Assembly (NCBI GenBank): GCA_964016885.1
Contig: OZ024743.1
Location: 14,942,001-15,006,000, forward strand
Direction of reading: 5' to 3'
DNA length: 64,000 nt
Origin: Eledone cirrhosa
Taxonomy: Eukaryota
Shown here: piece by piece, positions 1-64,000 of the stretch
Numbering within the stretch: the first letter of the stretch is position 1
How the letters are laid out: each line of letters begins with the position of its first letter
Notes under the pieces: generated by a model
Told to the model about the DNA's origin: nothing
Database searches by the model: none
What the model saw: the letters and a program-made list of their open reading frames with translations, nothing else
Program-made: the position numbers and the translations under genes

Positions 1-598
1 AGGAAAGAAAGAAGACACCAGCACAGGTTACATGCACCAACGCCAACTACCTATATTGCTAACGACAAGAACAGCAGAAAGAATAGCTAGCTGAGAAAGG
101 ACAAGTACTAAATAAACAACATTAAAAGCAACAAAAACAATATCAATATCAAACAAGGCAGCGGAAAAAGTAGCGGAAATGAATGGAATCGTACAGTGCT
201 AAATAAAGGATAAATTAATAAATTTGAAGTTATGTGAGAGGTGAAGAGAACATTATAGGATATAATTGAAGAGGTGAAATAGTTTTAGGGAAATATAGTG
301 AAAGAAAGGTTAGGAGGATATGATGTTGATTCAGTGATTAGTTGATCTATTGACAGTTAATAATAGACTCTAAGTAATTCAGTTTGAATAATGGGATTGT
401 TGGATCAAATCATATTGGTTTGAAATTAGCCAATTTAGTAGCTGCTTTATGTATACAGAAAATTGACCCTTCTATGTTGCTGTTAACCAGCATTTTGTCA
501 TAATTAAAAATATGGAGCAACACCATATTGCAAAGTCTGCAGCGGGACATTCCATCACAGTATGCCTTGGACCCCAACAGTATCGACCTGCTAATCCC

Positions 599-600
<2 letters not shown>
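1..600 (-). mobile_element. 3' fragment of a decayed Penelope-like element (GIY-YIG C-terminus plus 3' UTR)
   Basis: Minus-strand translation of ~413-575 gives [53 protein letters not shown], collinear with the C-terminus of the PLE at 3660-3836 (ARSYNGGQKCCDLC...CMHKNFATFKHFKPV). Bounded by (TA)n at 600. Confidence 0.65.
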
Positions 601-678
<78 letters not shown>

Positions 679-681
<3 letters not shown>

Positions 682-919
682 AACGAGTAAGACACCGACG
701 GCTGAGCTGAAGCCATTTCTACGGCTAATTCTGGACTAGAAAAAAAAAAAAAAATCATTTTTTTATTTTTTTTACTTTTATTAGTCCAAAAGTAGCCGTC
801 GTAACGGCTTGAGCTCAGCCGTCGGGTTCCTACTCGTTCCTATTACCCACTCTACTACCCTAAGTATTGAGTACTTTGGTGCGTTATGGTCCATCTGGTT
901 CCTTAGCACATTTCCTTCG

Positions 920-921
<2 letters not shown>
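679..921. mobile_element. Miniature PLE family-2 pseudo-LTR remnant (two inverted partial copies) inside (TA)n
   Basis: 679-739 and 781-843 are inverted copies. 781-921 matches the reverse complement of 10952-11091 and also 14320-14453. Flanked by (TA)n at 600-678 and 922-1008. Confidence 0.8.
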
Positions 922-1010
<89 letters not shown>

Positions 1011-1024
1011 TTTTAATATAGATG

Positions 1025-1075
1025 AGATTCTACAGGACTAGAACTGTTTCATTCATTAGAAATCATCAGGAATCT
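1025..1075 (-). ncRNA. Type I hammerhead ribozyme (inverted pLTR copy)
   Basis: Reverse complement of 7254-7304. Confidence 0.8.
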
Positions 1076-1678
1076 GGGTATCGAAAAATAAAAATGGTAT
1101 TTATAGGTCTCTACAAGTGGTAGGAGAGGGTGGGGAGTGGGATGGGTGCAGGTCATTGGTTGATAGAAAAGGGAATTCATTAAAAGCTAATTCTACAAAG
1201 CTATAGTTTATTTTTATTTATTTATGTTATTAGAGTAACAAGGAGAGACAGAATTCTATAAACAGGTTCCGGATGGCATACCAATCCTTGTCATTAAGTT
1301 TCTCTTAAGCTAACAGATGTCTATAAAATCAGTGGGGCGGTCAGTCATGGTCGATAGAATTAAAGAAAAGGGAGATTCTTTAAAAGCTAAAATCATTAAG
1401 GTTCTACTAAGTGACAAAGGTCTAGAGAATTCTGCAGACAGATTCAAAATACTGAGTGCATATCTTACTATTATCTTCGAACTTCTCTTAAACTAATCAA
1501 CTATATGCCAAAAATCAACAGACACATTCACAAAAAAACAAAAAAACAAAAAAACATACTCACTCACACACTTACGCGCAACCATAAACACACACACAAA
1601 CACATATACACACATAAAAACACACACACATATATAAAAATATATATTCATATACATACACACACATACACACATACA

Positions 1679-3836
1679 TTAAAAACACTCATCAGACGTA
1701 CCGACGAGTTCATCAAGCGAATTAGATGGAGGGCCTTCTTCCTCGACAACCCTGATGTAGCATCTACCCATGATGAGAAGTTCGGCTTCAAAACGAATAA
1801 GACACCACCCACCAACAGCCTACTCCAACCATTTGAAGAAGACCTCTTCAAGATGATCAAGGATATTAAATTCCATAGAGCCACCACACCATTCCAGGCC
1901 TACGTAAATGCCGAATTACGGAATATAAAAAAATCCCCTAATCTTTATGTCTCCTCCGATAAAACCAAAAACGTTTATGAGGTAGACCCACAGACCTAAA
2001 ATAAGCTGGCAAAAAATCCCCTAATCTTTATGTCTCCTCCGATAAAACCAAAAACGTTTATGAGGTAGACCCACAGACCTACAATAAGCTGGCAAAAAAT
2101 ACCATCACGACCACCTACAAAAAGGTAATAGAGAGGGCACTGACTGAGACAAACGCGGCGGAAAAGAAATCGCCAAGCCCCTTAAATTACATGACCGAAC
2201 CGAACCTTTAAGGGTAAAGAACCCGCACTTTACCCTGAAGGACCATAAGGGAAATTTCCTCAACAAACCATCAGTCAGACTTATCAACCCCACTCGTTCT
2301 GACATCGGCTCTATCAGTAAGAAGATCCTGGATAGAGTTCTACCATCATTGCGGGCAGCCTCACCACTTCCACTCTGGAGTAGAACATCTGAGGCAATTT
2401 CATGGTTCCTAGAATTACCCGATAAACACCACACTCGCTTTCTGCAACTCGACATAGAAAACTACTATGCCTCTATCTCGGAGCCCCTCCTGAAGGACGC
2501 AATTAACTTTGCCAGGAATTTTACCACCATTACCGATGCTGAGCAAGTTATTATCCTCCACGCTCGTAAGACCTTTCTATACCACGATGGATCTTACTGG
2601 ATCAACAAGAAATCTCAGGCCCCATTTGACGTTAGCATGGGGGCGAGTGACTCGGCTGAAATTAGCGACCTTGTGGGCCTGTACATCCTACATAACCTGA
2701 AGAACCTCTTTACCGGCCTAACGGGAGGTTTATACCGAGACGACGGCCTCTTCGCCCTGCATAAGGTTAACCCCAGAACCACCGATGGGTTTCGGAAAAA
2801 CTTAAGCTCTTTCTTCTCTAATCTAGGATTTAGTATAACTATAGATTCTAATTTGACTAGGGCCAACTTCTTAGATGTCACTCTCGACCTAGATACTTCC
2901 CTCTATTACCCGTACCACAAACCTAACGAGTCCCTTAAATATATTAATGTTAATTCAAACCACCCCCAAAACAACACTGATAACCTAGTAAAAAGCGTCT
3001 CTATTAGAATATCTGGCCTCTCCGCCAACAAAGATATTTTTAATGCATCTGCCTCCTACTACAATGACGCCCTCGCCCGTAGCGGATTTAAAGATAAGAT
3101 AACTTACCTAGAAACCACTGCAAGATTGCAGAGGAGGAATAGACATAGGCAGATTAGCTGGTACAACCCTCCCTTCAATAGAGAGGTATCTACTCCGATA
3201 GCTAGGATTTTCTTCACTTTACTGAAATTACACTTCTCCATACAACATAGGTACTACACCATCTTTAATAAGAACACTATAAGACTGTCTTACTCCACCA
3301 CACCTAACCTAGCTAGGAATATAGCCAACCACAATTCTAAATTAAATAAGCCAACCACCTCCGAAACCAATCCCCGGACTGGGGCTCTATGTAATTGCCT
3401 AAATAAGGAAGCATGCCCACTTGAAAACAAATGCCTCACAAATGACATCGTATACAAATGCGATGTCATCTCAGGCACCGAGGATTGCAAAAAAGCTTAC
3501 ATCGGCATGACCTCCAACAACTTTAAGACCCGTTGGTATGCCCATACCCACTCCTTCAGTAGACCGGATAAATCAAATCAGACAACACTCGCCTCCTACG
3601 TTTGGGACCTCAAAAGGAACTCCACCCCCTTCACGCTTAAATGGAAAATACTCCAGTAAGCGCGCTCTTACAACGGAGGACAAAAGTGCTGCGACCTTTG
3701 TATTTCAGAGAGCTACGAAATTTTATTCGCCAAGGGCCCGCTACTGAACAAACTCTCTGAACACTGCCCGAACTGCATGCACAAGAACTTTGCAACTTTC
3801 AAACACTTTAAGCCAGTGTTAAAGCCCGATGGCTAA
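1679..3836 (+). pseudogene. PLE reverse transcriptase / GIY-YIG endonuclease, disrupted
   Basis: RT motifs LQLDIENYY, SMGASDSAEISDL, LYRDDG, NFLDVTL; CNC..K..CPL linker; IVYKC...AYIGMT..FKTRW (GIY-YIG). Broken by an 83-bp tandem duplication (1928-2093) and an in-frame TAA at 3657-3659; the frame then continues to TAA at 3834-3836. Confidence 0.93.
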
Positions 3837-4009
3837 AAACGACCTCCTCCTATTGGCCCCTATACCTCCTCCCCACCCTACCCCCACCCTTCCTCAACCT
3901 GAAATACGGCCACTGTGGTTATGTGAGTACCTCTTTCGTATCTACATTTTCTGCCTGTAGAGGTGTCTTTATGTGCCTGCGTATATGCGTATATTTATTG
4001 AGTACCTAT

Positions 4010-6650
<2,641 letters not shown>

Positions 6651-7253
6651 TATGTGTGTATGTGTGTGTATGTATATGAATATATATTTTTATATATGTG
6701 TGTGTGTTTTTATGTGTGTATATGTGTTTGTGTGTGTGTTTATGGTTGCGCGTAAGTGTGTGAGTGAGTATGTTTTTTTGTTTTTTTGTTTTTTTGTGAA
6801 TGTGTCTGTTGATTTTTGGCATATAGTTGATTAGTTTAAGAGAAGTTCGAAGATAATAGTAAGATATGCACTCAGTATTTTGAATCTGTCTGCAGAATTC
6901 TCTAGACCTTTGTCACTTAGTAGAACCTTAATGATTTTAGCTTTTAAAGAATCTCCCTTTTCTTTTCAATTCTATCGACCATGACTGACCCCCCCACTGA
7001 TTTTATAGACATCTGTTAGCTTAAGAGAAACTTAATGACAAGGATTGGTATGCCATCCGGAACCTGTTTATAGAATTCTGTCTCCCCTTGTTACTCTAAT
7101 AACATAAATAAATAAAAATAAACTATAGCTTTGTAGAATTAGCTTTTAATGAATTCCCTTTTCTATCAACCAATGACCTGCACCCATCCCACTCCCCACC
7201 CTCTCCTACCACTTGTAGAGACCTATAAATACAATTTTTATTTTTCGATACCC

Positions 7254-7304
7254 AGATTCCTGATGATTTCTAATGAATGAAACAGTTCTAGTCCTGTAGA
7301 ATCT
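7254..7304 (+). ncRNA. Type I hammerhead ribozyme in the PLE family-1 pLTR
   Basis: AGATTC-CTGATGA-tTTC taat GAAt-GAAAC-AG ttctagtc CT-GTA-GAATCT: 6-bp stem I, canonical core, GUA site; U.U at the base of stem II. Confidence 0.82.
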
Positions 7305-7625
7305 CATCTATATTAAAACTTTTATACTCTGCTATGTATTGAGTACCTTACTTACTGTGGTTACCTCCGATTCAACCCGGAATAACGTATATATATATAT
7401 ATATATATAGAATGAGTGAGTGAAAGTTGAGGAGAAGGCTAACAGAGAGAGAGACTGCTAGAAAGGGTAAAAACGAACAGACGAGTGTGTAATTGTTTTC
7501 TCGCGCGGTCTTGACCAAGCTGGTATGGACATTTTTTCTCTCTCTCTCTTTCGTCTGCGACTTCACAAAACTTATGTTTACCGAATTCGTAGACCAGACC
7601 CCTTTATCTTCTTCTTCTCTCTTTA

Positions 7626-10600
7626 GATCTTAGAGTCTAAACTTATCTACGGAACAGGTTTGATTTTGAAATTTAAATGTGTCTAAACATCACGGCCCTT
7701 TGGCAATACAGTTCGTCTCCGTTGATTTATTATTTTAAATCGATGTGGACAAACTGTAGTATAATAATTAGTATGCTTCAATCTGGCTAAACTTTTCTTT
7801 TGCAATATATATACAGATGTGTTGGTATCTGTGTTTTATCACTTACATATTAATTTATACACTGCTCAGGGGATTTCATCATTCGAGCTGATTCCATTGT
7901 AAAAGAATTCATTACCTTATTAATTTTAACTGCTCCTAGTTTGAGCTGCAAACCGTCCCATATATACGACTGTTATTTCTAGCAGTACGGTTATGAGACT
8001 AGTTAGATACTGTAAAGCCATGTGCGCCACGCAGTCTTTTAAATTATTTAGAAGTGAAGCATATCAATTTGTCTCTGGATGTTTACTGAGGAGTGCGGGA
8101 CATGACATTCCTACACTTTTTTAACTCGAAACATATTTGGATCTTAAAGTCTAAACTTATCTACGGAACAGGTTTGATTTTGAAATTTAAATGTGTCTAA
8201 ACATCACGGCCCTTTGGCAATACAGTTCGTCTCCGTTGATTTATTATTTTAAATCGATGTGGACAAACTGTAGTATAATAATTAGTATGCTTCAATCTGG
8301 CTAAACTTTTCTTTTGCAATATATATACAGATGTGTTGGTATCTGTGTTTTATCACTTACATATTAATTTGTACACTGCTCAGGGGATTTCCTCATTCGA
8401 GCTGATTCCATTGTAAAAGAATTCATTACCTTATTAATTTTAACTGCTCCTAGTTTGAGCTGCAAACCGTCCCATATATACGACTGTTATTTCTAGCAGT
8501 ACGGTTATGAGACTAGTTAGATACTGTAAAGCCATGTGCGCCACGCAGTCTTTTAAATTATTTAGAAGTGAAGCATATCAATTTGTCTCTGGATGTTTAC
8601 TGAGGAGAGCGGGACATGATATTCCTACACTTTTTTAACTCGAAACATATTTGGATCTTAAAGTCTAAACTTATCTACGGAAGAGGTTTGATTTTGAAAT
8701 TTAAATGTGTCTAAACATCACGGCCCTTTGGCAATACAGTTCGTCTCCGTTGATTTATTATTTTAAATCGATGTGGACAAACTGTAGTATAATAATTAGT
8801 ATGCTTCAATCTGGCTAAACTTTTCTTTTGCAATATATATACAGATGTGTTGGTATCTGTGTTTCATCACTTACATATTAATTTATACACTGCTCAGGGG
8901 ATTTCCTCATTCGAGCTGATTCCATTGTAAAAGAATTCATTACCTTATTAATTTTAACTGCTCCTAGTTCGAGCTGCAAACCGTCCCATATATACGACTG
9001 TTATTTCTAGCAGTACGGTTATGAGACTAGTTAGATACTGTAAAGCCATGTGCGCCACGCAGTCTTTTAAATTATTTAGAAGTGAAGCATATCAATTTGT
9101 CTCTGGATGTTTACTGAGGAGTGCGGCACATGATATTCCTACACTTTTTTAACTCGAAACATATTTGGATCTTAAAGTCTAAACTTATCTACGGAACAGG
9201 TTTGATTTTGAAATTTAAATAGTCTAAACATCACGGCCCTTTGGCAATACAGTTCGTCTCCGTTGATTTATTATTTTAAATCGATGTGGACAAACTGTAG
9301 TATAATAATTAGTATGCTTCAATCTGGCTAAACTTTTCTTTTGCAATATATATACAGATGTGTTGGTATCTGTGTTTCATCACTTACATATTAATTTATA
9401 CACTGCTCAGGGGATTTCCTCATTCGAGCTGATTCCATTGTAAAAGAATTCATTACCTTATTAATTTTAACTGCTCCTAGTTTGAGCTGCAAACCGTCCC
9501 ATATATACGACTGTCATTTCTAGCAGTACGGTTATGAGACTAGTTAGATACTGTAAAGCCATGTGCGCCACGCAGTCTTTGAAATTATTTAGAAGTGAAG
9601 CATATCAATTTGTCTCTGGATGTTTACTGAGGAGGGCGGGACATGATATTCTTACACTTTTTTAACTCGAAACATATTTGGATCTTAAAGTCTAAACTTA
9701 TCTACGGAACAGGTTTGATTTTGAAATTTAAATGTGTCTAAACATCACGGCCCTTTTGCAATACAGTTCGTCTCCGTTGATTTATTATTTTAAATCGATG
9801 TGGACAAACTGTAGTATAATAATTAGTATGCTTCAATCTGGCTAAACTTTTCTTTTGCAATATATATACAGATGTGTTGGTATCTGTGTTTTATCACTTA
9901 CATATTAATTTGTACACTGCTCAGGGGATTTCCTCATTCGAGCTGATTCCATTGTAAAAGAATTCATTACCTTATTAATTTTAACTGCTCCTAGTTTGAG
10001 CTGCAAACCGTCCCATATATACGACTGTTATTTCTAGCAGTACGGTTATGAGACTAGTTAGATACTGTAAAGCCATGTGCGCCACGCAGTCTTTTAAATT
10101 ATTTAGAAGTGAAGCATATCAATTTGTCTCTGGATGTTTACTGAGGAGAGCGGGACATGATATTCCTACACTTTTTTAACTCGAAACATATTTGGATCTT
10201 AAAGTCTAAACTTATCTACGGAACAGGTTTGATTTTGAAATTTAAATGTGTCTAAACATCACGGCCCTTTGGCAATACAGTTCGTCTCCGTTGATTTATT
10301 ATTTTAAATCGATGTGGACAAACTGTAGTATAATAATTAGTATGCTTCAATCTGGCTAAACTTTTCTTTTGCAATATATATACAGATGTGTTGGTATCTG
10401 TGTTTCATCACTTACATATTAATTTATACACTGCTCAGGGGATTTCCTCATTGGAGCTGATTCCATTGTAAAAGAATTCATTACCTTATTAATTTTAACT
10501 GCTCCTAGTTCGAGCTGCAAACCGTCCCATATATACGACTGTTATTTCTAGCAGTACGGTTATGAGACTAGTTAGATACTGTAAAGCCATGTGCGCCACG

Positions 10601-10940
10601 CAGTCTTTTAAATTATTTAGAAGTGAAGCATATCAATTTGTCTCTGGGTGTTTACTGAGGAGAGCGGGACATGATATTCCTACACTTTTTTAACTCGAAA
10701 CATATTTGGATCTTAAAGTCTAAACTTATCTACGGAACAGGTTTGATTTTGAAATTTAAATGTGTCTAAACATCACGGCCCTTTGGCAATAGAGTTCGTC
10801 TCCGTAAATTTATTATTTTAAATCGATGTGGACAAACTGTAGTATAATAATTAGTATGCTTCATTCTGGCTAAACTATTCTTTTGCAATATATATACAGA
10901 TGTGTTGGTATCTGTGTTTCATCACTTACATATTAATTTA
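7626..10940 (+). repeat. Tandem array, 514-bp unit x ~6.45, one hammerhead per unit (retrozyme-like)
   Basis: Unit starts (GATCTT) at 7626, 8140, 8654, 9168, 9681, 10195 and 10709; few substitutions; non-coding; ends in (TA)n. Confidence 0.95.
8078..8205 (+). ncRNA. Type I hammerhead with long stem III (further copies at 8592-8719, 9106-9232, 9619-9746, 10133-10260, 10647-10774)
   Basis: GATGTTTA-CTGAGGA-G(A/T/G)G...CTC-GAAAC-ATATTTGGAT...ATTTAAATGT-GTC-TAAACATC: 8-bp stem I, canonical core, GUC site. Confidence 0.82.
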
Positions 10941-10951
10941 TATATATATAT

Positions 10952-13135
10952 AACGAAGGAAATGTGGTAAGGAACCAGATGGACCATAACGCACCAGAGT
11001 ACTCAATACTTAGGGAGGTAGAGTGGGTAATAGGAACACGTTTAAGTCCGACGGCTGAGCTCGAGCCGTTTCGACGGCTATTCCTGGACTAAATCAACAT
11101 TTTTATCGTGGTATTAAACAGCCGAACTTTTCAAGCAGAAATATCATTCTCCACGCCAGGAAGACAGTCCTCCTTTCCGACAACTCCAAGTGGATAAAGA
11201 AAGCTCCCGACTCCCCCTTCGACGTCAGTATGGTCGCGACCGACTCGGCTGAGGTGACCGATCTTATAGGAGTATTCCTACTACATAAACTCACCGAAAT
11301 GTTTACTGCACTCGGTGGTGAATTGTACCCCAAGGATGGGCTCCTTACCCTCAAAGGGTACAACCCCAGTAGTACAGACCGGGTCCGTAAACAACAAATC
11401 AACTTCTTCCGAGACTGGGGATTTAAAATCACCCTACAAATGTCACTAACCCGAGTCAATTTCCTGGACTTTACCCTCAATCTCGAAAATGATCTGTACT
11501 ACCCATACAGGAAAAAAACGACAAACTTCACTACATTCACCGCCGCTCTAACCATCCTAGAAACATCACCAATAACCTGGTTAAAAACATCTTCCTGGCG
11601 CATATCTCGTGTGTCAGCTAATGAGCAGATATTCGATGAACATGAGCTCATTACAACCAGGCCTTCAAGTGAAGCGGCTTTCGGGAGGAAAACTCCTTTT
11701 ATTCAGCTTCCCTTAGCAGAACCAGCAGGCGACGGCGCCGCTCACGCCTCCTTACGTGGTTCAACGCTCCCCACAATGCCATGGTGGCAATACCAATCAG
11801 GAAAACCTTCTTTAGGCTCCTCGAAAAACACTTCCCACCACAATACCACTACCACAACATAATCAACAAAAACACTATCAAACTCTCCTAGAGCACCACA
11901 CCCAATTTCGCAGAAAATATCGCCTCCTCAAACAACAAGAAACACAACTCCTATGGAATAAACAACCTAGACATTAGTGGAGAGCCGACCAAGAGGTGCA
12001 ACTGCTGGATATATCTACGTGCCCCCTCAACAACAGATGGCGAGAACATAACCTGATCTACCAATGCAAGGTGAGGACGGAAAACTCCAGCAAAGCCTAA
12101 ATAGGATTAACTGCTTGTGACTTTACGACCCGGCTCTACCAACACCGACATACGTTCCGAAACCCAAACCGCGACATTCCGCTACACTTTCGGGCAACAT
12201 CTGGGACATCCAAGATAATAACATAACATACAATCTTACTTGCAGCTTACTGTCCAAGGCTAACTTCTACACGGGAGGACGCCGTCCGTGTAACTTACGC
12301 TCGGAGGAAACAATATAAATGTTGTTTACGAAGGACCAACTCCTAAACGAAAAAGACGAATTTGTAACTGCATGTAAACACCGATTGCGTAGGACTTAGC
12401 TCGCCCTCAAACCTCCTCATGACCCGAGTGGGTATACAATGACTGCAATATCATACTTTTCCCCACTTGACCAACAAGTTAGGGGAAACCCCAGCATATA
12501 TAAGTATATTTACTTCTTTCATTTTTCCCTTTATCTCTTCTTATCACTTCCTTCGACTCCCTCTCCTCTTCCTTTTCCTTTTTCCTCTCTCCCCCACCCT
12601 GAGGACGCCCATTGGGCTTCTTTAGCCTCAGTACCCCACCGCAGTAAATTCTATATAGCATTAGCCGAAAACGCAATACCAGCTAAAAATATAGCAGCTG
12701 CTTTAAACTCTAGAGATGTTTTTATTATTTTTTACTATTTAATTTTTTTATTATTTTTATTTATTATCTTTTAACCTCAATTTATTAACCATTTAATTTT
12801 ATAACGTCCGACTCTCAGATTTTTCGGCTGCTTTCTGCCTAGATTAATTTCATACACACTCCTTAGACTATGCTGTATAGAACTCACATTCAACGCTTGA
12901 CCGCCTCCACCCACTCCCTCATTGTTCTTCAGGCAAGTTCAGCCAAAGCCGAAATGAAAAATGTAATTGTGATTACAAGAAATTTTGACCAATACTTTTG
13001 ACAACTACAATCTTCTCATATAAGGAATTACCTTCTTGAAAATTTCGGCTATTTAACACCACGCTAAAAATTCTAATTTAGTCAAGAAAAAGCCGTCGAA
13101 ACGGCTTGAGCTCTGCCGTCGGGGTTAAACATTTT

Positions 13136-13140
<5 letters not shown>
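10952..13140 (+). mobile_element. Penelope-like element family 2, 5'-truncated and decayed, with inverted 5' pLTR piece (10952-11135)
   Basis: Frameshifted RT (FDVSMVATDSAEVTDLIG, LYPKDG, VNFLDFTL) and GIY-YIG remnants at ~11140-12435, homologous to the ORF at 2349-3659; the pLTR end at 13030-13140 is mirrored at 11030-11135. Confidence 0.88.
13031..13124 (+). ncRNA. Variant hammerhead (U3/A8 core, long stem II)
   Basis: CTTC-TTGAAAA-..CGGCT...AGCCG.C-GAAAC-GGC ttgagctct GCC-GTC-GGGG; homologues on the minus strand at 13196-13290 and 11047-11135. Confidence 0.65.
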
Positions 13141-13180
<40 letters not shown>

Positions 13181-13184
<4 letters not shown>

Positions 13185-14453
13185 AAAAAGTATGACCCCG
13201 ATGGCAGAGCTCAAGCCGTTTCGACGGCTATTTCTGGACTAAATTAGAATGTTTAGCCTGGTGAATAAATAGCCGAACTTGTCAAGAGGGTACTTCCTTA
13301 TATGGAAAGATTGTAGTTGTCAAAAGGATTGGTTAACATTTGTTGTAAACCAAATAAGTCTATCATGGCATTTGGTGGGAGGTAGGGGGGAGCTGAAATT
13401 GCCTGTAGAACAATAGACGAGTGAGTGGCGCGGTCAAGCGTTGAAAGTGATATGTATACAGCAGATACTAAGGATAGTGTATGAAGTGGAGGAGGGAGGT
13501 AATAGAATAGGTAAATCGAATGAGAGTAGGAGACGATAAAATATAATAGAAAGAAATAAAAAAATATATAAAATTAGATAGTGAGAAATGAACAAAAAAA
13601 TCACAATGCTATCTTACAATTACAGGTTAATAAGTTGAGAATAGAAAAAAACTTGTAGAAATTGAGTAGTAACAACATTAAAGGGGTTTAACCCAACTGC
13701 TATAAGTAAAACGTATTCGGTAAATTCTATCTTTAAAATACAGGGGTGAGGGAACTGATGCTACAGAGCCAGATGCGCTGCATCAGGTTAGACGAAAGGG
13801 GTAAATCAGACGAGGAAGAAAATAGGGAGTGGAAGGAAGTGATAGGATGAGACATGGGAAAGAAGAAGAAAAAGAGGAAAAGAAAAGAGATACATCTACC
13901 TATGTACGCTGGGGTTCCCCTAACTTATTCGGCAAGGGGGGGGGGGGGGTATCAGCCCTTGTCTACCCACCCGAGTGTTTATGGGGTTTGAGGGCGAGGT
14001 AAGTCCTACGCAATATTTGTTTGCATGCGGTTACCAGTTCGTCTTTCTTGTTTAGGAGTTGGTCCTTCGAAAACAGCATTTGTAATGTATCCTCCGAGCA
14101 TAAGTTACACGGACGGCATCCTCCCGTGTAAGAGATTGTTCTGGACAGTAAGCTCCAAGTGAGATTGTAGGTTATATTATAATCTCGGAGGTCGCAGATG
14201 TGGCCCGAAAGTGTAGTGGCATGTCGCCGGACTGGGTTTCGGAAAGTATGTCGGTGTTGGTAGAGCGGGGTCTTGAAGTCACACGCGGTTAATCCTATAT
14301 AAGCTTTGTTGTAGGTGCCCAGAAATAGCCGTCGAAACGGCTTGAGCTCTGCCGTCGGGGTCACACTTTTTCCCTATTTCCCACTCTACTACCCTAAGTA
14401 TTGAGTACTCTCGTGCGTTATAGTCCATCTGGTTCCTTTCCGCACTTCCATTG
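13181..14453 (-). mobile_element. Penelope-like element family 2, 3' fragment (GIY-YIG end + pLTR) with inverted tail at 14320-14453
   Basis: ORF 13963..14364 contains [13 protein letters not shown]...HRHTF...CNLCSE...LLNKKDELVTAC; homologous to 12090-13140; tail-to-tail with the previous element across (TA)n 13139-13181. Confidence 0.88.
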
Positions 14454-14539
14454 TTATATATATATATGTGTGTGTGTGTATATGTATGTATATATATATA
14501 TGTGTTTATATATATATATATGTATATATATGTACATAT

Positions 14540-14590
<51 letters not shown>

Positions 14591-14602
<12 letters not shown>

Positions 14603-16961
14603 TATAGACATAGAATATTCGAAAATATTCTGTATGTTTATAATAAACATTTTGAAGACCTAATCGCTATAGAATAGAATACGTCACGTATTACAATTAG
14701 ATTCTCGATAAAAGCAAGGGAAGTAATCTACGCGTTTCATTCTTGTTAGAATTCATCAGGACTACATATCCAGTGCTTTTATCGAGAATGACACAGCTAG
14801 AGACTTATAGAATACTTAGCTGTGTACAGGAACTGGTTTGAAAGAGCGGTTGCCGGTCCGGCAGAAATTAGAAATTGGAATAAATGCTCTGAAATAGCGA
14901 TATATATATGAATATAGACATAGAATATTCGAAAATATTCTGTATGTTTATAATAAACATTTTGAAGACCTAATCGCTATAGAATAGAATACGTCACGTA
15001 TTACAATTAGATTCTCGATAAAAGCAAGGGAAGTAATCTACGCGTTTCATTCTTGTTAGAATTCATCAGGACTACATATCCAGTGCTTTTATCGAGAATG
15101 ACACAGCTAGAGACTTATAGAATACTTAGCTGTGTACAGGAACTGGTTTGAAAGAGCGGTTGCCGGTCCGGCAGAAATTAGAAATTGGAATAAATGCTCT
15201 GAAATAGCGATATATATATGAATATAGACATAGAATATTCGAAAATATTCTGTATGTTTATAATAAACATTTTGAAGACCTAATCGCTATAGAATAGAAT
15301 ACGTCACGTATTACAATTAGATTCTCGATAAAAGCAAGGGAAGTAATCTACGCGTTTCATTCTTGTTAGAATTCATCAGGACTACATATCCAGTGCTTTT
15401 ATCGAGAATGACACAGCTAGAGACTTATAGAATACTTAGCTGTGTACAGGAACTGGTTTGAAAGAGCGGTTGCCGGTCCGGCAGAAATTAGAAATTGGAA
15501 TAAATGCTCTGAAATAGCGATATATATATGAATATAGACATAGAATATTCGAAAATATTCTGTATGTTTATAATAAACATTTTGAAGACCTAATCGCTAT
15601 AGAATAGAATACGTCACGTATTACAATTAGATTCTCGATAAAAGCAAGGGAAGTAATCTACGCGTTTCATTCTTGTTAGAATTCATCAGGACTACATATC
15701 CAGTGCTTTTATCGAGAATGACACCTAATTTCTGCCGGACCGGCAACCGCTCTTTCAAACCAGTTCCTGTACACAGCTAAGTATTCTATAAGTCTCTAGC
15801 TGTGTCATTCTCGATAAAAGCACTGGATATGTAGTCCTGATGAATTCTAACAAGAATGAAACGCGTAGATTACTTCCCTTGCTTTTATCGAGAATCTAAT
15901 TGTAATACGTGACGTATTCTATTCTATAGCGATTAGGTCTTCAAAATGTTTATTATAAACATACAGAATATTTTCGAATATTCTATGTCTATATTCATAT
16001 ATATATCGCTATTTCAGAGCATTTATTCCAATTTCTAATTTCTGCCGGACCGGCAACCGCTCTTTCAAACCAGTTCCTGTACACAGCTAAGTATTCTATA
16101 AGTCTCTAGCTGTGTCATTCTCGATAAAAGCACTGGATATGTAGTCCTGATGAATTCTAACAAGAATGAAACGCGTAGATTACTTCCCTTGCTTTTATCG
16201 AGAATCTAATTGTAATACGTGACGTATTCTATTCTATAGCGATTAGGTCTTCAAAATGTTTATTATAAACATACAGAATATTTTCGAATATTCTATGTCT
16301 ATATTCATATATATATCGCTATTTCAGAGCATTTATTCCAATTTCTAATTTCTGCCGGACCGGCAACCGCTCTTTCAAACCAGTTCCTGTACACAGCTAA
16401 GTATTCTATAAGTCTCTAGCTGTGTCATTCTCGATAAAAGCACTGGATATGTAGTCCTGATGAATTCTAACAAGAATGAAACGCGTAGATTACTTCCCTT
16501 GCTTTTATCGAGAATCTAATTGTAATACGTGACGTATTCTATTCTATAGCGATTAGGTCTTCAAAATGTTTATTATAAACATACAGAATATTTTCGAATA
16601 TTCTATGTCTATATTCATATATATATCGCTATTTCAGAGCATTTATTCCAATTTCTAATTTCTGCCGGACCGGCAACCGCTCTTTCAAACCAGTTCCTGT
16701 ACACAGCTAAGTATTCTATAAGTCTCTAGCTGTGTCATTCTCGATAAAAGCACTGGATATGTAGTCCTGATGAATTCTAACAAGAATGAAACGCGTAGAT
16801 TACTTCCCTTGCTTTTATCGAGAATCTAATTGTAATACGTGACGTATTCTATTCTATAGCGATTAGGTCTTCAAAATGTTTATTATAAACATACAGAATA
16901 TTTTCGAATATTCTATGTCTATATTCATATATATATCGCTATTTCAGAGCATTTATTCCAA

Positions 16962-16969
<8 letters not shown>
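14591..16969. repeat. Palindromic tandem array, 310-bp unit: ~3.65 copies (hammerhead on -) then 4 copies (hammerhead on +), inversion at 15724/15725
   Basis: Left units at 14600, 14910, 15220, 15530; right units at 15725, 16035, 16345, 16655 are their reverse complement; no differences seen between copies by eye; (TA)n on both sides. Confidence 0.96.
15831..15873 (+). ncRNA. Minimal type I hammerhead (also + 16141-16183, 16451-16493, 16761-16803; - 14723-14765, 15033-15075, 15343-15385, 15653-15695)
   Basis: GTAGTC-CTGATGA-ATTC taacaa GAAT-GAAAC-GC-GTA-GATTAC; palindromic stem III (ACGCGT); stem I extended by the perfect 16-bp helix ATTCTCGATAAAAGCA/TGCTTTTATCGAGAAT. Confidence 0.92.
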
Positions 16970-17025
<56 letters not shown>

Positions 17026-17040
17026 ATGTATATATATATG

Positions 17041-17075
<35 letters not shown>

Positions 17076-17769
17076 TGCTAGCACTCTTATAACAACCTCT
17101 TTTGTATCTCTTCCTTTCTGACGCCTTCTTTGCCACTCCACTTATGTTTATTCTTCCATAAATCTTGTAAATAATGACATCGGACTCCGGACCTGGCATG
17201 CAACTCATCAGGCGTTATACATCCGATATTAAACGCATGAAAAATGCGTATTGCTTGGCAGAATGCTAACCATTTGCATTTACAGTGGGTGACATTTTAA
17301 TTCAGTACTGAAAGCCAACAATTCAATTTTGTCACAGTAATTTGTTATATATTTAATGAACGTATATTTTTTCTTTATAAATAACCCTGTTGACGTATGA
17401 ATGTTTGTACCTCTACTATGAGGTAAATAACATGTCAATGTATATAGCAGTGGATTATGTTATTAATAATATCCCTGTTGTATTAATAGTTAGTTTATAC
17501 TACCTGATATCAAATCGGAAATTGCAACATTTTCAAAATCGATTAACCTATAATTCTGTGTGGTTTCAGCGACACAAGTTCATCAAATAATGACACAATA
17601 TAATCATAATGAATGAAGAAATGCTCTTCTGCAAGAAAGAAGTACGAGGGCGAACACATATGGCACAAGGGACATATATGGATTAATATCTCATTATTTC
17701 TTAACGAGCCATTTCTGAAATAACATGAACAATATCTTCATATATTTTTATAAGAGAAAATACGTCGAG

Positions 17770-17946
17770 ATATCGGTAGAGGGTCAGACGCCATGCTTTG
17801 ACGAATAGAGTTACGGCCCTTGCCATTCTGAGTTCAAATTCTGCCAATGTTAACTTTGCCTTTCATCCTTACGGGGTCGATAAAATAAAGTACTAGTAAT
17901 GTACTGGGTAATTGCTGACCTTGTGCCAAAAGTAGAAACAATTATT
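17770..17946 (+). mobile_element. tRNA-derived SINE
   Basis: B-box GAGTTCAAATTC, body TTTGCCTTTCATCCTTACGGGGTCGATAAAATAAAGTAC, and tail shared with the other copies in the window. Confidence 0.8.
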
Positions 17947-18124
17947 TAGCGTGATGGAGTCTAATAAAAAAAAATCTCATGATTCTCCCATTTCTTTTCT
18001 TTAATAATGATGTGTTTAAAAAGAAAGCAGTATTGGAAAGGTCTATAAACGCCATCAATTAGAAGGAAAGGGCAAGGACTATTAGACAACGGAAGAAAGA
18101 GGTGGAATAAGAGATGGTGACAGA

Positions 18125-18490
18125 CTCTACCGACAAAAGAGCAAAAGCATTTCTGCTGATAATGGCCAGGGACACCCGTTGCAACAGCGGGCATGGCTCA
18201 CGGGGCTTCCTCAGAAAGTCTGCTCTCATTCCGATTTCACGGAGGAAGTGAAATGTACGCTTTCTGAGTAAACCTGGTGTCTTGATGGTGACATCTGCAA
18301 AGATGAAGTGACTGTATAAATATCGATATTAGCTTGTCTGCTTATCCTCTGAATCCCCGGACGATGTACTGAGCTTTGTCACCGAAGCGACTAAGTTGGA
18401 GCCGGCGAACGAGACACTGCCCTTCTGTAGTGAAACTATGAAAGCTTTTCCAGCGTTCGAATCACCTAGTTCATTGTGATGGAAAGGGCC
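18125..18490 (-). pseudogene. Relic 3' end of a CRE-like RLE non-LTR retrotransposon
   Basis: Manual translation ...FIFADVTIKTPGLLRKRTFHFLREIGMRADFLRKPREPCPLLQRVSLAIISRNAF resembles the CRE-clade C-terminus (F.P.A.ET.G...FL.E.G...L.QR.S.AI.RGNA); similar to 51031-51234. Confidence 0.6.
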
Positions 18491-21400
18491 CACGAATTGT
18501 ACATTAAATAGTAAAAATGAATTACATTTTAAAATAAATAAAATATTATTTTAGCATAAATTCTAACGGTTTCAATTTTATGACAAGTTCCTCTCATATC
18601 ATAGGTAATATTTCTTGTTCCAATTTTGCGTGTGATTGTTTCTTAACAGAAATGTGAACGTGTAATGTAAACCATTCTGCGCCAATACAAACGACTTTCG
18701 GCCATAGTGTGTGTTTCAATGATTGAAAAAATATCCACTGTACAGATGCGCCTTTCTTATGCATTCGTACTTGCAGATGTAATCAGCAAAAACAAATTAA
18801 GCATACATTTTCATGCATAGCAAGGAAGAAACGTGATTTAAAAATTAACTCTGAAATGATATTGCTTGACTTGCAGTTTTTATAAATGTATGTGTGTGTG
18901 CGTAGGGGGGTCTCTATGTGTGCGTGTATAACATCTTCCGCAATATATCAGTAAATTGATTATTTTCAATACCACCAGAGAAGTTCCCAAAATCACGTTT
19001 CCTAAATGTTACAAAACTTTGATTGACTGAAATCATTCCTGATGTCAACTTTCCAAATTTATATTCATTTAAGAAACGATTGTATTTCAATCAGTGGGAG
19101 AAAATATGCATCTCAAAAGTGGAAATACATGTTCACATGGTACATTAATTTCTGTACATGCAACGGCAAATATGTATATCTTCGCATCGTCAGACCAGCA
19201 TGACGAATAGCTTCTGGGCGTTTATTTTTCCCAAAAGTGAAAGAGCACAATTAGAAAAACCGGTTATCCGAAACCTTGTTAGATTCATGACAACCACCCG
19301 ATCATATTAAACAGATCTAATGTAAGCATTCACCGTTGTTTTCCTAAGTTTTACAGATATTTTAAATTCAGCCCAATTCTAAATGGATGTTAGTAAAGTT
19401 GTTTGTAATATCCGACTAGATTTTATATCTGGCCAGTCAGAGACAGCTTCAAATGAATCTAACTGGTCACTCGACACACAGTCCTACAATGCTGCTTGAC
19501 CAAATCCCGGTAATTGACCGGTACATTTTGTATCTGCTCTGTATGGATGAAAAGCAAAGTTTACCTCGGACAAATATAGAAATTAAGCGAGGAGAAGTAA
19601 GACAGATAAAAACAATCATGGTTAATTTCATATATTTCTCGTGAGATACATTGAGGAAAGTGTCTTTGTTCAAAGTTGAAAAACACCGATATGTTTAAAT
19701 TGCAGTTTTAAAATAACACAATGTTGATGTAGATGGCGACCTAGCAAAGGGTAGATTGTATGTTTTATATATGTGTTATTTACCCTTCCATGTCTGGAAA
19801 CTCCCAAATCCCGAAAGCGATTGGTAACTATAGTGGTTGATGGAAGATAATATTTTACTATAATAACATTGACCTTCTATTCTTTACACGTGTTTCATAT
19901 ATTCCAGCATTATAATTATCTATAAATATCTCTTATCTTAATTTGTCACTTGCGATTCATGTCATCTACTCTAGGAATTCTGTATGTAAGATCATATTGC
20001 CACATCCAGGAAAAGAGTGAACTCATATTCACTTCATCAACCAATACAGCACTTAACTACATGATAATGAAGCTACTTTAAAGCATGGAAGATTATATTA
20101 CTTACAAAGACGTATAATGCATAGGGAATAACATTGAGAGATATAACATAGAAATGCGTAATTCAATAGCTGGTATTGGTGTATTTAATTCTTACACAAA
20201 CATATGTTATTGTAGAGAGGTATGTTTTACAATGCTGACATATCCAAATACAATTTAGATAGGGAAAAGTGTTTCATGAGGCAATTATCATTTCCAGCAT
20301 TTACAGTGCTTTACCTAGCAGTATTCTAATATTACATACATGACTACTTGGATTTTTCTCAATAAGTATGCCTCTGCAAATTGTCTGGAATGTATTGGAA
20401 TTTCACCAACCTCTATATGAAAATTCAATTATTTTTCTGTTATTAATTTGTTTTATTTTATTTAAAAAGCTATGATTCAGGTAATGTTTCTGAATAGCTT
20501 GAGTATTTATTATTTTGAAGAGGTAATATTCATTACATACCATATTGATTTTCTCAAATCTCATATCTGCTCAACCAACGTAGTTTGAATGTGGATGACA
20601 ACTAATTGAGATTGAAATTATATCTGAATGGTATGGAAATAGTTTCTGAATTGTAAATATATGGCTTGCTAGATGTCAGAGAAAACATCCTGCAAGCTGC
20701 ATAATTGATATTATTAATGTTGGTGGATTCTAACTAAAATATGGTCTCTAGGATTCTAGTGAACACGTAACAGTTAAAAATAGGTTAAGAAAAAAGTGTC
20801 ATGCTAACAATAGAGAGTTTCTTTTTCTCTGCGTTTGATGCATGGTACAAAAATATATTGATAATATATAATACTGAATACAGAACATATATGATGATTG
20901 TTGTAAAATGAAATAATCCTGGTTTATTATTTATACAATGCGAAAATATGACACAACAATATTCCTCTGTGTGGTCGTCCTTGTTGAGAAAAATAAATAA
21001 TATATACATTATTCAAATCACAGCTTTTCATTGACGAAATGGCTATATACATTAGATAATTTAAGCACAAATAAAAAATGCAATACCCATAACTATTACC
21101 CAACGGATAATATATTCGATAAGGTTCGACCTGAGAAACAGTGAGTATAAGTCAGTCGAGAGGCATCCTCAGACTTGTAGATAGTAGGTAATGTTTCCAT
21201 GAGATAGAGATTTAGTAATGCCTATATGTTATATAAATGACATACATTTTCACAGACATTTAATATCGGTGACTATATTAGGCGTAAAGGTTAATCATTG
21301 AATATGTAAGCTGAAGGAGCATTAAAATGATAAACTCTTAGAGCTTTAGTTATGATTTGTAGGAATGTGTAGGCGCGAATTTGTAGTTTTGTATCCACTC

Positions 21401-21920
21401 GTTTATGCCTTTTGGATGTGGGTCAACCATGAATCGTCTCTGCTCAAAGTAAATGACTACGCCGGCATGTTTATATAATTTGCACCAACCTTTGTGGCAA
21501 TGCAAATATATGCATCACGAAATGAAAGATATTGACCTGTCATCTGGACTATGTTAAGTGTCTTAAGCCAGGATTAAATAGATTTGTAAATTTAGCTGAT
21601 AGTAATTTCTATTCTTTATTTCCTTGCTGCTGTAATACATTGCTTACTTTCTGTAACAATGAAAGATTTCTTCCAAGATGCCTTTCATCCATTCTAGAAT
21701 AGCCACTATCTTGCTTTTTGTGCTGCACCACAGGCACACACTCGCCTCGCATCCATATATTCTGGGATCAAGATTTTGAAGCTACTTGTTTTATCACATC
21801 AACGATTTGTACGTACAACTTTAAATGCCCATTCTATTTTCTTCTCTAACAATCATTAATTGTGCATTTTTCTCTTTAGGTTTCTTCCGGTCATTCCCAT
21901 CTTATATATATATATATATA

Positions 21921-21976
<56 letters not shown>

Positions 21977-22602
21977 CGTGTGTGTGTGTATGTGTGTATA
22001 TATACATATATATGTGTCTGTATATATATATATTCAAAAGTAAAGTTTATTAATATATCCCACAAGGGTAAAAATAGAGTAACAATGAGTTGAGAATGCA
22101 ATTGCTGTCCTTAAGAAGGTTTATTTACAATTATTTATAACTTTACTATTTTAACAAATGCGATGATTTTCAATAATTGCATTTTCAATTTATGTTTTCT
22201 ATATATATGAATATATATACATATTCAGTTTTCCAGGAGATGGCAACATCAATACGTCTATTTTTACTCTTAAACATTATTTTTCATTTCCGCCACTATT
22301 GCTCTGCTCAATCTTTTTGTTTCTTCTCTTATTTTTAGTTCTATATTATGTTGAAGGACAGATGTCCAAAACGTTAAGACTCTTTTTTCTAATAGCAAGC
22401 TTAAACTATTCATATATTTTTTCATTTTACTGTTTCGATTTCTTTGTTATTTCTGTTTGTATGTGTATACATTCATATATTTATATATATATATATATAC
22501 ATACACATACACATACGCACACACACACACGCACACACACACACCGACACAGATACACACACGCATACATACACACATATATATCTACATATATATATAT
22601 AT

Positions 22603-24490
22603 ATAAAGGACGTAAAATAAGAAAATATTTTTTTTAAAAAATTTAAAAAAAATTTTTTTCTTACTTAAATTTTCACTCCAACTAATTAGTCTCTGCAATG
22701 GGATAAAGACAGTTACGTAATCCAACTGTCGAGAATTCATTGCGTCATCAGGAAGTCTATTCTCATCTGTGCGCTTATGTTAGTTGATATATTAAATTAT
22801 CTATATTTATCTCCAAATCACTGATTTGTCGAGCAAACTTGTCAAAACCACTTCTAAAAAAGATTTTTTTTGGGGTGTTAGTAGGCGTCAGTCATCTTAC
22901 CATCCCATTCCTTCTAACTAGCCTCTGTGTCACGTGATTGATTCTTTAGAATCGGCCATTTGACTTGAAGCAGTGAGAATTTCGGTACATAGAATCCAGT
23001 CCTCGCAAGCTGTTCGATCTACCGAATTATTATTATTTTTATATGAGCCGCCAGTGTCCGCGCATTGCCTGGAGACTTAACTGAGAATAGACTTCCTGAT
23101 GACGCAATGAATTCTCGACAGTTGGATTACGTAACTGTCTTTATCCCATTGCAGAAACTAATTAGTTGGAGTGAAAATTTAAGTAAGAAAAAAAATTTTT
23201 TTAAATTTTTTTAAAAAAATATTTTCTTATTTTACGTCCTTTATATTATTGTTCTGCATTCTCCTGCATTGAACCACCTAGGTACTATGACATAACCTGT
23301 GTATTTGCTGGCATGGGCGTGCATCTGTGCGCTTATGTTAGTTGATATATTAAATTATCTATATTTATCTCCAAATCACTGATTTGTCGAGCAAACTTGT
23401 CAAAACCACTTCTAAAAAAGATTTTTTTTTGGGGTGTTAGTAGGCGTCAGTCATCTTACCATCCCATTCCTTCTAACTAGCCTCTGTGTCACGTGATTGA
23501 TTCTTTAGAATCGGCCATTTGACTTGAAGCAGTGAGAATTTCGGTACATAGAATCCAGTCCTCGCAAGCTGTTCGATCTACCGAATTATTATTATTTTTA
23601 TATGAGCCGCCAGTGTCCGCGCATTGCCTGGAGACTTAACTGAGAATAGACTTCCTGATGACGCAATGAATTCTCGACAGTTGGATTACGTAACTGTCTT
23701 TATCCCATTGCAGAAACTAATTAGTTGGAGTGAAAATTTAAGTAAGAAAAAAAAAAAAAAAAAAAAAAAATTTTTTTTAATTTTTTTAAAAAAATATTTT
23801 CTTATTTTACGTCCTTTATATTATTGTTCTGCATTCTCCTGCATTGAACCACCTAGGTACTATGACATAACCTGTGTATTTGCTGGCATGGGCGTGCATC
23901 TGTGCGCTTATGTTAGTTGATATATTAAATTATCTATATTTATCTCCAAATCACTGATTTGTCGAGCAAACTTGTCAAAACCACTTCTAAAAAAGATTTT
24001 TTTTGGGGTGTTAGTAGGCGTCAGTCATCTTACCATCCCATTCCTTCTAACTAGCCTCTGTGTCACGTGATTGATTCTTTAGAATCGGCCATTTGACTTG
24101 AAGCAGTGAGAATTTCGGTACATAGAATCCAGTCCTCGCAAGCTGTTCGATCTACCGAATTATTATTATTTTTATATGAGCCGCCAGTGTCCGCGCATTG
24201 CCTGGAGACTTAACTGAGAATAGACTTCCTGATGACGCAATGAATTCTCGACAGTTGGATTACGTAACTGTCTTTATCCCATTGCAGAAACTAATTAGTT
24301 GGAGTGAAAATTTAAGTAAGAAAAAAATTTTTTTTAAATTTTTTTAAAAAAATATTTTCTTATTTTACGTCCTTTATATTATTGTTCTGCATTCTCCTGC
24401 ATTGAACCACCTAGGTACTATGACATAACCTGTGTATTTGCTGGCATGGGCGTGCATCTGTGCGCTTATGTTAGTTGATATATTAAATTA

Positions 24491-24497
<7 letters not shown>
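22603..24497 (+). repeat. Tandem array, ~558-bp unit x ~3.1 (22764-24497), preceded by an inverted partial unit (22603-22765); one hammerhead per unit
   Basis: Unit starts (CATCTGTGCG) at 22764, 23322, 23897, 24455; length varies at a poly-A/T run; (TA)n flanks. Confidence 0.95.
23091..23172 (+). ncRNA. Type I hammerhead with long stem II (also 23650-23731 and 24224-24305; core-mutant inverted copy at ~22675-22756)
   Basis: ACTTC-CTGATGA-cGCAATG..GACAGTT..AACTGTC..CATTGCa-GAAAC-TAATTA-GTT-GGAGT; palindromic stem III ACTAATTAGT; GUU site. Confidence 0.8.
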
Positions 24498-24521
<24 letters not shown>

Positions 24522-24960
24522 GTGTGGTGGTGAAAGGCGTGAGGAAAATATTCAATATTGAAACAGGGTTGTTTATTATTTAGATAAGGCTTAGTGTGTA
24601 TATGTGCGATTGCCTTTGTGCATGTGTGATTTATATACTCATGTAAGTTTATATAATTTGAACAACGGAAGATCAGAAGATGTCTGTTTGTAACGTAGGA
24701 ATCAAGAAAATGAGTGATATTCTTCAGCGGGTATAAGTCGGAGCGTTGTCATAATGCAGCGTCCAGTTTTATGCGGCCCACATATCTAGTCTTATACCAC
24801 AAGCACATCAGCTGGGAGGCTGTATGCCTGATAGGCAATATCTATCTAGTTCATCTAAGCTAGGATTTGTTTCATCATATGGCAAATTTATTTTTACAGG
24901 CAAAGTTTCAATTTCTAAACGTTTCAATGTTTCTCAGAAAAATCATTTAAATAACGAAAT

Positions 24961-25141
24961 AATTGTTTCTGCTTCTGGCACAAGGCCAGTATTATGCCAG
25001 TGTATTACTGGTACTTTATTTTATCGAACCCGTGAGGATGAAAGGCAAAGTTAACCTCGGCGGGATTTGAACACAGATCACAAATGGAGGTAACACTATG
25101 CTTTATAACATGGCGTCTGACCCTTTACCGATACTGCCAAT
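24961..25141 (-). mobile_element. tRNA-derived SINE
   Basis: Reverse complement of the consensus at 51716-51909. Confidence 0.8.
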
Positions 25142-25851
25142 AACGAAATAATATAACCAAGCCGATGCTTCACATGCCCAAAGAAAGCGTGCAAACAATT
25201 TTAAGGAAATACAGATTAAATTCGAAGAATAATTTAACGCAAATATTAAAATCATTTCCTAAATATTAGAATAAGTCTTAGAAGATATAGAAGACATTTT
25301 CCAAAGACTGAGTTTCTGAATTTTCGAAATATTCTTAAGTTTTTATATACATTCTCATGTAGCATGTTTTTGCATCTTAAATCCTTATGCTTTTTGAGTT
25401 AGTTCAAAGGTCCAAGTAGATAAACGTTTTGTAGTCCCGCATAATACGGTTAATGGCTTCCAGCCAAATAAAAGTGCTTTCATTAGTTTATCGATATCCT
25501 CTGTATTTTGTTTACATTCCACTTCTGATTTTTCTGTACATAATATTGAGATCCTCATTTTTTTATTTGTTGATATAGAAATCTGAGAATTCTGATCATT
25601 CAACTCAGATAAATAATATACGCGCGTGTGTGTGCGAATGTAAGTATTCATATACGTGTAGAAAGATAAATATATACGGAGTGTTTGCGTGTTTCTGAAT
25701 ATACACCCCCTCCCACATATATATGTATGTATATATGTATGTATATATACTGTATATATATATATATACATACATACACATGCTCACACACACATACACG
25801 CACACACATACATATACACACACACACACACACACACGTATATATATATAT

Positions 25852-25890
<39 letters not shown>

Positions 25891-26370
25891 CTTGTTTGTA
25901 TACATTTCTGCTTGTTATTAACATAATATAGCGATCGATATTGGAGCCTTGAAATGTCTTTGCAGAAAAAAGACATGATGAAAGATTCAATAGGAAACAT
26001 TATAAAAACAAAGTAGAAAAAAACATATATCCAAAGAACAATGGGAAAAACAATATCAGCGACTAACAAAAACAAGAATCAATACATAAATATATATATT
26101 AAACTAGGACATCAGCTTCAAATACAATATTGACAACAGTAACTATAAAGAGTTAAATAAAGAAACAAATACCTATAACAAAACAAGTAGATATAAAAAG
26201 AATGTGACAAAACGTAAAACAAAAACAAATAGACCAAGGGAAAAATGTAAACAACTAATGTTAACATCTACTGTGAAAACTAATAAATAAAAATAAACAA
26301 ACAAAAATCAACAAAAATGAATCAAGTAAAAAATATTTTTTATGACTCTCTAATAATAATAATAATAATA

Positions 26371-26752
26371 ATCGTTTCTGATTTAAAAAGAAGGCCAACC
26401 ATTTTAGGGGAGGGCAAAGTTGATGATCGACCCAACTGAATTACTAGTGCTTTACTTTATCGACCCCGTAAAGTAAAAAGGCAAAGTTAACCTCGGCAGG
26501 ATTTGAAATCAGAATGTAAAGGACCATAAGTATATGCCGCAACGCATGTTGTTCGAAGCTCAACTGATACTGCCAATCCACTACCCTTATAATAATAATA
26601 TTTGTTTGTACAATTGGCACAAGGCCAGCAATATGAAGGGAACGGGAAAGTCGACAAAATCGACCCCAGTGCGTTACTGATACTGTATTTTATCGACCAT
26701 GTAAAGATAAATGGCAAAGCTAATCTCAGCGTAACCTCAGAACGTAAAGGGC
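26371..26752 (-). mobile_element. Two adjacent SINE copies (26371-26587 and partial 26601-26752), variant subfamily
   Basis: Same A/B-box head and TTTATCGACC body, with a longer 3' part; (TAA)n at the tails. Confidence 0.7.
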
Positions 26753-26889
26753 TGTATCTCTGGGGTGCGAATAATTGTTATATTCATTGGACACAAGGGC
26801 ATACATATAAGTGACGATACAATAGACAGTGACAGTTGAGTGTTTATACAAACATCGAGTAAACAATAAAAAAAAAATACTAATTTTAA

Positions 26890-27510
26890 CTAACTTTCTA
26901 ACACACCCAGAAAATGTGCTGTTCCTAAGAAGGCTGGTTTCTGCTACAATCCCGCATTGATTGTAATTCGTAGTTTCTCAAGCCATGCATTTAAATTTTT
27001 ACTAACATCTCCAGGTGCGCCAAACAAAGTAGTACTAATTCTAAGTTATTTATTCTCCATAATTTTCTGATTTCGCTCTTGAGTTCCTGATAGTTATCAC
27101 TGTTATTTCTTACCTTTTTATTCAACATGTGACCCAACTGTGAAGTAATATCAAGAGTAGTTTCCTTGTTAACCTTCTTTTATACCAAAATAATCTCAGG
27201 TTTTCTAACCAGGATAAGATGTTTGCATTTGATGGTCATGTGCCAAAATATTTCATATCGTTCATTTTCAGCAACCCTTTCCTGCTGGTGCACATACCTG
27301 TTATCATTTCTACTAATCTCATACTTAAGAGATTCAATTGAAACAATCTGGAAAGGATGTGTCGTCACATGTACTCATTCTGTGTTAGCATCTTACATTT
27401 ACTAATAATGTGATTTATTGTTTCACCACACAGCCTACAAAGTGAGGAATTAACTGTCCTATCAATATTGAACTTGATATAGTTTGTTCTCACCGTCTGT
27501 TCTTGGATAT
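26890..27510 (-). pseudogene. Decayed R4/Dong-type RLE retrotransposon 3' fragment
   Basis: CRLCGETINHIISKC zinc finger followed by RHD-like and KPEIILV (PD motif) remnants; many stops. Confidence 0.75.
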
Positions 27511-28840
27511 CAATTTCATCCTTCACGTCGCTATTCGTATCCATTCCCAGAGCCAACACTCTGAAGGATTTGACGCAAAATTGACAATATAATTTTATAT
27601 TTGCATCTATTCAAGGTGAGAAATATTCAAAAGGAAAAGAGGTCAACATCCTTTAGATCTCTCAATACTCTTGTGACTGTTAAAACATTATTTTAATATA
27701 ACCACACCACAGTAACATTTTTTAGTTGATGCTAACATCAACATTTCCTGTTATCCTTAACGAGGAAATGCACAGGACATGTACGAATTCAACTATACAC
27801 TTAGAAAACTGTTCAAAGTTGAAGTTGTAAATTCTAGTGTTCCTGGAAACTCTTAAACGTTGTAATGTTGGCGTTGCAGAAACAAAGCAGAAAAACGTAA
27901 CCACTTCATATATTATAATATTACTGCTTTGCTAAATTTAGGCGACATTAAATTTGATGATATCTTCCAAACACTGATGATCAGATCGATGAACAGCCCG
28001 ATATACATAGTAAACTTGAAATCATATATAATGGTATCCATGATAGTATAAATGTGGTGTTAACGAACTATTCTATAGTACCGTAGCGTAAGTTTAACTT
28101 TGTGCGGTCATATTTGTTGAAATAGAATTATTAGAAAATACAATAAAATGAAGGCAGTCAGGAAGTGGTTCAATATCTACACATTTGACAATTGAGATGT
28201 AATTGATTCCACGCATAATGTATTTTAGAATTCATCCCAGAAACCTAATAACCCTTATATTAATCTAGAGAAGAAAATAGGCTCATCTACCAAATTGATC
28301 GACTCATCTGCAGGACCAATCCTAATGACACGTACATGTGTAGAAATCCTGTAAGATGTTTTCAACATATCTGTTTAGTAATTTAGATTTAAGGAACATA
28401 CGATGCCGTATTTGCTAAATGATCATATATGAATCACGTAATATAATTGACGCCTCGAATTGCAAGTAATGATAACATTTACACAGACGGGGACAATTTC
28501 TGTTAGCTAAAGGAATGGCAATTCAAATTATAAACATAATATAGATATCAAATCTACATATAAAAAGAAAAGCTGCGAACGTATGTAAATGTATAATTCC
28601 ACATGAAAAATAGTCTTGAGGTCACGTTCACATGTATCAGTACCATCAGTGCATATTACGAGATGTTTATATATATTGTACATTAATCTTAGCTGAAGTT
28701 ACTAGCAATTTACAGAAATAGTTGCTTTTATATTTTAGACATCTAAGACATATCATATATAGGTGTTATAAGTAATTCAGTAAAAACGTATACAGTATAT
28801 GCATAATTGTATTATATATTCAGTTGTTCGTAGCACTAGT

Positions 28841-28996
28841 GAAGAAGAAGAAGAAGAAGAAGAAGAAGAAGAAGAAGAAGAAGAAGAAGAAGAAGAAGAA
28901 GAAGAAGAAGAAGAAGAAGAAGAAGAAGAAGAAGAAGAAGAAGAAGAAGAAGAAGAAGAAGAAGAAGAAGCAGGGAAGAAGACGCACGAGGTTGTA

Positions 28997-29068
<72 letters not shown>
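28841..29068. repeat. (GAA)n 28841-28969 and (TAA)n 29000-29068 microsatellites
   Basis: Pure triplet runs. Confidence 0.97.
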
Positions 29069-29107
29069 GGGAAGAAGACGCACGAGGTGGTAGAAGGTCA
29101 TGAAATC

Positions 29108-32100
29108 GCTCCCGTAAGTTTTTGATTTTTAACATATTTAAATCAATTGTGAAATAATAATTCTTAGTACAAATGTTGCATAAACCACCGAATGAAGTCC
29201 CATAAAATTTCGGATCCATATTATATTGTTATATTGCTCAAATATTCGATTTTGTATTATATATTTTGTATTCGAAAAAAGAAAATGGTTATAAATGGAA
29301 GAAAACACCCTCTGTCTACACTATATAGAACAGCCAATTAACAGCAATTTCACCAACACCAGAAACTTGATACACCACCTATCCCATCACACTAAATATA
29401 ACAGCCACATAACGGCAATTTCACCAACACCACCATCAATCCCGGCATGATAATAATAATTACTATTATTATTGTCTCAAATTTTAACAAAATGTTTAAT
29501 TCCAATTTTACGGGAATATGTCAACACAATATATATTAAACATACGAACACAAACTCATAGATACTACATATCACAAAACCCAGTAACCACAACGCCACC
29601 ACCGCCACCACCCCATCCATCATCTTGCTACCACTATCCCATCGCCGACGCCACCACTCCTTCATTGCTACCACCACTATTCCCCTGTTAACTTGAGAGA
29701 GAAAGGGGAAGGTGGCGGTATCACTAGACAAGGGAGAGGCTAGCAAAAGATATAAATAGATTGACTTAGTGACCTGGCCACCGGACAAACGTCAACATCA
29801 ACAACTATGGGAGTGCTGGCTCACCCCTTCCTCACCAACAATATAAAAAGCCCCGGGACCACCACCGACATAGCCAACAACAATAACAGGCAACTACAGC
29901 AAAAAGTATATTATATTATTGTAATGCACTGGGTGATTGCTGGCCTTGTGCCTGGAGTGGAGACAATTATTAATAATTTCATTATTAAGCCACGCAATGC
30001 TCACATTAAGGAACCACTCACGATAATAACAATTTAAAAAAAACAACAAATAGAAAACCCCGTGACCAAGAAATACCGGATGGCGGCCGGCGGGGAATAG
30101 CCGTGTCTCTAGAGGAGAACGACCCCTCTAGTCTTGGTTGACACTCGTTCTAGAAGTGGTAACACGAAATGATTACCCCTTGGCGGATAAGGATAAAACG
30201 CGACAAAATAAAGTAAATGTCTAATGATAAAATCTCATACCTGATCGGCCGTCACCCGGGTAAAAAAGGGCCGCGTCCCTCAGAGAGGAACCAGAGTGGG
30301 GTCGAAAAATCAGCTAATGGTTCAAACCTTCCCATCACTACGGAGCTGGACACCTCCCATAACCGGAATACTCCTACTGTTGGCCCTCCATGCTCACCAC
30401 CAAGAAATCCAAAGAAAAAGAGAGAAAAATGGTCAAGGGAAGATAATAAAGAAGTCCTTGAGGCTTTCTACACTGCCATGTACTACCCATCAAATACATC
30501 GAATACAGAACAGACATATATCAACTGGAAAAAGAAACATCCCGAAAACAGAGGCTATATTGACAGTAACAAACTAGCCAATATACGAAGAAATATTGTA
30601 AGAAAAAAGTTACTAACTGATATAGAAATTGATCAGATCAAGCTATTAGCACAAAGTCAGCGAAGGGAAAATGAAACATGTGTCAGTGAAAACGAGGTAA
30701 ACTGTAACACTTCGAACCCCAGGGTTGGGGCGGAATCACTGGCAACAGAACAAATTAAAGAAAGGATCGAAAAAGTGGAGGGAGTGCATGCTCAGGATGA
30801 AACTCCAAATGAAAATAATGAGATCGTAAATAATAAAGAAATGAATGAGAATGAACTTGCCAACTTGAAGGATGAAATTATGATCGAATGGATGAAAATG
30901 AAAGAATCTAACATGGGGCAACGAGACACCCTCCCTAAGATCCAGAACTCCAAACAGAACCAAAAGATAATACACAAGACTAACATAATTCTCAAAAACA
31001 TTATCATCACAAACAAACTAAACATTACTGATTTAAATCATATCTATTATGCATCGGCTAAAGTCACCACTCACTTATGTGGAGTGAAGATGAAAAAACA
31101 AAGGAATTCCCACAAGAAATCTACTTGGCAAGAGAACATCAATCGCCAAATAAACCTTCTCCGATCTGACATAGAAATTTTAACAAACTATAAAGTAGGT
31201 GAACATGTTAAAGAAACTAAACTTAGAAATTAGAAAAAAAAGTACAGTATAAAATCAACAAGTGACATAGACATGCTGATAGAAATAATCAAACAAAAAG
31301 TGTCGGCCAAAGCTGCTCGTATAAGGCGCTTTGAAAAACGATCTAGATTCTATAAGGAAAATAATATGTTCAAAAACAACCAAAGAAACTTCTACAGAAA
31401 AATTGGTAAGTCAACAATAACTGCTAAATCAATACCACCCAAGGAGGAAGTGCAAGAATTCTGGGAAAAGATCTGGGTCGAAGAAAAAGTTCATAACATA
31501 CATGCCACATGGATAGACAGACAAATAAAAGATACAGCTCATTTTGAGGAACAAATATGTGAAAATATAACAGTTGAACAATTGCGCTTGGCTCTAAGAA
31601 AAACCAGCAAATGGAAATCCCCAGGAAAAGACAAAATACAAAACTTTTGGATAAATGCCTTCACAGAGTCTCATGAGCTGTTAGCCCTACTTTACAATGA
31701 AATAGTTAAGGAGCCAGAAAAGATACCATCATGGCTAGTTAACGGCATTATATTCCTGCTTCTGAAGAATGATGAGACAAACAATCCCCAAAATTACAGA
31801 CCGATAACTTGCTTGACCACAATGTATAAAATGTTAACATCAGTCCTAACTGAATACACATATGACCACCTGATAACAAATGACCTATTTCCCATTGAGC
31901 AGAAAGGGTGTAAACGAGGCTCATATGGCTGTAAGGATCAGCTTCTAGTTAACAAAATGATACTGAAGATTGTCATAATAGACACAAAAATCTATCGATT
32001 GCTTGGATAGATTATAAAAAAGCATTCGATAGTTTGCCACACAGTTGGATTGAAAAATGTTTAGAGATTTTCAAAATAACCCCCGTTGTCAGGAGGTTTT

Positions 32101-34023
32101 TGTCATTCAGTATGAAGACATGGAAAACGACACTCCTTTTGAGTAGTGAAACAAAATCACTGGAAGCTGGAGAAGTTAATATTAATTGTGGAATTTTTCA
32201 GGGTGACTCTTTATCACCGCTTTTATTCTGCATCGCGCTTATACCATTAAGTAAAATGCTCAATGAAACAAAACATGGATATAAAGTCTATGACAAAACC
32301 ATTAATCACCTGTTCTACTTGGATGACCTGAAACTATTTGCAAAAAATGATGAACAATTGCAAGGTCTATTATCCACTGTGAATCAGTTCAGTGATGACA
32401 TTAAAATGGAGTTTGGACTAGATAAATGCGCCAAAGCAACGTTCACCAGAGGAAAGCTGCTGAAGAGTTCAGACATTAATCTTGATCGGGGGAACGTGAT
32501 AAGAGAACTTGATCAAGAAAAAATTTACAAATATCTAGGTGTTTGTGAAGGAGACGGAATCAAGCACTCGACAATGAGGGAAAGGATAAGGAAGGAATGT
32601 TACCGCAGAGTCAGAGCAATCTTAAGAACAGAATTGAATGCAAGGAATAGGATCGATGCCATAAACACGCTTGCCCTACCAGTAGTAACCTACAGTTACA
32701 ATGTCATCAACTGGTCAAGCACAGAGATCCGTAGGCTCGATACAAAAATTCGAAAATTCTTAACCATGCACAGAATGCATCACCCTAAGGCAGATATAGA
32801 TAGAATATATCTCCCTAGAAAAGAAGGAGGACGTGGGTTAATCCAGTTAGACATTGCGTTGAAAACTGCAACAATTGGATTATCTACATTTCTAAGGGAA
32901 TCACATGGTTGGATGATCAAACTCGTTTTGAAACACGAAAGAATCAAAAGATCATATTCCATTACAAAAGATGCACAAAGATACAGTAATGGACTACAAA
33001 TTTCAGAAGTCCCATTAACTGCTGAAATGGAAAACACAGAAAAAGCAAAGCAGGTAAAAGTAACTGCAAAGAAAGAACTGCTACAGAAACTGGCTAAGAA
33101 ATGGCAAGAAAAGCCTCTGTATGGAAAATACCCAGAGCGAGCTAACAATCCTGATGTTGACAAAACTTTAACTCATCAGTGGTTGGCATCCTCTGGACTG
33201 AAATCGGAGACTGAAGGACTGATTATATCAGCACAAGATCAGTGTCTGCCAACAAAAAATTACCAAGCCAACATAATAAAAAATGGATACAGCCCATTAT
33301 GCCGTGTATGCAAAAAAACAACCAGAGACCATTGACCATATAATTTCAATGTGCAGTCCTATAGCTCCAACCGAATACCTAAACAGGCATGACAGAGCTG
33401 CACAATACATACATTGGATAATGTGTAAGCATTTTGACCTGCCCCATCAAAAGAATTGGTGGGAGCATCAACCACCTACCATACTTGAAAAAGATCACAT
33501 CTCAAACTTGTGGAACTTTAGCATCCAAACAGACCGAAAAATAGATGCATATAGACCTGATATAATATTGAAGGACTTTAAAAAGAGGGTATGCCTGCTA
33601 ATTGATATGTCTGTTCCAATAGACAAGAATGTATCTATAAAAACATTTGAAAAATTGAGCAAGTATAAGGACCTGGAGATAGAAATTGGAAACATGTGGG
33701 AATTGAGAACTAAAACAATACCAGTGGTTGTAGGCGCTCTGGGAATGATACCTAAGGCGTCTAATGATTACTTATCGCAAATCCCAGGAAACCCGCGTAT
33801 AGGAGAAATACAAAAGATAGTACTAATGGGAACTGCCCATATACTAAGGAAGATTCTGTCAATATAAGTACATCACAAGTCTAAACACTAAAGATGCATG
33901 TGTGAGTATGTATGTTCTTCCTTGAACATGGCGGACCTTGTTGTCTCTTGAGGTCACTGGTTGTGACTTGGTGATAACTCGTATGAACATAAAGCAAGAT
34001 AAATGCAACTGTAATAATAATAA
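29108..34023 (+). mobile_element. R4/Dong-type non-LTR retrotransposon family A, full-length but disrupted
   Basis: Collinear with 58930-63785 from GCTCCCGTAAG onward; ORF 30217-33867 broken by a stop (31231) and frameshifts (~31965, ~33315); ends in (TAA)n. Confidence 0.93.
30217..33867 (+). pseudogene. RT + zinc finger + restriction-like endonuclease polyprotein, disrupted
   Basis: Four ORF fragments (30217..31233, 31273..32010, 32034..33335, 33283..33867) match successive parts of the 1216-aa ORF at 59994..63644; YLDD instead of YMDD. Confidence 0.93.
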
Positions 34024-34175
34024 TCAATATAAGTACATTACAAGTCTAAACACTAAAGATGCATGTGTGAGTATGTATGTTCTTTCTTGAACATGGCGGA
34101 CCTTGTTGTCTCTTGAGGTCACTGGTTGTGACTTGGTGATAACTCGTATAAACATAAAGCAAGATAAATGCAACT

Positions 34176-34216
<41 letters not shown>
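34024..34216 (+). repeat. Second copy of the Dong-A 3' end plus (TAA)n
   Basis: 34024-34180 repeats 33859-34015 with a few substitutions. Confidence 0.9.
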
Positions 34217-34218
<2 letters not shown>

Positions 34219-34478
34219 TTTCTTTATTAACCACAAGGGTTTACATAAAGTAGACATTAAGGACAGTGCAGGACAATGCAGGACGGTACAAATGGGCATT
34301 TCTGCGTGTAAAAAAACAAAAACAGAGGATGTAACAAAAATAACAATGAAAATAACAATGAAAAATTCCCCAATAGGGGGGAGACTTCGGAGGGACATTT
34401 GTGGAGAAAGCCCAGTAAAAAGCCACAATGACCCTGACCACCAAGGCAAGTGCCCTCTCCCAGTTTTCCACCTTTAGT

Positions 34479-37400
34479 TTACAGATATATACTCAGAGTC
34501 GGCCCATTCACTCGGGCCATTCTTGCTTCTCTCACCCATCTTTCAACAAAATGCTGGGAAGAGAGCACTTCCTTCTCTACTCTGATTTTCCTTTTCAAAT
34601 GAAATTTGAAAAAGTCAATCAGAGCATCACCGAAGAGGTAAGTGCTCGTCTTCAGCCCTTTCAAACGTGTCCACCATACTATCTCTTTCGCCATGGCCAC
34701 CAGACAGATAAAAACTGCCTGCCCTTCCCGGCTAAAGGAGGAGGGCGGGGCAATCCTCACGATAGACTCAGATGATAGCTGGATCCGTCCTAAACGCGAC
34801 AGCAGGTGTTCGACATAAACCCACAAGTCAGCAATTTTCGGACACTGGACGAGTGCGTGCAGGACGGTTTCGTCGCCCTGCGCGCATCTCGGACATGCCC
34901 GGCTGACGGCACCTCCATGCCTGTAGAGTTTATCCCGAACTGGCAAGGCTCCTCGGTAGCACTGCCAGGCCAGAGATTTCTGGAAGTTGTCCATAGGCCC
35001 TGGCCCGAAAGTTCTTCCGAAGAGATTGGCTAGTTGATTTTCGTCGACGCCTAGAGTTTCCCCAAGTACGTCGTCGCTCTTCCCCTCCACTAATCCTCTA
35101 TAGAACGCCGAGGTGGAGTTTCCACCGATCACATTGCCCGATTGGTCGAGGGCTGTGAGCGCCTGAAGACATTCCAGTCTCCAGGCGCTCCCTCTCGGTC
35201 TTCGCTTGACCCAGGACTGCAGCTCCGTCAAGGAAACGAGCTGGGGAAAAACGCGTCTAGCAAACGGCGATCACACCTGATCACCGTCGAGGAAGAGGTG
35301 GAGATGTCGTAGCCTGAGCGCGTGCCTGCGCATCATCAGCCACGGCATGCCCAGCCCTCCACGTAGCGGGTGTTGACAACAGATGGACCGCCTGACCATC
35401 GGAGCACGTCCCTTCCACAAAAAGCGAAAGAGCAAACGCTCCAGCGCAGTCAGGCGAGGCTTAGGACAAGGTACGACGGTTAGGCGGTAGCAGATAACAG
35501 ACGCGATGTACGCGTTAGCCACCTCCGCTCGACCTTTCAGGGATAGCTTCCTCTCCGCCCATTTCTGGGTGAGAGAAGCCACCCTGCTCGTCACCTCGTC
35601 CCAGTTTTTGTCCGTCTGGAGGTCCGGACCGAACCAGACCCCTAGCAATTTAACCGGTCCGTCCGTCCAGCGCCCGACGACGCTGTTGGACGGCATGGAC
35701 CTGCCTCTCCAGGTGCCGAGCTGCAGGCCCACTGACTTTTCCTGGTTGATCATTGCTCCTGTCACCGCTTCGTATTCTCTTAGTGTAGTGCCGATCGCCT
35801 CGATGTGTTTGGCGTTCGACACCACTACGGTGACATCGTCCGCATATGCTGACACGGATCTTCCGCATCCTAGTTCGCGTGGGACTCCCCTCAACGTCTC
35901 CAGTTTGTGCAGTAATGGCTCGAGAGTCAATACGTACAAGAGGGACGAGAGGGGACATCTTGGCGGACCGAGCGCATGATGTTGAACGGTTCCGACAGGT
36001 GACCGTTCACTCTTACCACAGAGCAGATGTCGCTGTGCATGGCAGCGATCCAGCCTCTGAAGACGGGCCCAAAGCCAGCCGCCCTCAGGACTGCCGCTAG
36101 GTAACGATGGTCGACCCTATCGAAAGCTTTCGACTGATCTAAATTGATCAAGGACCCACCCGTGCCAGGTTCCCTAGCTACCCTCTCTACGATGTATCGC
36201 ATGAGGTGGAGGTTGTCGTGGATGGATCTGTCGGGAATGGCGCATGTCTGCGCCTCTCCCACCAGACCACCAACGACAAGCGCCAACCTCTTTGCTAGCA
36301 CCTTGGCCAAAATCTTAAACTCTGTGTTTAGCAGAGTTATGGGCCGGAAATTGTCTATGTTATCCCCCTTGTTCGGATCCTTTCTCAGCAGTGCCACCGC
36401 TCCTCGGCTCACAGAACTGGGAATTCTCCCGTTCTGTTGCCAGTTGCAGTAGACGTCCGCCAAGAGGCCTCCGAACAAGTCTGGCATCTGTACGTAAAGT
36501 TCATAGGGCAGACCATCCAAACCAGGCGATTTACCCCTTGTGCAGCCAGTCATTGCCTCCCGTACTTCAGCGGCTGTTATCGGCTTTTCGCAACACTTCG
36601 CCTCAGTGGCCGAGAGCCGCGGCAGTCCGTCGAGGTAGACACTAAAGTCCATCCCTCTACCCGGCCCCCCGCTGCCCCCGAACAGCTGAGCGAAGTGTCG
36701 CTGAAAAGCTTCACACATTTGCCCGGGATCGAGTAGCATGCGCCCGTCGTGGTCCACCAAAGACCGGATCGTGGCTTTGTTGCCACGACGCGCCTCCGCC
36801 ACTCGGGCCCATTGAACGGCTTTCGTCCCCTCGTGTCTGAGAGCACGCACCCTAGCTCTGACAACGCAGCCTTCGTGCTTTGCATTGAAGAATTGGTCAA
36901 GGGCCAATTTCGCCGCAAGCACGTCGGTCGCAATGCCTTTGCTAAGCGCCTCGTCTAATTTTCTAACTAGTTCTCCCTCTGCTCTATTTTTCTCTATTGC
37001 TAAAGCCTTACTAAACCTAATCGATTCTATTCTAATCGCTCTTTTCAGAGCAAACCACCACTTGTTGTTGACGATGGCCCCCCGTCAACGCCCGCTTAAC
37101 TAGTTCGCTAATCCGGTCTCTGTAGGCCTTGCGCGCTGGTAAGGACGCGTTTAGCTTCCAGTAGCCGGGTCCTCGTCTATGAAGCCTATCTAAGTCAAGC
37201 ACACAGGTCACGAATTTGTGGTCCGTGTAGCTGACTATCTTGAATTGTGGACAGCCTATGCTAGACCTATCTATTTCCCTACAAAATACTCTATCTAGAT
37301 ATGATCTGGATGACCCTATGCGGTTTGTCCAAGTCCACATTGGCACATTCGGGAAATCCAATCGGTACCTGTCAGACAGTTCAAAACGCCTGAGCAGGTT

Positions 37401-37898
37401 GGTGAGGCTCTTGCACCCTCCACCCCTATCCGCTAATCCCACACAGTCCCAGCGTGCATCTAAGATCCCGTTCCAGTCGCCCACTAACACTAAAGAGCGG
37501 GACGTTCCAAGAAAGGTCTCCAGACGCCGGAAGAAATCAGGCCGCCCTGCTCCTGTCGGGGCATAGACGGCCACTAGCCTGAAAGCTTGCCCGTCTCCGC
37601 TGGTCACGTCCAGCACCACCAGCTTACCCTCTGGGTCCAGGAAGATGGCCCGTATGGCGAGATCCAAACCTCTCCGAAAAAGCACAGCAACTCCTCCACC
37701 CGATCCAGGACGGCTGGGAGATGCGTACACATCGTAGCCGCCGAAGATCGGTGCGAAGGCCCGTGCTTCGGAGATTCTGGTCTCGCTGATGGCCACTACA
37801 TCTATGTTTAGTGACCTGAGGTCGTTGAGCAGGTGACCCTGCTTCCATGACGACCCCAAGCCACGCGCATTTATGCTGCCTATTCTGAGTGAGGTCAT
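34479..37898 (-). pseudogene. Tx1-type ORF2 (APE endonuclease, RT, C-terminal zinc finger), disrupted
   Basis: APE motifs SINARGL, ISET, VYAP, GDWN, YLDR, TDH; RT motifs LDQSKAFD and YADD; CPRC...ETVLH...C. Frameshifts at ~37080 and ~35958 and a stop at 35271 relative to copy 2. Confidence 0.92.
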
Positions 37899-37933
37899 GT
37901 TTAAAATAGAGTGGAAAAGATGGGAAAGACCAC

Positions 37934-40030
37934 TTACCGTACTTTTGGTAGAGGAGGGATGGTTTTTACATCCCTTTTCACTTGATCGTCTGGTGAAGGG
38001 ACCGTTGAATCGTCCCTTCGGCTGGTCGTCGGCTCTTCTAAGAGAATGTCTGAATATACTCTTCGATTGATGGTTCCTCCTAGGTCCCTGAAATCACCAA
38101 CTGCGTTGGGGAATTTCGTTTTAATGTTTGTGTATTGTTTCTGTGCTATTTTTAACAGTCTTATGTTAGTTGGTGTTTTGATTGGTGCTGGTATTATGTA
38201 GTCCTGTTGTGAAATGTCTGTGTGTTCAATTATGTAAGTCATTAGTTTCTTGTTGTGTGTGTTTATTGCCGTGCATTTGTTTTTTTGGGGGTGGGGTGTG
38301 GTTCTGCTATTTTCTTGTCGTTGTTGCTGGGTGTGTGTGTTTTGTTGTTGTGTTTGCGATGTTGGTGCTTGTGGTGGTGGTGTTGAAGGTGTTGTTGGCG
38401 GTGGGGTTGTCGCCGGTGGTGATGGTGGTGCTGGTGTGGGTGGTGATGGTGTTGGTGGTGTTGCTGCTGTGGGTCTCTTTGCAGTAGACTTTACCCTTTT
38501 CTCATTTCTTTCCTCCCTTTTCAAAGGCGACGATGCGCTGCTTCTGCGTTTGTGCCTTCTTGCGACCTTTTGCCATCCCTCTCCCACCTCACACTCCATG
38601 TCTGATTCTGTAAGGTCGGGGAGGGGTACCAGCTCCACTCTTTCACTTGTTGTTGTTGGTGATGTTTGCACTGGAGTCTCTGTTGCAGCTGCATTTGGTA
38701 TTGCTGTTGTTGTTGTTAATATTTCCACTGCTGCTGCTGTCTTTGATTTCCGTGGCGTGGGTATGGGTGCCACGGATCTATCGTTCCTGGTTGCCGCTTG
38801 TCCTGTTGCTGGTAGCCGTGGAGCCGGATTCGGAAGGAGGGGGGTTTTCTCCTTTCTCAGGGTCTTCTCGTTGCAGAAGGCCCTGAGGTGAGTCTTCGAT
38901 CCACAGCGAAAGCATTTCGGGCGTTTGCCCTCAACACTTATGGGCAGTTGAGTGCCGTTATCGAAGTCTATCACATCCGGGATAGCTTCGATGCACTCCT
39001 GGTTGGTTTGGATTAGCATCTCAATGGAGGAGCCGACCCAATCTTCTCTTACTTTTTTCTGTACTTGCAGTACAGTTGTTTTGTCCTCGATTCCGACGAG
39101 GACAGACGCGGCCAGCCAAGAAGGGGTCATTCCGGGGGGGACGTGGGTCAGTTTGACCCTCACAATTTTTTGCCCGCAGTAGGAGGGCACCAACACCATT
39201 TCCTCGCTTCTTAGGGTCACTACTGATTGGGCCTTTGCCTCCTGGGGTGTGGCAAAAAGTACGTCTACGGTGGCGTATTTTTTGCCTCGGGTGATGTGCG
39301 TTTTCCGCTGCCACACAGACCCCAAGGCTTTTTGTATTTGGGCCTCTGTGGCTCTTTCCACCCTACGGGATTTTGTACTTACTGTACGGTACGTAACCGT
39401 ACAGTGCTCTTGGGTTTCGAAAAAACTTTTCGCTGCCTTGCAGATTGCTCGGTGTCCGTTCTTTGTCACCATCTTCTTCGCTTCCTCTAATTCCTCATTT
39501 GTTATGAGGATTGTTTCCAAGTTTTTCGCAATACCTGCAAATGAGATTGGTTTTTCTCTGCTGTTGTTGTTGTCGTCAGAGCTGCTGGTACTTTTGTTGT
39601 TGCTGCAGGTACTACGACTACTGCCTCCGCCGCTGTTGCTGTGGTTGTTGTTGGTGTTGCTGCTGCTAATGCTGTTGTTGTTTATGCTGCTGGTGATGCT
39701 GTTGCGGCTGCTACTGTTGTTTTCATTGTCACTGTTGCTGTTGTTATTACGGCTGCTACTTCTATTATTCCTGACGTCAGACGAATGAACTGGGTTTTCG
39801 TATTTCCGGCACACCTGTTTCGTCGCTGTCGTCGTCGTCGTGGAGAAACCTTGCACGCTTTGCACGAGACTTTTCTTTTCTTTCGTCGCTTGCGAAAGAG
39901 AAGGGAGGGAGAGAGACACATTTAAAGAAGGGAGGGAGAGAGACAATCTTCTCTCTGCTGTAGTGATGATTGAGGAAGAAGAAGACGGAATGAGTGGGAG
40001 TGACGTATGAAATTTCTTCTTCGTAGCCAT
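37934..40030 (-). CDS. Tx1-type ORF1 (gag-like nucleic-acid-binding protein), 698 aa
   Basis: Intact ORF with CFRCGSKTHLRAFC (CX2CX4HX4C), S/N-rich and P/T-rich low-complexity regions; ends 35 nt before the ORF2 ATG. Confidence 0.85.
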   Translation of the reverse strand: MATKKKFHTSLPLIPSSSSSIITTAERRLSLSLPSLNVSLSLPSLSQATKEKKSLVQSVQGFSTTTTTATKQVCRKYENPVHSSDVRNNRSSSRNNNSNSDNENNSSSRNSITSSINNNSISSSNTNNNHSNSGGGSSRSTCSNNKSTSSSDDNNNSREKPISFAGIAKNLETILITNEELEEAKKMVTKNGHRAICKAAKSFFETQEHCTVTYRTVSTKSRRVERATEAQIQKALGSVWQRKTHITRGKKYATVDVLFATPQEAKAQSVVTLRSEEMVLVPSYCGQKIVRVKLTHVPPGMTPSWLAASVLVGIEDKTTVLQVQKKVREDWVGSSIEMLIQTNQECIEAIPDVIDFDNGTQLPISVEGKRPKCFRCGSKTHLRAFCNEKTLRKEKTPLLPNPAPRLPATGQAATRNDRSVAPIPTPRKSKTAAAVEILTTTTAIPNAAATETPVQTSPTTTSERVELVPLPDLTESDMECEVGEGWQKVARRHKRRSSASSPLKREERNEKRVKSTAKRPTAATPPTPSPPTPAPPSPPATTPPPTTPSTPPPQAPTSQTQQQNTHTQQQRQENSRTTPHPQKNKCTAINTHNKKLMTYIIEHTDISQQDYIIPAPIKTPTNIRLLKIAQKQYTNIKTKFPNAVGDFRDLGGTINRRVYSDILLEEPTTSRRDDSTVPSPDDQVKRDVKTIPPLPKVR

Positions 40031-40264
40031 GTTGTTTTTTGTTTAAAATGAAATGTTGGGTACAAAACCCCAATAACTGGTTATTCAACCCCGAAGGGCC
40101 AAATAACGGACAGAAAGACCCCTCTCACGAGGAGGAGGGTGTCTTTATCAACAATTTGGTTCAAGTTTTAAACAATTTACAATTGTTTTAACGGTTAAAA
40201 ATTACTATACCTTACAGAGCCGAGCCTCCGTCAACCATGGCATTCAATAATAATAATAATAATA

Positions 40265-43200
40265 AAAATGAAGAGAAAAACAAACGGACGGACAGAGAAA
40301 GGAAGGGAAAAACTAAGTCAGACATTCAAACACTACATTACAATGAAACTTATGCTTATTCATTTTTGGGGTTTTTTCTGCCTGTTTATTTGTTTATTTG
40401 TTTGGGTTCGTCTACAGCGTGATAATGCCACACAAAAGTCACGTGGAGTGACGAAAACAACGGAGACAAGTAATTCACCGGTGGTTATGTAACCATACAT
40501 TCGCCAATCCTCGATAAGAGTGTTTACATGTCGAACATAAACAGTTCGAATAACGGTGAAATGGAGACTAGAATGTCATGTGACAGACTCTCACCCAACA
40601 GGTGCTCCCTGGCTCAGCAGCAGAACCAACTGGACGAAAGAATTGAATAGAACTGTTATGCAATGTTACCTGAAGAGTAACCCCAAGGAGAAAGGCTATA
40701 GGAAAAGGATGCATAACATCTGGAACGAGATTGGCCCATTTAAATTAGATGAACTAAAACTGGCCGGGCAGGCTCCGGTAATAAGAACTAATGGGTGGAT
40801 AAGCGAGCTGGAACTGGAGGGACTGGGCAGAGAGATTAGCTTGGAGATGGAGGGTGCAGTATGTCAGGCAAACGAGCCAGTGGGAAATGAAGGTGAAGAG
40901 ATCCAGAGAACGGAGGAACCACCCGAAACAGACAATGATCTGAATGCTGAGATTAATAATACCTGGAACAGAGATACGGCCACTGAGGAGATGAATGCTG
41001 ACGGGCTAGGACAAGATTTGCTAGATATCCTAAGCTTAGTGGTAGATGAATTGAACAATGATAGTGGGAGACCTATGAACCTAAGATTTTTAGACAGGAA
41101 AAAGTTAAATGAAACAACAGCTAAGGTAAACAAAGTCAACCCATACCTTGAGGCGAGGAGCCTTCACCAGTGCAACAATATCCTCAATGCAACAACAAAT
41201 GCGGTGAGGAAATTACTTGGCATAAAAGCGGGAGGAAACAACAGACAAGAAAGAGCAGATCCTTGGTGGAAGAAACGACTGAGTGGTCAAATCAGAGAAA
41301 TGAGAAATGACATTGGAAAGCTGAATGGGACACTAAAAAACATAGACACTAAAAATAGACTGGAAATAAAGTACAAATCTAGGAGGAAAAAGCTAAATAT
41401 TATCATAGAGGAACTGAAGCAATGCATTGTAGCAAAAAGTGCAAAAATCAGGCGATACGAGAAGAGAGTCAGCCAGTATAGACAAAACCGCATGTTCGAC
41501 AACAACCAGAAGATGCTGTTTGGACAGCTTGAAGGGAAAGAAAGAGGCAACGACTTGATCCCTGAGGTGGAACAAACTAAAACATTCTGGAGAGGAATAT
41601 GGGAGCAGGATGTTAAACATAATGACCAGGCAGTGTGGATTGAGACAGTACATAAGGAGATCAGTGAACAGGCACGCCAACAAACTGATTTGAGTATCAC
41701 AGTTGAAACTCTTAAGGGGCAGGCTAAAAAACTAACCAACTGGAAATCACCTGGCCCAGATGGTGTGCAGGGGTATAGGATTAAAAACATAATATCCCTC
41801 ACCCGAAAATGACAACCATGTTCAATGACTGCTTGATGCCACGTGAGGTACCAGAGTGGTTGACAAAAGGTACCACAGTTCTGATAATGAAAGACCGAAT
41901 CAAGGGTAATGATGTTACCAACTATAGACCTATCACATGTCTGTCCGTAATGTGGAAACTGTTGACAAGCATTATGTCTGAGGAAATCTACCATCACCTC
42001 CACACAAACAACTTGTTACCGGACGATCAGAAAGGATGCCGAAAGAAGTCACGTGGTACAAAGGACCAGTTACTTATTGATAAGATGGAAATGAGGAATT
42101 GCAAGAGAATACACACTGGTCTTGTCATGGGATGGATAGACTACAAAAAAGCATTTGACATGGTGCCTCATTCTTGGATCACCAAAAGCCTAGAGATCTT
42201 CAAGGTGGCAGATAACATCAGACAGTTGTTGGGCAAAAGTATGAAGTCCTGGGAAACAGAGTTAACATCACCTGGAGAAACCTTGGGAAGCGTGAAGATC
42301 AAGAGAGGTATCTTCCAGGGAGATAGTCTGTCCCCTCTGTTGTCCGTCCTTGCCCTGATGCCCCTGACCAGTGTACTGCGAAAAGTGAGTGCAGGATACA
42401 GGTTGGGAAAGGGAGGGCTTACCATCAATTACCTCCTCTTCATGGACGATCTTAAGCTCTTCTGGAAGAGTGAGAAGGAGTTGGATGTGCTTGTTGACAC
42501 TGTCCATATTTTCAGCAATGATATATGTATGCAATTTGGTATTAGTAAGTGTGGAGTCATTGTGATGAGGAGGGGTAAGTTGAACAGAAGTAACGGAATC
42601 CAGATAACAACAGGTGAGATGATAAAAGAAATTGACTCTGAAGAAGGATACAAGTATTTGGGCGTTCTGGAGGCCGATGACATCAAGAACAAAAAAATGA
42701 AGGAAGTCATAAGAACTGAATACCTTCGAAGAGTAAGGAGCGTATTAAAGTCACATCTGAATAGTAGGAATGCCATAAGTGCAGTAAATTCCCGAGCTGT
42801 GTCTATTATTAGGTACAGTGCGGGAATTCTGAGATGGAATGTTGCTGAACAAAAAGAAATGGATAGGAAGACTAGGAAGCTATTGACTATCTACGATATG
42901 TTCCACAAGAGGAGTGATGTCGATAGACTCTACTTAAGGAGATCTGAGGATGGAAGAGGTCTTATCAGCATAGAGGACTGTGTTCAGATGGAGAAAAACA
43001 ACCTACACAAATACGTGACTGATAGTAGGGAGCCAATGCTCAGAGCTGTACTGAAGGAGGGGACAATAGGCCAGTGGATGTCCAAGGAGGAAATAACATC
43101 AAGGAGAAAGAGCAGGCTTCAGGAAAAATCCCTTCATAGTACCTTCTTTGAGAAAACTGAATTTAGAGATCCACAGACATGGAACTGGTTGAAAAGAGGA

Positions 43201-43920
43201 GACCTTAAAAAGGCTACAGAAGGAATGTGGTTGAAACACCACATTTACAAGGATGAGGCTAGCCCACTGTGCAGGTTCTGTGGAGAAAGAGAGGAGACTG
43301 TGGCTCACATTGTATCCGAGTGTAAACACCTAGCCCAGACTCACTATAAGGGCTGGAGACATGATGTGATGGGCAGGGTGATCCATTGGCACCTATACAA
43401 AGTAAACAATTTACCACATTCTGAGAAGTTGTATGAGCATAAGCTAGAGGCGGTGATAGAAAACGATCAGGTGAAGGTGCTGTGGGATTTTAGGATACAG
43501 ACTGACAAGAAACTGGAACACAATAGACCTGACCTAGTGGTTTTGGACAAAGAAAAAAGATCGTGCCTGATTGTGGATGTGGCCTGCCCATTCGACACGA
43601 GAGTGCCAGAGAAGGAGAGGGAGAAAATTAACCGATATCAGGACTTAAAGTGGGAGGTAAAAAGGATTTGGAACTGACATGAAATCAAAGTGATCCCGAT
43701 AGTCATAGGTGCACAAGGGACTATCTCAAAAAGTTTCCAGGGATGATTAAAGAAAATTGGCTCCTTCACGCTTTTTGGAACGCTTCAAAAGGCATGCTTG
43801 CAGGGAACAGCAAGAACCCTCCGATACGTCCTGAATATCTGAGGATGCAGGTAGTGGCTTGATATTCATCTCAACAAACTTTCCAGTTAACTAACATCAA
43901 TGACTGAGACTCAAAGAGTA
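40265..43920 (+). mobile_element. R4/Dong-type retrotransposon family B, disrupted (5' boundary uncertain)
   Basis: ORF pieces 40556..41812 and 41809..43677, continuing to ~43842: WIDYKKAFD, QGDSLSP, FMDD, CRFC..ETVAH...C, RHD, RPDL..VDVA..K..RY; ends in (TAA)n. Confidence 0.9.
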
Positions 43921-43949
43921 ATAACAATAATAATAATATTAATAATAAT

Positions 43950-46900
43950 GATTTCTTTATTAACCACAAGGGTTTACATAAAGTAGACATTAAGGACAGT
44001 GCAGGACAATGCAGGACGGTACAAATGGGCATTTCTGCGTGTAAAAAACAAAAACAGAGGATGTAACAAAAATACCAATGAAAAATTCCCCAATAGGGGG
44101 GAGACTTCGGAGGGACATTTGTGGAGAAAGCCCAGTAAAAAGCCACAATGACCCTGACCACCAAGGCAAGTGCCCTCTCCCAGTTTTCCACCTTTAGTTT
44201 ACATATATATACTCAGAGTCGGCCCATTCACTCGGGCCATTCTTGCTTCTCTCACCCATCTTTCAACAAAATGCTGGGAAGAGAGCACTTCCTTCTCTAC
44301 TCTGATTTTCCTTTTCAAATGAAATTTGAAAAAGTCAATCAGAGCATCACCGAAGAGGTAAGTGCTCGTCTTCAGCCCTTTCAAACGTGTCCACCATACT
44401 ATCTCTTTCGCCATGGCCACCAGACAGATAAAAACTGCCTGCCCTTCCCGGCTAAAGGAGGAGGGCGGGGCAATCCTCACGATGGACTCAGATGATAGCT
44501 GGATCCGTCCTAAACGCGACAGCAGGTGTTCGACATAAACCCACAAGTCAGCAATTTTCGGACACTGGACGAGTGCGTGCAGGACGGTTTCGTCGCCCTG
44601 CGCGCATCTCGGACATGTCCGGCTGACGGCACCTCCATGCCTGTAGATTTTATCCCGAACTGGCAAGGCTCCTCGGTAGCACTGCCAGGCCAGAGATTTC
44701 TGGAAGTTGTCCATAGGCCCCGGCCCGAAAGTTCTTCCGAAGAGATTGGCTAGTTGATTTTCGTCGACGCCTAGAGTTTCCCCAAGTACGTCGTCGCTCT
44801 TCCCCTCCACTAATCCTCTATAGAACGCCGAGGTGGAGTTTCCACCGATCACATTGCCCGATTGGTCGAGGGCTGTGAGCGCCTGAAGACATTCCAGTCT
44901 CCATGCGCTCCCTCTCGGTCTTCGCTTGACCCAGGACTGCAGCTCCGTCAAGGAAACGAGCTGGGGAAAAACGCGTCTAGCAAACGGCGACCACACCTGA
45001 TCACCGTCGAGGAAGAGGTGGAGATGTCGTAGCCTGAGCGCGTGCCTGCGCATCATCAGCCACGGCATGCCCAGCCCTCCACGTAGCGGGTGTTGACAAC
45101 AGATGGACCGCCTGACCATCGGAGCACGTCCCTTCCACAAAAAGCGAAAGAGCAAACGCTTCAGCGCAGTCAGGCGAGGCTTAGGACAAGGTACGACGGT
45201 CAGGTGGTAGCAGATGACAGACGCGATATACGCGTTAGCCACCTCCGCTCGACCTTTCAGGGATAGCTTCCTCTCCGCCCATTTCTGGGTGAAAGAAGCC
45301 ACCCTGCTCGTCACCTCGTCCCAGTTTTTGTCCGTCTGGAGGTCCGGACCGAACCAGACCCCTAGCAATTTAACCGGTCCGTCCGTCCAGCGTCCGACGA
45401 CGCTGTTGGACGGCATGGACCTGCCTCTCCAGGTGCCGAGCTGCAGGCCCACTGACTTTTCCTGGTTGATCATTGCTCCTGTCACCGCTTCGTATTCTCT
45501 TAGTGTAGTGCCGATCGCCTCGATGTGTTTGGCGTTCGACACCACTACGGTGACATCGTCCGCATATGCTGACACGGATCTTCCGCATCCTAGTTCGCGC
45601 GGGACTCCCCTCAACGTCTCCAGTTTGTGCAGTAATGGCTCGAGAATCAATACGTACAAGAGGGACGAGAGGGGACATCCTTGGCGGACCGAGCGCATGA
45701 TGTTGAACGGTTCCGACAGGTGACCGTTCACTCTCACCACAGAGCAGATGTCACTGTGCATGGCAGCGATCCAGCCTCTGAAGACGGGCCCAAAGCCAGC
45801 CGCCCTCAGGACTGCCGCTAGGTAACGATGGTCGACCCTATCGAAAGCTTTCGACTGATCTAAATTGATCAAGGACCCACCCGTGCCAGGTTCCCTAGCT
45901 ACCCTCTCTACGATGTATCGCATGAGGTGGAGGTTGTCGTAGATGGATCTGTCGGGAATGGCGCATGTCTGCGCCTCTCCCACCAGACCACCAACGACAA
46001 GCGCCAACCTCTTTGCTAGCACCTTGGCCAAAATCTTACACTCTGTGTTTAGCAGAGTTATGGGCCGGAAATTTTCTATGTTATCCCCCTTGTTCGGATC
46101 CTTTCTCAGCAGTGCCACCGCTCCTCGGCTCACAGAACTGGGAATTCTCCCGTTCTGTTGCCAGTTGCAGTAGACGTCCGCCAAGAGGCCTCCGAACAAG
46201 TCTGGCATCTGTACGTAAAGTTCATCCAAACCAGGCGATTTACCCCTTGTGCAGCCAGTCATTGCCTCCCTTACTTCAGCGGCTGTTATCGGCTTTTCGC
46301 AACAATTCGCCTCAGTGGCCGAGAGCCGCGGCAGTCCGTCGAGGTAGACACTAAAGTCCATCCCTCTACCCGGCCCACCGCTGCCCCCGAACAGCTGAGC
46401 GAAGTGTCGCTGAAAAGCTTCACACATTTTCCCGGGATCGAGTAGCATGCGCCCGTCGTGGTCCACCAAAGACCGGATCGTGGCTTTGTTGCCACGACGC
46501 GCCTCTGCCACTCGGGCCCATTGAACGGCTTTCGTCCCCTCGTGTCTGAGAGCACGCACCCTTGCTCTGACAACGCAGCCTTCGTGCTTTGCATTGAAGA
46601 ATTGGTCAAGGGCCAATTTCGCCGCAAGCACGTCGGTCGCAATGCCTTTGCTAAGCGCCTCGTCTAATTTTCTAACTAGTTCTTCCTCTGCTCTATTTTT
46701 CTCTATTGCTAAAGCCTTACTAAACCTAATCGATTCTATTCTAATCGCTCTTTTCAGAGCAAACCACCACTTGTTGTTGACGATGGCCCCCGTCAACGCC
46801 CGCTTAACTAGTTCGCTAATCCGGTCTCTGTAGGCCTTGCGCGCTGGTAAGGACGCGTTTAGCTTCCAGTAGCCGGGTGCTCGTCTATGAAGCCAATCTA

Positions 46901-49900
46901 AGTCAAGCACACAGATCACGAATTTGTGGTCCGTGTAGCTGACTATCTTGAATTGTGGACAGCCTATGCTAGACCTATCTATTTCCCTACAAAATACTCT
47001 ATCTAGATATGATCTGGATGACCCTATGCGATTTGTCCAAGTCCACATTGGCACATTCGGGAAATCAATCGGTACCTGTCAGACAGTTCAAAACGCCTGA
47101 GCAGGTTGGTGAGGCTCTTGCAACATCCACCCCTATCCGCTAATCCTACACAGTCGCAGCGTGCATCTAAGATCCCGTTCCAGTCGCCCACTAACACTAC
47201 AGAGCGGGACGTTCCAAGAAAGGTCTCCAGACGCCGGAAGAAATCAGGCCGCCCTGCTCCTGTCGGGCCATAGACAGCCGCTAGCCTGAAAGCTTGCCGG
47301 TCTCCGCTGCTCACGTCCAGCACCACCAACTTACCCTCCGGGTCCAGGAAGATGGCCCGTATGGCGAGATCCAAACCTCTCCGAAAAAGCACAGCAACTC
47401 CTCCCCCCGATCCAGGACGGCTGGGAGATGCGTACACATCGTAGCCGCCGAAGATCGGTGCGAAGGCCCGTGCTTCGGAGATTCTGGTCTCGCTGATGGC
47501 CACTACATCTATGTTTAGTGACATGAGGTCGTTGAGCAGGTGACCCTGCTTCCATGACGACGCCAAGCCACGCGCATTTATGCTGCCTATTCTGAGTGAG
47601 GTCATGTTTAAAATAGAGTGGAAAAGATGGGAAAGACCACTTACCGTACTTTTGGTAGAGGAGGGATGGTTTTTACATCCCTTTTAACTTGATCGTCTGG
47701 TGAAGGGACCGTTGAATCGTCCCTTCCGCTGGTCGTCGGCTCTTCTAAGAGAATGTCTGAGTATACTCTTCGATTGACGGTTCCTCCTAGGTCCCTGAAA
47801 TCACCAACTGCGTTGGGGAATTTCGTTTTAATGTTTGTGTATTGTTTCTGTGCTATTTTTAGCAGTCTTATGTTAGTTGGCGTTTTGATTGGTGCTGGTA
47901 TTATGTAGTCGTGTTGTGAAATGTCTGTGTGTTCAATTATGGAAGTCATTAGTTTCTTGTTGTGTGTATTTATTGCCGTGCATTTTTTTTTCTGGGGTTG
48001 GGGTGTGGTTCTGCTATTTTCTTGTCGTTGTTGCTGGGTGTGTGTGTTTTGTTGTTGTGTTTGCGATGTTGGTGCTTGTGGTGGTGGTGTTGGCGGTGGG
48101 GTTGTCGCCGGTGGTGATGGTGGTTCTGAAGTGGGTGGTGATGGTGTTGGTGGTGTTGCTGCTGTGAGTCTCTTTGCAGTAGCCTTTACCCTTGTTTCCA
48201 TTTCTTTCCTCCCTTTTCAAAGGCGACGATGCGCTGCTTTTGCGTGTGTGCCTTCTTACGACCTTTTGCCATCCCTCTCCCACCTCACACTCCATGTCTG
48301 ATTATGTGAGGTCGGGGAGGGGTACCAGCTCCACTCTTTCACTTGTTGTTGTTTGTGATGTTTGCACTGGAGTCTCTGTTGCAGCTGCATTTGGTATTGC
48401 TGTTGTTGTTGTTAATACTTCCACTGCTGCTGCTGTTTTTGATTTCCGTGGCGTGGGTATGGGTGCCACGGATCTATCGTTCCTGGTTGCCGCTTGTCCT
48501 GTTGCAGGTAGCCGAGGAGCCGGTTTCGGAAGGAGGGGGGTTTTCTTCTTTCTCAGGGTCTTCTCGTTGCAGAAGGCCCTGAGGTGAGTCTTCGATCCAC
48601 AGCGAAAGCATTTCGGGCGTTTGCCCTCAACACTTATGGGCAGTTGAGTGCCGTTATCGAAGTCTCTCACATCCGGGATAGCTTCGATGCACTGCTGGTT
48701 GGTTTGGATTAACATCTCAATGGAGGTGCCGACCTAATCTTCTCTTACTTTTTTCTGTACTTGCAGTACAGTTGTTTTGTCCTCTATTCCGACGAGGACA
48801 GACGCGGCCAGCCAAGAAGGGGCCATCCCGGGTGGGACGTGGGTCAGTTTGACCCTCACAATTTTTGGCCCGCAGTAGGAGGGGATCAACACCATTTCCT
48901 CGCTCCTTAGGGTCACTAAGGATTGAGCCTTTGCCTCCTGGGGTGTGGCAAAAAGTACGTCTACGGTGGCATATTTCTTGCCTCGGGTGATGTGCGTTTT
49001 CCGCTGCCACACGTACCCTAAGGCTTTTTGTATTGCAGCCTCTGTGGCTCTTTCAACCCTACGGGATTTTGTTCTTACTGTACGGTACGTGACCGTACAG
49101 TGCTGTTGGGTTTCGAAAAATGTTTCGGCTGTCTTGCAGATTGCTCGGTGTCCGGTTTCCGTCACCATCTTCTTCGCTTCCTCTAATTCCTCATTTGTTA
49201 TGAGGATGGTTTCCAGGGTCTTTGCGATACCTGCAAACGAGATTGGTTTTTCTTTGCTGCTGTTGTTGTTGTTGTTGTCGTCAGAGCTGCTGTTACTTCT
49301 GTTGTTGCTGCAGGTACTACGACTACTGCCGCCGCCGCTGTTGCTGTGGTTGTTGTTGTTGCTGCTGCTGCTGTTGTTGTTTATACTGCTGCTGATCCTG
49401 TTGCGGCTGCTACTGTTGTTTTCCTTGTCACTGTTGCTGTTGTTATTACGGCTGCTACTGCTATTATTCCTGACGTCAGACGAATGAAATGGATTTTCGT
49501 ATTTCCCGCACACCTTTTTCGTCGTTGTCGTCGTCGTCGTGGAGAAATCTTGCTCGCTTTGCACGTGATTTTTCTTTTCTGGCGTCGCTTACGAAAGAGA
49601 AGGGAGGGAGAGAGACAATCTTCTCTCTGCTGTAGTGACGATTGAGGAAGAAAAAGACGGAATCAGTGGGAGTGACCTATGAAAATTATTTTTCGTAGCC
49701 ATGTTTTTTTTTTGTTTAAAATAAATATTGGGCACAAAACCCCAATAGGCGGTTATTTAACCCCGAAAGGCCAAATAACGGGCAGAAAGACCCCTCTCAC
49801 GAGGAGGAGGGTGTTTATGTCTACAAGTTGGTTAAAGTTTTAAACAATTTACAATTGTTATAGCGGTCAAAATTTACAATAACTTACAGAGCCGAGCCTC

Positions 49901-49917
49901 CGTCAACCATAGCATTC
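43950..49917 (-). mobile_element. Second full-length Tx1-type element in (TAA)n/(ATT)n
   Basis: Highly similar to 34217-40245; ORF1 (49702-47641) broken into fragments; ORF2 (47605-44199) has one frameshift at ~47065 and lacks GLPY after SPGLD. Confidence 0.92.
44199..47605 (-). pseudogene. Tx1-type ORF2 (APE-RT), one frameshift
   Basis: ORFs 47024..47605 and 44199..47054 (951 aa) with QGCPLS and YADD. Confidence 0.92.
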
Positions 49918-49932
49918 AATAATAATAATAAT

Positions 49933-50114
49933 AATTGTTTCTACTTTAGGCACAAGGCCAGCAATTACCAGTGCATTACTGGTACTTTATTTTATCGACC
50001 CCGTAAGGATGAAAGGCAAAGTCAACCTCGGCGGGATTTGAACTCAGATGGTAAAGGGACGTAACTATGCTGGAAAGCATGGCGTCCGACCCTCTACCGA
50101 TACTGCCAATCCAC
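49933..50114 (-). mobile_element. tRNA-derived SINE
   Basis: Reverse complement of the SINE consensus; its tail runs into the (TAA)n that received the Tx1 copy. Confidence 0.82.
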
Positions 50115-51030
50115 TGTCCTCCACCTTCTCAGGAAGAGACAAGCCCAGCTCACTCCATTGCTGCAGAACTTCACCCAACTCCTTGTTGGAACTAGTCCAT
50201 GTTGGAGAGGAGAGGATGCTGCTCACCGGGGTGGAGGAAAGGAAGCAGGGGAGAATAATAATAATAATGGTTAGGATATTTATTCACCTTTTGTAAACAG
50301 TAAACACTTTCTGATTCAGACAGTCATATTGGTGGTTGCTCCTCTGAAGATGAGCTTAACTTGTCCACCATATTTACTTATAGCAGACAAATTAAGTACA
50401 TAATAAAGACTCTTACACAATTACATTTAAATAACCACTCCAAAATAAGATAGCAATTTGAGTGAAATCTACGAATACAGAGATTCACCTTCCAAATTCC
50501 TGTTAAAAATAGATGGCCAAAAGTATCTCAAATACTTGATACATTAAACTGCGATTTATCAAATTTTACATATTCTTATTTTTAAAGTGAAATCTAGAAA
50601 AAAAATGAAATGTTTTATTTTTAAACGAAACAAAATAAAATTATCCAAAGTTTCCATCTCGATTTTGGTAACAAAGCATTAATGGCTCAACAAATATTTC
50701 TGATCCATCAGCAGATATATAATTAACAATTCTCTTTCGAGGACTTTATATATCCTTCGGATTTTTATGTATTCATTTATTTCTTTATTATCTATTTATT
50801 TATTTGTTTGTTTTAACTTGTGTAACTCTGTTTTTTTAAAGAAAATACTCAAATATATTCCTAGGATAAAATTACATAACAGTAATATAGAATACAATAT
50901 TTACCTTTACTCAAACAACCAGAAAAAGAAAGCAGTATTTGAAAGGAGCACTCTAAATGTCATACATAAGAGGAAGAGTAAGGAAAGTGCCAGGAATATT
51001 AATCAATATTAGAAAGAAATGGGGAACGCT

Positions 51031-51430
51031 TTACACGTTGGTCAGAGCGGTGTTTCGCTGCGCTCCGCGGACAATTGCAAGTAACAGTTGATGCAAGAGC
51101 CACCCCAAGTCTCCGGTCTTTTTTCTCAGATGGGCTGCTGTCATTCCTACTTCAGCAAGGAGGTCAGCTATACGGTTTCCAAGGACGCCCGAGGTCTCGA
51201 TGGTGAGCGGTGCAAATGGCAAGCGGGCAGACAAGCCGTGGCTTTTTATGTTTTATTGTCCTCTTTGTTAACCGCCGTGGTACCGAGTTTTTTTTTACCG
51301 AGAACGACTAAGTTCAAGGTGGAAAGATGTCGAATGTGATAAGGGTAATTCTGTCGTGGCGGTTGGCCATCTCCACAGTCGAGAACTGCTGACACTAGTT
51401 GTGTGGGGGCTAGCTGCGTCATTAATACCG
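51031..51430 (-). pseudogene. Relic 3' end of a CRE-like RLE retrotransposon
   Basis: LPFAPLTIETSGVLGNRIADLLAEVG...LGWLLHQLLLAIVRG, with a degenerate LDCGDG..PD-like motif upstream. Confidence 0.65.
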
Positions 51431-51520
51431 AATGTGTATATCATTGAATTAACAGCAATTACCGCTCGATTAATGTTTTACATCTCTCCAAATCACACTC
51501 CCAATATTATTATTAAAGAA

Positions 51521-51909
51521 AAGGGCGGTGGATTGGCAGTATCGGTAGACGGTGCTTTTACGCATAGAGTTACGGCGCTTGTCATTCTGAGATCAAATCC
51601 CGCCAAGGTTAACTTTGCCTTTCATCCTTACGGGGGTCGATAAAATAAAGTACCAGTAATAAAAACTGGGTAATTGCTGGCCTTGTGCCTAAAGTAGAAA
51701 CAATTATTAAAGAAAAGGGCGGTGAATTGGCAGTATCGGTAGAGGGTCGGACGCCATGCTTTGACGCAGAGAATTACAGCCCTTGCCATTCTGAGTTCAA
51801 ATCCCGCCGAGGTTAACTTTGCCTTTCATCCTAACGTGGGTCGATAAAATAAAGTACCAGTAATACACTGGGATCATTGCTGGCCTTGTGCCTATTGTAG
51901 AAACAATTA
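51521..51909 (+). mobile_element. Tandem pair of tRNA-derived SINEs (51521-51708, 51716-51909)
   Basis: A-box-like TGGCAGTATCGG, B-box GAGTTCAAATCC, shared body, ATT tail; both preceded by ATTAAAGAAAA. Confidence 0.85.
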
Positions 51910-52314
51910 TTATTAAAGAAAAGATAATATAAAACTATTTGCGTATTTTTAATAATCAAGAATACTATTCCGCAATGTAAGACAATTCAGCATAAAAAGT
52001 CTATTTTTAATGACAGAACCAAAATCTCAGTTCTGGTTGTTATTACGTACATGGTGTTCTCTCAGAAAAACGGTCGATTGTTATAGAGGAATTAAAGTAT
52101 TACAATCTATTGTTTGAATTGATATATGAATTTTAAGAAATCCATGAAAATTACCATTTAGATATAACGATAAAATAATTATAGAAAATGATACCAAACT
52201 TTATCCGATACGATGTGGGCATGTTTCATTAAATGCATGAAATATTATGTAAAAAGAAGCAACAAGTTAACAACAATGGTAGATGGAACAAGCCTATATA
52301 AAAATTTCCCTCGT

Positions 52315-52418
52315 TGAAAATTCAGCCAATTTTCGCTGAAAATTCAGTCAATTTTCTTTGAAAATTTAGTCAATTTTTGCTGAAAATTCAGCCAATTTTT
52401 GTTGAAAATTTAGCCAAT
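52315..52418. repeat. ~22-bp minisatellite x5 (TGAAAATTYAGYCAATTTT...)
   Basis: Direct inspection. Confidence 0.85.
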
Positions 52419-53853
52419 TAATGCTCTGCATCTGCGGAGGGTCAACTTACCAAACCATACAAAGATCAGTTTCCCGAAATATCATTCAGCAGAAAGTGAA
52501 AATTTAGTTATTGGGAATACGCTTTTTGGCTATGACACATAGCAGTAATTGCCATGACCACACACGCAGCACCAAATTATGCAATATTAATCAGGGGATT
52601 CCTAGAAGATATGCTGTATACACTATTAGCGGAAGTATTTAATCTCCTTCTGGTTTCAATATTATATGTTCAAATTCCAGTGTATATCCACATAAAAACA
52701 ACTTTGCACTTATAAACATTAACGAGTTGTACACGTCTGCATGGGTACACGCTTGTAATTATATATATCTATAAGAATGTGAGTGTGATAGTGTCTGCAA
52801 ACATGCATCTGGGTATGTATTTAGAAATACATAAGTCAGTGTATAGGCGTACGGAATAGTTACCAGAAACAGATAGTAACTGCACGTTTACACCTCATTG
52901 CATGCATGTATAATTGTGTTTATATATAGGTATTTATTGCACTGCACTCGTGCATGTATGAGTTGTCATTCTAGAAATTCATTTCCACCACCGCATCCTC
53001 GCCCCACCAAAAAAGCAAAACAAAACAAAAAACAGCTGAATTGCCGCCTCTTGCTCACAATGCCATATAAACTATTCCTGTGAATTCCATGCATTGCAGA
53101 ACTTGACGTAACATTGTTATAAATAAAACTACACATAAGCAACTCTCTAAATTATAACACTCTTTGACGAAACCTCCATAAACGTTGGCCATAATAACAA
53201 AACATTTGTCAATCTAGAGGGGAAATACTAATTGGATAAAAACACTTTCCTTTCAAACATATATACATACGTATATACATACACACACATACATATAAAT
53301 ATATATGTATAACATACCTATATATGTATATACATGTATATATGTATATATATGTGCATATATACATATATACATTTTTTTTCCTTATAATAAAATACAA
53401 TCTAATGTTTCCTGCTATGCTTGATTAATTTGAGAACATAGAAAGAAACAAGGCATCACAGTTCTTTCACCAGAAAATACCTCACCATATGTTTGACTTA
53501 TCCTACACAACACAAAATAAATTTATTTCCTACTAATCTCTCATGCGTATTTCACTACATAAATGAATGTTTTCCTAAATAAGAGCCTTTGTTTATTAAA
53601 ATATGTTATGTAAAAGTCTAATTTGCTATGAAGAAAACAACACGTATTTCCGCATATGTCGGCACTATGCAATTACAAAATTTTATAATTAAACAAAACA
53701 ATAACACTGAATATTTCATTCCAAGTGTTACCAGATCTGCGTTCCGCAAATAAACATGTAGGAATAGAATCTACCAACCCAAACGGATGAAGCAGCCAAA
53801 CTGAAGTTTCGAAATCATTGAAAAATGTGAGTCCGTAATTTTATATGGATGTA

Positions 53854-53926
<73 letters not shown>

Positions 53927-54329
53927 CGAACTCGCTGCCTAACTATGGAAACAACTTGCCGTACTTTAAAACTATCCACAACGCAGAGTACACACAACTG
54001 GATTACCTATAACGATAAATTGTTACCCCATATATATATATATATGAGTGTGTGTGTGTGTCTGTGTGTGTCTGCGCGTACCAATATCTGTAGGGGTGAA
54101 AAGGAAAAAGGAAAACAAGATAAGTGTCTGAAAAGAGGTCACTCTTTTCATGACGTTTTCTTTAGGAGGTATGTCAAATTTGGGCATTGAAACCTTGAGT
54201 AGCGTCTTTGTAAGGTGGTCTCTTAGGTAATGCCTTATTGTTGGTTGCTCAGGTTCTTACGCTGGAGATGTCTTACAGTGTTGCTGCTCACTACCAGTGA
54301 ACTGAGGTACCCTCCTTATTTTTCAACTA

Positions 54330-54616
54330 ACCTATGGAGTATTCCTCTTGTTCCAAGCAATGCACATTTTTCGTATTCGTTTCATCTGTAGTGCAATCCT
54401 TATTTGTTTAATTTACTTCTCAAGAACTTTAAGCACTATTACCAATATTCCAACATACTATTGGTATTACAACCACATTTTTCATTGACCACAACTGCTT
54501 AAACTCTCAAGCTAACCTTTCATATATATCAATTATCGAATATAGTGTCATCAGCTGGACAACACTGTTTGGTTTCATTCTCCATCAATACAAATCACGT
54601 CATGTTATTTTCTGGC
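54330..54616 (-). pseudogene. Highly decayed Dong-type 3' end
   Basis: Remnants VVVIPIV.GIL and ALLGTRGIL match the C-termini of the Dong ORFs in this window. Confidence 0.5.
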
Positions 54617-54788
54617 CGTATCGGTAGAGGGTTGGATATGCTTTCCAGCATAGTTGCGTCCCTTTACGATCTGAGTTCAAATCCCGCCGAGGTTAACTTT
54701 GCCTTTCATCCTTACGGGGGTCGATAAAATAAAGTACCAGTAATACACTGGATAATTGCTGGCCTTGTGTCAAAAGTAGAAACAGTTA
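54617..54788 (+). mobile_element. tRNA-derived SINE (partial copies also at 55835-55911 + and ~19500-19590 -)
   Basis: Matches the consensus body and B-box. Confidence 0.8.
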
Positions 54789-56447
54789 TTCTCTTTTGTT
54801 TTAATGTTATTAAGGAACATCACGAGAGTCTTCAATTCACCTTGGAGGAAGCAGAATTGCTGGGCCGGGATCCCAGTGATGTAGTGCACTGCTGGACCTG
54901 GTCGGCTCTTCGCTCGTGTTGCCTCAAGGATTGCCAACCTAGTGTGACCCCAAGCCAATGGAGCTAGAGCAAAGAATATATATATATACATATATATATA
55001 TATTTATATATATATATATATTTTTCAGATATAAAATAATGTCAGATCAAGTAAATGATGTGGGAACAAGTGAGAGGCAATTTTCAAACGCAGCTGTGTT
55101 CAGTACTCAAAGTGAACAAATTAAGTCGTGGAAGGGATACTGCTTAAGAAATCCCTCCCTAATTTCTCTCTTTTTCTCTCACACTTGGCTCACTCTACCT
55201 CTCTTTCTTTCTCCTTCTCTCTACTTCTCTTTGCTCCTCCACTTTCTTTCTCTCTAGTTAATACAGGAGACTCTACACCTAGCAGCCAGTTGATCTAACG
55301 CCCGTTCATTCTGAATCATCCAAATAATCCCTCTTTTCTTCTGTCATTACATTTAACTTCCTCTCTAACCACCATTCAATTCTTCTCACTCTTAATGTCA
55401 AGTCTCTAAAAACGCATTGCTAATCGTCTTTTACATGCTGCAAACAAGTAGAAGTACTTTAAGGAGATCAGAACATCATTCTGGTCCACATTGTTAGCAT
55501 CAGAATATAGATCACCTTCGTTCCAACAAAACATCTAAAACAAAGCTTAATTAATATTAATAATTTCATGGCTTAAGCACCGAAATCAATTTTTCCCGAT
55601 TTATCAAACATCCGGTGTGACGCGATCGATAATAAAATGAGTCTTCTGTCGTCGTCGGTTAAGTTTGTTAAAGCAGAGATATTATAACATACATCTCAAA
55701 ACATTATAAAATACACCTTTTATATTTCAAAGGTTTACATTTTTTAAATGAAGAAAAACAATATCTATAATATATTAATTTACATTTAAAACCCACAATA
55801 CTCTTCCAATCAGAAGCACAATACATCAATTTCACCCTCACGAGGTCGATAAAATAAAGTACCAGAAATGCACTGTGTAATTGCTGGCCTTGTGCCTAAG
55901 TAGAAACAATTAACTTTGTAATTTCATTTAATTGTCGACAATGTTTTTGTCATTTCTTGTTAAAATGTCCTACTTCCAATAATTATGTTTATTTGGTTTC
56001 ATTTACTAGCCTATGCTTGTGAGTGTTTGTGTAGATGTGTTTGTGTTTGTGTGCGTGCGTGTTTGTGTATCCATACATGCATATGCGTATATATACCTTA
56101 TATATATATATACATATATGCAATGGTATATATATTACATTAGATGCGTGAGGGGTTTCATTTTGGTGGCACTATAGTAAAATATATGTAGTGGAAATGG
56201 GTCGTTTCAGTTTGGTAAATGTTGCCATAATTTACAACACCTATATCTAGTTCACTAAAACTCTAGTGCTTGTATGTGTGACAATATATATATATATACA
56301 TATATATATAATGTTATAATTCAGGAAGGTCATACTGACAATAAAACACACGCACCTATTGGATTTCACTTAAATTTATTAAAAATTTCCGGTTGGTTGT
56401 TTGGTTCGATACCCGGATGATTGTCTATATATTCTCGGCTGTTGTCG

Positions 56448-56493
56448 GGTCGTCCTGATGAGGACCAGTTAAGTTTGAAATGCATCGACGATT
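56448..56493 (+). ncRNA. Minimal type I hammerhead of an older ~312-bp repeat family (truncated second core at 56767-56793)
   Basis: GGTCGTC-CTGATGA-GGAC cagttaa GTTT-GAAAT-GC-ATC-GACGATT; palindromic stem III ATGCAT; AUC site. Confidence 0.82.
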
Positions 56494-56884
56494 ATCCTCT
56501 TTGCTTCTGCTGGACACCACCAGGTGGCGATAGCCTCCGCAGTTGTTTTAATAGCTACGGATTTCTCTAGAAATACGGAATTCCAATACATATCTCTATG
56601 CAGCTATGCTCGAAGGTAAATCCTAAGTCTATGCTATTAAAAGGTGAACCAACTTAAACCGCTTCATATGCAAATGAGATTAATCACCTCATTTACATAG
56701 ACGAGAAAACTATATATACTGGCCTTTTTGCTAAGCCCAGCAGTCACACGAGTGTGAGGGATCATCCTGATGAGTACCATTTAAGTTCGAAATTTAAACT
56801 CCACTATATATATATATATATAGAGGAGCTTAAATTTCGAACTATATATATATAGATGCATAGACAGATGGATAGACAAATATA

Positions 56885-57030
56885 TGCAAATCCTGAGTTA
56901 AAACGGGAGGTAACCATGGTTAAAAACGTACTTAATACATTAGTAGAGCGTAAGCATCTCACTTAATATAGAAATTACTTCTAAATGACTAGAATTGTTT
57001 CATTGTTATGGTCTCATCAAAGATATTAAG
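56885..57030 (-). mobile_element. Diverged PLE family-1-like pLTR end with decayed hammerhead
   Basis: Minus strand reads TTGATGA...GAAACAATTCTAGTC...CTATATTAA...CTCTACTAATGTATTAAGTAC...TGGTTACCTCC, collinear with 7260-7385. Confidence 0.65.
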
Positions 57031-57125
57031 ATAATTTCAATCCAATAGAACAGATCTTTTCACATTGAAGTCATTTATATTAATATGACGTATATACTAT
57101 ATGCACACACACACACGTATATATA

Positions 57126-57185
<60 letters not shown>

Positions 57186-57391
57186 AAGAATCAAAGAACT
57201 GTTCAAAACATTATTGTGCTTACAGCTGTTTCCTCCAAACCGAGGTTTGGATTCTTCGGAGCAATTTATTAATGCATGGACAGTTATATGACCTCCTTTT
57301 CAGCCGAGAGACATACCAATACATATTCAAACATTGATACATATTCAAACATTGTGGGTCAACATTCATTACAAAATTTAGAGTGGCAGTG

Positions 57392-57432
<41 letters not shown>

Positions 57433-57484
57433 TATATACGTGTGTGTGTGTGCATATAGTATATACGTCATATTATAAATGAGG

Positions 57485-57785
57485 TATTCCAATACATATC
57501 TGTATACAGCTGTGCTCGAAGCAAAATTCTTATTCTATCCTATTATAAGTTGAGTCAACTTATACAGCTCTATATGCCAATGAGATTAATCACCTCATTT
57601 ACAGAGACGAGAAAGCTATACATTCTCAACTGTTTTCATGTCCAGCAGTTGCAAGAGCGAGACGGATCCTCCTCACGAGGACGCATTCAGTTCAAAATGC
57701 ATCCACGATTGTCTCCTTAGCCGCCGGTGCTTTTGAATAGCTACTGCTTTCTAAATGTTTATTTATAAAAATACCGTATTTCATA
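57485..57785 (+). mobile_element. Diverged, circularly permuted monomer of the ~312-bp hammerhead repeat
   Basis: 57485-57690 aligns to ~56578-56790 and 57665-57780 to ~56448-56580; core decayed to CTCACGA...AAAAT-GC-ATC. Confidence 0.7.
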
Positions 57786-57792
57786 TATATAT

Positions 57793-57850
<58 letters not shown>

Positions 57851-57853
<3 letters not shown>

Positions 57854-57993
57854 AAAAAGGTCAGAACGACGCCGACGGCAGAGCCCTGCCGTTGGCGTTC
57901 TGACTCTTTTCCTACTACCCACTCTACTAGCCAAGGTATCGAGTAGTCTGGTGTGTTATGGTCCATCTGGTTCCTTACCACACTTCCTTCGTT
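57851..57993. mobile_element. Fold-back mini-remnant of the PLE family-2 pLTR in (TA)n
   Basis: AGGAAAA..GTCAGAACG..CCGACGGCAG agcc CTGCCGTTGGCGTTCTGAC..TTTTCCT hairpin followed by the family-2 tail ending CTTCGTT-(AT)n. Confidence 0.78.
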
Positions 57994-58386
57994 ATATATA
58001 TACATTTTTATATATGTGGATATTAGTGTATGTGTGTATCTGCATGCTAGAAGCACTTAAAAATTCGAACGTTCTATATATACTTAGACTCCTTCTAACA
58101 CACTAGCGCACACAGTAATCTACAGATAGCTATCTTAACTGTGTATGATTCTATGTTTATGCAATATATTTATGAGACTTTCATGATTAGGCTAGGTTTG
58201 TACGAAAGCGAACACTATGTGTGTTTTGTAACTATATATCGTCTTGAATATAATTACTGAACAATATCTCAAATATAAACCAGGAAAAATGCACCATTTA
58301 GAACAGTAGACAATATATTTGTTTCAACACCTTCCTAGCCTTAGTTGAAGTTTTCCTGTTATATCAGAAAGTTCAGAAATGTAAGA

Positions 58387-58418
<32 letters not shown>

Positions 58419-58421
<3 letters not shown>

Positions 58422-58880
58422 GAGAACAATCAGGTGAAGGTGCTGTGGGATTTTAGGATACAGACGGACAAAAAACTGGAACACAATCGACCTGACCTGG
58501 TGATTGTGGACAAAGAAAAAAGATCGTGTCTGATTGTGGATGTGGCCTGCCCTTTCGACACGAGAGTGCAAGAGAAGGAGAGGGAGAAAATTAACCGATA
58601 CCAGGACCTAAAGTGGGAGGTGAAAAGGATTTGGAACTGCCATAAAGTCAAAGTGATCCCGATTGTCATAGGCGCACTGGGGACTATCTCCAAAAATTTC
58701 CAGGGATGGTTAAAGAAAATCGGCCCCTTCACGCTTTTTGGAACGCTTCAAAAGGCATGCTTGCTTGGAACAGCAAGAACCCTCCGATACGTCCTGAATA
58801 TCTGAGGCTGCAGGTGGTGGCTTGATATTCATTCCAACGGACTTTCCAGTTAACCAACATCAATGACTGAGATTCAAGGA
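58419..58880 (+). mobile_element. 5'-truncated Dong family B copy (RLE domain + 3' UTR) in (TAA)n
   Basis: Matches 43456-43920; ORF 58419..58805 is open; (TAA)n on both sides. Confidence 0.9.
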
Positions 58881-58888
58881 ATAACAAC

Positions 58889-58928
<40 letters not shown>

Positions 58929-58929
58929 T

Positions 58930-61900
58930 GCTCCCGTAAGTTTTTTGATTTTTAACATATTTAAATCAATTGTGAAAGAACAATTCTTAGCACAAATGTT
59001 GCATAAAGGCACCGAATGAGGTCCCATAAAGTTTCGGATCCATATTATATTGTTGTATCGCTCAAATATTCAATTTTGTATTATATATTTTGTATTCAAA
59101 AAAAGAAAATGGTTATAAATGGAACAAAACACCCTCTGTCTACACTATATAGAACAGCGGCAATTTCAATTTCACCAACACCAGAAACTTGATACACTAC
59201 CTATCCCATCACACTAAATATAACGGCAACTTCACCGGCATCATAATAATAATTACTATTATTATTGTCTCAAATTTAAAAAAATGTTTAATTCAAATTT
59301 TACGGGAATATGTCAACACAAAATATAATGAAAATATATATTAAACATACGAACACAAACTCATAGATACTATATCAGTAACCACAACACCACCGCTGCC
59401 ACCACCCCACCACATCCATCATCGCCGCCACCACTCATTCAATGCTACTGACACTATTCCCCTGTTAACTTGAGAGAGAAAAGGGAAGGTGGTGGTAGCA
59501 CTAGACAAGAGAGAGGCTAGCAAAAGATATAAATAGATTGACTTGGTGACCTTGCCACGGACAAACGTCTACATCAACAATTATGGGACTGCTGGCTCAC
59601 CCCTTCCTCACCAACAATATAAAAAGCCCCGGCACCACCACCGACATAGCCAGCAGCAATAACAGCCAACTACAACAAAAAGTATATTATATTATTGTAA
59701 TGCACTGGGTGATTGCTGGCCTTGTCCCTGGAGTGGAGACAATTATTAATAATTTCATTCTTAAGCCACGCAATGCTCACATTAAGGAACCACTCATGAT
59801 AATAACAATTTAAAAAAAACAACAAAAAGAAAACCCCGTGACCAAGAAATACCGGGATGGCGGCCGGCGGGGAATAGCCATGTCTCTAGGGGAGAACGAC
59901 CCCTCTAGTCTTGGTTGACACTCGTTCTAGAAGTGGTAACACGAAAAGATTACCCCTTGGCGGATAAGGATAAAACGCGACAAAATAAAGTAGATGTCTA
60001 ATGATGAAATCTCATACCGGATCGGCCGTCACCCGGGTAAAAAAGGGCCGCGTCCCTCAGAGAGGAACCAGACTGGGGTCGAAAAATCAGCTAATGGTTC
60101 AAACCTTCCCATCACTTCGGAGCTGGAGACCTCCCATAACCGGAATACTCCTACTGTTGGCCCTCCATGCTCACCACCAAGAAATCCAAAGAAAAAGAGA
60201 GAAAAATGGTCAAGGGAAGATAATAAAGAAGTCCTTGAGGCTTTCTACACTGCCATGTACTACCCATCAAATACATCGAATACAGAGCAAACATATATCA
60301 ACTGGAAAAAGAAACATCCCGAAAACAGAGGCTATATTGACAGTAACAAACTAGCCAATATACGAAGAAATATTGTAAGAAAAAAGTTACTAACTGATAT
60401 AGAAATTGATCAGATCAAGCTATTAGCACAAAGTCAGCGAAGGGAAAATGAAGCATGTGTCAGTGAAAACGAGGTAAACTGTAACACTTCGAATCCCAGA
60501 GTTGGGGCGGAATCACTGGCAACAGAACAAATTAAAGAAAGGAGCGAAAAAGTGGAGGGAGTGCATGCTCAGGATGAAACTCCAAATGAAAATAATGAGA
60601 TCGTAAATGATAAAGAAATGAATGAGAATGAACTTGCCAACTTGAAGGATGAAATTATGATCGAATGGATGAAAATGAAAGAATCTGACATGGGGGAACG
60701 AGACACCCTCCCTAAGATCCAGAACTCCAAACAGAACCAAAAGATAATACACAAGACTAACATAATTCTCAAAAACATTATCATCACAAACAAAATAAAC
60801 ATTACTGACTTAAATCATCTCTATTATGCATCGGCTAAAGTCACCATTCACTTATGTGGAGTGAAGATGAAAAAACAAAGGAATTCCCACAAGAAATCTA
60901 CTTGGCCAGATAACATCAATCGCCAAATAAACCTTCTCCGATCTGACATAGAAATTTTAACAAACTATAAAGTAGGTGAACATGTTAAACAAACTAAACT
61001 TAGAAAATTGAAAAAAAAGTACAGTATAAGATCAACATGTGACATAGACATGCTGATAGAAACAATCAAGCAAAAAGTGTCGGCCAAAGCTGCTCGTATA
61101 AGGCGCTTTGAAAAACGATCTAGATTCTATAAGTACAATAATATGTTCAAAAACAACCAAAGAAACTTCTACAGAAAAATTGGTAAGTCAACAATAACTG
61201 CTAAATCAATACCACCCAAGGAGGAAGTGCAAGAATTCTGGGAAAAGATCTGGGCCGAAGAAAAAGTTCATAACATACATGCCCCATGGATAGACAGACA
61301 AATGAAAGAAACAGCTCACCTTGAAGAACAAACATGGGAAAATATAACAGTTGAACAGCTGCGCTTGGCTCTAAGAAAAACCAGCAAATGGAAATCCCCA
61401 GGAAAAGACAAAATACAAAACTTTTGGATAAATGCCTTCACAGAGTCTCATGAGCTGTTAGCCCAACTTTACAATGAAATAGTTAAGGAGCCAGAAAAGA
61501 TACCATCATGGCTAGTTAACGGCATTACATTCCTGCTACCGAAGAATGATGAGACAAACAATCCCAAAAATTACAGACCGATAACCTGCTTGACCACAAT
61601 GTATAAAATTTTAACATCAGTCCTAACTGAATACACATATGACCACCTGATAACAAATGACCTATTTCCCATTGAGCAGAAAGGGTGTAAACGAGGCTCA
61701 TATGGCTGTAAGGATCAGCTTCTGGTTAACAAAATGATACTGGAAGATTGTCATAATAGACACAAAAATCTATCGATTGCTTGGATAGATTATAAAAAAG
61801 CATTTGATAGTTTGCCACACAGTTGGATTGAAAAATGTTTAGAGATTTTCAAAATATCCCCCGTTGTCAGGAGGTTTTTGTCATTCAGTATGAGGACATG

Positions 61901-63784
61901 GAGAACGACACTCCTTTTGAATAGTGAAACAAAATCACTGGAAGCTGGAGAAGTTAACATTAATTGTGGAATTTTTCAGGGTGACTCTTTATCACCGCTT
62001 TTATTCTGCATCGCACTTATACCATTAAGTAAAATGCTCAATGAAACAAAACATGGATATAGAGTCTATGACAAAACCATTAATCACCTGTTCTACATGG
62101 ATGACCTGAAACTATTCGCAAAAAATGATGAACAATTGCAAGGGCTATTATACACTGTGAAGCAGTTCAGTGATGACATTAAAATGGAGTTTGGACTGGA
62201 TAAATGCGCCAAAGCAACGTTCACCAGAGGAAAGCTGCTGAAGAGTTCAGACATTAATCTTGATCGGGGGAACGTGATAAGAGAGCTTGATCAAGAACAA
62301 ACTTACAAATATCTAGGTGTTTGTGAAGGAGACGGAATCAAGCACTCGACAATGAGGGAAAGGATAAGGAAGGAATGTTACCGCAGAGTCAGAGCAATCT
62401 TAAGAACGGAATTGAATGCAAGGAATAGGATCGATGCCATAAACACGCTTGCCATACCAGTAGTAACCTACAGTTACAATGTCATCAACTGGTCAAGCAC
62501 AGAGATCCGTAGGCTCGATACAAAAATCCGAAAATTCTTAACCATGCACAGAATGCATCACCCTAAGGCAGACATAGATAGAATATATCTCCCTAGGAAA
62601 GAAGGAGGACGTGGGTTAATCCAGTTAGACATTGCGTTGAAAACTGCAACAATTGGATTATCCACATATCTAAGGGAATCACATGATTGGATGATCAAAC
62701 TCGTTTTGAAACACGAAAGCACCAACAGATCATATTCCATTACAAAAGATGCACAAAGATACAGTAATGGACTACAAATTTCAGAAGTCCCATTTACTGC
62801 TGAAATGGAAAACACAGAAAAAGCAAAGCAGGTAAAAGTAACTGCAAAGAAAGAACTGCTACAGAAACTGGCTAAGAAATGGCAAGAAAAGCCTCTGTAT
62901 GGAAAATACCCAGAGCGAGCTAACAATCCTGATGTTGACAAAACTTTAACCCATCAGTGGTTGGCATCCTCTGGACTGAAATCGGAGACTGAAGGACTGA
63001 TTATATCCGCACAAGATCAGTGTCTGCCAACAAAAAATTACCAAGCCAACATAATAAAAAATGGGTGCAGCCCATTATGCCGTGTATGCAAAAAACAACC
63101 AGAGACCATTGACCATATAATTTCAATGTGCAGTCCTATAGCTCCAACCGAATACCTAAACAGGCATGACAGAGCTGCACAATACATACATTGGATAATG
63201 TGTAAGCATTTTGACCTGCCCCATCAAAAGAATTGGTGGGAGCATCAACCACCTCCCATACTTGAAAAAGATCACATCTCAATCTTGTGGAACTTTAGCA
63301 TCCAAACAGACCGAAAAATAGATGCAAATAGACCTGATATAATATTGAAGGACTTTCAAAGGAGGGTATGCCTGCTAATTGATATGTCTGTTCCAATAGA
63401 CAAGAATGTATCTATAAAAACATTTGAAAAATTGAGCAAGTATAAGGACCTGGAGATAGAAATTGGAAAAATGTGGAAATTGAGAACTAAAACAATACCA
63501 GTGGTTGTAGGCGCTCTGGGAATGATACCTAAGGGGTCTGACGACTACTTATCGCAAATCCCAGGAAACCCGCGTATAGGAGAAATACAAAAGATAGTAC
63601 TAATGGGAACTGCCCATATACTAAGGAAGATCCTGTCAATATAAGTACATCACAAGTCTAAACACTAAGGATGCATGTGTGAATATGTGTGTTCTTTCTT
63701 GAACATGGCGGACCTTGTTGTCTCTTGAGGTCACTGGTTGTGACTTGGTGATAACTCGTATAAACATAAAGCAAGATAAATGCA

Positions 63785-63785
<1 letters not shown>
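58930..63785 (+). mobile_element. Full-length R4/Dong-type retrotransposon family A, potentially intact
   Basis: ~1.06 kb 5' UTR, single intact ORF, ~140-bp 3' UTR, (TAA)n on both sides. Confidence 0.95.
59994..63644 (+). CDS. RT - CCHC zinc finger - restriction-like endonuclease polyprotein, 1216 aa
   Basis: KSPGKD, NYRPITCL, WIDYKKAFD, QGDSLSP, YMDD; CRVC..ETIDH...C; RHD; RPDII..IDMS..K..KY (PD-D/ExK). Confidence 0.95.
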   Translation: MSNDEISYRIGRHPGKKGPRPSERNQTGVEKSANGSNLPITSELETSHNRNTPTVGPPCSPPRNPKKKREKWSREDNKEVLEAFYTAMYYPSNTSNTEQTYINWKKKHPENRGYIDSNKLANIRRNIVRKKLLTDIEIDQIKLLAQSQRRENEACVSENEVNCNTSNPRVGAESLATEQIKERSEKVEGVHAQDETPNENNEIVNDKEMNENELANLKDEIMIEWMKMKESDMGERDTLPKIQNSKQNQKIIHKTNIILKNIIITNKINITDLNHLYYASAKVTIHLCGVKMKKQRNSHKKSTWPDNINRQINLLRSDIEILTNYKVGEHVKQTKLRKLKKKYSIRSTCDIDMLIETIKQKVSAKAARIRRFEKRSRFYKYNNMFKNNQRNFYRKIGKSTITAKSIPPKEEVQEFWEKIWAEEKVHNIHAPWIDRQMKETAHLEEQTWENITVEQLRLALRKTSKWKSPGKDKIQNFWINAFTESHELLAQLYNEIVKEPEKIPSWLVNGITFLLPKNDETNNPKNYRPITCLTTMYKILTSVLTEYTYDHLITNDLFPIEQKGCKRGSYGCKDQLLVNKMILEDCHNRHKNLSIAWIDYKKAFDSLPHSWIEKCLEIFKISPVVRRFLSFSMRTWRTTLLLNSETKSLEAGEVNINCGIFQGDSLSPLLFCIALIPLSKMLNETKHGYRVYDKTINHLFYMDDLKLFAKNDEQLQGLLYTVKQFSDDIKMEFGLDKCAKATFTRGKLLKSSDINLDRGNVIRELDQEQTYKYLGVCEGDGIKHSTMRERIRKECYRRVRAILRTELNARNRIDAINTLAIPVVTYSYNVINWSSTEIRRLDTKIRKFLTMHRMHHPKADIDRIYLPRKEGGRGLIQLDIALKTATIGLSTYLRESHDWMIKLVLKHESTNRSYSITKDAQRYSNGLQISEVPFTAEMENTEKAKQVKVTAKKELLQKLAKKWQEKPLYGKYPERANNPDVDKTLTHQWLASSGLKSETEGLIISAQDQCLPTKNYQANIIKNGCSPLCRVCKKQPETIDHIISMCSPIAPTEYLNRHDRAAQYIHWIMCKHFDLPHQKNWWEHQPPPILEKDHISILWNFSIQTDRKIDANRPDIILKDFQRRVCLLIDMSVPIDKNVSIKTFEKLSKYKDLEIEIGKMWKLRTKTIPVVVGALGMIPKGSDDYLSQIPGNPRIGEIQKIVLMGTAHILRKILSI

Positions 63786-63834
<49 letters not shown>

Positions 63835-64000
63835 GAAGAAGAAGAAGAAGAACAACAACAACAACAACAATAATAATGACAACAACAACGACAAAAACAA
63901 CAACAACAACTTCAACAGGAGCAACATAATTAATTGCAGACAAGTAAATGCTTTCAATAACAGCGAAAATACACATAAAACACTACTACTACTACTACTA
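63786..64000. repeat. Compound (TAA)n(GAA)n(CAA)n and terminal (CTA)n microsatellites
   Basis: Direct inspection. Confidence 0.9.

Follow-up and report, generated by a model that had tools for sequence, protein, structure and literature searches.

What kind of element is a 514-bp tandem repeat whose RNA is predicted to fold as a hammerhead ribozyme, and does the second GUC that it carries offer this ribozyme a choice of cut sites? These questions are raised by a retrozyme array of 6.5 units of 514 bp, located at positions 7622-10942 of the window, which is the name given here to the whole stretch of 64,000 nucleotides of Eledone cirrhosa DNA that was analysed. The following sections describe the array, its predicted ribozyme, the family to which it belongs and the ends of its insertions, and then weigh the explanations that can be offered for them.

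Structure of the array

The units are numbered from the first base 3′ of the predicted cut (u1), and with this numbering the array is composed as follows:

7622-10942, + strand: array formed by a partial unit (u453-514, 62 nt), six full units of 513-514 nt and a second partial unit (u1-176, 176 nt)

The successive spacings between units are 514, 514, 513, 514, 514 and 514. The sequence GTCTAAAC starts at 8149 and again at 8195, and both places are repeated in every unit; the facts from which an earlier note on this DNA departed, namely the 514-bp array and these two occurrences, all hold. The unit has a GC content of 0.34 and its longest frames span 50-64 codons, none of them long, and a scan of its frames found no RT and GIY-YIG reading frame. 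The 514-bp element is non-autonomous and non-coding. The units of the window differ by 2-7 bases and the variants are shared among them, which is more than one clean pass over one circle would give.

The predicted ribozyme

Each full junction contains stem I (GAUGUUUA/UAAACAUC), the core CUGAGGA, a 3-bp stem II with a large loop, GAAA, stem III and GUC. Six complete ribozymes are present in the array, and they are listed here together with the two features of stem III that are discussed below:

8078-8205, + strand: hammerhead copy 1, type I; stem I at 8078-8085/8198-8205, CUGAGGA at 8086-8092, GAAA at 8128-8131, U-U in stem II, predicted cut after 8197
8592-8719, + strand: hammerhead copy 2; intact 3-bp stem II (GAG/CUC), predicted cut after 8711
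9106-9232, + strand: hammerhead copy 3; stem II contains a U-U and stem III has lost 1 nt, predicted cut (likely weak) after 9224
9619-9746, + strand: hammerhead copy 4; G-U in stem II, predicted cut after 9738
10133-10260, + strand: hammerhead copy 5; predicted cut after 10252
10647-10774, + strand: hammerhead copy 6; A-U changed to G-U in stem I, predicted cut after 10766
8645-8710, + strand: stem III of copy 2; 26 bp plus a 2-bp tip, six G-U pairs, folding on the + strand only, 96% of cells paired in 20 relatives
8149-8156, + strand: proximal GTCTAAAC, within the 5′ arm of stem III; no conserved second cut site

In the minimum-energy fold stem I has 8 bp, stem III is formed by 26 bp and a 2-bp tip (six of the 26 pairs are G-U), and the proximal GUC is buried in stem III. 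The G-U-rich stem III of about 27 bp and the distal register with its 8-bp stem I, both proposed in the earlier note, are borne out by this computation, as is the observation that the last copy keeps stem I through a change from A-U to G-U, which is found in copy 6. The ribozyme fold (8589-8722) has a z of -4.3 and none of 200 shuffles was as good, while stem III alone reaches a z of -6.3 on the + strand and -0.8 on the opposite strand, an asymmetry that is expected of a G-U-rich hairpin working as an RNA of one polarity. A further hairpin to which attention had been drawn, at 7707-7758, is real (z -7.1), but it also folds on the other strand (z -6.1).

The motifs CUGANGA, GAAA and NUH follow one another in this order and the open end lies at stem I, as in type I hammerheads; according to these fold predictions, the unit carries a type I hammerhead fold with one conserved predicted cut site. 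At the gathering score, Rfam recognizes nothing in the window, hammerheads included; the best score for the ribozyme is 14.6 bits (E 3.9), and all Rfam matches to it are at chance level, several of them (E 3-10) being microRNA models that fall on stem III. The Rfam hammerhead models do not cover stems II and III of such length. In the available text of its description, the mussel retrozyme lacks the typical contact residues between loop 1 and loop 2 (PMC7229834), and the same may hold for this ribozyme.

The conservation of the fold was examined in a set of 20 ribozymes from several subfamilies, made up of the window copy and 19 of 22 representatives (the other three, which have insertions, were excluded). 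Distal stem I shows two-sided changes at 5/8 pairs, in 27 cells, a value that none of 500 shuffles reaches; the 20 aligned rows are related, so that these cells are not independent events, and at least four stem I types are present. The first two pairs of stem II are invariant in the 20 rows. In stem III 96% of cells are paired and there are eight one-sided changes that preserve pairing; two-sided changes are absent from the 20 rows, and one pair is open in 12/20.

Copies 1 and 3 have U-U at the second pair of stem II, a feature absent from the earlier note. The base concerned, u411 (positions 8094, 8608, 9122, 9635, 10149 and 10663), reads T, A, T, G, A and A in the six copies; across the family all four bases occur at it, 14/96 copies differ, and variation within an array is seen in 2/9 arrays. 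From the sequences compared, this variability might reflect a copying hot spot, or else selection for weak ribozymes. Because the core can pair with stem II, the predicted ensemble is more stable than the catalytic fold by about 6 kcal/mol, a difference that grows to about 12.5 in copies 1 and 3, with their U-U in stem II. In a similar test the value was 6.7 kcal/mol for the classic ribozyme of a 310-bp family and 0.5 kcal/mol for the ribozyme of an intact Penelope-like element (PLE), both of which are described below.

The earlier suggestion that the long stem III could allow the monomer to cut itself is supported as a prediction: with a long stable stem III, and without a short palindromic loop, a dimer should not be needed.

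A dispersed family and its sister group

The 514-bp family has 1,163 first-look candidates in the genome, and a 17-nt pattern of stem I and core gives 612 exact genome matches, with 0 for the control. A sister group, reached via a variant noticed in a contig-run variant table, gives 694 exact matches to a 26-nt pattern (control 0); its units measure about 540-600 nt and have 74-80% identity to the 514-bp unit. Sister subfamilies of 539-596 nt were read (L220 unit; L206:1527-2073), one of them with an internal duplication of about 50 nt between the two sites, A and B, that are defined in the next section.

Stem III identity in the sister group is 88-96%, against 74-80% for the rest of the unit, at loci that were found using part of stem III itself; at loci found through stem I the excess is small (85 vs 82%; 93-96 vs 89%). 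The depth of contigs also peaks over stem III, and a second role of this stem is possible.

A non-LTR retrozyme is recognized by at least two consecutive hammerhead units, and the window has six consecutive ones. There is no LTR architecture, and the ends of the family are internal sites in (TA)n. By those of its features that can be read in the genome, the 514-bp unit is a dispersed family of animal non-LTR retrozymes, for which circles and cleavage are predictions. The structured circular RNA that the earlier note had expected is likewise retained as a prediction, the unit being a likely circular-RNA element.

Insertion ends in (TA)n

Insertion ends were read at 73 unselected loci, which are all those behind the first 100 core matches in genome order (seven came from earlier fetches). 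They gave 124 arm pieces and, once four had been dropped (one belonging to a sister copy next door, two forming a duplicated pair and one being small and internal), 120 3′ ends. Most of these ends (110/120) fall at two places of the unit, about 65 nt apart: site A (u159-179, most often 176) accounts for 55 and site B (u229-245, most often 239-241) for another 55, the other 10 lying outside both, and (TA)n is found within 16 nt of 111/120. Loci that are head-to-head, with both 3′ ends outward, number 47 of the 73, and they comprise 38 A+B pairs, 0 A+A, 0 B+B and 9 with one end elsewhere; the three sister loci with both ends scored are all A+B. The arm pieces exceed one unit in 58/124 cases and two units in 7/124, and their 5′ ends are scattered.

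Two simple ways of setting these ends were considered and rejected. The unit's own best TA run (u122-130) holds only 3/120 of the 3′ ends and u277-283 holds 0/120, so best homology to (TA)n does not determine where the ends fall. Nor are the 5′ ends set by ribozyme cutting, since clustering at the cut site was not seen among them (4/124, with about 4.8 expected). The 91/120 arms that cross the cut site are not counted as evidence, that number being biased by the search pattern. Sites A and B lie in long unpaired stretches of the predicted circle and have in common, as judged by eye, the motif UCAUYAC...AUUAAU.

The sites and the flanks of the window copy are the following:

10933-10942, + strand: site A (u167-176), where the array ends 3′ and passes into (TA)n; putative start of reverse transcription
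10481-10497, + strand: site B in the last full unit (u229-245); the family's other fixed 3′ end, unused as an end in the window copy
10939-10952, no strand assigned: (TA)n target, common to the window array and the 3′ end of the neighbouring Penelope-like remnant
7409-7623, no strand assigned: piece of repeat family X; its inverted arm (7409-7487) has (TA)n at its end, and its direct piece (7485-7623) is joined to the array on the 5′ side

The window copy ends at site A in a short (TA)n and is without an inverted arm of its own. Its 5′ end is joined to 140 nt of family X, and the inverted arm of this X piece reaches the left (TA)n; the 514-bp unit has no significant similarity to family X, and a fusion of this kind was found at 0/26 single-arm loci of the 514-bp family. 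Two origins would explain it: the template was switched in the course of a single event, or the array was inserted, with a deletion, into a copy of X that was already there. This mobile-element context of the array had escaped the earlier note.

Family X itself (window 7409-7623; L239:1516-2238) has a unit of about 720 nt that includes a (CTT)n tract; there are 1,636 first-look candidates for it, its 3′ ends fall at two fixed places and lie in (TA)n, and it occurs in both tandem and inverted copies. CTGATGA and GAAA are present in it, their canonical hammerhead order is absent and Rfam gives no ribozyme match; it is possible that the family holds a ribozyme of another type. A second retrozyme family occupies window 14590-16969, where a 310-bp unit with a classic hammerhead of tiny stem III forms a head-to-head array between (TA)n. 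A pattern search gives 2,528 exact genome matches to it; 8/9 other loci that were read are inverted, with ends mostly at u139 and u165-172 that follow the same end rule, and arms of up to about 20 near-identical units. Just to the left of the cluster of insertions that includes the 514-bp array, window 4063-6744 is occupied by about 2.6 kb of degenerate (TA/TG)n, and several PLE-type insertions crowd the TA-rich region. Two-copy tandem repeats of 165 and 204 bp lie at window 33859-34193 and 51509-51912.

Penelope-like elements as the likely source of the enzyme

The element next to the array is the following:

10947-12437, no single strand: decayed Penelope-like neighbour, with an inverted arm at 10947-11135 (- strand) and a broken RT/GIY-YIG frame at 11137-12437 (+ strand), 82-92% like the intact family

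This remnant is an insertion separate from the array. Its broken frame led to a young PLE family with an intact frame of 717 aa (L073:1767-5297, with a tandem period of 3,531 bp), several decayed copies of which lie at window 10947-14460 and 697-926. In the hammerhead of the intact PLE the core is a U3-A8 variant, and stem III has 6 bp and carries a palindromic loop. The top homologue of its protein carries GIY-YIG; the 717-aa protein has no Pfam or PDB match, and its identity rests on homologues and motifs.

The intact PLE ends about +20 or +100 past its own hammerhead cut, always in (TA)n, and the inverted copies that were read have one end site per arm (e.g. L075, L076, L077, L082, L086, L088 and L092). 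Since this PLE obeys the same one-site-per-arm rule as the retrozyme, it is likely that it or a relative copies the retrozyme RNA. The 514-bp unit has no significant similarity to the intact PLE, and no significant match to any of the 32 PLE loci fetched (there are 30,625 first-look PLE candidates); a kinship of the retrozyme unit with the pseudo-LTR of a PLE, as described by Li et al. 2026, was looked for among these 32 loci. In the available text of the earlier studies, PLEs are described with an inverted arm and a one-sided tail (Craig et al. 2021, PMC8557442), and a PLE in vitro is reported to use two internal start sites, both target strands being cut and extended (Frangieh et al. 2024, PMC11167929); the end pattern seen here is the one given in the former and fits the finding of the latter.

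Mechanism and alternative explanations

The reading that we hold with good confidence is that the 514-bp repeat has a type I fold with one cut site and a 26-bp stem III, that it is predicted to cut itself as a monomer, and that it is likely to form a circle and to be copied by a PLE into (TA)n. Tandem copies would be transcribed and the RNA cut once per unit, as the available account of known retrozymes suggests (PMC7229834), and stems I and III would hold the ends of the monomer together for ligation to a circle. Following what is known from PLE work, a PLE-like enzyme would then cut (TA)n on both strands, and copying would begin at each of the two DNA ends, at A for one and at B for the other, and run round the circle (6.5 turns here), after which the two copied products would be joined. 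Arms longer than one unit fit a circular template, a linear multimer being also possible for them. In the available part of a recent study, 1/9 tested Xenopus retrozymes cleaved in vitro (10.64898/2026.07.22.740005), so cleavage of the 514-bp unit should not be assumed.

Another way of explaining the same data is to keep the element and the enzyme and to take as template an uncut linear multi-unit transcript from a source array, with a ribozyme that is slow or protein-dependent. This has a small probability, which it owes to the shared variants and 2-7 base differences of the window units, to the prediction of the active fold as a minority state, and to the anole PLE, which in the available in vitro account used unprocessed RNA and had a ribozyme that cut only with protein (PMC11167929). 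The absence of 5′ end clustering at the cut site speaks against a linear template, and so do the runs of identical units in other arrays (L008, L198 and L199), the arms of about 20 near-identical units in the 310-bp family and the covariation, which indicates that the ribozyme fold is maintained; tested retrozymes, moreover, accumulate as circles in the available text of PMC7229834.

Returning to the circular template, a tentative extension, of which we are more doubtful than convinced, is that a Penelope-type enzyme acting as a dimer holds one circle by two single-stranded motifs, AU/AC-rich and repeated, with each subunit committed to one site and to one side of a double-strand break and with rolling from both, and that the 66-nt hairpin of stem III is a second module (a docking site or a small-RNA precursor) kept beyond catalytic need. 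If this were true, the strict A+B pairing (38/38) would be a direct genomic record of an unresolved step of PLE integration.

The next explanation is the one that the earlier note had put forward, namely two competing registers, in which the core would use the proximal or the distal GUC and give two products. What recommends it is a perfect 5-bp proximal stem I with GUC in the young lineage of the window (34/96 copies), together with the TAAAC kept at the proximal place in 94/96 copies. The triplets were surveyed in 96 ribozyme copies from chromosome 1 (101 were extracted, and five that were truncated or motif-deleted were dropped): the proximal one is GTT in 60/96 copies and GTC in 34/96, and the distal one is GTC in 82/96 and GTA in 12/96. 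One sample provided two contig runs whose kind is unrecorded, and in these T makes up about 88% and 87% of the depth at the proximal C. The predominance of GTT is by itself not decisive, because GUU, which is listed as cleavable in the available text of PMC3138052, can still be cut.

The question is decided by the relatives. The proximal strand shows two-sided changes at 0/5 pairs and one of its pairs is unpaired in 9/20 rows, and proximal stem I is mismatched in 11/14 sister loci, against 1/14 for the same five distal pairs. Constrained folding makes the proximal fold less favourable than the distal one by 14-21 kcal/mol in each of the six window copies, both locally and in the circle, and even when the 3′ arm is left out, as in a nascent transcript, the proximal fold exceeds the ensemble by 13-17 kcal/mol. 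Given that the proximal strand never covaries while distal stem I does, the two-register switch is not supported and was rejected, being highly improbable. The TAAAC is kept because it pairs with GUUU/GGUUUG in stem III, and the proximal GTCTAAAC would be a by-product of the stem III sequence.

Finally, almost no credence can be given to a local satellite grown by unequal crossing-over with an incidental ribozyme-like fold, for which the tandem array and the variants shared among units (these suggest some exchange after insertion) could be quoted, since it is contradicted by hundreds of dispersed copies, fixed 3′ ends in (TA)n and inverted arms, and by the covariation of stem I.

Comparison with known systems

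According to the available portions of the published descriptions, animal non-LTR retrozymes form circles (Cervera and de la Pena 2020, PMC7229834) and have units of 51-972 bp (Li, Clavereau and Pollet 2026, 10.64898/2026.07.22.740005). The 514-bp unit resembles them, as described there, in being a non-coding tandem unit with a GC content below 50% and one type I hammerhead, in its self-paired predicted circle, in its co-occurrence with PLEs and in a length within the 51-972 bp range. It differs in its stem III, of 26 bp instead of 1-2 bp with a tetraloop, in being longer than the tested retrozyme circles of 170-400 nt, and in its lack of homology to the PLE examined. Among the main texts of mostly open papers that were searched, no insertion-end analysis of retrozymes and no retrozyme with a long stem III was found; the supplementary figures of PMC7229834 may show variants with a long helix III.

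The likeness to endonuclease-bearing PLEs, as far as the available text of PMC8557442 and PMC11167929 describes them, extends to microsatellite targets, 5′ truncation, partial tandems, an inverted upstream arm, a tail at one end only and two internal start sites. Unlike PLEs so described, the 514-bp unit encodes no protein and its arms exceed one unit, its tail is of about 65 nt instead of 30-40, and its start sites share AT microhomology of a few bases with the target, which sets them apart from those of the anole PLE in vitro (PMC11167929). With the minimal PLE hammerheads that cleave as dimers, in the available account of PMC6765202, the ribozyme shares the type I topology and the core; the dimer-type hammerheads of that account and of the available part of PMC6155905 differ from it in that here stem III is long and stable and there is no short palindromic loop.

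Significance of the family

The class itself is already known, and what is new here is the long stem III and the covariation test; with the class known and the proposed switch fallen away, the element is mostly ordinary. The Rfam models miss this natural type I hammerhead with its stem III of 26 bp, and this suggests that elements of the kind are undercounted by standard scans. The insertion ends offer genomic support, in a form that can be counted, to the published, unproven idea that Penelope-like enzymes move animal retrozymes, and the rule of one site per arm provides a sharp prediction for the existing in vitro PLE system.

Follow-up and report, generated by a model that had tools for sequence, protein, structure and literature searches.

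An inverted, tailed array of identical 310-nt hammerhead units with the features of a Penelope-like insertion

The window, as the whole analysed stretch of 64 kb is called here, consists of repeat-rich animal-type DNA with many (TA)n tracts, LINE-like reverse transcriptase (RT) ORFs and pieces of Penelope-like elements (PLEs). Within it lies an array of two outward-facing arms built from a 310-nt unit; its features are collected in Table 1 together with those of its neighbours. Unit phases are numbered from 15725 (phase 0) with a period of 310 nt. Published work is cited in square brackets for the passages that were available.

Table 1 Features of the array and of neighbouring elements; coordinates are those of the window, and a dot marks features without strand.
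Feature	Coordinates	Strand	Remarks
Left target flank, (TA)n-rich microsatellite	14455..14589	.	Also flanks PLE piece 13182-14454
Left arm, 1135 nt, 3.66 units	14590..15724	sense on minus	Phase 77 (5') to 281 (3')
Head-to-head (5'-5') junction	15724..15725	.	No microhomology, no extra bases
Right arm, 1245 nt, 4 units + 5 nt	15725..16969	sense on plus	Phase 0 to 4
One-sided 3' extension, 33 nt	16937..16969	+	33-43 nt allowing for TA ambiguity
Right target flank, (TA)n/(TG)n microsatellite	16970..17060	.	
Type I hammerhead domain	14701..14789	-	Cleavage after 14729 on minus
Type I hammerhead domain	15011..15099	-	
Type I hammerhead domain	15321..15409	-	
Type I hammerhead domain	15631..15719	-	
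Type I hammerhead domain	15807..15895	+	Cleavage after 15867; distal 16-bp stem 15807-15822/15880-15895; stem I 15831-15836/15868-15873; core 15837-15843; stem II 15844-15857; GAAA 15858-15861; ACGCGU 15861-15866
Type I hammerhead domain	16117..16205	+	
Type I hammerhead domain	16427..16515	+	
Type I hammerhead domain	16737..16825	+	
Putative Hydra-clade PLE, broken (RT + GIY-YIG)	1009..7388	+	68-nt tail, (TA)n on both sides
558-bp tandem array, 3 units + ~40 nt	22606..24494	+	158-nt inverted arm, 120-nt tail, (TA)n on both sides
PLE-family pieces, 80-nt tail	680-920; 10953-13137; 13182-14454; ~57852-57992		Short and long 3' ends exactly 80 nt apart
514-bp tandem array, ~6.4 units	7622-10942		3' end in (TA)n; 1-8 substitutions between units

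Compared with one circularly repeated 310-nt unit, both arms show 0 mismatches over 2380 nt, which bears out the original prediction of a palindromic array of about 2.4 kb made of identical 310-bp units; the divergent arms, unequal end phases and merging into (TA)n that it had described were likewise found, the 3' ends lying at unit phases 281 (left) and 4 (right) and each running into (TA)n. The longest inverted pair in the array (14590-15724/15802-16936) is 100% complementary over 1135 bp with 77 nt between, the loop of this large inverted repeat being the first 77 nt of the right arm. The inverted repeat stops before the flanks, and the left and right flanks are unrelated. The 'short' 3' end of the left arm is the unit's own (AT)5 tract, 10 nt being ambiguous with the target, and the right arm starts 28 nt downstream, in unit phase, of this end. 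The unit has a GC content of 0.339; no ORF of at least 150 aa and no RT + GIY-YIG ORF was found in the array. A DNA transposon or foldback element was rejected for want of identical inverted termini and of any visible target duplication. A bacterial promoter scan, irrelevant for an animal genome, gave a chance-level result. From its sequence, a read-through transcript of the array could possibly fold into a 1135-bp hairpin, which would also bury the ribozymes.

A loose hammerhead core pattern matched the window 13 times (shuffles, mean 1.3), with 8 of these matches inside the array, four per strand. Each of the eight comprises a stem I of 6 bp, CUGAUGA, a stem II of 5 bp, GAAA and the palindromic ACGCGU, so that the eight hammerheads foreseen on both strands are present as full core-plus-stem motifs; the anticipated 16-bp extension of stem I is a perfect distal stem, and every one of the four hairpin words quoted earlier for the unit was located. 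The predicted cleavage site, GUA^, lies after 15867 (+310n), that is, after unit phase 142. One hammerhead motif covers all 8 array copies and 2 PLE copies. With Rfam at the gathering threshold no match was obtained in the window; below the gathering score HH9 alone appeared, with 23 bits and E 0.0025, on the array hammerhead.

A 321-nt stretch of the array folds with z = -4.0 against shuffles, and the formation probability of stems I and II is 0.85-1.0 in the predicted circle. Cofolding of two hammerheads gave a double-hammerhead form with a 6-bp ACGCGU duplex at -72.7 kcal/mol against 2 x -32.4 (-64.8) kcal/mol, the predicted dimer thus being favoured by 7.9 kcal/mol over two monomers. The motif had been described as a minimal hammerhead of the dimer type with a palindromic ACGCGT stem III. 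The palindrome and the predicted dimer fold stand, and the label 'minimal' was dropped: in the strict sense it denotes a form without loop 3 [Cervera and de la Pena 2014, PMC4209133], and the array form, its helix III being short and palindromic, is the canonical metazoan type I, which is predicted to work as a dimer.

Non-LTR retrozymes are non-coding tandems of about 150-450 bp, from dimers to multimers, with GC below 45%. The array has a tandem period of 310 bp, 3.66 + 4.02 units, one type I hammerhead per unit and a GC content below 45%, and it is non-coding; by these sequence criteria it is a non-LTR retrozyme [Cervera and de la Pena 2020, PMC7229834], a known class, and its ribozyme and repeat class are in themselves ordinary. 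The array is not a PLE itself; it resembles PLE cargo.

The surroundings and ends of the array have the form of a PLE-type insertion: an inverted 5'-truncated copy joined at its 5' end, a one-sided 33-nt tail and (TA)n on both flanks. PLE insertions are known to carry an inverted 5'-truncated copy and, on one side, a tail of 30-40 bp [Craig et al. 2021, PMC8557442], which the 33-nt one-sided extension and the inverted 5' copy of the array match; Hydra and Naiad PLEs target (TA)n and leave no discernible target-site duplication [PMC8557442]. In vitro, a PLE protein cuts and extends both strands, its RT starts at two adjacent internal RNA sites, which delimit the tail, and uncut RNA is the dominant substrate [Frangieh et al. 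2024, PMC11167929].

For comparison, TA-flanked elements were chosen by hand in this one window. The outward layout with a short and a long end occurs in 6 of the 7 others measured, or in 6 of 8 when the 514-bp array is counted, namely in four pieces of one PLE family (80-nt tail), one PLE (68 nt) and one array (120 nt); the neighbouring tails of 68, 80 and 120 nt lie outside the published 30-40-bp range. The earlier reading of the array had missed that this layout is, as judged from sequence, the known PLE signature of inverted copy plus tail, common to PLEs in the window.

The PLE at 1009-7388 has an inverted 3' copy at about 1009-1681 (668/672 nt identical) and a hammerhead-like core in each arm, stem III and the 3' side being non-canonical in the scan. 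Its ORF, intact in appearance, carries RWR (published RWK), DKT, CNCLNKEAC (CxCx5C), CDLC (CxxC) and CMH (CxH), and a GIY-YIG match with E 0.0009, below the Pfam cut-off; the element as a whole is disrupted by duplication, frameshift and stop. The published marks of the Hydra clade are RWK, DKT, a CxCx5C linker, CxxC/CxH, a C-terminal GIY-YIG and a (TA)n target [PMC8557442], and the element is assigned to this clade on the marks listed. It is a recent element and also contains an 83-bp internal duplication (1928-2100) and, in the 3' region, a 2.6-kb TA/TG-rich tract (4063-6648).

In the 558-bp array CUGAUGA is present, GAAU replaces GAAA, units differ by 1-2 substitutions and one unit measures 575 bp via a longer A-run; its motif may be a degenerate or unusual ribozyme. 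The 514-bp array carries a hammerhead-like CUGAGGA...GAAAC...GUC motif and is probably another retrozyme family; no inverted arm was seen at 7622-10942, and the short/long layout is absent there, as it is from the TA-flanked hammerhead element 56311-56805. A CUGAUGA core was not found in the four 80-nt-tail PLE pieces, which have a GC-rich hairpin just upstream of the short end. Comparisons of the unit with other element ends in the window exceeded shuffles in 2 of 16 cases (the PLE hammerhead and the AT-rich ~57750-57795), which is no proof of common origin: with the PLE at 1009-7388 the hammerhead and stem II alone are alike (23/28 columns, p 0.005, inflated by the common core), and with two other local PLE ends there was no match.

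Further elements of the window include two hammerhead-like motifs 312 bp apart at 56311-56850, the one at 56455 with a palindromic AUGCAU stem III and the one at 56767 degenerate; a diverged related copy lies at 57445-57795, with a weak, AT-rich likeness (p 0.005) between its end and the short 3' end of the 310-nt unit. Two LINE-like pairs (29028-34029/58880-63806 and 34186-40263/43919-49935) are about 95% identical within pairs, contain RVT_1 and adjoin (AAT)n, which suggests microsatellite targeting by other retroelements too; one pair also carries endonuclease and zf-RVT domains. A dispersed repeat of about 180 bp (17771-17946; copies at ~24957, 26440, 49930, 51553, 51734, 54619 and 55830) is SINE-like and may resemble cephalopod SINEs.

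Sequencing runs were compared by means of a 310-nt query (15492-15801) that holds every unit position once together with the junction. It matched at word shares of 0.50-0.89 in 20 of the 24 listed runs (16 studies, 17 organism labels), and contigs of four of these 20 runs (X1, X4, X6 and X9) were aligned to the stretch. No RNA run stood among the 24 listed, which has no bearing on expression. The spread over 17 organism labels likeliest reflects trace carry-over of a very abundant repeat, or related hosts; movement of the unit between unrelated hosts is highly improbable. Pattern scans of metagenome contigs gave no loci.

In X1, 591 contigs fell on the unit, 277 of them less than 99% alike, so that the family is mixed, with three common variants; contigs with variants and TA-joined ends fit a high-copy family, contig number not being copy number. 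The catalytic core is free of these common variants; the base of stem II holds one of them and loop II another. At two variant sites the array has letters that account for a minority of the summed depth in X1 (26% and 22%), and it has them at all 8 positions per site, X1 possibly being another individual. Together with the 0 mismatches, these minority letters throughout the array point to one clonal template. At 15844 (right-arm coordinate) the X1 majority variant makes the first stem II pair U-U, the array keeping the paired form; U-U at this pair is also seen in the motif of the neighbouring PLE, and a U-U-type stem II pair has been described for an axolotl hammerhead family [PMC7229834].

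Ten X1 contigs stop at the left-end phase and then continue in TA repeats, which suggests a recurrent 3' end; the stops at this short site could also be expanded internal (AT)n tracts. The right-end phase was absent among the 6 of 29 X1 loose ends that were listed. X4, X6 and X9 gave one contig each of 331-340 nt with ordinary head-to-tail joints, 0, 1 and 3 differences and depths of 10-34; closed contigs of about 340 nt are equally compatible with a tandem or a circle.

None of the contigs listed from the four runs crosses the 15724/15725 junction or spans the array, and contigs, which drop rare forms, show presence, not absence. This leaves room for an assembly artefact, in which chimeric or fold-back reads joined opposite copies at 15724/15725 or polishing homogenised the units, the more so as PLE structures of such a layout are noted to trouble assemblies [PMC8557442]. 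Such an artefact is nevertheless very unlikely: the inverted repeat ends before the flanks, with a 77-nt offset and a one-sided tail; older elements with diverged arms have the same layout, and its being common to 6 of the 8 other elements, including the Hydra-type PLE, makes a fold-back artefact hard to sustain. The X1-minority letters in the array, rather than the family consensus, speak against polishing, with the reservation that X1 may be another individual.

The array is probably young: a (TA)n-targeting PLE, most plausibly of the Hydra clade, would have inserted this high-copy non-LTR retrozyme by means of its RT/endonuclease. Sequence anatomy, unit identity, end phases, the layout common to neighbouring PLEs and the abundance of the family in one run are observed, the dimer fold is predicted, and the enzyme, the template, the timing and any expression of the array are inferred. 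Elements of the type found at 1009-7388 are candidates for the partner; that this copy is broken and is alike to the unit only across the hammerhead and stem II weighs against it. That the insertion was a two-ended one of the PLE type is held with good confidence. A source array would have been transcribed into multimeric RNA. Since the hammerheads would cut well only as dimers, uncut multimers and circles could coexist. A PLE protein would then have broken a (TA)n tract, and both DNA 3' ends would have primed reverse transcription, at two priming sites that differ by 33-43 nt in unit phase, TA microhomology amounting to 2-10 nt at each; cDNAs of 1135 and 1245 nt would have been joined at their truncated ends, without microhomology, and the joining would leave outward-facing arms with a tail on one side.

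The monomer or dimer might instead have been inserted first and amplified in place at the DNA level, by unequal crossover, inter-arm gene conversion or fold-back repair. Inverted arms are able to homogenise by conversion, and local amplification is the model suggested for retrozyme tandems generally in a recent preprint [Li, Clavereau and Pollet 2026, 10.64898/2026.07.22.740005]. For the present array this is improbable: both arms would have to have grown separately to about four units with 0 mutations in 2380 nt, and substitutions do separate the units of the arrays at 7622 (1-8) and 22764 (1-2). A fold-back event would, moreover, copy the flank and end exactly, whereas here the tail sets the ends apart and the flanks are unrelated.

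Within the two-ended insertion, the template is restricted by the arm ends, which lie at phases 77, 281, 0 and 4; no arm starts or ends at the cleavage phase 142. Because, in addition, both arms are longer than one unit, the template would be a circle or an uncut multimer, and a cut linear monomer was rejected on the same two grounds. Read as a single RNA, the left arm (77 to 281) is followed, after 28 missing nt, by the right arm (0 to 4), and the whole is an unbroken multimer of 7.8 units whose 5' part is inverted. The template may quite well have been one uncut multimer of about 8 units, twin-primed, with 5' inversion and 28 nt lost; this is our tentative choice. In the 558-bp array the long arm also starts inside the tail, about 80 nt past the short site, so that both tandem arrays with an inverted arm (28 and ~80 nt past the short site) behave alike. 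The chance of both starts falling inside the tail is about 2%, for two cases noticed after the fact. These starts lean towards twin priming on one uncut multimer rather than two circles. Also in favour are the dominance of uncut RNA as PLE substrate in vitro [PMC11167929] and the cleavage in vitro of 1 of 9 retrozyme dimers [10.64898/2026.07.22.740005]. The four 80-nt-tail elements speak against twin priming: in these, the two arms cover a common unit region, and the tail is not where the long arm stops.

It is also possible, if doubtful, that the template was a 310-nt circular RNA, copied for about four turns from each end independently; this is a variant of the two-ended PLE insertion and not additive to it. 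A single circle gives the perfect unit identity and the lack of an end at the cleavage site that are seen in the array; in the predicted circle the hammerhead stems have a probability of at least 0.85, and the weak stem III of the monomer would protect the circle. Coral, mussel and axolotl contain retrozyme circles in abundance, and it has been proposed that RT uses these as templates [PMC7229834]. A circle does not, however, predict what 2 of 2 arrays show, a long arm that measures whole units and a few nt more and ends inside the tail; moreover, once covered by one cDNA it would presumably be a poor template for a second priming. A preferred stop at a protein-binding site on each turn of the circle would mimic the long-arm rule. 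The original prediction of a very recent insertion made by two rolling-circle reverse transcriptions of a circRNA thus holds as regards a recent and clonal insertion that arose by retrotransposition, with outward priming of two cDNAs from (TA)n; as regards a circular template copied twice independently it is not established, and the long arm stopping inside the tail in both arrays fits one uncut multimer better.

Twin priming on an uncut multimer has a wider form, which is conceivable and no firmer than that: retrozyme arrays would be born whole in one step, a PLE protein using the two ends of a (TA)n break to twin-prime a single uncut multimer, and the polymerase on the downstream side stopping, inside the tail, on meeting the upstream one. 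If this were true, the published rolling-circle cycle would be contradicted, since the mobile template would be other than the circle and the unit could spread without ribozyme cleavage, and perfect arrays would be a ruler for the making of inverted repeats and tails by PLEs. As the unit is periodic, circle and multimer templates could be told apart cheaply and quantitatively by end phases across a genome.

Retrozymes, their link to PLEs and the inverted and tailed structure of PLEs are each already published. In the literature covered, which comprised texts free of figures and supplements and few subscription papers, no description was found of an inverted, tailed retrozyme array or of PLE twin priming; the passages of PMC8969392, PMC11722881, PMC8490949 and PMC6431247 contain no such array. 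PLEs have been called a strong candidate for moving retrozymes [PMC7229834]. Their origin from PLEs has been argued from co-occurrence and phylogeny, the mechanism being said to remain to be elucidated, in a text whose passages make no mention of tails, inversions or opposite strands [10.64898/2026.07.22.740005]; the formation of PLE inverted repeats and tails has been called undefined [PMC8557442]. The present locus places a PLE footprint directly on a flawless retrozyme multimer; it bears on which enzyme mobilises animal retrozymes and on retrotransposition versus local DNA amplification as the origin of retrozyme tandem arrays.

Like metazoan non-LTR retrozymes, the array has a non-coding, highly structured unit of about 300 nt with 34% GC, apparently belongs to an abundant family, and carries in each unit a single canonical type I hammerhead whose helix III is short and palindromic. 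Published retrozymes are head-to-tail tandems or monomers [PMC7229834; 10.64898/2026.07.22.740005], whereas the array consists of two outward multimeric arms with a one-sided tail in (TA)n; the word 'inverted' is absent from the main text of PMC7229834, and its sole occurrence in the available text of 10.64898/2026.07.22.740005 is in a reference title. With EN+ PLE insertions, especially of the Hydra clade [PMC8557442, PMC11167929], it shares the inverted truncated copy, the tail, (TA)n and type I hammerheads; unlike EN+ PLEs it has no ORF, both arms are multimers of the 310-nt unit, and the local PLE ends are alike to it only at the hammerhead. In Schistosoma mansoni, hammerhead pairs on opposite strands 100-700 bp apart have been ascribed to truncated PLEs [PMC4209133]; the array hammerheads are similarly close together on opposite strands, but those pairs are single minimal motifs [PMC4209133], unlike the perfect multimeric arms found here. 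In L1, 5' inversion arises by twin priming, both break ends priming on one RNA [Ostertag and Kazazian 2001, as described in PMC2246262]. The two cDNAs of the array, in opposite orientations and proposed to start from both break ends, recall this process. At the inversion point, L1 twin priming entails a small loss; priming in L1 takes place on a poly(A) tail with an AP endonuclease and leaves target-site duplications, whereas priming of the array would have been internal and its target was (TA)n.
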